Source of the DNA: Deltaproteobacteria bacterium TL4
GTDB taxonomy: Bacteria > SAR324 > NAC60-12
NCBI GenBank assembly: GCA_051382335.1
Contig: JBBCAX010000041.1
Location: forward strand, 1-31,254
Reading direction: 5' to 3'
Length of the DNA: 31,254 nt
A model generated the notes under the pieces. That model had not been told where the DNA came from. It made no database searches and worked only from the letters and a program-made list of their open reading frames with translations. The position numbers were made by a program, and so were the translations under genes. Below are positions 1 through 31,254 of this stretch, piece after piece (the stretch's first letter is position 1; each line of letters opens with the position of its first letter).

Positions 1-281
1 ATATGTTTATTATATGCAACTGAATTCATTTAGGTTAAATCCCGAACACCTATGATGTACCAATTGGCAATTTGAAAGGCAAGTTCCATTTTATCCGCAG
101 TATCTGAATCCCAGAAGGCACTAGGGTAAAAGGCCGCCACTAAATCTCAGCCGTAACGATAGTAATGTCTTGAAAATTTAACATTCTTCTGTCTAATCTC
201 CGTTAAATTTAAGCTCCGTCCTCATCAATTTTAAATTTTTGAGACCAAACTGGAATAACCTTATTTTAAAAAATCCGCCTT

Positions 282-1319
282 ATGCCTTTAGTTGCTCACA
301 CCGCTCTTCCAACCTTTGATGAATTACGAGAAGATGGAGAATCCGTACTGACCCTTGATAATGCGCTTCGTCAAGATATCCGGGAGTTGCACATTGGTTT
401 GCTCAATATGATGCCGGATGCGGCTTTACGTGCGACCGAACGTCAATTTATGCGTTTGGTTGGAAGCTGTAACCCCATTGCCCAATTTTACGTTCATCCT
501 TTTTCCATAGACGGTTTGGTTAGAGAGCCTAAAACCCAAGAGTATATTGAACAGTATTACACGACCTTTGACCAGGTGAAAAAAGACGGTTTGGATGCGC
601 TCATCATTACAGGAGCGAATGTCGCCAATCCTATGCTGGATCAAGAACCCTTCTGGCATACTTTAAAGGAGGTGATCAGTTGGGCTACCGGAAATGTAAC
701 CTCCGTGTTGTGCTCCTGTCTTTCCACACATGCGTTGGTCAAACATTTATATGGCATTGATCGTTATCTGCTACCTCAGAAACTTTGGGGAGTGTTCCGG
801 CATCGAATCACCCAAGTCAAACATCCAATCCTCCGAGACATCAATACCCGGTTTGATGTTCCACAGTCACGATATAACACGATTCTTCGGGATCAATTAG
901 AAAAGGCGGGACTTACGATTTTGGTAGAATCGGAGGATGGTGGTGTGCACATGGCTGTCAGTCCCGATAACCTGAGCATCTTTTACTTTCAGGGACATCC
1001 GGAGTATGACAGCAACAGTCTGCTCAAAGAATACAAACGGGAAGTTCAAAAATTTTTAAGTGGGGAATTGGAAAGCTATCCAACCTCTCCCCAAAACTAC
1101 TTTTCCAGCGCTTCAGAAGTCATTATTGAAGAATACAAACAAATGATCTACGTTGCAAAAAAGAGGGGAACTCCGATACCTCCCTTTCCAGAACAACGAA
1201 TTGAAGACCATTTGGACAATACTTGGAGAGATACTGGAAAAGCCATCTTCAACAACTGGCTCGGTTTGGTTTACCAGAACACGCCTTACGGTAAGCCTCA
1301 TCCCTCCATTGTTTTGTAA
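282..1319 (+). CDS. metA: Homoserine O-acyltransferase, MetA family (probably O-succinyltransferase)
   Basis: 345 aa ORF with MetA motifs QDIRELHIGLLNMMP, IITGANV, nucleophile region CSCLS, FDVPQSRYN and FQGHPEYD; lies upstream of a sulfhydrylase gene. Confidence 0.93.
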   Translation: MPLVAHTALPTFDELREDGESVLTLDNALRQDIRELHIGLLNMMPDAALRATERQFMRLVGSCNPIAQFYVHPFSIDGLVREPKTQEYIEQYYTTFDQVKKDGLDALIITGANVANPMLDQEPFWHTLKEVISWATGNVTSVLCSCLSTHALVKHLYGIDRYLLPQKLWGVFRHRITQVKHPILRDINTRFDVPQSRYNTILRDQLEKAGLTILVESEDGGVHMAVSPDNLSIFYFQGHPEYDSNSLLKEYKREVQKFLSGELESYPTSPQNYFSSASEVIIEEYKQMIYVAKKRGTPIPPFPEQRIEDHLDNTWRDTGKAIFNNWLGLVYQNTPYGKPHPSIVL

Positions 1320-1428
1320 CCTGGGGAAATCCCCCCTAGGGAATTGTTTCAAAAGGCATGACCCCTCTTTAGTGTGGGCGATCTGACCGAACGAAGTATC
1401 AACCATTTTAAGAAAAGGAAACCAGCTG

Positions 1429-2703
1429 ATGAAGCCACAAACCTTAGCCATCCACGCAGGATACGAAACCGATCCAACCACGAAATCAGTCGCCGTTCCG
1501 ATTTATCAGACGGTCGCTTATGAATTTGATAATGCCCAACATGCCGCGGATTTGTTCAATCTGGCGGTGCCAGGAAATATCTACACACGAATGATGAATC
1601 CTACCGCTGATGTTCTGGAAAAACGTGTTGCCGCATTAGAAGGCGGTATTGCCGGATTGGCCGTTAGTTCAGGCAGTGCGGCCATCAATTACTCCATTCT
1701 GAACATTGCGGAACTGGGCAGTAACGTTGTGTCTGTTCCTCTACTTTATGGTGGAACCTATACATTATTCGCCCATATGCTTCCTAAACAAGGAATCGAT
1801 GTGCGGTTTGCGAAAGACGATAATCCTGCCAGTTTAGAAGCGCTGATTGATGATAAAACGGCCGCTGTCTACTGTGAAAGCATTGGAAATCCCGCAGGCA
1901 ATATTGTGGACCTTGAGGCCATTGTCAATATGGCAAACAAGCATGGTGTTCCTGTCATTGTTGATAACACGGTTGCGCCTATTTTGATTAAACCCATTGA
2001 TTATGGAGCCTCCATTGTGGTGCATTCTCTGACCAAATACATGGGCGGACATGGAAATTCTTTAGGCGGCGTCATCATTGATTCCGGTAAATTCTCCTGG
2101 GCTCAGTATGCGGAGCGTTATCCAATGCTCACCAAACCTGAACCCTCATACCACGGAGTTGTTTATACAGAAGCGTTAGGCCCCGCAGCTTATATTGGTC
2201 GAGCCCGGACCGTTCCTTTACGCAATACCGGTTCCGCGATCAGCCCGATGAATGCCTTTTTGATCTTGCAGGGCATTGAAACTTTGCCCCTACGAATGGA
2301 ACGTCATTGTGATAACGCACTGGTTGTCGCCAATTATCTCAAAAATCAGGCCAGTGTGACGTGGGTGAATTTTGCAGGACTCCCCGATTCTCCTTATTAC
2401 CAATTAGCGCAGAAATATACCAAAGGAAAACCCTCGGCGCTCCTCACCTTCGGTATCAAAGGCGGATTTGACGCGGCCGTTCGTTTTTATGATGCTTTGG
2501 GGCTGTTCAAACGTCTGGTCAATATTGGAGACGCAAAATCATTAGCGGCTCATCCCGCGTCCACCACTCACCGTCAATTATCCGAAAATGAACTCAAATT
2601 GGCAGGCGTCACTGCGGACATGATCCGTCTTTGTGTGGGTATTGAACACATTGATGACATCATTGCTGATTTGGAACAGGCACTGTCGAAGGCCTCCCGA
2701 TAG
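1429..2703 (+). CDS. metY: O-acylhomoserine sulfhydrylase (MetY/Met17-type, PLP-dependent Cys/Met metabolism family)
   Basis: 424 aa; AVPIYQT, GNIYTRMMNPT, LYGGT, VDNT, PLP-lysine motif HSLTKYMGGHG, VNIGDAKSL, HPASTTH; AAAGGA RBS upstream. Confidence 0.88.
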   Translation: MKPQTLAIHAGYETDPTTKSVAVPIYQTVAYEFDNAQHAADLFNLAVPGNIYTRMMNPTADVLEKRVAALEGGIAGLAVSSGSAAINYSILNIAELGSNVVSVPLLYGGTYTLFAHMLPKQGIDVRFAKDDNPASLEALIDDKTAAVYCESIGNPAGNIVDLEAIVNMANKHGVPVIVDNTVAPILIKPIDYGASIVVHSLTKYMGGHGNSLGGVIIDSGKFSWAQYAERYPMLTKPEPSYHGVVYTEALGPAAYIGRARTVPLRNTGSAISPMNAFLILQGIETLPLRMERHCDNALVVANYLKNQASVTWVNFAGLPDSPYYQLAQKYTKGKPSALLTFGIKGGFDAAVRFYDALGLFKRLVNIGDAKSLAAHPASTTHRQLSENELKLAGVTADMIRLCVGIEHIDDIIADLEQALSKASR

Positions 2704-2758
2704 GAGGCTGTCCGAGAAGAGGCTGGTAGGAGGCGCTTAAGCGAAGCGAGCGCACCAA

Positions 2759-2812
2759 CTGGGAGCGCAGGCGTCCCGCCTGCTTTTGCGGACAAGATGC
2801 CCGCGTTCCCAG
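2759..2812. repeat. REP-like 54-nt palindromic element, copy 1
   Basis: ctgggagcgc-aggcgtcccg-cctgcttttg-cggacaagat-gcccgcgttc-ccag: outer stem plus two inner hairpins, intergenic just after metY; 43/54 identical to the reverse complement of 30973..31026 by manual alignment. Confidence 0.8.
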
Positions 2813-2860
2813 AAAAGACTTATCGGGAGAAGTATATAACCCTTAAATTGAGAGAACCCT

Positions 2861-4423
2861 GTGAAGGCCACTCTGGAATTGATACTGAGTTTGGATCAGG
2901 CCGAAGATCCTTCAACACAACGCCAGTTGTTGGCTGAACAACTGAATATTTCACCTGAGCAGATTACAGCCGTAAGGTTAATTCAGCGCTCAATTGATTC
3001 CCGAAAAAACAAGATTCGGGTGTGTCTGAAATTTGAGGTGTTCTGGGAGGAACCCGCGCCCCAAGAAATTCCCATCACCAAAACTTATCCCAAGGTTTTA
3101 TCGAAGCGTCAGGTCGTGATCGTCGGTAGCGGTCCCGCCGGAATGTTCGCCGCGTTGAGATTGATCGAACTGGGTATCAAACCTGTCATTGTCGAGCGTG
3201 GAAAAAATGTCAGGGCACGTCGCAAGGATCTCGTGGCGATTCAAACCAAGGGACTGGTGAACGCTGATAGCAACTATTGTTTTGGTGAGGGGGGGGCCGG
3301 AACGTATTCTGATGGAAAACTGTACACCCGCGCCACCAAACGTGGAAATGTGGAAACCGTCTTACGCACCTTGATCGCTCACGGTGCGTCCCCCGATATT
3401 CTGGTGGACACCCATCCTCACATTGGTTCTAACAAATTGCCTGCGGTGGTTGTCGCTATGCGTAAAAGCATTGTTGAAGCCGGTGGGGAATTTTGGTTTG
3501 AAAATCGCGTCAATGATTTGATCCTGGATCCGCAACGGAGAATTCGAGGGGTGGTTTCGTTGACAGGAAACCGCTTTGAAGGCGAAGCGGTTATTTTGGC
3601 CACAGGCCATTCGGCCCGGGATGTTTTTGAATTGTTGCGGCATTATGAGATTGCCTTGGAGGCAAAACCCTTTGCCATGGGGGTACGCGTGGAGCATCCT
3701 CAACCCCTGATCGACCAGATCCAATACCATAAGACGGAACGGGATCCCCGCTTGCCCGCAGCCAGTTATCGACTGGCAGAAACGGTGCAAGGACGCGGAG
3801 TATTTTCCTTTTGTATGTGTCCGGGCGGATTTATTGTCCCGGCCGCTACCGCCCCGGATGAGGTGGTGGTCAACGGCATGAGCCTGTCCCGTCAGGATTC
3901 CCCTTATGCCAACGCAGGAATCGTGGTCTCTGTGGAGCTTGCCGATCTCGAACCTTATCAGGAACACGGTCCCCTGGCAGGGGTGATCTTTCAAAAAGGC
4001 TTAGAGCACCTGGCCTTTCAAGCTGGAGGGTGTCAACTGCGTGCGCCAGCACAGCGCCTTACCGATTTTCTGGAGGGACACCTCTCCCCGGATCTGCCTC
4101 CTTGCAGCTATAAACCCGGACTGTCTTCGGCTCCCTTGCACGAATTGTTGCCGGTTTCACTGGTGTCGCGATTACAGGAAGGGTTCCGGAGATTTGAACA
4201 TAAAATGAGGGGTTATGTGACTAAGGAAGCGGTGATCCTTGGGGTTGAATCCCGCACCAGTACCCCCACGCGAATTCCTCGAGATCCCCAAACCCTCGAA
4301 CATCCTCAAATTCCAGGCTTATATCCCTGTGGTGAGGGTTCGGGATACGCAGGGGGCATTGTCTCTGCCGCTATGGATGGCATCAGGGTTGCGGATGCGT
4401 GTCACGTAAACGTCCGCTCCTGA
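2861..4423 (+). CDS. Uncharacterised FAD/NAD(P)-dependent oxidoreductase (COG2509-like)
   Basis: 520 aa; Rossmann motif VVIVGSGPAG, FGEGGAGTYSDGKL, ATGHSARD, SFCMCPGG, NGMS, YPCGEGSGYAGGIVSAAMDG. Confidence 0.85.
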   Translation: MKATLELILSLDQAEDPSTQRQLLAEQLNISPEQITAVRLIQRSIDSRKNKIRVCLKFEVFWEEPAPQEIPITKTYPKVLSKRQVVIVGSGPAGMFAALRLIELGIKPVIVERGKNVRARRKDLVAIQTKGLVNADSNYCFGEGGAGTYSDGKLYTRATKRGNVETVLRTLIAHGASPDILVDTHPHIGSNKLPAVVVAMRKSIVEAGGEFWFENRVNDLILDPQRRIRGVVSLTGNRFEGEAVILATGHSARDVFELLRHYEIALEAKPFAMGVRVEHPQPLIDQIQYHKTERDPRLPAASYRLAETVQGRGVFSFCMCPGGFIVPAATAPDEVVVNGMSLSRQDSPYANAGIVVSVELADLEPYQEHGPLAGVIFQKGLEHLAFQAGGCQLRAPAQRLTDFLEGHLSPDLPPCSYKPGLSSAPLHELLPVSLVSRLQEGFRRFEHKMRGYVTKEAVILGVESRTSTPTRIPRDPQTLEHPQIPGLYPCGEGSGYAGGIVSAAMDGIRVADACHVNVRS

Positions 4424-4519
4424 CTGTGCGTTTCATGGTTGGTTAGAGGATCTCCCTCAATTAATGGAGGTGCGGCATGCTTTCTTTGCAGAAAGCCTCT
4501 CCTCAAACGGAGCAGAGGG

Positions 4520-6157
4520 CTAAAAAGAAGAACCCTTCATGACGACCTCATCCAGAATTTCTCTTATTTTTTGTGCCAGGATATTGAGATCCACAGGTTT
4601 TTCGAGGGAGGCCTTAATCCCTGCTTTTTTCAGAGCTTCTTCGCTAAACATTTCACTGTAACCCGTAACCAGAATGACCGGAATCTTTTTTTTCAAGCGG
4701 CGAATTTGTTCCGCCAGCCGAAGGCCTGTCAGGTGGGCCATCATTTGATCCGTAATAACAAGATCAAAGGAGTGCGGAGTGGTTCTGATCATATCCAGGG
4801 CTTCCAAACTGCTTGAAGTTGAGGTCACCAGATAGCCCAGTTTTTCCAAGGCGAGAGTTTCCATGGTCAGCAAGATCTCTTCACTATCCACCAACAAAAT
4901 GGATTCTGTTCCCGTTATGCTGATCGAATGATCCATGTCCTCCACAATCACTGCTTGTGCTTTAGGCAAATAGATCAAAAACCGTGTCCCGTATTGAGGT
5001 TCACTTTTAACCTGAATCACTCCGTGGTGATCCCTGATGATCCCATCCGCGACAGAAAGTCCCATGCCTGTGCCTTCGGTTACAGGTTTTGTGGTAAAAA
5101 AGGGGTCAAAGATCTTATCCTGAATTTCTTTGGGAATGCCACAACCGGTATCGTGAACACTTATTTCATAATAACTGCCTTTTTTTTGAAGAATATTGGA
5201 GTATTTCTCAATATTTTCATACTCATTAATAGAAAGGGTCAGGGTTCCTCCCTCATCCCCGATCGCATCGATGGCATTAGAACACAAATTCATTAAAACC
5301 TGATGCATTTGGTCCGGGATGGCCAAAATATGGGCTTCATTGATGTGAATCGAAGAATTAATGACAATGCTTGAGGGGAGGCTGGCTTTTAACAATTTGA
5401 CGATTTCTTTAAAAAGCGGAACGAGATCCATAAACTGTTTTTGTTCCTGCGATCTTCTGCGACTGAAGGTTAAAATTTGACGGACCAGATCCTTGCCTTT
5501 TTTACCCGCATCCAGCACTTGTTTTAAACACTCTTTCAACATAGGGCGATCGTCGAGCTCCTGGATCACAATTTCGGTATAACCTAACATTGCAAACAGG
5601 ATGTTATTGAATTCATGAGCCACCCCGCCCGCCAAGGTACCGATAGCTTCCATCTTTTGTGCCTGAAACAACTGTTTTTGTGTCAGCTTTAACTCCTGTG
5701 ACGCTTTGAGCAGGTTATCATTGAGGATGTGTTGAATTTCCAACGATTCTTGTAATTCATCTTTGATTCGATGCAGTTGCCGGATATTTTTGTGTGTGTT
5801 CAGTGCGGAAAGGATTCTGGATTTCAGCAAATGTTCTTCGACAGGCAAAAGCAAATAATCGGAAGCTCCCTGATCAAAGCACGCTCTCAAGATCATTGGC
5901 GCTGACTCGTCTGTTATCATAATCACAGGAACCGTGTGCGTGCTTGTGTGATTTTTTATGGCGTTCAGCATGTCAATAGTGCTGAGCGTTGAATCCTGGT
6001 TCCCCAACAGAATAAGCTCGATATTTTCATGATCCAAGGCCTCAACCCAGCCTGGAGACGCTGATAAATAGCGAGTGGTGTGTTCAATTTCTTTAATCCA
6101 AATTTCAATTTGTTCAAGCATTGATTTATTAACACCGATAATAAAAATATTTGCCAT
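4520..6157 (-). CDS. Hybrid sensor histidine kinase (degenerate N-terminal receiver, HisKA, HATPase, C-terminal receiver)
   Basis: QAQKMEAIGTLAGGVAHEFNN H-box, NLCSNA, DTGCGI, FDPFFTTK, GTGMGL; C-terminal REC with LVD, ITDQMM and EKP. Confidence 0.92.
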   Translation of the reverse strand: MANIFIIGVNKSMLEQIEIWIKEIEHTTRYLSASPGWVEALDHENIELILLGNQDSTLSTIDMLNAIKNHTSTHTVPVIMITDESAPMILRACFDQGASDYLLLPVEEHLLKSRILSALNTHKNIRQLHRIKDELQESLEIQHILNDNLLKASQELKLTQKQLFQAQKMEAIGTLAGGVAHEFNNILFAMLGYTEIVIQELDDRPMLKECLKQVLDAGKKGKDLVRQILTFSRRRSQEQKQFMDLVPLFKEIVKLLKASLPSSIVINSSIHINEAHILAIPDQMHQVLMNLCSNAIDAIGDEGGTLTLSINEYENIEKYSNILQKKGSYYEISVHDTGCGIPKEIQDKIFDPFFTTKPVTEGTGMGLSVADGIIRDHHGVIQVKSEPQYGTRFLIYLPKAQAVIVEDMDHSISITGTESILLVDSEEILLTMETLALEKLGYLVTSTSSSLEALDMIRTTPHSFDLVITDQMMAHLTGLRLAEQIRRLKKKIPVILVTGYSEMFSEEALKKAGIKASLEKPVDLNILAQKIREILDEVVMKGSSF

Positions 6158-6466
6158 AGAAAACCTGTTTGACGATAGACTTAAGCTGCTGAGGTTGAAT
6201 TATTGACTCGTTCGTATTCGAAAAATTTCAAAAACTAAAAGCCTGTCTTGTAATATCACTTGGAAACGTATATTTTTCAACTGGGCCTCCTATCGCCAAT
6301 TTTTACAAAAGAAGGGTAAGCCTTTAGATAAAGGGTACGTTTAAATTTTACGTTCAGTCTGACATCTTATATTTTTCAGAGACAATGAAAAGGCATAACT
6401 TCTTGCTTTTGACAAGTGCTTTTGACATTTCCTCACTCAATTCTGAGATCTTATACGGAGCAGTTC

Positions 6467-6937
6467 ATGGCGACTATTAAATCTATTATGACAGAGCCTC
6501 TCATTGTTGCTCAACCTGATGAATCCGTCGCAGTCGTTGTGAAACGTATGAAAGAAAACCAACTTGGCGCAATTTTGTTGCTAGATCAGGGGCAACTCTA
6601 TGGTATTTTTTCAGAACGTGACTTACTCAATCGTGTCGTTGCTGAAAATAAGGATGTTGCCAGCACTAAAATCAAAGAGGTCGCCACGATGGATCTTGTA
6701 GTGATTCAAGAAAACACGCCTATTAAGGATTGTGTTCGATTAATCAAAAATAACGGGTTCGGACATTTACCGGTTGTTGATGCTCAAAACGTGCCCAAAG
6801 GGATGATTTCCTCCCGTGACTTTTTGCAATACATGGTGAGTGAACTCGAAAATTTAATTGACGAAGCGATTTACAATGAACAACTCACAGAGGGGATAGA
6901 CCCTTATGATTTTATTGATGGTTGTACCCAATTCTGA
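6467..6937 (+). CDS. CBS domain pair protein
   Basis: Two CBS repeats (GIFSERDLL; HLPVVD...GMISSRDF). ATG 6467 is preferred over the upstream start at 6416 because of the GGAG RBS at 6457-6460. Confidence 0.88.
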   Translation: MATIKSIMTEPLIVAQPDESVAVVVKRMKENQLGAILLLDQGQLYGIFSERDLLNRVVAENKDVASTKIKEVATMDLVVIQENTPIKDCVRLIKNNGFGHLPVVDAQNVPKGMISSRDFLQYMVSELENLIDEAIYNEQLTEGIDPYDFIDGCTQF

Positions 6938-6997
6938 AAAGGAAAGGGGATACCCCTACAGAAATCTTGCTGTGGCTCTACGGTCACAACAGTTTGC

Positions 6998-8458
6998 TTA
7001 TATTTTGTGAACATTGTGGAAATGGCTTTCCTGAAGTCCTGCCGGTGTTATTTCGATAAATTCGGCTTTTTCCTGGAGCTCCCTAAGATTGAGCGCGCCT
7101 CCATAACTCAGGGCGGACCGAAGCCCACCTACGAGTTGATAAATGATTTCCTGAATACTTCCACGGTAAGGCACAACCGCCTCAACTCCCTCTGGCACCA
7201 CTTTATCCCAATCTTTCTGATGCTCCGCGCTTTCATCATTTGAGGATTCAGAAATCTTACGTTCGATGGCTGCGCCTAAAGAAGCCATTCCCCGGACTAC
7301 TTTTACCTTTTGTCCATCCCGAATAACGGTAGCGCCAGGAGCTTCTTCACAGCCCGCAAACAAACTGCCAATCATGACCGTGCTGGCTCCAGCCGCAATC
7401 GCTTTTGCCAGGTCACCAGAGGTTCGGATTCCGCCATCGGCAATAATCGGAATATCAATTTTGGCTTCCATCAACCCCTCCACACTGTCCATAATTGCGG
7501 TCAGTTGCGGTACGCCAAAGCCGGTTACGATACGGGTGGTACAAATGGAGCCGGGACCGATGCCGACTTTAATCGCGTCAACTCCTGCTTCAGCCAAATC
7601 CCGAGCCGCCTCCTTTGACGCGATATTTCCTGCGATTATCTGTATTGCTGGGAACCTTTTACGCAGTTCCTTAATTCTTTGAAGGCAATGATCCGCATGA
7701 CCATGAGCAATGTCAACGACCAGGACATCGACTTCGGCGTCAACTAACTTTTCCGCCCGCTCAAGGTCCGTTGCTTGAATTCCAATGGCGGCACCGACAC
7801 GCAAACACCCATTCTGATCTTGAGTGGAGTTGGGGGATTGTTGATGTTTAATGATATCCTGCGCTGTAATCAACCCCACAAGTTGTCCCTTACTGTCAAC
7901 GATGGGAAGTTTTTCCAAACGGTGTTCATGCAAAAGCTTTTGCGCTTCCTCTCGACTGATCTCTGGAGTTGCGCTTACGATATGATCAGGTGTGGTCATG
8001 ACGGAGCTCACCTTGGCATTTTCGTTGGGTGCTAACAAAATATCTCTTTGCGTGACAATCCCGATCAGTTGTTTCTTTACATTGGTGACCACTAATCCCC
8101 CAACATCAAGATCTTGCATCCGTTTTCTTGCTTTTGAAATCAGCTCATCCTGAGAAATGGAATGTGGGGTTTTGAGCAGCAGGACTTCTGAACTTTTAAC
8201 CCTTTCCACTTGCCGGACTTGTTGCTCAATACTCATGAAACGATGAATGATCCCAATCCCTCCCGTTTTTGCCATGGCGATGGCCATGGCTGATTCTGTG
8301 ACCGTATCCATATTTGAACTCAGAATGGGGATGTTTAGCGGGATTTTTCGGGTCAACCAGGTGGACGTATCAACAGCGAAGCGCGAATCTACAGGGGAGC
8401 GCTTGGGGACAAGTAATACATCATCAAAGGTTAACCCTTTCTTGGCTCTAATCTGCAT
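6998..8458 (-). CDS. guaB: IMP dehydrogenase/GMP reductase family protein with CBS pair (GuaB-like; motifs suggest GMP reductase)
   Basis: [13 protein letters not shown] pair, catalytic loop [23 protein letters not shown]. Family assignment is firm; the specific activity is uncertain because the flap Arg-Tyr dyad is absent (see findings). Confidence 0.75.
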
Positions 8459-8802
8459 TTGATTATTTTCTCCATTAGTTTTTTATCTGTTTTCTTACAA
8501 TTGTGAACGCGTCATTGGGAGACTCATCCCCTCAGAAAATTGGCACCACTCCCCCTTGAGTGTCTCTTTTCTTTTTAGAATTCATCACTTCTCATTGCAT
8601 AACATGTGTTAATATTTATTTCCATTGCAAAACTTCCAACATTTCGATAAAAGCTAACTATTGTATCGATTTTCTATGGCCTAAATAGAAGTTTTGTTCA
8701 GCGTTGACTTACCCTGCTCCTGTTTGCGCTGAGACATTCCCCCTAGAACCGATGCTGTTCTATAAGTCACAAAATGATTCGAGTTTAGGATAAAGGAAAT
8801 TC

Positions 8803-10110
8803 ATGGTTATTTCTCAAGAGAGTGAACCACCGCATCATATTCTGGTTGTGGATGATGATCGGATGGTCTGCACAATACTGGTTGAAGCTCTGACAAGCCT
8901 CACCAATGTTGTAGATACTGCTGGAAATGGCATAGAAGCCTTGGAGCGTTTGCAGCAAAAGACGTATGATCTGATGATTGTAGACATGAATATGCCCAAA
9001 ATGGGAGGAGAGGAACTCATTCGAACCGTTCACAATAAAGGCTGGGACATCGCGTTAATTGTATTCACAGGTCATGCGTCTTTTGATGAAGGATTTACGC
9101 TTTTAGAAAAATACCATATTTCTGACTTCCTCCAAAAACCGGTGTTGCCCACACAGCTACGCTTCACAGTAAAAAATGTATTGGAAAAACAGGAACTTTA
9201 CCGTAAAGTTAAAAACTATGCGGAGCAACTTAGAGACTCTAATGAGCAATTGGAAGAGCGGGTTTATGAACGGACAAAAGAGTTAGAATCCAGTTTACAA
9301 GTTCAGATGATCCTGACCAATAATCTTTTACAAATTACGGAAAAACTCAAAGCCGCCAAAAGCCAAATTGATGAAGATCTGGCACAAGCCCGCTATACGC
9401 AGCAGTCCCTTTTAACCAAACCTAAAACGCCTTTATCCAAAATCAAACTGGCCTCTAAATATATTCCCATGAGTGAAGTGGGTGGCGATTATTATGATAT
9501 TGTCAACTTATCAAAAGATCAATTGGGTATCTTCATCGCGGATACGACCGGTCATGGAATTTCTGCCGCACTTTTGGCCGCCATGCTTTCCGCCTTGTTT
9601 AAGATGGCCGCTTCCGAATCAAAATCTCCATGTGACACCTTGAGAATTCTGGACAAAGCCCTCAAAGGAAAGATTCCACCTGATAAATTTGTTTCTGCTT
9701 TTTACTGTATCTATGATGAAAAACACCAAACGTTGAGTTATGCGTCCGCAGGTCACCCGCCGATATACCTGCTTCGACATAAAACACAGGAAATTATTCC
9801 CTTGAAAACACGGGGATCGATCTTGGGCATCCAACTTCAAACCCATCTTGCTGAAGAAAACACCACGACCTCGTTTCTTCCTGGCGATAAACTTTTTTTA
9901 TACACTGATGGCATCATCGAAGCAACCAACTCCAAACTTGAGATGTTTGGAGAACAACGCTTAAAACATTATTTGTGGCAGTACATCCACTTACCTATTG
10001 ATGAGCTGCTTGAAGTCCTTTATCATACCATTTTGAAGTACTCAGAAAGTGATGAGCAGCAGCTTGAGGATGATGTCACTTTACTGGGAATGGAAGTTAA
10101 AATGGATTGA
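8803..10110 (+). CDS. Response regulator receiver plus PP2C/SpoIIE phosphatase (RsbU/RsbP-like)
   Basis: REC (LVVDDD, IVDMNMPKMGG, QKP), coiled coil, then VGGDYYD, IADTTGHG, SAGHPP, LYTDGIIEA, DDVTLL. Confidence 0.92.
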   Translation: MVISQESEPPHHILVVDDDRMVCTILVEALTSLTNVVDTAGNGIEALERLQQKTYDLMIVDMNMPKMGGEELIRTVHNKGWDIALIVFTGHASFDEGFTLLEKYHISDFLQKPVLPTQLRFTVKNVLEKQELYRKVKNYAEQLRDSNEQLEERVYERTKELESSLQVQMILTNNLLQITEKLKAAKSQIDEDLAQARYTQQSLLTKPKTPLSKIKLASKYIPMSEVGGDYYDIVNLSKDQLGIFIADTTGHGISAALLAAMLSALFKMAASESKSPCDTLRILDKALKGKIPPDKFVSAFYCIYDEKHQTLSYASAGHPPIYLLRHKTQEIIPLKTRGSILGIQLQTHLAEENTTTSFLPGDKLFLYTDGIIEATNSKLEMFGEQRLKHYLWQYIHLPIDELLEVLYHTILKYSESDEQQLEDDVTLLGMEVKMD

Positions 10111-10192
10111 GCCTACCTTGTATCCAGGAGCACTTTGATACTTTTCTGACTATTTGAATATAACAATCAAACTTTCAATTAAAAGTTGTACT

Positions 10193-12373
10193 ATGGATAC
10201 CAAAATTCTAAAAAAACTTTTCATTTCTTTGGTTTTATCCGCAATCAGCATCAGCCTTGCGTTGTCTCTTTATTATGCCGGAAAGTTAGAATCTCTGGAA
10301 ATGAACACCTTTGATTTCCGAATGCAAGCTCGAACGGAGCATATTGAAGCACACCCCGATGTGGTGATGCTGATGATTGATGAAGCCTCGTTACAATCCA
10401 TTCAATCCTTGGTGGGACGTTGGCCCTGGCCCCGAACTTTGTTTGCCGAACTGGTGGAATTTTTAACACAGGCCGAAGCGAAAGCCATACTCTTCGACGT
10501 CTTGTTCACAGAACCTCAAGTTCCTCGATCTCCTGAAGGAGAACTCGGCGCGGATGACATGATGCTGGCAAGCAGTACGGCCGGCAGCGGGGCGACTTTT
10601 CATGCGACACAATTCGTTAAAGATGTGGAAGATTCGGTCAATAAGTCTTTGTTAAACAGACCCTTGCCTGAAGATTTTACCGAAATGTTCGCGCTGCGAA
10701 ACCTTCAACAGGACCCCTCGGCCGCCCTTCCCGAGTATAACAATTATTATTTACCGATAACGGAATATTATCAATCCTCCCTAGGGGTTGGGGTTGTGGA
10801 ATTTTCTTCCGACAAAGACGGGATTTATCGACGATCTCACTTAATCCGGAAGTATGGAGAACACGCGTTTCCTGTGCTTTCGCTTTCACTCATGCAGCAA
10901 ATTTTGGGTGTAAAACAAATGAAGTTGAGTGCCAGAAGTTTGTTTCTTGATAACCTGAGAATTCCCTTACAAAAAGATGGTTCCTATTTGATCAATATGA
11001 AACGGAAATTCACCACTTATTCTCTGGGAGGCGTCTTTTCGACGATGCAAAAACTAAACAAAGGTCAAAGGGCAGGGGCGCTGCTTGATCCTGTCATTTT
11101 TCAAAATAAAATTGTCTTGATTGGCGCAAGTGCCGCGGGAGTGGAGGACTTAAAGCATACCTCCATGGGAAGTAATGTGCCTGGGGTTTTATTGCATGGC
11201 TCCATTATCAGCAACATCCTTCAGGAAGACTTTATTAAAAACGTTCCTGACTGGGTGATGATCCTTTCTGTGTTGGGACTGAGTTTTCTCACCGTCTCGA
11301 TGGTTCTATTGCTGAATCACGTTTTTTTTCAAGTCTTGGGTCCCCTCATGATCGCGATCGGATTTTCAATGTTCAGCCTCTGGATTTTTCTCCAATACCA
11401 GATCTGGATTCCCATGATTCCGCCCTTGCTGGCATGGTCCTTATCCTTTGTTGAAGTATTCGGCTTTTTATCCGCTACGGAGGGTCGAGAGAAGCGGTTT
11501 ATCAAGGGCGCCTTTCAACAATATCTTTCTCCCGCGGTGATCCATAATTTGATGGAAAATCCCGGACAACTCACTTTAGGCGGAGAAGAAAAAGAGCTGA
11601 CCGCCATGTTTTCCGATGTTAAAGGGTTTTCAACAATTTCAGAAATGTTAACCCCTACCGAATTAGTCAGTCTCCTGAATGAATATCTCAGTGAAATGAC
11701 AGAAATCATCATGAAATATGATGGCACCGTCGATAAATTTGAAGGTGATGCCATCATCGCTTTTTTTGGAGCGCCATTCTACCTGCAAGACCATGCGAAA
11801 CGTGCGGCACTGGTCATGCTGGAAATGCAAAACCGCCTTGCGCAGCTCCGGGATGGTTGGAAAGAAAAATGGGGCGTTAATATTCATCACCGCATCGGTG
11901 TCAATACAGGAATGATGGTTGTTGGAAATATGGGCAGCCGAAACCGTTTTGACTATACCATTATGGGAAACTCCGTAAATCTGGCGGCCCGTTTGGAAGG
12001 TGTCAATAAAATGTATGGGACCGATTTAATCATCAGTGAAATGACTTACGAACAGTGCCGTGACGCCGTGGTTACGCGGGAACTCGATTTAATCAGGGTC
12101 ATTGGAATCCATAAACCTGTTCGTATTCACGAACTTGTGAGTCGTCAGGGTGAACTTTCGCTACACCTGATTAAAGCTTACGGCTTATATGCTGAAGCCC
12201 TTGAGGCGTATCGTCAACAACGATGGAGTGACGCCCTCACCACCTTCAAACAGGTACTGGCGATGATCCCCGAGGATGGTCCCTCCAAAGTCCTCATCCA
12301 ACGCTGTGAGCATTATTTGAAAGAACCTCCTGCTCCTAATTGGGACGGTGTTTATACGGCAACCAGTAAGTAG
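10193..12373 (+). CDS. CHASE2-domain class III adenylate cyclase with C-terminal TPR-like tail
   Basis: N-terminal TM; CHASE2 (IDEASL, GRWPWPR, FDVLF, DKDGIYR, PGVLLH); three TMs; catalytic FSDVKGFS, DKFEGDA, DYTIMGNSVNLAARLEG (Lys/Asp pair typical of ATP specificity). ATG 10193 chosen over TTG 10154. Confidence 0.9.
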   Translation: MDTKILKKLFISLVLSAISISLALSLYYAGKLESLEMNTFDFRMQARTEHIEAHPDVVMLMIDEASLQSIQSLVGRWPWPRTLFAELVEFLTQAEAKAILFDVLFTEPQVPRSPEGELGADDMMLASSTAGSGATFHATQFVKDVEDSVNKSLLNRPLPEDFTEMFALRNLQQDPSAALPEYNNYYLPITEYYQSSLGVGVVEFSSDKDGIYRRSHLIRKYGEHAFPVLSLSLMQQILGVKQMKLSARSLFLDNLRIPLQKDGSYLINMKRKFTTYSLGGVFSTMQKLNKGQRAGALLDPVIFQNKIVLIGASAAGVEDLKHTSMGSNVPGVLLHGSIISNILQEDFIKNVPDWVMILSVLGLSFLTVSMVLLLNHVFFQVLGPLMIAIGFSMFSLWIFLQYQIWIPMIPPLLAWSLSFVEVFGFLSATEGREKRFIKGAFQQYLSPAVIHNLMENPGQLTLGGEEKELTAMFSDVKGFSTISEMLTPTELVSLLNEYLSEMTEIIMKYDGTVDKFEGDAIIAFFGAPFYLQDHAKRAALVMLEMQNRLAQLRDGWKEKWGVNIHHRIGVNTGMMVVGNMGSRNRFDYTIMGNSVNLAARLEGVNKMYGTDLIISEMTYEQCRDAVVTRELDLIRVIGIHKPVRIHELVSRQGELSLHLIKAYGLYAEALEAYRQQRWSDALTTFKQVLAMIPEDGPSKVLIQRCEHYLKEPPAPNWDGVYTATSK

Positions 12374-12432
12374 TTCTCAACGTTTTCCCTTTCGTTTTGA
12401 AGTGTTTGAGGCCTCCCAAGGGGATCGTGTTT

Positions 12433-14421
12433 TTAGGGGGAGTCGTTAGATCGAGCTAAAGCCACGGGGAGTTTTACCGTAAAGCGAGAATAGTGACCCA
12501 CTTCTGATTCCACCGTTATTTGCCCTCCATGACTCAGAACAATGCGTTTACAGATGGCTAACCCCATTCCCAAACCAAAGCCTGTTCCTCTTTTAGTCGT
12601 CACGTGCATCTCAAAAATAGCATGGATCAATTCCGGAGGAATCCCTGAACCATTATCCTCAAAAGTAATCGCCACATGCTTGGCTTTAAAATCTTTTGAC
12701 GATTTATTTAATTGGGTCCTGATCGTTAGTTTTCCGTGCGGCCCCATAGCGTCTGTAGCGTTGGAAATGAGATTGGTCCAGACTTGATTCAACTGTGCGG
12801 GAAAACATTCGACTAAAGGCAGGGTGTCATAGATTTTAACGACTTCCAATTGCTTTAATTTATTGGAAAAAATCATCAACGTGTCTTCAATGCCCTCATG
12901 GATATCGACTTTGGCCGTGGTTTCACTATCAAGCCTGGCATAGTTTTTAAGTCCCTTAACAATAGCCGCAATTCGTGTACTGCACGAGTTGATGTTCCGC
13001 AAAAAACTGCCGACCTGATAGAAATGATCCAATTGCTCCACAACGGCATCTATCTGCTTTCCAAGAGGTTTGAAATATTTCTGATAACTCGCGTCATCAT
13101 CCATTTTAAACTGAACAATCATTTTTGCTGTATTTGCGGAATTATAACGGGATTGTGCCTTTTTTGTTTGTTCGCGAACTTCCGCGGTTGATAACGGAGT
13201 CACATTCAAGGCTTTTCCCAAAACGAGGTTCCCCAGCACGGAAAGGTTGTTCTCATCCTGAATGGCCGTAATCATGGGAAGGTGAGTATGTAAATGTTCC
13301 ACACTTCTTAAAATGGCGGCAACCGGGTTGTTGAGTTCATGAGCAATTCCCGCCACCAGTTGACCCAAGGTCGCCATTTTTTCAGCTTCCGCAAGCTGAA
13401 GTTGAGTGGCTTCCAACCGATCCAAAGTTTCACGAAGTTCAATGCCGATATCAATAGAGGCTGAAAATCGTGTGTATAACCCTCGCAATAAGGTGTTTGA
13501 AAACAGGGTTAAAAACAGGGGACTTTCCTGCATCACTTTTTCGATAATCGGTTTTGTGAGGATAATCACTTCCACTTTGGTTAAAGCCTGACACGAAGTA
13601 AACGCGGGTTTCCCACTCAAAAAGGACATGATGCCTAAAATTTTACGTTCGCCTTCTTTCAAGACATCATAGACATTTCCATCCGCATGCATTTTTTGAT
13701 GAACCAAATGACCTGTTTTTACAAACCATAACGCGTCATTGGGCTGCCCTTCGCGCAGCAGAATAGCCCCGGGAAGAAACGTTCGGAAGAAAGATTCAGG
13801 AGCTTTCTTGGAGTATTTTAAAATTTCTGCGATTAATTGATCCCATATCTCTTCATCCAGATGATTCGATTGATCAAAGATACTGTTTTGTAAGGATTTT
13901 ACCTGTTTATCTAACTTTTTCCGCTTCTGTTCTGAAAACACAAAAGCTTGACTCAATTTTTCGGAATTAATGAGTTTTTGGTAATAATGCACCTGCTCGG
14001 GCTCATGTCTGATAAAATATTCGGTCAGTAAATCTTCAATCACCTGAATCAACTCTTTAGGGTTCCAAGGCTTAGTCAAACACCGGTTGACTGCGGACTG
14101 GTTAATGCCAGCAATCACATCTTCGTAACTGGCCTGTCCACTGAGCAAAATCGTACTGATCTTTTTAAAACGTGGATCGGCTTTGAGCTGAATAAAAAAT
14201 TCGACCCCATTACTTTGAGGCATCACATAATCACTGATGACAATCACCACTTCCGTCCCTGAACGATGCAACGCCTGCATTAAGTCAAAGGCCTCCGAAG
14301 TACTTTCACACGTTTCAACAATCAGGGAAGAGCCGCAATAATTAGCGATATCTTGTGTTAAACCGTCCAAGACTTCTCGCTCATCATCAATCAAGAGGAT
14401 GGCCATTTCTTTTTTTTTCAT
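12433..14421 (-). CDS. Cytoplasmic histidine kinase with N-terminal receiver and cNMP-binding-like domain
   Basis: REC (LIDDE, ISDYVMP, TKPW); cNMP-like (LLREGQPNDALWFVKTG); EKMATLGQLVAGIAHELNNP; NQVWTNLISNA, DNGSGI, GLGMGL. Confidence 0.9.
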   Translation of the reverse strand: MKKKEMAILLIDDEREVLDGLTQDIANYCGSSLIVETCESTSEAFDLMQALHRSGTEVVIVISDYVMPQSNGVEFFIQLKADPRFKKISTILLSGQASYEDVIAGINQSAVNRCLTKPWNPKELIQVIEDLLTEYFIRHEPEQVHYYQKLINSEKLSQAFVFSEQKRKKLDKQVKSLQNSIFDQSNHLDEEIWDQLIAEILKYSKKAPESFFRTFLPGAILLREGQPNDALWFVKTGHLVHQKMHADGNVYDVLKEGERKILGIMSFLSGKPAFTSCQALTKVEVIILTKPIIEKVMQESPLFLTLFSNTLLRGLYTRFSASIDIGIELRETLDRLEATQLQLAEAEKMATLGQLVAGIAHELNNPVAAILRSVEHLHTHLPMITAIQDENNLSVLGNLVLGKALNVTPLSTAEVREQTKKAQSRYNSANTAKMIVQFKMDDDASYQKYFKPLGKQIDAVVEQLDHFYQVGSFLRNINSCSTRIAAIVKGLKNYARLDSETTAKVDIHEGIEDTLMIFSNKLKQLEVVKIYDTLPLVECFPAQLNQVWTNLISNATDAMGPHGKLTIRTQLNKSSKDFKAKHVAITFEDNGSGIPPELIHAIFEMHVTTKRGTGFGLGMGLAICKRIVLSHGGQITVESEVGHYSRFTVKLPVALARSNDSP

Positions 14422-14480
14422 AAGGTTTCCAATAAAAAAAGTGAGTGGGATTCTTTTCTGTGGTACGAGTTGGCAGTAAA

Positions 14481-15299
14481 TTAATCGGACGGGAGATAGA
14501 AAAGCCAGGAACCATAGCCAACCACCCTGGAATGATCACCTGCAGTATCACCGGAATTACGGAGATCCAAACGACGGACTTGAAGTTTAAAGTGTTTGGC
14601 TGCGGCAAGTAAACCTCGGACAGGATAATAACCGCAGGCGCCCTCATGTCGCAAGGCCTCGATCTCAAAAGACTCAATCGCTTCCGCCGTTTTTAAATCG
14701 AGTTTCTGTGCAGTGCTATAGTTTTCGAAATGACTTAAATCCGAGCTGATGACAAGCAACGTCTCTTCGCCACCCCACACATGCTGTAAGACTTGGGCCA
14801 CTTCAGCAGGGGTGCTTGTTCCAACCACCAGAGGCAGTAAAACAAAATCCCGGAGTGTTTCCTGTAAAAAAGGCAAATGAACTTCCAGGCTATGCTCTTG
14901 TTCATGCGCATCATCCCGCTGATTGACCCAGGAGTATTGCTGTGTCAATTCCTGGAGTGTTTGAATTTCAAGTGGAATTTTTCCTAAAGGCGTAAGAAAA
15001 TGAGTTGCGGAAGGCACCCCCATTCCCTGGAGATAAACACGATGAGCAGGACCTAACAGCACAACCCTGCTGATTTTCTCCTTTAAGGGTAAAAGTGTTT
15101 TGTAAGCCGTTGCCGCAATCGGCCCCGAGTAAACATAACCCGCATGAGGCGCAATGAGCGCTTTAGGAATAGCCTCAGAAAAAGCTGAAGCTTCGCTAAG
15201 CAATTGCTGAACCTGCCTGCGTAAAACGTTCGGGTCGCCCGGATAAAAAGCATTCGCGACCGCAGGAGGACGGACACGAGAGGAGGAAGTGTGGCTCAT
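14481..15299 (-). CDS. amrB: AmmeMemoRadiSam system protein B (MEMO1 family)
   Basis: VRPPAVANAFYP, PHAGYVYSG, LGPAH, EHSLEVHLPFLQ, SSDLSHF, ACG, NSGDTAGDHSRVVGY. Confidence 0.92.
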   Translation of the reverse strand: MSHTSSSRVRPPAVANAFYPGDPNVLRRQVQQLLSEASAFSEAIPKALIAPHAGYVYSGPIAATAYKTLLPLKEKISRVVLLGPAHRVYLQGMGVPSATHFLTPLGKIPLEIQTLQELTQQYSWVNQRDDAHEQEHSLEVHLPFLQETLRDFVLLPLVVGTSTPAEVAQVLQHVWGGEETLLVISSDLSHFENYSTAQKLDLKTAEAIESFEIEALRHEGACGYYPVRGLLAAAKHFKLQVRRLDLRNSGDTAGDHSRVVGYGSWLFYLPSD

Positions 15300-15350
15300 A
15301 ATGACCTTTACAACGGTTTGTTAAAGACAAAGCGAGTAAGAATTGATCTT

Positions 15351-17432
15351 TTAATCATTATCCATATTGGTTGCGGAAACATCAGCAGGTTTGAGTTTAT
15401 TGTATTTGAAATCTGAGGTCGATTGATCTGCGTCAATAACGATCGTATAACCAATATTACCATCAACATCCAGATCGTCAACACCTGTTACCGTGACGAT
15501 TTGTGTGGTATTCCAATCCGCCGAAGTAAAGAACAGACTACTCGGAGAAACAGTGCCTTCACTGGTATCACTGCTTGAAACGGCCAGAGTCACCATCGCC
15601 GTAGGTTCGCTCTTCAGTTTCACCGTAAATGTTGCGGTTCCACCGAGCTCCGTAGTATTCCCGCTTATAGCACTAAGCGTAAATCCAGCGCTATCGTCAT
15701 TGACATTGGTCACCACCACACCGACATGACTTAGCCCCTGATAATTTGAGTCAGCAGACGCGGCAGAACCAAAAATGATGGTATAATTCTGATTTCCATC
15801 ATCGATAGCATCATTCACTCCGGTTACCGTAATGATTCTCGCCGTATTCCAATCCGCAGGATCATCCATTTCCGCTTTGAAGGTGAGACTGGAGGGAGAA
15901 ACCGTACCTTCCGTCGTATCACTGCTGGAAACAAAGACCTGAACATTATTCCTGGGAGGAGTATTGAGCCTCACCGTAAACGTTGCGATTATACCCGATT
16001 CTGCGGTATTGCCACTGATGCCGCTCACCGTAAACCCTGGAGAGAGATCCTGGTTGACAACAGTAACATCACTTGGATTCAAGGAGTTATACCGGGCATC
16101 CGTAGAGACCGCAGGATCCAGAATAATGGAATAAGTCTGATCTCCATCCACCAGTTCATCATTAATCCCCAAGACAGTAACGGTCTGAGGTTCATTCCAG
16201 GCGGCTGCGGTAAACGTCAACGTCAAGTCGGTCACGCCCACACCGTCTTTTAAGACCTTCCCTTCACTCACGTCACTACTGGTTACTTTGACCTGAACAT
16301 TTGTGGCTGTAGCGGGTTGACTGGTTAATACCACAGTAAACGTTGCCTTGGCTCCGGCTTCTGAGGTGTTTCCGCTGATGGCACTCACCGTGAATCCCGG
16401 GGTATCATCATCGGTGTTGATCACGTTCACACTTGCGGGTGTCAAGACAGCATAATCCGCATCATTGGTGACAATGGATCCCAAGTTGATTTTATAAGCT
16501 TGCTTCCCATCGGCTTCATTGTCATTAATCCCTGTGACTGTAACCGTCTGGATCGTATTCCAGTTAACAGGCGTGAAGGTAAGACTCGGAGGCAGCACGG
16601 TTCCTTCGCTCTCGTCAGAACTTGTCATGAAAATTGTAACATTATCTGTGGGAATACTGTTCAAACGGACCGAAAATGTCGCGGTCCCAGCGGCTTCAGT
16701 GGTGAACGTACTGATTGCGCTGACATTAAAACGGGCAATATCATTATCAGTGTTAATGACAGTGACATCCTCCGGATCATGCGAGTTATAGTTGGGGTCC
16801 TCAGAAGAAGCGGGTCCTAAAATCACGGTATAGGTCTGATCTCCATCTTTAAACGAATTATCTTTTCCATAAACCGTGAGGGTCTGCTCCGCGTTCCAGT
16901 TAAACTCAGTAAAAAGAACGCTTTCAGGAGAAACCGTACCCCTTGTTGGGTCACTGCTCGAAACCGGGATGGTGACAGTCATTCCTTCCGCGGGTTTGCT
17001 GTTTAAGCCTAAAGTAAAGGTCGCGCTTCCACCAGCTTCGGTCGTGGGGCCACTGATGGGACCCACACGAAATTTAGAAATAAGCAGCATTTCAATATTC
17101 AAAACCGTGGTCCCACGGCCGATTTCAACTTGCCCTGTAAAATCCACATAACCTTCCTTCCGAGCAACAATGGTGTAGGTCTCTCTCTCAATCTCTTCAA
17201 AAACATACGTTCCACTTTCCACAGTTGCCACATCATCCAAATCTCCAAAAGAAATAACCACGCCCGCCAGCAGCATCCCGTTGGACGCGTCTGTGATCAC
17301 CCCCCTCAGTTTTCCCTTATCCGTTGACGAAACAGCCTCATTCGAAGTTGACGAGTCGTTGCTGGAACAGCTATACTGAAACAGAGCCATCAGGATGAAT
17401 CCTATCGAAAGCATAAAGTATAGTTTTTTCAT
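15351..17432 (-). CDS. Putative surface lipoprotein: carboxypeptidase-regulatory-like beta domain plus 5 Calx-beta-like repeats
   Basis: Signal peptide ending FQYS-C; LRGVITDA...GTYVF...YTIVARKEGY domain; five repeats of about 115 aa (TxExGxxATFTVxLxSxP...SSDxxEGTVSP...FTxxNWNxxQTVTVxGxxD...DGxQxY...NxDND). Confidence 0.8.
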   Translation of the reverse strand: MKKLYFMLSIGFILMALFQYSCSSNDSSTSNEAVSSTDKGKLRGVITDASNGMLLAGVVISFGDLDDVATVESGTYVFEEIERETYTIVARKEGYVDFTGQVEIGRGTTVLNIEMLLISKFRVGPISGPTTEAGGSATFTLGLNSKPAEGMTVTIPVSSSDPTRGTVSPESVLFTEFNWNAEQTLTVYGKDNSFKDGDQTYTVILGPASSEDPNYNSHDPEDVTVINTDNDIARFNVSAISTFTTEAAGTATFSVRLNSIPTDNVTIFMTSSDESEGTVLPPSLTFTPVNWNTIQTVTVTGINDNEADGKQAYKINLGSIVTNDADYAVLTPASVNVINTDDDTPGFTVSAISGNTSEAGAKATFTVVLTSQPATATNVQVKVTSSDVSEGKVLKDGVGVTDLTLTFTAAAWNEPQTVTVLGINDELVDGDQTYSIILDPAVSTDARYNSLNPSDVTVVNQDLSPGFTVSGISGNTAESGIIATFTVRLNTPPRNNVQVFVSSSDTTEGTVSPSSLTFKAEMDDPADWNTARIITVTGVNDAIDDGNQNYTIIFGSAASADSNYQGLSHVGVVVTNVNDDSAGFTLSAISGNTTELGGTATFTVKLKSEPTAMVTLAVSSSDTSEGTVSPSSLFFTSADWNTTQIVTVTGVDDLDVDGNIGYTIVIDADQSTSDFKYNKLKPADVSATNMDND

Positions 17433-17589
17433 AACTCAATCCCGTTTAGAAATTCAAAAATAAAATCGGTAAGGTTGAGGTCCCTTACTTGATTGTGACA
17501 ATAATAAAACGTTTTGTTAATAGAAATTTTCTGAGAGTTACTAATCATTTTTTAGTGTTCTTCAAGACCTAGCGCCAGGTGTTCGTCAT

Positions 17590-19959
17590 CTACAATTCGT
17601 CATCCACATTGAGCACAACCATGGATTCAATCTTCCATCCCGCATAATTAGTGTCTTCAGATTCAATACTGCTGAAATTCACCAAGTATAGCTGGTCTCC
17701 ATCTTTGTCATTATCATCAAGGCCTGTAACGGTCACCGTATGTTCCAAATTCCAATTTTCTGAGGTAAAGTTAAGAATTGAAGGCGACACACTACCTTCC
17801 GAAGAATCACTGACATTAAGATCAATATTCACATCCGCTATGGGTTTTGAAGTTAATTTTACAGTAAAGGTTGCTGTTTCACCCGCTTCTGTTGTGCTTC
17901 CACTAAGTTCGCTCACTGTCACACCGGCACTATCCCTATCAAAATTCAAACCATCAACACCGGGCGGTGTTCGTTTATCGTACTTGGGATCATCGGAAGC
18001 AACGCTTAATAGGACTGTGAAGGATTGATCCCCATCTTGAATATCATCCCCTATTCCCGTCACTGTAATATTTTGAGCAGTATTCCAATTTACTGTGGTA
18101 AAGATCACACGTTCTGGACTAATCCTAATTTCATCCGTTTCATAGGTTGAAAAATCGAAAGTCACATCCGCAGTAGGTTCTGTCCGCAATTTAACCGTAA
18201 AACTCGCACTGCCTCCATCTTCAGAAGTATTTCCATCCAGTTTCCCCACATAGAACCCTGCAATATCGTCATCCTCATTGATGACGTTCAGCCCCTTATG
18301 AACTAATCCATTGTAACGATAATCGCTGGAAGTCGAGGAAATGCTGATGTGATATTCTAAATTTCCATCATCAATGTGATCATTTTTCCCTGTTACCTTA
18401 ACCACTTGATCGACATCCCAATCGTCTGCGTGAAACGCTAGCTTTGAAGGAAAAACACTGCCTTCTGTGCTGTCATCACTGGCCACATCAACGATAACAT
18501 TGGTGGTCGTTTTGTTACTCAAACGGATGGTAAAGGTCGCGGTACCCCCGGTTTCAGTAGTATTTCCGCTGGGTTTTCCCACAATAAAACCTGCAGTCAT
18601 ATCCCTATTGGTTACAGGAACATCTGCCGGATCCAGCGTGTTGTAAAAACTATCGGTTGAGGTTGACGCACCAATCACCACCTTAAAAATTTTATCACCA
18701 TCCACTTCATCATCAGCCACCCCCTTGATCGTAATCATTTGTGGAACCTTCCAATTCAGGGCAGTGAACGTGAGACTAGCGGGAGCGACCGTACCCTCGG
18801 TCAGGGTATCACTTGAAACAGGAAAGGTTACCTCCGCTTGAGGTTCTGTATTTAAGGCCATGGTGAAGGACGCAATTTCTCCAGTTTCAAAGGTACTGCC
18901 ACTTAGCGCGCTTATCGTAACCCCAGGCGTCGGATCTGCGCTTTTGTTGGTGACACTCATGTCTTCAGGATCCAAACCATCATAACCACTATCTGAAGAA
19001 ATAGCGGGACCAATGGCAACCGAATACACCTTATCCCCATCAACAATTAAATCATTCAAACCAATCACAGAAACAATCTGTTCCGCATTCCAGTTATCCA
19101 GCGTAAAAGTGAGGCTCAGCGGAGACAAGGCGCCTTCGGTTTCGTCGCCTGAAGCCAAGGGCAGAGTTACCTCTGAGGTGGGTTGCGAACTGAGTTTGAC
19201 GGTAAAAGTCGCTTTAGTCCCGGTTTCACTGGTACTGCCGCTAATACTGCTCAGGATAAAACCGGGAGTATCATCGTCACTATTCGTAAGTAACACGTCT
19301 TTCGGATCCCAATTATTGAAAGTGAGATCTTCTGAAACACATTTTCCCAGAATAATTCGAAACACCTGATCCCCATCATCAACAACATCATCAATGCCAG
19401 TGACCGTTACCACCTGATTGGAATTCCAATTATCCACGGTAAAAACCAATTGGTCCGGAGAAACAATCCCTTCAGAAAGATTGCTGCTTGAAACGGGGAC
19501 GGTCACTTGTGAGGAGGGTTTTACGTTTAATTTCATCGTAAATGTGGCGGTTCCGCCAGCTTCTGTAATGGCTCCCTGGGGATCCCCGACTCTAAATTTG
19601 GAGAGGAAATGCATTTTGACATTCAGGACGTTATCTGAACGAACAACCGTCACTTTTTTATGATAGTCCTGGTATCCGTCTTTGATCGCAATCAAAAGAT
19701 AGTCTCCGCTTTCAAGGTCTTCAAGCGAGTACTGTCCACTTTCATCGGTGATAGCGGAGACTGTTCCAAGAAAGACAGTCGCTCCTGAAATCACTTCTTC
19801 CGTCGAATCATCCTGAACGACGCCCTTCACCGTTGAGGTTGCTTTAGGAGCATAAGGATCCGGGTTATCTTGAGATTCACCGCATCCCAGCAAAAAGACC
19901 AAGGAGAAGAAGAACCCACCTAAGGTAAATCGACAAAGAACGCACAGGTTATTTGGCAT
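17590..19959 (-). CDS. Putative surface lipoprotein, paralog of 15351..17432, with 6 Calx-beta-like repeats
   Basis: Lipobox LLG-C; VKGVVQD...TDESGQYSL...KDGY domain; six repeats with the same consensus; the start overlaps the motB-like stop by 11 nt. Confidence 0.8.
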   Translation of the reverse strand: MPNNLCVLCRFTLGGFFFSLVFLLGCGESQDNPDPYAPKATSTVKGVVQDDSTEEVISGATVFLGTVSAITDESGQYSLEDLESGDYLLIAIKDGYQDYHKKVTVVRSDNVLNVKMHFLSKFRVGDPQGAITEAGGTATFTMKLNVKPSSQVTVPVSSSNLSEGIVSPDQLVFTVDNWNSNQVVTVTGIDDVVDDGDQVFRIILGKCVSEDLTFNNWDPKDVLLTNSDDDTPGFILSSISGSTSETGTKATFTVKLSSQPTSEVTLPLASGDETEGALSPLSLTFTLDNWNAEQIVSVIGLNDLIVDGDKVYSVAIGPAISSDSGYDGLDPEDMSVTNKSADPTPGVTISALSGSTFETGEIASFTMALNTEPQAEVTFPVSSDTLTEGTVAPASLTFTALNWKVPQMITIKGVADDEVDGDKIFKVVIGASTSTDSFYNTLDPADVPVTNRDMTAGFIVGKPSGNTTETGGTATFTIRLSNKTTTNVIVDVASDDSTEGSVFPSKLAFHADDWDVDQVVKVTGKNDHIDDGNLEYHISISSTSSDYRYNGLVHKGLNVINEDDDIAGFYVGKLDGNTSEDGGSASFTVKLRTEPTADVTFDFSTYETDEIRISPERVIFTTVNWNTAQNITVTGIGDDIQDGDQSFTVLLSVASDDPKYDKRTPPGVDGLNFDRDSAGVTVSELSGSTTEAGETATFTVKLTSKPIADVNIDLNVSDSSEGSVSPSILNFTSENWNLEHTVTVTGLDDNDKDGDQLYLVNFSSIESEDTNYAGWKIESMVVLNVDDEL

Positions 19960-20599
19960 CTACCGTACCATCAAACAACAAGTTAATTTCGTCCAACGAT
20001 TTCGGAGGAGTGGTCAGAATAATTTCTACCCGTCGATTAATCAGCCTGGCCTTTACCAACTCTTCGCCTTTCAAGGGACGGTTAAGATAATCAACGTAAG
20101 GAATTTTGGGGCGGGCATCGGCATAAGCGCTGATAGAAATCCGATCCAGAGGAAAATCCAGGTACCGGGTTAAAAAATGAGCAATACTCGTAGACCTGGC
20201 AGAACTTAATTCCCAATTACTGGGATAACGTTGATTGTGAATGGGGACATTATCGGTGTGCCCTTCGACAATCACCAGATCATGTTGGTGCTCAGGAAGA
20301 GATTTAACGACTTGAAAAAAGGCAATGAGCGGTTGATGGGCCTTCGGCTGGATATCGGCTTGCCCCGAACGAAACAGGAAATCCTGGGGCAAGGAAATAA
20401 TACAACTTAACCTATTGGATCGAAGTTGATAATCACGGAATTCATCTTGATGATCCCGCATGTAGTTTTGTATTCCTTCACAATCCTTTGGCGCCGTAGA
20501 AAGGGTGGTTAATAAAACAAAAAAACAAAACAAAAGTGTCATTAAATCTGAGAAGGTGATCACCCAACCTTCTAAATTCTTTGGTTTTCGTCCACCCAT
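19949..20599 (-). CDS. motB: MotB/PomB-family stator B subunit (TM plus OmpA-like peptidoglycan-binding domain), short form
   Basis: TM WVITFSDLMTLLFCFFVLL with the essential Asp; LFRSGQA, VEGHTDNVP, SNWELSSARS, YADARP, NRRVEI. Confidence 0.9.
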   Translation of the reverse strand: MGGRKPKNLEGWVITFSDLMTLLFCFFVLLTTLSTAPKDCEGIQNYMRDHQDEFRDYQLRSNRLSCIISLPQDFLFRSGQADIQPKAHQPLIAFFQVVKSLPEHQHDLVIVEGHTDNVPIHNQRYPSNWELSSARSTSIAHFLTRYLDFPLDRISISAYADARPKIPYVDYLNRPLKGEELVKARLINRRVEIILTTPPKSLDEINLLFDGTVDAK

Positions 20600-20604
20600 A
20601 TCGT

Positions 20605-21564
20605 TTATAATCCCAAATCGCCACTACGTAATGCCGCCATTCTCTTTTCAAGAATTTGGTTACGATACTCCCACGGCAGGTAAATGATCAAATCTTGCGC
20701 ACTCACCTCGGGTAATTCTCTCCGTTTCAAATAAACTAAACTTTCGCGAATCATTTCCATCAACATCACATGAGATTCTTTCAACTGATACCGTTTCGAA
20801 GCAATCGGTAAGAAGATCAACTGCGCTAACATTACCCCGTAGAGGGTCGTAATCAAGGCGACAGACATTCCGCCCATCACCCCGGAAACGTTAGTCCCAG
20901 TTTGACCCAACATTAAAATCAAACCAACCACCGTTCCAATCATACCAAAAGCAGGAGTAGCGGCCCCCATAAATTCCAAAACATCGATTTCCTCAAAAGA
21001 ACGATAGTTGTACATTTCAATCTCTGAGCGCACAATCTCACACATCATTTCTTCTTCCACGAGATCTACCGCGATAAAATCCTGCAACCAACGTCTGAAA
21101 TCCTTATTCACAACGGCGTTGATCTCTTCATCGGTAATCAGCTCATTGCGAACCCGTTTTGTGGCAAGTTTCTGAACCGTATCATACACGTCCAAAAACT
21201 CCGCCACCTCCGTTTGAGCACGGAGTGCCCGGGCCATAAACAAAATAGCGGCCATCGCCTTGTTAAAAGGAAAGGCAACCATCGTTGCGGCATAGGCTCC
21301 GCCCAGTACAATCAAGATGGATTTCAAGTCAATAAACCGGGTGATAGAACCCTCCCAGGAATCCTGAAATTCCTGAAATTCTTTCTTTTTTTCGAGAATT
21401 ACGGCACTTGAGGCTTTTTGCTCTTTTAGCTGAATCATGATCGTCTCATGATGTCTGAGCTGATACATGTAATAATTTGAAAGGTGGTCGGGCCAGGTAA
21501 TTCCAAAGAAAATCAAAAAAACGCCGAACAAAAAACCGAATATGGTCCCCAGTGTATCTTTCAT
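20605..21564 (-). CDS. motA: MotA/PomA-family stator A subunit with periplasmic insertion
   Basis: FIDLKSILIVLGG (TM2), PAFGMIGTVVGLILML (TM3), MSVALITTLYG...IFLPIASK (TM4), large cytoplasmic TM2-TM3 domain; 5 nt from motB. Confidence 0.9.
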   Translation of the reverse strand: MKDTLGTIFGFLFGVFLIFFGITWPDHLSNYYMYQLRHHETIMIQLKEQKASSAVILEKKKEFQEFQDSWEGSITRFIDLKSILIVLGGAYAATMVAFPFNKAMAAILFMARALRAQTEVAEFLDVYDTVQKLATKRVRNELITDEEINAVVNKDFRRWLQDFIAVDLVEEEMMCEIVRSEIEMYNYRSFEEIDVLEFMGAATPAFGMIGTVVGLILMLGQTGTNVSGVMGGMSVALITTLYGVMLAQLIFLPIASKRYQLKESHVMLMEMIRESLVYLKRRELPEVSAQDLIIYLPWEYRNQILEKRMAALRSGDLGL

Positions 21565-21606
21565 GAGTGTTTTTTAGTTTAAGGTTATCGCAAAGGGAGT
21601 GGTGGA

Positions 21607-23466
21607 TTATTCATAGCCCAATGCGGGAACTCCCGCATTTTGCCCTTCCCAGGTTGCATTAACTTCTTTAAGATTAACCTTGTCATCCGCAGCCATCTGA
21701 CGCATGGCTTGAGAAAAAATCCGGCGTTTCCCTTTGATTTCTTCCACGGTAGGTGTTTTTGCCTTCAAGGCAGAGACCAAGGTTCCTCTGCTTTGCTCAG
21801 GGAAACACAATACCACCGCTTCTTGAATCTCTTTCGGTGCGCCACAGATTGCGGTCAGGACATCATCTGGAGGAAGTTTTCGTACCACCTCAAGCAACAC
21901 ATCCCTGGGTACAACAGGAATCGAGTCAAAGATAAAGCACTGACCTTCAACAATCTCGCTTAACTTTTGATCAGAGACACGTAACCCATTGAGGATTTCC
22001 TGCCGAGTGATGGCATCGGTTTCGCCCAAAACATCAACAACCAGTTCCACCCCATTGACAGAAACCGTATTATCATCAGGCAGATTCTGAGCTTTGCTGG
22101 CTAAAGTATAGGCGATTTGTTCAATGAGGTCCAAAGGCAAGCCTTCCATTTTCCCCAGTTGAATCATCACCCGGGTCCGTTCTTCCTTGGGAAGTTTTTG
22201 GAGGATAGTCGCCATCAATGCTCCTGACAAACGGCTAATGACAATCGCCTTGATCTTCGCCGGTTCTTCTTCAATCAGAAAACTGATCTGATTGGGGCTT
22301 AGCTCCTTCAAAAAAATAAAGGGATCCGTGTGGTGGTCTTCCGGCGCTATCAGTTTTTTTGTGAACAGGAACGTCCAAACATCTTTCAGCACTTGATGCG
22401 ATTCTTGCACCGAAGGATGGACCTCTCTCACCATTTTTTCCAAATCCAAATAGTCCGCGGAACCGATCATTTTAGAAAAAATTTTCCGCGCTGTCTGCGG
22501 TCCCATGATGGCAATGAGTTTAATGAAGGTTTCTGTGGACTGCTTATCCCTGGTCAATTCCTGAATCAATTGCTGATTCCAGTCATCTCTTCCAACCAAC
22601 TGTTTGATGACCTCTTGAAGCAAACGATGATTTTCTTCGTTCAACATCATTTCATCAATCTGCGCTTGCTGATGAGCCCACATTTCTTCCCGTGCGCGTT
22701 CAATCGTTTTCAAGGCGTCTTGAGTCGCGGGCAGCAGTGTCGAATTTGAAGGCGCGGGGTAATGATCCGACGCAGGAGAAGTTTTGCTGGTCTTCTGAAG
22801 ATTTCCGAGTTTCCAGAGGATGGTCAACAATAACAAAACCAGAACCCCGGCGAGTCCAAGCAGTATCCAGTCTTTTAAAGTCAACAAAGGCCCTTCATTT
22901 ACAGAATTTGAAGGTTTTCCTTGGGCCGCACCTATTTCGGTTTGTTTTTCTGAGGTTGCGCTGTCCCCTGTCGTTTTAGCATCCTCTTTTTGAATAGCCG
23001 CTAATTCCGGTTTAATCGGCAAGAAATTAAATTGATCCCCTCGCTGTAAATTCAAGCCGCTCAAAACCGGCACAATTTCGGTAATGTAGGTGCTGATGGA
23101 GGGGGAGATTTCTTTATAAAGCACCAGATCAATGCGCATTTGGGTAATTTCCCAAACCCCTTCCTCGGGAATAGACCGAGAAGGTTCACTGGCAGGAGTT
23201 CGGGCTTGTTCAAAGCCGGGAAGAGCGTCCTCAGCGTTCACCTCTTCAAACTGGGACACTTTATTCAAAGTCGGCACCCTCCCCTTCAACCAGACTTTCA
23301 ACACATAATCTTGAGGAGCGAGATAATACTTTAAGCTGCTGCGAAGGGCATCTTCGATTTCATATTGCTTCATCTGTAGCGACTTGACACGTTCCTGAGC
23401 CTTTGCCGTCGTCAGCAACCCCAAGCAAACAATCCCCATCGCCAAAATTCTCATTAAATTTCTCAT
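21607..23466 (-). CDS. Fusion of a FliF-like periplasmic ring domain, one TM helix and FliG (N/M/C-like domains)
   Basis: Signal peptide ending AKA; periplasmic domain ending SGLNLQRGDQFNF (resembles the FliF G-x4-RGD motif); TM WILLGLAGVLVLLLLTILW; IMGPQTARKIF (FliG-N-like); PFIFLKELSPNQISFLIEEEPAKIKAIVISRL (FliG-M); NGVELVVDVL...CFIFDSI (GG linker and MFxF equivalents, FliG-C). Confidence 0.78.
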   Translation of the reverse strand: MRNLMRILAMGIVCLGLLTTAKAQERVKSLQMKQYEIEDALRSSLKYYLAPQDYVLKVWLKGRVPTLNKVSQFEEVNAEDALPGFEQARTPASEPSRSIPEEGVWEITQMRIDLVLYKEISPSISTYITEIVPVLSGLNLQRGDQFNFLPIKPELAAIQKEDAKTTGDSATSEKQTEIGAAQGKPSNSVNEGPLLTLKDWILLGLAGVLVLLLLTILWKLGNLQKTSKTSPASDHYPAPSNSTLLPATQDALKTIERAREEMWAHQQAQIDEMMLNEENHRLLQEVIKQLVGRDDWNQQLIQELTRDKQSTETFIKLIAIMGPQTARKIFSKMIGSADYLDLEKMVREVHPSVQESHQVLKDVWTFLFTKKLIAPEDHHTDPFIFLKELSPNQISFLIEEEPAKIKAIVISRLSGALMATILQKLPKEERTRVMIQLGKMEGLPLDLIEQIAYTLASKAQNLPDDNTVSVNGVELVVDVLGETDAITRQEILNGLRVSDQKLSEIVEGQCFIFDSIPVVPRDVLLEVVRKLPPDDVLTAICGAPKEIQEAVVLCFPEQSRGTLVSALKAKTPTVEEIKGKRRIFSQAMRQMAADDKVNLKEVNATWEGQNAGVPALGYE

Positions 23467-24752
23467 TCGCCTTCTCCCAACCGTTCAAGGTACTGTACAA
23501 TAACTGCGTTACTCGGGTCGAGTTCCAATGATTTTTTCCAATGCTTCGCCGCTAAACTTTTCCATTTCAAGCGATAATAGATAGAGCCCAGCATCGCGTA
23601 AGCCTGAGCAGAACGAGGGTTATACTCAATCGCCTGCTGGATCTTGTCCAGAGCTTTTGAGTAATCCTGCTTAAAAAACTCCTGTCTGGCTTCCAACAAA
23701 CGTTTCGCGGATTTAAACTCAGCGTCCTGATTCCTGGATTCCGACTCAGGATCGGGTGTATTCCCAGCTTTGGCGACAGGCTCTAAAGGAACAGGCATTG
23801 AGAACAAGGGATCAACAGGTTCCTCCGTAGGTTTTTGCTGAGGATCTTTCTGCGCGGTCTTTTCAGATTTTTTCGTTTCGTCTGTCTGAGGCTGTTCTTC
23901 CGACACCATCTCTGACCTTTGAGAACTAGAGGAAGGGACATAGGCGATTTCCATACGATCTTGGGAACCAAGATTCAACTCATCGACCTGAGCGTCTAAA
24001 CTTTGACGTAAGACTTCAACCTCAAAAGACGATAAAGCGGAGTTAACCACGATGAAGACCGTTTTAAAAACCTGCAGTTGATTCACCAGGCCCAAGACAT
24101 TCTTGGTCTCCGTTGGAACCCATACGTGATTTGAGAACCCCGGAAGTTTGATCCTCGAGATTTGCTTATGACTCTCACTGATCGGAAGGGTTTGAATGAC
24201 ATAATGACTGCTGACAGTAACACTTACATATTTTTTGAGCAGTAGGGGCTTTAGCAGTTCGTGGAGTTTTTTCCGCAACGCGTTTTCCGCAAATTGCTGT
24301 TCCGCGGTTGAAGGCAAACGAACCTCACCTCGCTTCTGTTCATAAGGAGTCTCTATGAATTCGGATGAAACCTCAGAGGTTTCCTTGGGAAGTTCTTTTA
24401 TTTGCTCAAAAGGCTTGGTCATCGCTTTTTGAGTTTTCTCAGCATCATCCGCAGGCGAAAGCGCTGTTAAGGTTTGAGGTTGTTTCGTTGATGTTTCCTT
24501 AGAGGCAGCGTTTGAGGAACCGTTTGGTGTGACTTTGCCTTTGGGAGGAAACGCCAAGGTGGAATTCATTTCTTCCAGTTTGGTTTCTTCCTGTTTTTTA
24601 GCATTCACATCCACCTTCACGGACTCCACCAAGGCTTCTTTGGATGAGGCCGATGCGGCTGAGGAGGTGTCCGTTTGCGCGTTGAGAACCTGTGTCAGCC
24701 CCCCCACCCAAAGGAGCACAGACACGGATAGCATGAGGTTGCGTACTTTCAT
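23463..24752 (-). CDS. Exported protein with low-complexity linkers, one FliF-like ring domain and C-terminal TPR repeats
   Basis: Signal peptide ending LNA; ENALRKKLHELLKPLL..VSVTV...LPGF...VFIVVN...LNLGSQDRMEI parallels the ring domain of neighbouring genes; TPR DYSKALDKIQQAIEYNPRSAQAYAMLGSIYY...WKKSLELDPSN; ATGA overlap with the next gene. Confidence 0.7.
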   Translation of the reverse strand: MKVRNLMLSVSVLLWVGGLTQVLNAQTDTSSAASASSKEALVESVKVDVNAKKQEETKLEEMNSTLAFPPKGKVTPNGSSNAASKETSTKQPQTLTALSPADDAEKTQKAMTKPFEQIKELPKETSEVSSEFIETPYEQKRGEVRLPSTAEQQFAENALRKKLHELLKPLLLKKYVSVTVSSHYVIQTLPISESHKQISRIKLPGFSNHVWVPTETKNVLGLVNQLQVFKTVFIVVNSALSSFEVEVLRQSLDAQVDELNLGSQDRMEIAYVPSSSSQRSEMVSEEQPQTDETKKSEKTAQKDPQQKPTEEPVDPLFSMPVPLEPVAKAGNTPDPESESRNQDAEFKSAKRLLEARQEFFKQDYSKALDKIQQAIEYNPRSAQAYAMLGSIYYRLKWKSLAAKHWKKSLELDPSNAVIVQYLERLGEGE

Positions 24753-24753
24753 T

Positions 24754-26070
24754 TTATTTTGCCAATGAATTTAACATTTGAAGTGCATCCTGATCCTCAG
24801 GATCAAGGCTAATCACATGTTTCCACGTTTCGCGAGCTTGCTCTTTTTCTTGAAGTAAAAAGTGCAAGGACCCTTTCATTTTCAATAAGCTGAGTTTATC
24901 TTTTCGTTGCACAGCAACTTTCAAGGCCTGTTGAATTAAGGCTAAGCCATTGACGTAATCGCCTGCTTCAAACGCTGTGTTGATCTGAGTTTGTAAGCGA
25001 TGCAAGGTAACCAACTTTTCGGAGGTAATCACCCCTTCCTTCTCAGGAAAACGCTTGCGGCTAATATTCAGTTGATCCCCACGGTCAGGATTGATACTGA
25101 CGATCAGCGGGATAGAACGCTTTAAGAAAGCATCCACTTCCGGCGCGACCGTATCGTTCAACAACACCTCAATATCCATTCTGATCTCATCTGACGTATT
25201 TTTCACCCCTTTGTCGGATGTTTTCTTTGAGGACGCTCCCTGGATTAAAACAAACTTGACCTTGGTTACAAAATCATTGAGGTTCACATATTCACTAATG
25301 AGTTTTTCAATTTTTTTCGTCAAATCCTCCTCTTCACGGGGAGCAATACTGACCGGAGAGGCCTTGGGAAAAACAGTCCGTTCCACCGTAATGACGTCGC
25401 CCCGTTCCTTGACATAAAACATCTGTGACGGTAAGAGCAGGTTCACAAATCTTTCCTGATAATCCGGCAAAGCGTTATCCAACAGGATTTTAATATCCTG
25501 ACGCACCACCGCGCGTTCCAACTCGTAATTGATATTGATGCTTTTTTCTTCCAGAGAGGATGCCGCTTTGAGCAGAGGCGCACTTTTCAACTGGAGCTCA
25601 TCCAATTTCTGTTGGTCCCATACCAAGCGCAAAGACACGCTAAAACGATCCAAGGGAAGATACCTGGCCAATAAACTTTCAACACGGGCTTTCTGATCCT
25701 CTTCATACTTACCTGTCTGTGGACCAAACTTAACCGTTGTGGGGTCTTGCAGAGGGACAGAAATCACAAAATTCTGGTCTTCAATCTTATGTGAAATTGT
25801 TGAATCAATACCGTCTTTCTTCAACAAAATCCGAATCGTATTCTGACCGCCTAAACTTTCCTCGATCACACTGATGGAACCATTACCGCCATCCGTACTC
25901 TGGGTATAAATGACTTTTTTCTGGAATTTTTTTACTTCAGAGGGAGGAGCCGTGTATTTATCAAAAGAAGCACAGCCCACAATCAGGGAGAAGAACACTC
26001 CCACACACAGTGAACTGATGAAAAAACTTCTGTCATTTTTTAAACGAATCATTTGCTTCATAATATCCAT
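24754..26070 (-). CDS. Lipoprotein with two tandem FliF-like ring domains and C-terminal TPR
   Basis: Lipobox IVG-C; internal duplication YEEDQKARVESLL...KERGDVITVERTVFP and EEEDLTKKIEKLI...PDRGDQLNISRKRFP; TPR end KGSLHFLL...WKHVISLDPED. Start could be 26070, 26061 or 26052. Confidence 0.72.
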   Translation of the reverse strand: MDIMKQMIRLKNDRSFFISSLCVGVFFSLIVGCASFDKYTAPPSEVKKFQKKVIYTQSTDGGNGSISVIEESLGGQNTIRILLKKDGIDSTISHKIEDQNFVISVPLQDPTTVKFGPQTGKYEEDQKARVESLLARYLPLDRFSVSLRLVWDQQKLDELQLKSAPLLKAASSLEEKSININYELERAVVRQDIKILLDNALPDYQERFVNLLLPSQMFYVKERGDVITVERTVFPKASPVSIAPREEEDLTKKIEKLISEYVNLNDFVTKVKFVLIQGASSKKTSDKGVKNTSDEIRMDIEVLLNDTVAPEVDAFLKRSIPLIVSINPDRGDQLNISRKRFPEKEGVITSEKLVTLHRLQTQINTAFEAGDYVNGLALIQQALKVAVQRKDKLSLLKMKGSLHFLLQEKEQARETWKHVISLDPEDQDALQMLNSLAK

Positions 26071-26142
26071 TTCGGGATAAATCAGGAACGAAAGAGAAAA
26101 TTTTTCCCTATCTTTTGATGATCACATAAAGAAACACACCCC

Positions 26143-27183
26143 TTAAAATTGCCATCCCATGGCCACGTATTGAGCACCGCTCGTCTTAGGATTAGTAGGG
26201 GCGGGTTGAAAACTTAACTGGTAAAAATTAAACGTTAATTTTTCTCCCACGGTTGCTTTTAATCCAAACTTAACAAAAACCGGAGAGGAAATGGGGGTCA
26301 CAAACAAATTCCCAACGCCAAGCACCGCGTCCAATGCGCCACGAACCCCGGGGAATCGCCATTCATAAGCAACCGTACCATCCACAAGAAGTCCATCAAG
26401 TCCGTCACTCAAGCGGATGTCCAAATTCGAGTTATCATCGGTTAAAAAGGCCACCGTTCCCGAAAATAACCAACTTTCAGAGATTCTTTGCGCGAACTCC
26501 ACACCAAAGATGAAAGCGGAATGTTCCACTTGTTGGGTCGCTTTATCAGAAACGCCATCTCCGTTCTGATCCACCCGTTCGCCCGCGACGGTTTTGGTAT
26601 AAGTCACTTCGATCGGAATGTTCAATTTTCCGAAAAATCCATTCGTATATTGAACCTTGCCCCCGGGATCCCCGGTAATGATCTCAGAAAATACGATTTT
26701 GCCGTCTTTGGCCTCATAAGCCGCCAAGGTCATGGAGAGTTGATCCTGGCTCATGAAAATACCGATATCCAGAAAACCTTGAACATTCAACTCTGCGGCC
26801 TTTGTTCTTCGGTAATCTTCATCAGCGATCCCCCGACTCACTTTTAAATAATTCCCACGAATTTCACTTCGAATCTGACTGCACTCCTGGCATCGGCTCA
26901 CCGTTAGATAGTTATCCCGGGTCAACAGGTCATACAGCCTTGAGACCAAAACTTTTTGAAGGTCGGTTTTGATGTTTTCATCGACAGTCGTTGAGGAAAT
27001 CGCAACCGATTCAATCCGCTGACGCAAACGCCCAATCGCTTCCAACAACAGCGGAGTCATTTTTTCCAATTGAGCAATCTCACGATCTTCCCAGAAAATA
27101 GTCGACTTCGTCTGCTCCTTTCCCATTGCGGAGAAATTCACACCGAGGAAACCAATCATAAACAACACTGCAATTTTCTTCAT
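26143..27183 (-). CDS. Putative outer-membrane protein: periplasmic alpha/beta domain plus C-terminal beta-barrel
   Basis: Signal peptide MKKIAVLFMIGFLGVNFSAMG from ATG 27183 (GTG 27246 also possible); alternating amphipathic strands in the C-terminal half; ends YVAMGWQF (terminal Phe beta-signal). Confidence 0.62.
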   Translation of the reverse strand: MKKIAVLFMIGFLGVNFSAMGKEQTKSTIFWEDREIAQLEKMTPLLLEAIGRLRQRIESVAISSTTVDENIKTDLQKVLVSRLYDLLTRDNYLTVSRCQECSQIRSEIRGNYLKVSRGIADEDYRRTKAAELNVQGFLDIGIFMSQDQLSMTLAAYEAKDGKIVFSEIITGDPGGKVQYTNGFFGKLNIPIEVTYTKTVAGERVDQNGDGVSDKATQQVEHSAFIFGVEFAQRISESWLFSGTVAFLTDDNSNLDIRLSDGLDGLLVDGTVAYEWRFPGVRGALDAVLGVGNLFVTPISSPVFVKFGLKATVGEKLTFNFYQLSFQPAPTNPKTSGAQYVAMGWQF

Positions 27184-27420
27184 TCTACCTTTCTCTGTCT
27201 GTACCCATGCCAATGTGAGTTTTGTTTGAGAAATTGCAATTCGCACACCAACCCCTTTCTTCTTGTATTTCTCTTTGCAAATTAAATGTCAACTATGTTT
27301 TTATATTTTTTATATTTTTGCTAGAAATACGACAACGATCATGTTAAACGAAAACCAGTGTCATGTAACAATGACTTTTTCATGCGATGATTTTGACAAT
27401 CCTCATTCGAAGGTTGAACG

Positions 27421-28869
27421 ATGAATAAAGAGGTTCAAATAAAAAAATTAAAAAAAGCCATGAAAACCGCAAACAGTTACGAGCAATGGCTTGAGTACGC
27501 AAAAAACCTGGATCACCTTGAGGGGAAAGATCTCTGGAGAGCGCAAGATGAATCTGAATTTTACCATCCTGACCTAATTCAGCAGCATCTTCAAAAAATA
27601 CGTCAATACCTCGAAGATAAAGATTTTGAAGGACTTTCCCACATTCTTCATGAAAGCTTATACCGAAACCTGGCGGAAATCAGCAGTCCTGAGCTTTATC
27701 AATACGCACATGCCGGCACCAAGCATTTGATTACGGAATACCTTGAGGTTATAGAAACCGCCATGATGTTCCTTTGTGACTGTGACGTCCCACACATCAG
27801 CCTTGACCAAAAACTTCACCTCTTCACACAAGCGCAGCATAACTTTGGGAGAACCGCTCTCATGTTGAGTGGAGGAGCCTCTTTTGGGATTTATCATCTG
27901 GGCGTAGTCAAGAGTCTGTGGGAGCAAAAACTCCTGCCTAAAATCATTTCCGGCGCAAGCATGGGTTCCATTGTCGCGGCAGGAATTTGCAGTCGATCTG
28001 ATGCGGAGCTGGATGATTTTTTCCTGCATCCTGAACGCATTCACAGAATTGCCCTGAAACGCTTGAAACTTTCCGAAATCATTCAACAACGAATGATGAT
28101 GGACCCCGAACAATTGATGGAACACATTGAGGAGAATGTTGGAATCTATACTTTCAAGGAAGCGTTTGAGCGCTCCGGACGTGTCCTCAACATCACGGTA
28201 TCGCCCACACGATCCCGCCAAAAGCCGAGAGTCTTGAATCACCTCACCGCGCCTGATGTGATTATTGCCTACAGTGCTTTGGCCTCTTGCGCCATTCCAG
28301 GAGTTTTTCCTCCCGTTTCATTAATGGCCAAGGTCAGTAGCGGAGAAAAACTGCCTTACATGCCCACTGAAAAATGGATAGACGGTTCGGTCCACAGCGA
28401 CTTACCCCTGCTGCGTATTAGCCGACTGCACAATGTGAATCACTCGATTGTGAGCCAGGCAAACCCCCATGTTTTACCCTTCATTACTCACCGTCGAAAA
28501 AAAGGAATGCTCCCTTTCGCAAAACACGTTGCCTCCTCTTTCGTTCACGCACGAACCACCGAAACACTCGAAATCGCGAGAGATGTCTGGCAGGATTCAC
28601 CTTGGCGTCTGCTTTTGGATAAAGCGTATGCCATGGCAAAACAAACCTATCTCGGAGATATCAACATTCAATTTCCTTTTAACCCCTTGATGTATCGGAA
28701 AATCGCCTCAAATCCAGACTTGGAGGGAATCCATGCGTATATCTCCCTCGGAGAACATGCAACCTGGCCGCAAATTTCAATCATTCAAGACCAGACTCGA
28801 ATTAGCAGGACTTTCGAAAGCTGTATTCAAAAATTAAATGAGCGGGTCCACAAAGAAACAAAATCTTGA
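27421..28869 (+). CDS. Patatin-like phospholipase/triacylglycerol lipase with DUF3336-type N-terminus
   Basis: SYEQW...LDHLEG...W N-terminal motif; FGRTALMLSGGASFGIYHLGV, GASMG (GxSxG), LTAPDV, WIDGS. Confidence 0.9.
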   Translation: MNKEVQIKKLKKAMKTANSYEQWLEYAKNLDHLEGKDLWRAQDESEFYHPDLIQQHLQKIRQYLEDKDFEGLSHILHESLYRNLAEISSPELYQYAHAGTKHLITEYLEVIETAMMFLCDCDVPHISLDQKLHLFTQAQHNFGRTALMLSGGASFGIYHLGVVKSLWEQKLLPKIISGASMGSIVAAGICSRSDAELDDFFLHPERIHRIALKRLKLSEIIQQRMMMDPEQLMEHIEENVGIYTFKEAFERSGRVLNITVSPTRSRQKPRVLNHLTAPDVIIAYSALASCAIPGVFPPVSLMAKVSSGEKLPYMPTEKWIDGSVHSDLPLLRISRLHNVNHSIVSQANPHVLPFITHRRKKGMLPFAKHVASSFVHARTTETLEIARDVWQDSPWRLLLDKAYAMAKQTYLGDINIQFPFNPLMYRKIASNPDLEGIHAYISLGEHATWPQISIIQDQTRISRTFESCIQKLNERVHKETKS

Positions 28870-28889
28870 CAAAAAAGATATATTTACCT

Positions 28890-30920
28890 TCAGCCCCGAC
28901 GCTTTCCATACGCCCTGTTCCTGCCTTCTGTGCCTTTAGGTTGATAGAGAGGGATCAGGTGTTTTTTGCCGTTGCCGATCAAATCCTCTCGCCCCAGGCG
29001 AATCAAGGTTTCCCGCAATAAGGGCCAGTTGTGGGCATCATGATAACGGAGGAAGGCTTTTTGCAGACGACGTTGTTTGAGTCCTTTGGGAATATACACC
29101 TCCTCACTCTCACGATGAACCAGATGAAGCGGATTTTTCGAGCTATAGTACATGGCGGTGGCCAAAGACATAGGGGTGGGCAAAAAGGATTGAACCTGAT
29201 CCGCTCGCAACCCATTTTGTTTCAGCCAGACAGCCAATCGCAGCATATCCTCATCGGTGGTGCCGGGATGAGCCGCGATGAAATAGGGGATGAGATACTG
29301 TTCCTTTCCCGCTTGCAGGGAATATTTGTCAAACAGTTCCTTGAAGCGGGTGTACGCGGCAATTCCCGGTTTCATCATTTTATCCAAGGGCCCGCTTTCC
29401 GTATGTTCAGGAGCAATTTTCAAATAGCCGCCCACATGATAGGTTACGAGTTCCTTGATATATTCCGGAGCTTCGACAGCCAGGTCATAACGGACTCCGG
29501 AACCAATCGTGATTTTTTTGACACCCTTCACCTGACGTGCCTTACGATACAAGTCGATCAGGGGCGCGTGGTTGATATTCAAATTGGAACAAATACGAGG
29601 ATGCAGGCAAGAAAGGCGACGACAAACGGCTTCGATGGCACTACTTTGACAATGCAAACGATACATATTCGCGGTTGGTCCGCCGAGATCAGAAATCATC
29701 CCGGTAAATCCAGGAACCGTATCGCGAATGATTTCAATCTCCCGCACAACCGATTCTGGAGAACGATTCTGAATAATCCGTCCTTCATGTTCCGTAATGG
29801 AGCAAAAGGCACAGCCGCCAAAACAACCACGGGAAATGATGATAGAAAAACGAATCATTTCATAGGCAGGAATCTTTTCTCCCGCATAACAGGGGTGAGG
29901 TTGACGGGTATAAGGCAAGGCGAACACTCGATCCATTTCTGCCATAGTTAAAGGCAGCGGTGGTGGATTGATCCATAGTTCACGCTGGCCATGCTTTTGT
30001 ACCAAAACCCTGGCGTTTCCAGGGTTAGACTCCAAATGCAGATGACGTGAAGCGTGCGCATAAAGCGCTCGGTCTTCAACGAGTTGTTCGTAGGAAGGGA
30101 GACGCACATATATTTTTTGATCGGTGTTTTCCTTCCTGACGGGTTGAGGTGCCCCCGAGGAAGAGGGGGTGGCTTCAACAGGCGAAAGCTTGCTGGTTTT
30201 GACTGCGGGAGGCTCCATTCGGGATCGATCCACTTCCGTCCAGCCTTCAGGAATTTCAGAAAGAGCCAGAACCGTTCCTCTCAAATCACTGATGCTCTGA
30301 ACCGCTTCACCTGACGCCATGCGATAAGCTAACTCAACAACAGCTCGCTCCGCATTCCCATAGAGAAGGATATCCGCCTTGGCATCCAACAAAATGGAGC
30401 GTCGGATCTTTTCCGACCAATAATCAAAATGAGCGACCCTCCGCAGGCTGGATTCAATACCTCCAATCACGACAGGTACTTTGGGATAAGCTTCCCTGCA
30501 ACGTTGGGAATAAACAATCACCGCGCGATCAGGACGTTTGCCACTCAGCCCTCCCGGAGTGTAAGCGTCATCACTTCTGATTTTACAGTCAGAGGTATAG
30601 CGATTGACCATGGAGTCCATATTACCCGCCGTAACGCCAAAAAACAAATTCGGACGTCCCAGCACCCTAAAACTTTTGACATTCTGCCAATCCGGCTGTG
30701 AAATAATCCCCACCCTGAACCCGTGCGCTTCCAACAAACGTCCAATCACCGCCATCCCGAAACTGGGATGATCCACATAGGCATCGCCGGTGACCAGGAT
30801 GATATCACAGCTATCCCATCCGAGTTGAGCCATTTCTTCGACGGACATCGGCAATACAGGGGCTATGCCAAAACGAGAAGCCCAATAAGGACGGGACAAA
30901 AACAAGGAATGTTTTTCCAT
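28890..30920 (-). CDS. ygiQ: YgiQ family (UPF0313) radical SAM protein
   Basis: [29 protein letters not shown] (CxxxCxxC), [37 protein letters not shown]. Confidence 0.93.
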
Positions 30921-30972
30921 AAAATATAAAAAAGGGGTTGTAAAAATATAGCTGTCCAGGAAAGTTTTTTCC

Positions 30973-31026
30973 CTGGGAGCGAGGGCATCTTGCCCTCACC
31001 GGAGGGCGGGACGCCCTCGCTCCCAG
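30973..31026. repeat. REP-like 54-nt palindromic element, copy 2 (inverted relative to copy 1)
   Basis: ctgggagcgagggcatcttgccctcaccggagggcgggacgccctcgctcccag: perfect outer inverted repeat and two inner hairpins, intergenic upstream of ygiQ. Confidence 0.8.
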
Positions 31027-31254
31027 GACAAAACTTATCTTGAGCACTATACTTGAGGGATAGGGAGGGATCCGACAGCCCCTTAGTATCGGATTTCCAT
31101 TGAAAATCCCAAGACATTTATTAGACATCTTTCCAAAATAAAACCTGGATTTTGCGGGTTTGCTGGCATCCTCCTCCTTTACAGCTTTTCAGCATTTCAA
31201 ATACATTGTAAGGAGGACCAATAAGCTGCTTTGATCAACTGAGAACCCAAAAAC

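Follow-up and report, generated by a model that had tools for sequence, protein, structure and literature searches.

FliG has been treated as a marker of the flagellum alone, and the system closest to the locus described here is the flagellar torque core, composed of FliF, FliG and a MotA5B2 or PomA5B2 stator. Ion-driven inner-membrane motors that serve the outer membrane or cell surface also include ExbBD-TonB, TolQRA, AglRQS-Glt, GldLM and ZorAB, which contain no FliG and work via their B subunit or via a partner that spans the periplasm. To our knowledge, FliG is needed by none of the known non-flagellar 5:2 motors, the Tol and Ton systems included. The ring-building motif has likewise been reused outside flagella, in the SpoIIIAG sporulation channel and in SctJ/SctD of type III secretion systems, for which we know of neither a FliG nor a stator. 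A single FliF-FliG chain can form an MS ring, as described for engineered or selected FliFG of Salmonella and Vibrio in the available text of PMC10941966 and PMC7355467, and in the engineered Vibrio fusion the FliG part was fuzzy without FliM/N (PMC10941966, in the same text).

The DNA analysed here (the window) is a stretch of 31,254 nt on contig JBBCAX010000041.1 of Deltaproteobacteria bacterium TL4 (SAR324; assembly GCA_051382335.1). Eight ORFs, all on the minus strand, occupy positions 15351..27246, and the spacings assigned to these co-directional genes by an earlier sequence-only reading (72, 1, -4, 42, 5, -11 and 157 nt) were reproduced exactly. The ORFs, with the main evidence for each, are as follows:

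26143..27246, minus strand: om gene, predicted outer-membrane anchor, core (AlphaFold, structural matches, conservation)
24754..26070, minus strand: ring1, predicted lipoprotein with RBM3-like and TPR domains, core (domain searches, Atlas clusters)
23463..24752, minus strand: ring2, secreted, RBM3-like and TPR domains, core in SAR324 type I modules (domain searches)
21607..23466, minus strand: FliF-FliG fusion rotor protein, 619 aa, core (Pfam, Foldseek, profiles)
20605..21564, minus strand: MotA, flagellar PomA/MotP-like, core (NCBIfam, residues)
19949..20599, minus strand: MotB, 216 aa, core (plug and OmpA domains)
17590..19959, minus strand: predicted lipoprotein (Cys26) with CarboxypepD_reg-like and Calx-beta-like repeats, non-core
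15351..17432, minus strand: another repeat protein, of the family of its neighbour, probable lipoprotein with an atypical lipobox, non-core

Relative to the flagellar torque core, the module has the same RBM3-TM-FliG order in its FliF-FliG fusion, and its MotA and MotB are alike in plug, Asp, OmpA domain and PomA Na+ site. It differs in being a natural single chain without RBM1-2, the first TM or the FliM site, in its altered torque-helix charges, in its very short MotB and in its additional RBM3/TPR proteins and outer-membrane barrel; moreover, genes for FliM/N, the export gate, the rod, the hook and the filament are all missing from the loci examined, and the module occurs in genomes without flagella. 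The Salmonella and Vibrio FliFG chains, in contrast, contain full FliF and operate inside the flagellum with FliM/N, whereas the present fusion is natural, truncated and located outside a flagellar locus. Since related gene sets have been kept by bacteria without flagellum genes, the module is likely to be an undescribed motor that does not turn a flagellum. Our main reading, to which we assign a probability of roughly 0.55, is that the six core genes encode a stand-alone envelope motor of flagellar origin, whose targets are structures of the outer membrane or cell surface.

Predicted rotor, stator and outer-membrane components

The fusion begins with a hydrophobic segment of the cleavable type (a signal peptide), followed by an RBM3-like domain (aa 26-151), a single TM helix (aa 200-218) and a helical FliG-N-like region. 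FliG_M (aa 391-463, E 1.3e-11) and FliG_C (aa 495-599, E 2.1e-12) were both above the Pfam cut-off. The predicted structure matched FliG in Foldseek (E 5.5e-10) and its N-domain matched the FliF S-ring/RBM3 (E 5.6e-3), whilst a profile of the fusion family retrieved FliG (E 3e-30) and FliF (E 5e-5), in support of FliF/FliG-like folds. No match to PF01514 was obtained, and the protein is without FliF RBM1-2 and the two-TM layout; its RBM3-like domain by itself had no Pfam match.

Comparison of 23 SAR324 type I fusions revealed that the FliM-binding EHPQ motif was lost in every one, with EPxK/R in its place; the EHPQR loop of FliG binds FliM, according to the available text of PMC7355467. The FliG M-C architecture is otherwise whole: PEV-like proline, GG-linker glycine and F-x-F hinge are all kept. 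In the torque helix, for which we take the numbers R281, D288 and D289 to follow E. coli FliG, the acidic pair equivalent to D288/D289 was found in 0 of 23 fusions and the R281 position was basic in only 10, though R/K was retained there by 40 of 44 distant fusions. Other charges of this helix were conserved (E557 in 21/23, R560 in 21/23 and K/R568 in 23/23). The torque helix is therefore not canonical, which counts against the rotor reading. The FliG tree held only three canonical rows.

The best NCBIfam match of MotA was MotP/PomA (E 5e-35); ExbB (E 5e-5) and TolQ (E 2e-3) scored far less well. The protein has four TM helices, a cytoplasmic torque domain and an additional periplasmic helical insert of about 40 aa between TM1 and TM2; R137, D145 and D167 are conserved. 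T211, T239 and T240 match the PomA Na+ site (T158/T185/T186), and none of the 28 module MotA rows lacks them; the significance of this Thr triad for the Na+ site of PomA-type stators is discussed in the available text of PMC10374538. The stator is predicted to be Na+-driven, with MotA5B2 stoichiometry. In two quick trees the SAR324 module MotA was the sister of the flagellar MotA of the same lineage, which suggests that a stator of the torque type could assume this role, and module MotA proteins remained 63-68% identical even where the motor genes had relocated away from the rotor genes. MotB comprises a TM helix with D18, a plug and an OmpA-type peptidoglycan-binding domain, making it MotB-type as opposed to ExbD/TolR-type, and no TonB or TolA family match was found among the eight proteins. 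About 35 residues separate its TM helix from the OmpA domain, leaving almost no linker, and a Cys40/Cys66 pair is invariant (19/19). Flagellar B subunits typically have a long, glycine-rich plug and linker, as stated in the available text of PMC12505986; the short MotB linker is unlike flagellar stators and counts against the rotor reading.

Ring1 is a predicted lipoprotein (Cys33) with an N-terminal beta-domain (aa 20-111), two RBM3-like domains (aa 115-232 and 240-338) and a C-terminal TPR region, and corresponds to the short TPR lipoprotein of other carriers fused to RBM3 domains. Ring2 combines one RBM3-like domain (aa 148-272), which bears an LPGF motif, with linkers of low complexity and a TPR region at its C-terminus, such that the two proteins contribute three RBM3-like domains beyond that of the fusion. 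PF08345 was present in 38-67% of the members of the Atlas clusters of ring1, and weakly matched 5 of 25 ring domains. A profile built from these 25 domains matched FliF over its whole length (E 7.5e-4) and also SpoIIIAG (E 0.038). Alignment of the ring domains to the single FliF of this genome in hhalign was not significant (probability 0.9), nor did an iterated local ring-domain profile recover TL4's own FliF; the FliF assignment rests on the Atlas clusters, Foldseek, the family profile and the 25-domain profile.

For the om gene, the database call is a 346-aa form starting at about 27183, which is probably the real start. The outer-membrane barrel candidate of the sequence-only reading holds up as a predicted barrel with a periplasmic domain: the AlphaFold model (pLDDT 81; no Pfam match) consists of a signal peptide, a periplasmic LpoB/TolB-N-like alpha/beta domain with an invariant CxxC, and a C-terminal barrel of eight strands ending in W-x-F. 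The barrel matched NspA (Z 17.3, rmsd 2.1 over 138) and the N-domain matched LpoB (Z 9.1, rmsd 4.3 over 122). With only eight strands in the model, we rejected the ideas that the barrel serves as a pore for export or as a bushing resembling the L ring, and the earlier suggestion that the motor drives export is unlikely. No bushing to carry a rotating stack through the peptidoglycan is evident, which counts against the rotor reading. The Vibrio H/T-ring scaffolds FlgO, FlgP and FlgT similarly combine a Na+ motor with an adjacent LpoB/CsgG/FlgO-like periplasmic domain at the outer membrane, the LpoB-like domain presumably sharing its fold with FlgO, but in the module this domain is fused to an eight-strand barrel and L/P rings are absent. 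One om homologue had a weak FlgO match (E 0.005), and the type II barrel gave weak porin, CooC_C and PorP matches only.

Complex prediction for the outer-membrane protein with ring1 gave a score of 0.38 against 0.00 for the best control, at a mark that 116 of 157 solved pairs attained, as did 2 of 215 mismatched ones; at scores of 0.60 or below, only 18 of the solved pairs attained it, together with both mismatches. The runs agreed in at least 74% of contacts and partner pLDDT was at least 68, lending weak support to a complex of the two proteins. Barrel and TPR were also found fused in locus L117 and in a protein of about 1000 aa in L262-L266.

Several of these features would suit an energiser or sensor that does not rotate, in which the ring serves as scaffold and FliG is tugged or ratcheted by the stator to pull the outer membrane, as in Tol/Ton systems, or to report envelope load. 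The torque-helix acidic pair is lost, MotB combines a near absence of linker with an invariant Cys pair, no FliM/N stiffens the ring, the small barrel carries a domain whose fold is known from envelope-maintenance proteins, and a cultured carrier is non-motile (see below). We nevertheless consider this explanation unlikely, if worth keeping in view, given the whole FliG M-C architecture, the sister relationship of module and flagellar MotA and the fact that known Tol/Ton systems work without FliG.

Distribution within and beyond SAR324

TL4 encodes a separate canonical flagellum elsewhere (FliG, FliF, FlhA, flagellins and another motAB), along with a second, diverged, paralogous module. In the window itself, Pfam scans of part of the ORFs and inspection of the translations of the rest revealed no fliM/N, export, rod, hook or flagellin genes, in agreement with the sequence-only reading. 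On the three points by which that reading could have fallen, the folds are FliF/FliG-like, the fliG and motAB of the module are not the only ones in the genome, and the six-gene core is conserved together across SAR324; its view of the two lipoproteins as parts of the machine was not supported. The order om-ring-ring-fusion was found in 21 of 26 type I loci, the other five being cut by contig or locus ends, and this recurrence indicates that the arrangement is more than chance.

Among 88 SAR324 genomes, which are kin and not independent, 40 harboured both the fusion and a module-type MotA, 38 neither, seven the fusion only and three the MotA only. Flagellins were found in all but one SAR324 carrier, and there were many flagellated SAR324 without the module, including all 12 genomes of groups g2 and g3. 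A diverged fusion-like gene without a detected module MotA was present in three f3 genomes (G056, G057 and G059). A candidate flagellum-less SAR324 carrier, G074 (no flagellin or FlhA; a 310-contig assembly), was dropped on finding a canonical FliG, and so was genome G110. A single-protein scan of GTDB contigs found nothing.

Outside SAR324 the order is fusion-OM-TPR-motA-motB, with motAB in 56 of 67 loci. Homologous modules persist in Balneolota without flagella: 13 of 27 tested carriers had neither FlhA nor canonical FliG, and seven of these 13 are single-chromosome records. All five flagellum-less carriers tested further lacked flagellin and FliM/N, and in each of them the fusion occurs in two copies, with a MotB gene next to either copy and no other MotB gene in the genome. 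Gracilimonas tropica, which harbours two modules, is listed without motility, and the available text of PMC5167729 reports no gliding for the phylum.

These distributions bear on two further explanations. A role in the flagellar motor as an accessory or second rotor, comparable with the additional FliG paralogues of spirochaetes, would accord with the near-universal flagellins of SAR324 carriers and the closeness of module MotA to flagellar MotA; for the family it is largely refuted by the 13 of 27 non-SAR324 carriers without FlhA and canonical FliG, and it is further opposed by the flagellated SAR324 that do without the module and by the missing RBM1-2 and FliM site, leaving it highly improbable. 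We give still less credence to a decaying remnant of a lost flagellar system. The apparently stator-less f3 copies would fit such decay, and a continuing loss of flagellar genes in Balneolaceae is proposed in the available text of PMC9909488, but the reading frames are intact, MotA is 45-68% identical across the phylum with invariant catalytic residues, gene order is fixed in several phyla and two copies are kept per genome.

Surface proteins adjoining the modules

The lead option of the sequence-only reading was a gliding motor that moves Calx-beta lipoproteins over the surface, as in GldLM/SprB. In TL4, the first lipoprotein gene (17590..19959) overlaps motB by 11 nt and is therefore probably co-transcribed with it, the two neighbouring repeat proteins are 44% identical, and both TL4 modules end in large predicted lipoproteins. 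Calx-beta-like repeat proteins also follow the type II operons of G010, G066, G062 and G027. However, a similar gene was near only 1 of 34 type I loci, on the opposite strand and about 6 kb off, and near none of the 67 loci in other phyla, whilst 26 ORFs with the same repeat are scattered in the TL4 genome. GldLM/SprB, unlike the type I loci, has conserved adhesin and track genes with its motor; no track protein was identified here, and the two-module carrier G. tropica is non-motile as listed above. Gliding is thus a doubtful explanation, and the lipoproteins, put forward as dedicated parts, are at best local cargo candidates in TL4.

No conserved cargo neighbour accompanied the type I modules in the loci examined. 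A looser link between module and surface proteins survives via the paralogous modules, which adjoin very large secreted proteins in nine SAR324 loci. Small secreted DUF4402 proteins precede all five Balneolaceae second copies, and searches of Pfam, NCBIfam and PDB sequences with the Balneolaceae neighbours did not retrieve an usher or a chaperone. The neighbours of the TL4 operon are envelope proteins and not nucleases, an observation that bears on Zorya. A scan for promoters gave 15 matches where 17.7 would be expected by chance.

Proposed mechanism and significance

In the stand-alone envelope motor that we favour, the fusion would form an inner-membrane ring, turned in one direction by the dedicated, predicted Na+ MotA5B2 stator; the periplasmic ring/TPR proteins would pass force to the predicted barrel, which would act on outer-membrane or surface structures. 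From what is established for FliF, FliG and PomAB, we infer ring formation, the 5:2 stoichiometry, Na+ coupling and the absence of both CheY switching and a type III export gate. Besides the points named above, this reading is opposed by the flagella of almost all SAR324 carriers, the f3 genomes without a detected module MotA, the lack of conserved cargo beside type I modules and the fuzzy FliG part of the engineered Vibrio fusion. Gene fusions and one weak complex prediction point to a continuous chain from the rotor through RBM3 rings and TPR regions to the barrel. The output is the least certain part, and our bet is that the module energises surface fibres and adhesins at the outer membrane, in their assembly, their display or their movement, with cargo operons that differ by lineage.

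No description of the module was found in the open literature (for PMC12505986 and PMC13277936, the articles exclusive of their supplements). A rotor-plus-stator unit of this kind would be a new type of envelope machine, conserved without export gate or switch and kept in duplicate by flagellum-less bacteria. It opens two old questions to testing, namely the capabilities of a minimal FliF-FliG-MotAB motor and a possible use of rotor and stator independent of type III export. The module can be studied now, since its carriers include not only marine SAR324, which are abundant, but also Balneolaceae that can be cultured (Gracilimonas tropica DSM 19535 and Balneola sp. EhC07). Annotations of fliG and motAB would, in addition, overcount flagellar motility.

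We rate as an even bet the broader proposal of a second, widespread class of FliG-ring rotary machine, with a single-chain rotor, flagellar-type stators and no export gate or switch, in which stacked RBM3 rings and a TPR adaptor lead to interchangeable outer-membrane outputs. If this proposal is true, FliG would be used outside flagella for the first time, and the machine would offer a living model of a minimal rotor that exchanges stators with the cell's own flagellum. The candidate outputs noted for such a class are a small barrel, an adhesin-linked barrel and a pilus-usher-like pore.

Operon structure and the FliF-FliG fusion

An ORF and gap check reproduced the positions of all eight minus-strand genes of the operon, as well as the gaps between them (72, 1, -4, 42, 5, -11 and 157 nt), confirming the co-directional arrangement described by the sequence-only reading.

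Genes of the operon and its downstream neighbours (window coordinates)
26143-27246, minus: outer-membrane (OM) protein
24754-26070, minus: ring-domain protein ring1
23463-24752, minus: ring-domain protein ring2
21607-23466, minus: FliF-FliG fusion
20605-21564, minus: MotA
19949-20599, minus: MotB
17590-19959, minus: Calx-beta lipoprotein
15351-17432, minus: Calx-beta lipoprotein
14481-15299: Memo-like gene, directly downstream of the operon, 51 nt past the last lipoprotein and beside the following gene
12433-14421, minus: hybrid signalling protein by sequence (receiver, cyclic-nucleotide-binding-like region, histidine kinase)

GC content was even along the region (0.43-0.49), and a recent insertion is therefore not indicated. 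The window corresponds to one contig, C41, in an assembly of 6.6 Mb whose completeness is rated at 100%, and close homologues of the operon proteins carry the source label SAR324 cluster bacterium.

The fusion (619 aa) opens with a hydrophobic segment; an A-Q-E site kept in relatives comes next, and further on lie a single TM helix (aa 200-218) and FliG_M and FliG_C domains that both exceed Pfam cut-offs. Its AlphaFold model (28 sequences) had a pLDDT of 78.8 and a pTM of 0.35, so that the domains are trustworthy and their arrangement is not; the N-domain was modelled as alpha-beta-beta-alpha-beta with a 40-residue insert. The FliF/FliG-like fold that had been claimed was recovered by Foldseek, which gave FliG as its top match (E 5.5e-10), followed by the FliF S-ring/RBM3 (E 5.6e-3), and a family profile searched against solved sequences retrieved both FliG (E 3e-30) and FliF (E 5e-5). 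The fusion gave no PF01514 match and hence lacks RBM1-2, the FliF region in which the export gate is seated.

The EHPQ loop of FliG is described as binding FliM (PMC7355467). EPxK/R stands at this position in all 23 type I fusions, those from modules of the window's kind, and the H-P-Q triplet is absent from all 44 distant fusions; the switch and export-gate interfaces have both been lost. In the torque helix, both acidic positions are neutral in 23/23 type I fusions and the equivalent of E. coli FliG R281 is basic in ten, with E557 (21/23), R560 (21/23) and K/R568 (23/23) kept. Distant fusions have R/K at the R281 position in 40 of 44 instances, and D/E at the two acidic positions in 14 and 18. 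Of all the results, the torque-helix changes weigh most against SAR324 having a canonical torque interface, whilst the other conserved charges suggest that this interface has been re-wired. Neutral acidic positions would also be compatible with a non-rotating energiser or sensor, a reading that we consider unlikely. Elsewhere in the TL4 genome (G000), two proteins of 264-292 aa (G000:C54:12135-12929 and G000:C146:3581-4459) join an unrelated N-terminal part to FliG_C outside flagellar loci.

Stator, periplasmic and outer-membrane partners

The window MotA scored best against MotP/PomA (E 5e-35), with ExbB and TolQ far lower. Its T211, T239 and T240, kept in all 28 aligned module rows, correspond to PomA T158, T185 and T186, the Thr triad to which Na+ selectivity has been tied (PMC10374538). 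Type I MotAs also retain R137 (18/19), an acidic residue at the D145 position (19/19) and D167 (19/19), at or beside PomA R88, E96 and D114, the register of R137 being uncertain by one residue; a type I-specific periplasmic helical insert of 40 residues lies at aa 24-70 of the window MotA. With residues of this kind retained, it seems highly improbable that the module is a remnant. In MotB (216 aa), D18 is present, an invariant C40/C66 pair surrounds the plug, and next to no linker precedes the OmpA domain; it therefore departs from typical flagellar stators, which are described in PMC12505986 as having long plug-linkers.

An iterated profile built from the fusion N-domain detected two copies of this domain in ring1 (aa 115-232 and 240-338) and a single one in ring2 (aa 148-272), such that the SAR324 form of the module carries four RBM3-like domains. 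FliF was matched over its entire length by an alignment of 25 of these domains (E 7.5e-4), which also gave a weak match to SpoIIIAG (E 0.038). In the Atlas clusters closest to ring1, PF08345 is present in 38-67% of members. Cys33 of ring1 lies in a lipobox, and the N-domain and TPR of this protein correspond to a short TPR lipoprotein that replaces it in Balneolota and other SAR324 families.

The OM protein was modelled with an LpoB-like periplasmic domain (Z 9.1, rmsd 4.3, 122 aligned) and an 8-strand barrel (NspA, Z 17.3, rmsd 2.1, 138 aligned). A barrel of this size would be too narrow to serve in export, a role that is therefore unlikely, and the protein is predicted to be an anchor. A complex prediction for the OM protein and ring1 (0.38, best control 0.00; contacts agreeing by at least 74% between runs, partner pLDDT at least 68) reached a mark attained by 116/157 solved and 2/215 mismatched pairs, of which only 18 solved and both mismatched pairs lay at or below 0.60, and weakly supports a contact between the two. 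Natural fusions point in the same direction: barrel and TPR are joined at one locus (L117), and a secreted protein of ~1000 aa carries the module TPR at its end in second copies of the module in Balneolaceae (L262-L266).

Distribution and independence from the flagellum

Canonical FliG (C349), FliF (C21), FlhA (C147) and a separate motAB locus (C22) lie elsewhere in the TL4 genome, together with 10 strong flagellin and 12 FliM/N-domain matches; the window copies are not the sole ones. The C22 locus (G000:C22:7208-9360), presumably the flagellar stator, has one motA, whose product also has the Na+ threonines, followed in the count by two short motB genes in tandem (213-219 aa). Most SAR324 genomes hold many flagellin paralogues, up to 21 each. 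The TL4 genome also encodes a second, diverged module:

G000:C33:106697-126686 (L001, L002): OM homologue, lipoprotein, 658-aa membrane protein, MotA, and 540-aa MotB with a Calx-beta domain

It is flanked by secreted proteins of 768, 831, 1025 and 1725 aa, the last a lipoprotein. Pfam detects no FliG domain in the 658-aa protein, which was assigned to the fusion family because it matches marine fusions of the diverged, paralogous type II (E 3e-24), which are themselves detected by the ring-domain profile (E 1e-4 to 6e-12).

The fusion N-terminal profile matched 49 of 88 SAR324 genomes, 47 of them strongly, including three represented in the profile itself. Fusion and module-type MotA (E <=1e-80, plus one contig-cut copy) were both found in 40 genomes and neither in 38, with kin among the 88 not being independent. 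Seven had the fusion only (four incomplete genomes of carrier genera and three of family f3 with diverged copies), and three, 51-72% complete, had only the MotA. The order om-ring-ring-fusion was full in 21 of 26 type I loci and cut by ends in five, upholding the synteny of the core module; motA/motB lay directly downstream of these rotor genes at two loci, directly upstream at 16, and elsewhere in the genome in marine genera. In genera g2 and g3, flagellins are present and the module is absent in each of the 12 genomes. At four f3 loci (L049-L051, L100), diverged fusion-like genes adjoin phosphate-transport and efflux-like genes, and module MotA was not found in these genomes; such genes are possibly stator-less derivatives. 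Flagellin was found in 81 of the 88 genomes, hence SAR324 by itself cannot demonstrate independence from flagella, and would accommodate the module as a flagellar accessory.

Beyond SAR324, the fusion N-terminal profile retrieved 281 representatives at E up to 1e-3, a few labelled by their sources as Bacteroidota, Calditrichota or Deltaproteobacteria. Among 36 scanned, 30 were long proteins with FliG_M and FliG_C, two had no Pfam match and four were ordinary FliF. Atlas clusters, taken as leads only, were commonest in Balneolota, Bdellovibrionota, Cloacimonadota, Myxococcota and Elusimicrobiota. A search with an alignment of 12 distant members found 67 GTDB loci, chiefly in Balneolaceae and Fibrobacterota, with motAB within reach at 56; ten viewed in detail had the order fusion-OM-TPR lipoprotein-motA-motB, one of them without motAB. 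Of 27 carriers picked for long contigs and tested for FlhA and canonical FliG, 14 lacked FlhA and 13 of these also canonical FliG, seven of the 13 being single-chromosome records. No flagellin or FliM/N was found in the five flagellum-less carriers searched further, each of which encodes two MotBs and no more, a short and a long one, adjoining one each of two fusion copies; this short/long pairing is common to two phyla. Flagellar assembly genes were independently reported absent from the cultured Balneolaceae carrier Gracilimonas tropica (PMC9909488). Together, these findings in flagellum-less carriers make the best case that stator and fusion work for one another apart from any flagellum, and they show the independence of the module; beside them, an accessory role appears very improbable.

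Mechanism, output and origin

An engineered Vibrio FliF-FliG fusion forms a ring (PMC10941966). By analogy, the fusion would form a ring whose FliG rim is pushed one way by Na+-driven MotA5B2 units held on peptidoglycan, and RBM3 rings and TPR adaptors would transmit the force to the barrel; we place the probability of this mechanism at roughly 55%. The module would work like the flagellar torque core, but differs from it in how FliF is built, in the FliM site and the torque charges, and in linkage. No description of such a module was found in the main texts of open full-text literature, and the terms 'fusion', 'paralog' and 'orphan' do not occur in the accessible portion of PMC13277936.

The two Calx-beta lipoproteins of the operon belong to a greatly expanded family of predicted lipoproteins that share a Calx-beta-like repeat (~113 aa), with 26 ORFs of up to 3,291 aa on ~20 contigs of the TL4 genome. 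Such a gene lies near only one of 34 type I or module-motAB loci in SAR324, on the opposite strand, and at none of the 67 loci of other phyla. Of the linkage proposed in the sequence-only reading, that of fusion with motAB stood and that with the lipoproteins did not; the two lipoproteins fall outside the module core. Gliding, with these lipoproteins as adhesins, is suggested by their place in the operon, but is weakened by this lack of conservation and by the listing of G. tropica as non-motile in a phylum for which the consulted section of PMC5167729 reports no gliding, and we regard a gliding motor as improbable.

Paralogous modules lie repeatedly beside surface genes. Next to SAR324 type II modules lie a barrel of larger size, a protein with a FecR domain and secreted proteins that exceed 6,600 aa at the largest, with one exception (genome G004) in which motAB has no fusion adjoining. 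At marine loci L090-L096 and L250-L261, fusion, motA and long motB lead into genes for a barrel of ~420 aa whose N-terminal part is Ig-like, for a FecR-domain protein and for lipoproteins, as well as for giant secreted proteins, of which one frame spans at least 6,666 aa. The Balneolaceae second copies, whose long MotB has a SPOR domain, stand behind three to four DUF4402-like proteins that are small and secreted, one protein of ~277 aa and the one with the TPR tail. This arrangement looks like that of a chaperone-usher operon, for which searches gave no confirming match. From this recurrence we infer a single motor type with interchangeable outer-membrane outputs.

Quick trees, unrooted and based on thin sampling, placed the module MotAs of SAR324 in one clade (SH-aLRT 100), sister to unlinked, presumably flagellar SAR324 MotAs (support 94 with 92 rows, 96 with 43 rows), with those of Balneolota and Fibrobacterota placed elsewhere; in the FliG parts, one branch (support 94) split 27 fusions from three canonical FliGs. 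Read cautiously, these trees suggest that the rotor may be an old, separate lineage which SAR324 refitted with a copy of its own flagellar stator, and such a stator swap is probable.

What the first reader, a model, noticed from the sequence alone, without database searches (positions are those of the whole stretch)
21607..23466. Natural single-chain rotor: signal peptide, FliF RBM3-like domain, TM, FliF-C-like helix, FliG N/M/C
Seen: cleavable-type signal peptide; periplasmic domain of about 125 aa ending GLNLQRGDQFNF; a single TM; then LLQEVIKQLVGRDDWNQQLIQELTRD followed by FliG-like segments in the right order. Established: FliG is normally a soluble protein that co-folds with the FliF C-terminus, and FliF has two TMs with RBM1-3; FliF-FliG fusion mutants in Salmonella remain functional. 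Inference: TM1, RBM1 and RBM2 (which enclose the export gate) and most of the beta-collar are missing, giving a minimal rotor ring without type III export coupling. I recall natural FliF-FliG fusions being mentioned for non-motile Chlorobium; that is unverified recollection.
Basis: partly seen in the sequence, partly recalled or inferred. Interest (0 to 1): 0.88.

Follow-up and report, generated by a model that had tools for sequence, protein, structure and literature searches.

The report
Flagellar-type rotor-stator motor without flagellum
This gene fuses the ring-building end of the flagellar protein FliF to the whole rotor protein FliG and sits in a conserved operon with its own ion-driven stator and outer-membrane partners; relatives of the operon occur in bacteria where no flagellar genes were found, so it is likely an undescribed rotary motor that drives something other than a flagellum.

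Summary
Confirmed (minus strand, 619 aa). Residues 26-154 fold like FliF RBM3 (Z 13.2), one TM follows, and 307-613 align with full-length FliG. It is no chimera: 44 of 88 SAR324-phylum genomes carry it, and distant forms occur in Balneolota, Fibrobacterota, KSB1, Calditrichota and Elusimicrobiota. The gene lies in a five-gene core with MotA, MotB, a TPR lipoprotein and an LpoB-like/OmpA-barrel outer-membrane protein (12 of 17 and 55 of 65 loci complete). SAR324 adds three more RBM3-like domains on secreted neighbours. 14 of 35 tested carrier genomes lack flagellin, FliP, FliM/N and FliF; in these, fusion and MotB counts match one-to-one. One is non-motile Gracilimonas tropica. This genome keeps a separate ordinary FliF and FliG. 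Best reading: an ion-driven, likely one-directional rotary envelope motor. Rotation, ring formation and output are untested, and the FliG torque-helix charges are altered. The natural fusion in print is Chlamydia's (a different architecture), not Chlorobium's. I found no paper on this system. The scan has noted it before on other genomes (e1-2513607 and eight more).

The parts
21607..23466 (-). FliF(RBM3)-TM-FliG fusion protein, 619 aa (putative rotor subunit)
   Evidence: full-length homologues
23398..23466 (-). N-terminal signal peptide, aa 1-23, predicted cleavage after AKA
   Evidence: hydropathy; AxA|Q/E-like site in 36 of 37 homologues; SignalP not run
23005..23391 (-). FliF RBM3 (S-ring) domain, aa 26-154, with shortened collar insertion holding the invariant LPGF (aa 82-85) and the RGD motif (aa 142-144)
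   Evidence: VIA Z 13.2 to 8z5v, 12.7 to 6sd1; Foldseek; YscJ_FliF_C on distant members
22813..22869 (-). single transmembrane helix, aa 200-218 (equivalent of FliF TM2)
   Evidence: a matching strong segment in all 37 aligned homologues; helix in model
22546..22623 (-). helical segment aa 282-307 at the position of the FliG-binding C-terminus of FliF
   Evidence: helices in model; conserved; sequence match to FliF-C not significant
21628..22548 (-). FliG N (shortened), M and C domains, aa 307-613; FliM-binding motif and torque-helix charges altered
20605..21564 (-). MotA/PomA-type stator A subunit, 319 aa, with T211, T239, T240
   Evidence: own clade in tree
19949..20599 (-). MotB-type stator B subunit, 216 aa: TM with Asp18, plug, OmpA-like peptidoglycan-binding domain
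23463..24752 (-). secreted 429-aa protein: linker, one RBM3-like domain (about aa 150-275, with LPGF), C-terminal TPR
   Evidence: hhalign to fusion RBM3 prob 88, E 3e-6; TPR
24754..26070 (-). 438-aa lipoprotein: conserved beta-domain, two RBM3-like domains (aa 120-229, 243-336), C-terminal TPR; carries the core TPR-lipoprotein module
   Evidence: (prob 96.8 and 72.7); cross-phylum homology of the module
26143..27246 (-). outer-membrane protein (likely start ATG 27183): LpoB-like periplasmic domain plus 8-stranded OmpA/NspA-type beta-barrel
   Evidence: AF2 pLDDT 86.5; VIA Z 17.4 OprF barrel, Z 9.3 LpoB; cross-phylum homology; Atlas
15351..19959 (-). context only: two CarboxypepD_reg/Calx-beta repeat lipoproteins (789 and 693 aa) directly downstream; not a conserved part of the operon
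   Evidence: many paralogues in this genome; not at this position in the relatives listed

Best explanation
The gene encodes a natural FliF-RBM3/TM/FliG fusion that likely forms the rotor ring of a stand-alone, ion-driven rotary motor whose MotA/MotB stator and outer-membrane partners are encoded beside it. Shown: the domains, the five-gene core, its retention under purifying selection, and its presence in genomes where no flagellar genes were found. Inferred steps: (1) after signal cleavage, subunits would oligomerise through RBM3 into an S-ring-like ring, with FliG rings below the membrane and no export gate inside; (2) the dedicated stator, anchored to peptidoglycan by MotB and probably Na+-coupled, would engage FliG-C and turn the ring; (3) with the FliM-binding motif altered and no FliM/N in many carriers, it would lack a CheY switch and run in one direction; (4) torque or force would pass through the TPR lipoprotein, and in SAR324 through extra RBM3-like rings, to an outer-membrane barrel protein. 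The work done there is most likely moving or assembling a surface structure (fibre or adhesin), not swimming.
For: Domain identity by fold. A profile of aa 24-380 only (no FliG M/C) retrieved distant proteins; 71 of the 72 full-size ones scanned carry FliG domains and at least 25 also YscJ_FliF_C. Five-gene core on one strand in 12 of 17 SAR324 loci and 55 of 65 other loci; all misses but one are at contig ends; partner families are homologous across phyla. 14 of 35 carriers lack flagellin, FliP and FliM/N, 7 of them single-chromosome assemblies. In those 14 there is no FliF, every FliG_C hit lies in a 609-649 aa frame, and MotB-plug counts equal fusion counts. The stator keeps MotB Asp18 and three threonines at the motif positions of the PomA Na+ site. 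Operon MotAs form their own clades. dN/dS is 0.07 in an aflagellate pair. A second copy in 5 of 5 Balneolaceae loci read follows DUF4402 and usher-like genes, and the usher-like protein ends in the same TPR as the lipoprotein.
Against: No rotation, ring, complex or expression was observed. The torque helix lacks the acidic pair of canonical FliG; in SAR324 the canonical Arg position is Gln or Lys (R in 2 of 37), though a nearby Glu and Arg are nearly invariant. Operon MotAs did not form one clade: the SAR324 group joins other SAR324 stators (99/92), with long branches flagged. Nothing is known to be rotated: no rod or filament gene is in the operon. G. tropica is described as non-motile and no gliding was reported for Balneolota. 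The usher identity had no Pfam or PDB support, and this genome has no match to the chaperone-like gene. In one locus (L126) the stator genes are not adjacent.
Confidence: 0.6

Rival explanations
1. The same parts form a static or ratcheting trans-envelope machine: the stator pushes or twists a ring that is tied to the outer membrane, as Tol/Ton motors act on outer-membrane partners, without continuous rotation (for example gating, assembly or load sensing).
For: Partners are an outer-membrane barrel and a lipoprotein that could tether the ring; no shaft gene in the operon; torque-helix charges altered; a cultured carrier is non-motile.
Against: The stator is of the flagellar MotP/PomA type with a plug and an OmpA-like domain, not ExbB/TolQ-like, and all three FliG domains are kept across phyla.
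Confidence: 0.2
2. It is a surface-motility (gliding-type) motor that drags adhesins or fibres along the cell.
For: Large CarboxypepD_reg surface lipoproteins flank the operon here, on contig C33 and in G045; the Balneolaceae second copy sits in a fibre-like cluster.
Against: G. tropica, with two copies, is described as non-motile; gliding is not reported for Balneolota; the adhesin-like neighbours are not at this position in most SAR324 relatives listed.
Confidence: 0.1
3. It energises the type IX secretion system in lineages without GldLM.
For: SprA is present in 3 of 3 non-SAR324 carriers tested.
Against: SprA was not found in G000 (100% complete) or G043 (95%), so it cannot explain this window; no T9SS gene was recognised among the conserved neighbours.
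Confidence: 0.04
4. It is an alternative rotor or accessory of the ordinary flagellum.
For: 42 of the 44 SAR324-phylum carriers also have canonical FliF; the SAR324 operon MotA groups with other SAR324 stators.
Against: It lacks RBM1/RBM2; 14 of 35 other carriers have no flagellar export, switch or filament hit.
Confidence: 0.04
5. It is a decaying flagellar remnant or an assembly chimera.
For: Sequence divergence from canonical FliG and loss of motifs.
Against: Full-length homologues in 44 of 88 SAR324-phylum genomes and several other phyla; conserved gene set; dN/dS 0.07 and 0.38 in the two unsaturated pairs of five.
Confidence: 0.01

Closest known systems
Flagellar rotor-stator core: FliF MS-ring + FliG + MotAB/PomAB (Salmonella, Vibrio), including engineered or mutant FliF-FliG fusions
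   Same: RBM3 fold, TM2, FliG N/M/C in the same order as a FliF-FliG fusion; stator of MotP/PomA type with plug, Asp and threonines.
   Different: No TM1/RBM1/RBM2; N-terminal signal peptide; short collar; FliG-N shortened by about 30 aa; EHPQ motif and torque-helix charges altered; no export gate, rod, FliM/N or filament genes in the operon; outer-membrane barrel and TPR lipoprotein partners; found in genomes with no flagellar hits.
Chlamydiaceae FliF-FliG fusion (Bergeron 2016, PMC4768692; abstract and passages read)
   Same: A natural FliF-FliG fusion in a non-flagellated bacterium.
   Different: About 330 aa, keeps both TMs and RBM2, lacks the SpoIIIAG-like domain (RBM3), carries only a FliG-M-like region and is proposed to work with the injectisome. 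This protein keeps RBM3 and all of FliG and comes with a stator.
SpoIIIAG sporulation ring
   Same: RBM3-type ring-building fold used outside the flagellum.
   Different: Weaker structural match (Z 7.2 against 13.2 for FliF); no FliG or stator.
Other 5:2 ion motors outside flagella: ExbBD, TolQR, AglRQS, GldLM, ZorAB
   Same: Ion-driven inner-membrane motor that acts on envelope or outer-membrane partners (PMC12505986 section 6, for ExbBD/TolQR/AglRS/ZorAB; GldLM recalled).
   Different: None is known to me to drive a FliG ring (recalled); this stator scores far better against MotP/PomA than ExbB/TolQ.

Membership tests
FliF (flagellar MS-ring protein) | RBM3 (YscJ_FliF_C) domain | tested here: met
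   VIA Z 13.2/12.7; Pfam hit on at least 25 of 71 distant fusions, none on the query itself
FliF (flagellar MS-ring protein) | TM1 plus RBM1-RBM2 (YscJ_FliF) ahead of RBM3 | tested here: not met
   RBM3 starts at aa 26, directly after the signal peptide; no PF01514 hit
FliF (flagellar MS-ring protein) | C-terminal FliG-binding helices | tested here: inconclusive
   helices at the right position; hhalign with one canonical FliF tail not significant
FliF (flagellar MS-ring protein) | self-assembly into a ring | not testable with these tools
FliG (TIGR00207 equivalog) | N, M and C domains in order | tested here: met
   N domain shortened
FliG (TIGR00207 equivalog) | soluble protein of about 335 aa above the family cut-off | tested here: not met
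   67.6 bits against cut-off 226.7; membrane-anchored 619 aa
FliG (TIGR00207 equivalog) | EHPQ motif in the M domain (FliM binding, role recalled) | tested here: not met
   EHPQ in 5 of 5 canonical FliGs; D/E-E-P-V/A/S in the SAR324 fusions
FliG (TIGR00207 equivalog) | torque-helix Arg and acidic pair (E. coli R281, D288/D289; numbers from PMC12505986, mapped by motif) | tested here: not met
   acidic pair absent; Arg position Q/K in SAR324 (R in 2 of 37) but Arg in 17 of 17 of the non-SAR324 set
Flagellar stator (MotAB/PomAB) | B-subunit TM aspartate, plug and OmpA-like domain; A subunit closest to MotP/PomA | tested here: met
   (scores below the equivalog cut-offs)
Flagellar stator (MotAB/PomAB) | Na+-site threonines (PomA T158, T185, T186; PMC10374538 passages) | tested here: met
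   T211 in 44 of 44, T239 in 39 of 44, T240 in 44 of 44 operon MotAs; mapped by motif, no pairwise PomA alignment shown
Bacterial flagellum (whole system) | type III export gate, FliM/N switch and filament in the same genome | tested here: not met
   none found in 14 of 35 carrier genomes; this genome has separate canonical FliF and FliG
Chlamydia-type FliF-FliG fusion | two TMs, RBM2 kept, RBM3 lost, FliG-M only | tested here: not met
   opposite architecture
MgtE N-terminal / ARM repeat protein | better match to MgtE_N than to FliG | tested here: not met
   MgtE_N E 3e-5, below cut-off, against FliG_M 1e-11 and FliG_C 2e-12; the best fold matches are FliG
Chaperone-usher fibre cluster (second copy in Balneolaceae, not this window) | usher barrel, chaperone and pilin subunits | tested here: inconclusive
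   DUF4402 on five small genes (two over cut-off); no Usher or PapD hit

The most novel reading that the evidence does not exclude
A widespread, flagellum-independent rotary machine: a one-gene FliF-RBM3/FliG rotor turned by its own MotAB stator and coupled, through a TPR lipoprotein and (in SAR324) a stack of extra RBM3 rings, to interchangeable outer-membrane outputs (a small barrel here, an usher-like protein in Balneolaceae). It would be the smallest FliG-based motor and a working example of a rotor-stator without type III export, rod or filament.
Probability: 0.55. Interest if true: 0.95.

Novelty: categorically new. Interest (0 to 1): 0.86.

Why it matters
FliG rotors are known to me only from flagella. 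A survey of 11,365 species found rotor proteins without filament genes in 11% of non-motile species and raised the possibility of another function (PMC12199754, section 14 read). This operon gives a concrete, testable candidate, and a cultured non-motile carrier exists (G. tropica DSM 19535, two copies). If it turns, it shows that rotor and stator can work without export gate, rod, switch or filament, which bears on how the flagellar motor evolved. It would also offer a one-gene rotor for structural and engineering work, and point to an unknown envelope function in abundant marine SAR324 and several little-studied phyla.

Tried and rejected
Chimera or artefact: rejected by conservation. A read-level check was not possible: no sequencing run was listed for this stretch, which is no evidence either way. 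MgtE/ARM reading: rejected. Sequence search of the RBM3 profile against PDB found nothing; only the fold search identified it. The ESM Atlas hit for RBM3 (0.87, YscJ_FliF_C clusters) is below the tool's 0.9 line and counts as a lead only. FliF-C helix homology: not significant. T9SS motor as a general explanation: rejected for SAR324; the GldM search rang nowhere, controls included, and is uninformative. Calx-beta lipoproteins as core parts: rejected, since they are a large paralogue family here and are not at this position in relatives. One origin of the operon stators: not supported by the tree, which used 55 of 86 MotA rows with near-duplicates dropped. Usher and chaperone identity by Pfam, NCBIfam or PDB sequence: no hit. 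Literature searches that found no description of this system: (listings), plus term searches inside PMC13277936, PMC12505986, PMC12199754, PMC11271337 and PMC12827227. The library lacks most subscription papers, and no supplements were opened, so a mention in such a paper or table could have been missed.

Full report
Observation. The ORF at 23466..21607 is on the minus strand and encodes 619 aa. It has a weakly hydrophobic N-terminus (aa 3-21) and one strong TM (aa 200-218); all 37 aligned homologues have a matching strong segment. The mature domain begins at a conserved position after an AxA|Q/E-like site in 36 of 37 rows (permissive pattern, SignalP not run). Pfam finds FliG_M (391-463) and FliG_C (495-599); MgtE_N is weaker and below its cut-off. 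All 12 PDB sequence hits are FliG or a FliF-FliG fusion construct. An AlphaFold2 model from a 37-row alignment (mean pLDDT 78.9, pTM 0.38) matches FliF RBM3 at aa 26-154 (Z 13.2 to Vibrio 8z5v, 12.7 to Salmonella 6sd1, SpoIIIAG 7.2) and full-length FliG at aa 307-613 (Z 13.5-15.4; rmsd 10-14, read as different domain orientation). A profile of aa 262-380 ranks the FliG-N chain of the T. maritima FliF-C/FliG-N complex first, at E 0.13. The collar is shortened rather than absent: a roughly 40-aa insertion with an invariant LPGF remains. The FliF-C identity of aa 282-307 is positional only.

It is a real, conserved gene. Source names of close homologues are SAR324. 44 of the 88 genomes of the phylum have a match at E below 1e-50 (my count), and 42 of those 44 also have canonical FliF. 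This genome has its own FliF, FliG and a further MotA/MotB set on other contigs, so the fusion is additional to an ordinary flagellar set. A profile of aa 24-380, which leaves out FliG M/C, found 245 proteins among 1.84 billion representatives. I scanned 72 of the 150 listed, chosen as distant and 530-741 aa long (three multi-stretch hits of that size were left out): 71 carry FliG domains, one is a canonical FliF, and at least 25 of the 71 also hit YscJ_FliF_C. Names point to Calditrichota, KSB1, Bacteroidota, Elusimicrobiota and Deltaproteobacteria; a genome scan with a subset gave 65 loci, mostly Fibrobacteria and Balneolaceae. Of five pairs tested, dN/dS was 0.07 and 0.38 in two, and dS was saturated in three.

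The unit is an operon. In the window the minus-strand run is: outer-membrane protein, 438-aa lipoprotein, 429-aa secreted protein, fusion, MotA, MotB, with gaps of 72, 1, -4, 42 and 5 nt. The outer-membrane protein models as an LpoB-like domain (Z 9.3) plus an 8-stranded OmpA/NspA barrel (Z 17.4). Fusion, barrel protein, TPR lipoprotein, MotA and MotB lie on one strand in 12 of 17 SAR324 loci and 55 of 65 other loci; the misses are at contig ends except L126, whose stator genes are not adjacent (the profiles were built from some of these loci). The barrel and lipoprotein families of SAR324 and of Balneolota/Fibrobacterota are homologous (hhalign 97.8 and 99.1%). SAR324 adds RBM3-like domains on secreted proteins: two in the 438-aa lipoprotein (96.8 and 72.7%) and one in the 429-aa protein (88%), and related one- and two-domain proteins in other families of the phylum. 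These could stack as further rings across the periplasm; that is inference.

It does not need a flagellum. Of 35 carrier genomes picked from the 65 loci, 14 have no flagellin, FliP or FliM/N hit, and the three searches agree on those 14 (a fifteenth lacks FliP only). Seven of the 14 are single-chromosome assemblies. In the 14 there is no canonical FliF (4 of 4 flagellated controls have one), all 26 FliG_C hits lie in frames of 609-649 aa, and the number of MotB plugs equals the number of fusions, two in 12 genomes and one in two. These 14 are related (Balneolaceae records and one Rhodothermia record) and are not independent losses. One is Gracilimonas tropica DSM 19535, listed as non-motile (PMC4642740, passage); gliding is not reported for Balneolota (PMC5167729, passages).

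Motor residues. MotB keeps the TM aspartate (D18), plug and OmpA-like domain; MotA scores best against MotP/PomA. T211, T239 and T240 sit at the motif positions of the PomA Na+ site (PMC10374538, passages) and are kept in 44, 39 and 44 of 44 operon MotAs. Against five canonical FliGs, the fusion lacks about 30 residues at the end of FliG-N, has D/E-E-P-V/A/S for EHPQ, and has lost the acidic pair of the torque helix. The canonical Arg position is Q or K in SAR324 (R in 2 of 37), next to E557 and R560 (36 of 37 each), but Arg in 17 of 17 of the other set. This counts against a standard stator contact and fits either a co-adapted interface or a non-rotary use. In a 55-row tree (55 of 86 rows) operon MotAs form two well-supported groups apart from the other, presumed flagellar, stators; the SAR324 group joins other SAR324 stators, with long branches flagged, so one origin of the stator is not shown.

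Clue to the output. The second copy, read in five Balneolaceae genomes, has no recognised barrel-protein gene within the stretch read. It follows four or five small secreted genes (DUF4402, weak), a 276-288 aa chaperone-like gene and a roughly 1000-aa usher-like gene that ends in the same TPR as the lipoprotein, and its MotB carries SPOR domains. Usher identity had no Pfam, NCBIfam or PDB support; that DUF4402 clusters are chaperone-usher systems is recalled, not tested. Two single-copy genomes have the chaperone-like gene without a second fusion, and this genome has no match to it. So the motor core appears with at least two outer-membrane partners, with the TPR module as the common link. SprA was not found in two near-complete SAR324 genomes, so a T9SS role cannot be general.

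Mechanism. Most likely (0.6) the fusion forms a ring without an export gate, the neighbouring stator turns it in one direction using an ion gradient (probably Na+), and the TPR lipoprotein and extra rings pass the force to an outer-membrane protein that moves or assembles a surface structure. Ring, contact, rotation and output are all inferred; no complex prediction was available and no sequencing run was listed. A static Tol/Ton-like use of the same parts is the main rival (0.2).

Known relatives and novelty. The natural FliF-FliG fusion in print is that of Chlamydiaceae, which keeps both TMs and RBM2, lacks RBM3 and carries only a FliG-M-like part (PMC4768692, abstract and passages). The Chlorobium recollection was not confirmed. 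Nine searches and term searches in five papers found no description of this operon; subscription papers and supplements were not covered. A recent survey asks what rotor proteins do in non-motile species (PMC12199754, section 14). The scan's own notes describe the same system on at least nine other windows; I opened them after recording the same reading and, for the usher link, after finding it. They are not counted as support. I class the system as categorically new, built from known parts, with interest 0.86.

Noticed in passing
L064:6887-13772 (G000 contig C33): A second, highly diverged copy in this genome: barrel protein, lipoprotein, 658-aa TM protein with remote FliG similarity (hhalign 94.8%, RBM3 not detected), MotA, and a 540-aa MotB with a Calx-beta insertion, followed by a 1725-aa CarboxypepD_reg lipoprotein.
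   Followed up: partly
L193-L197 (second copy in Balneolaceae): Fusion, TPR lipoprotein, MotA and SPOR-bearing MotB directly follow DUF4402, chaperone-like and usher-like genes; the usher-like protein ends in the lipoprotein's TPR.
   Followed up: partly
L053:8641-10458 and L054:9572-11356: Diverged 595-606 aa fusion-like proteins (FliG part 98% by hhalign) with no stator or partner gene recognised next to them; orphan or relocated copies.
   Followed up: partly
L052:903-13007 (G045): Variant operon with a 746-aa Pro/Lys-rich TM-FliG protein lacking a detectable RBM3, a 449-aa MotB and a 1410-aa CarboxypepD_reg protein; the genes that follow look like a contractile-tail cluster (by eye, not tested).
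   Followed up: partly
window 15351-19959: Two lipoproteins built from about 110-aa Calx-beta-like repeats; related repeats occur on at least 16 other contigs of this genome.
   Followed up: partly
L002 and L003 (G000 C54, C146): Two 274-297 aa frames with a strong C-terminal FliG_C hit and an N-terminus unlike FliG by eye.
   Followed up: no
L037-L050: In SAR324 families f2 and f7 the gene order is MotA, MotB, barrel, TPR lipoprotein, RBM3 proteins, fusion; in marine genera of f1 the genes right after the fusion are unrelated, so the stator genes are elsewhere or upstream.
   Followed up: partly
L021 (G035): The fusion gene is interrupted by stops in this five-contig assembly; assembly error or a broken gene.
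   Followed up: no
L067 (G000 C22:7211-9360): A motA followed by two tandem motB genes, away from other flagellar genes in the 20 kb listed.
   Followed up: no
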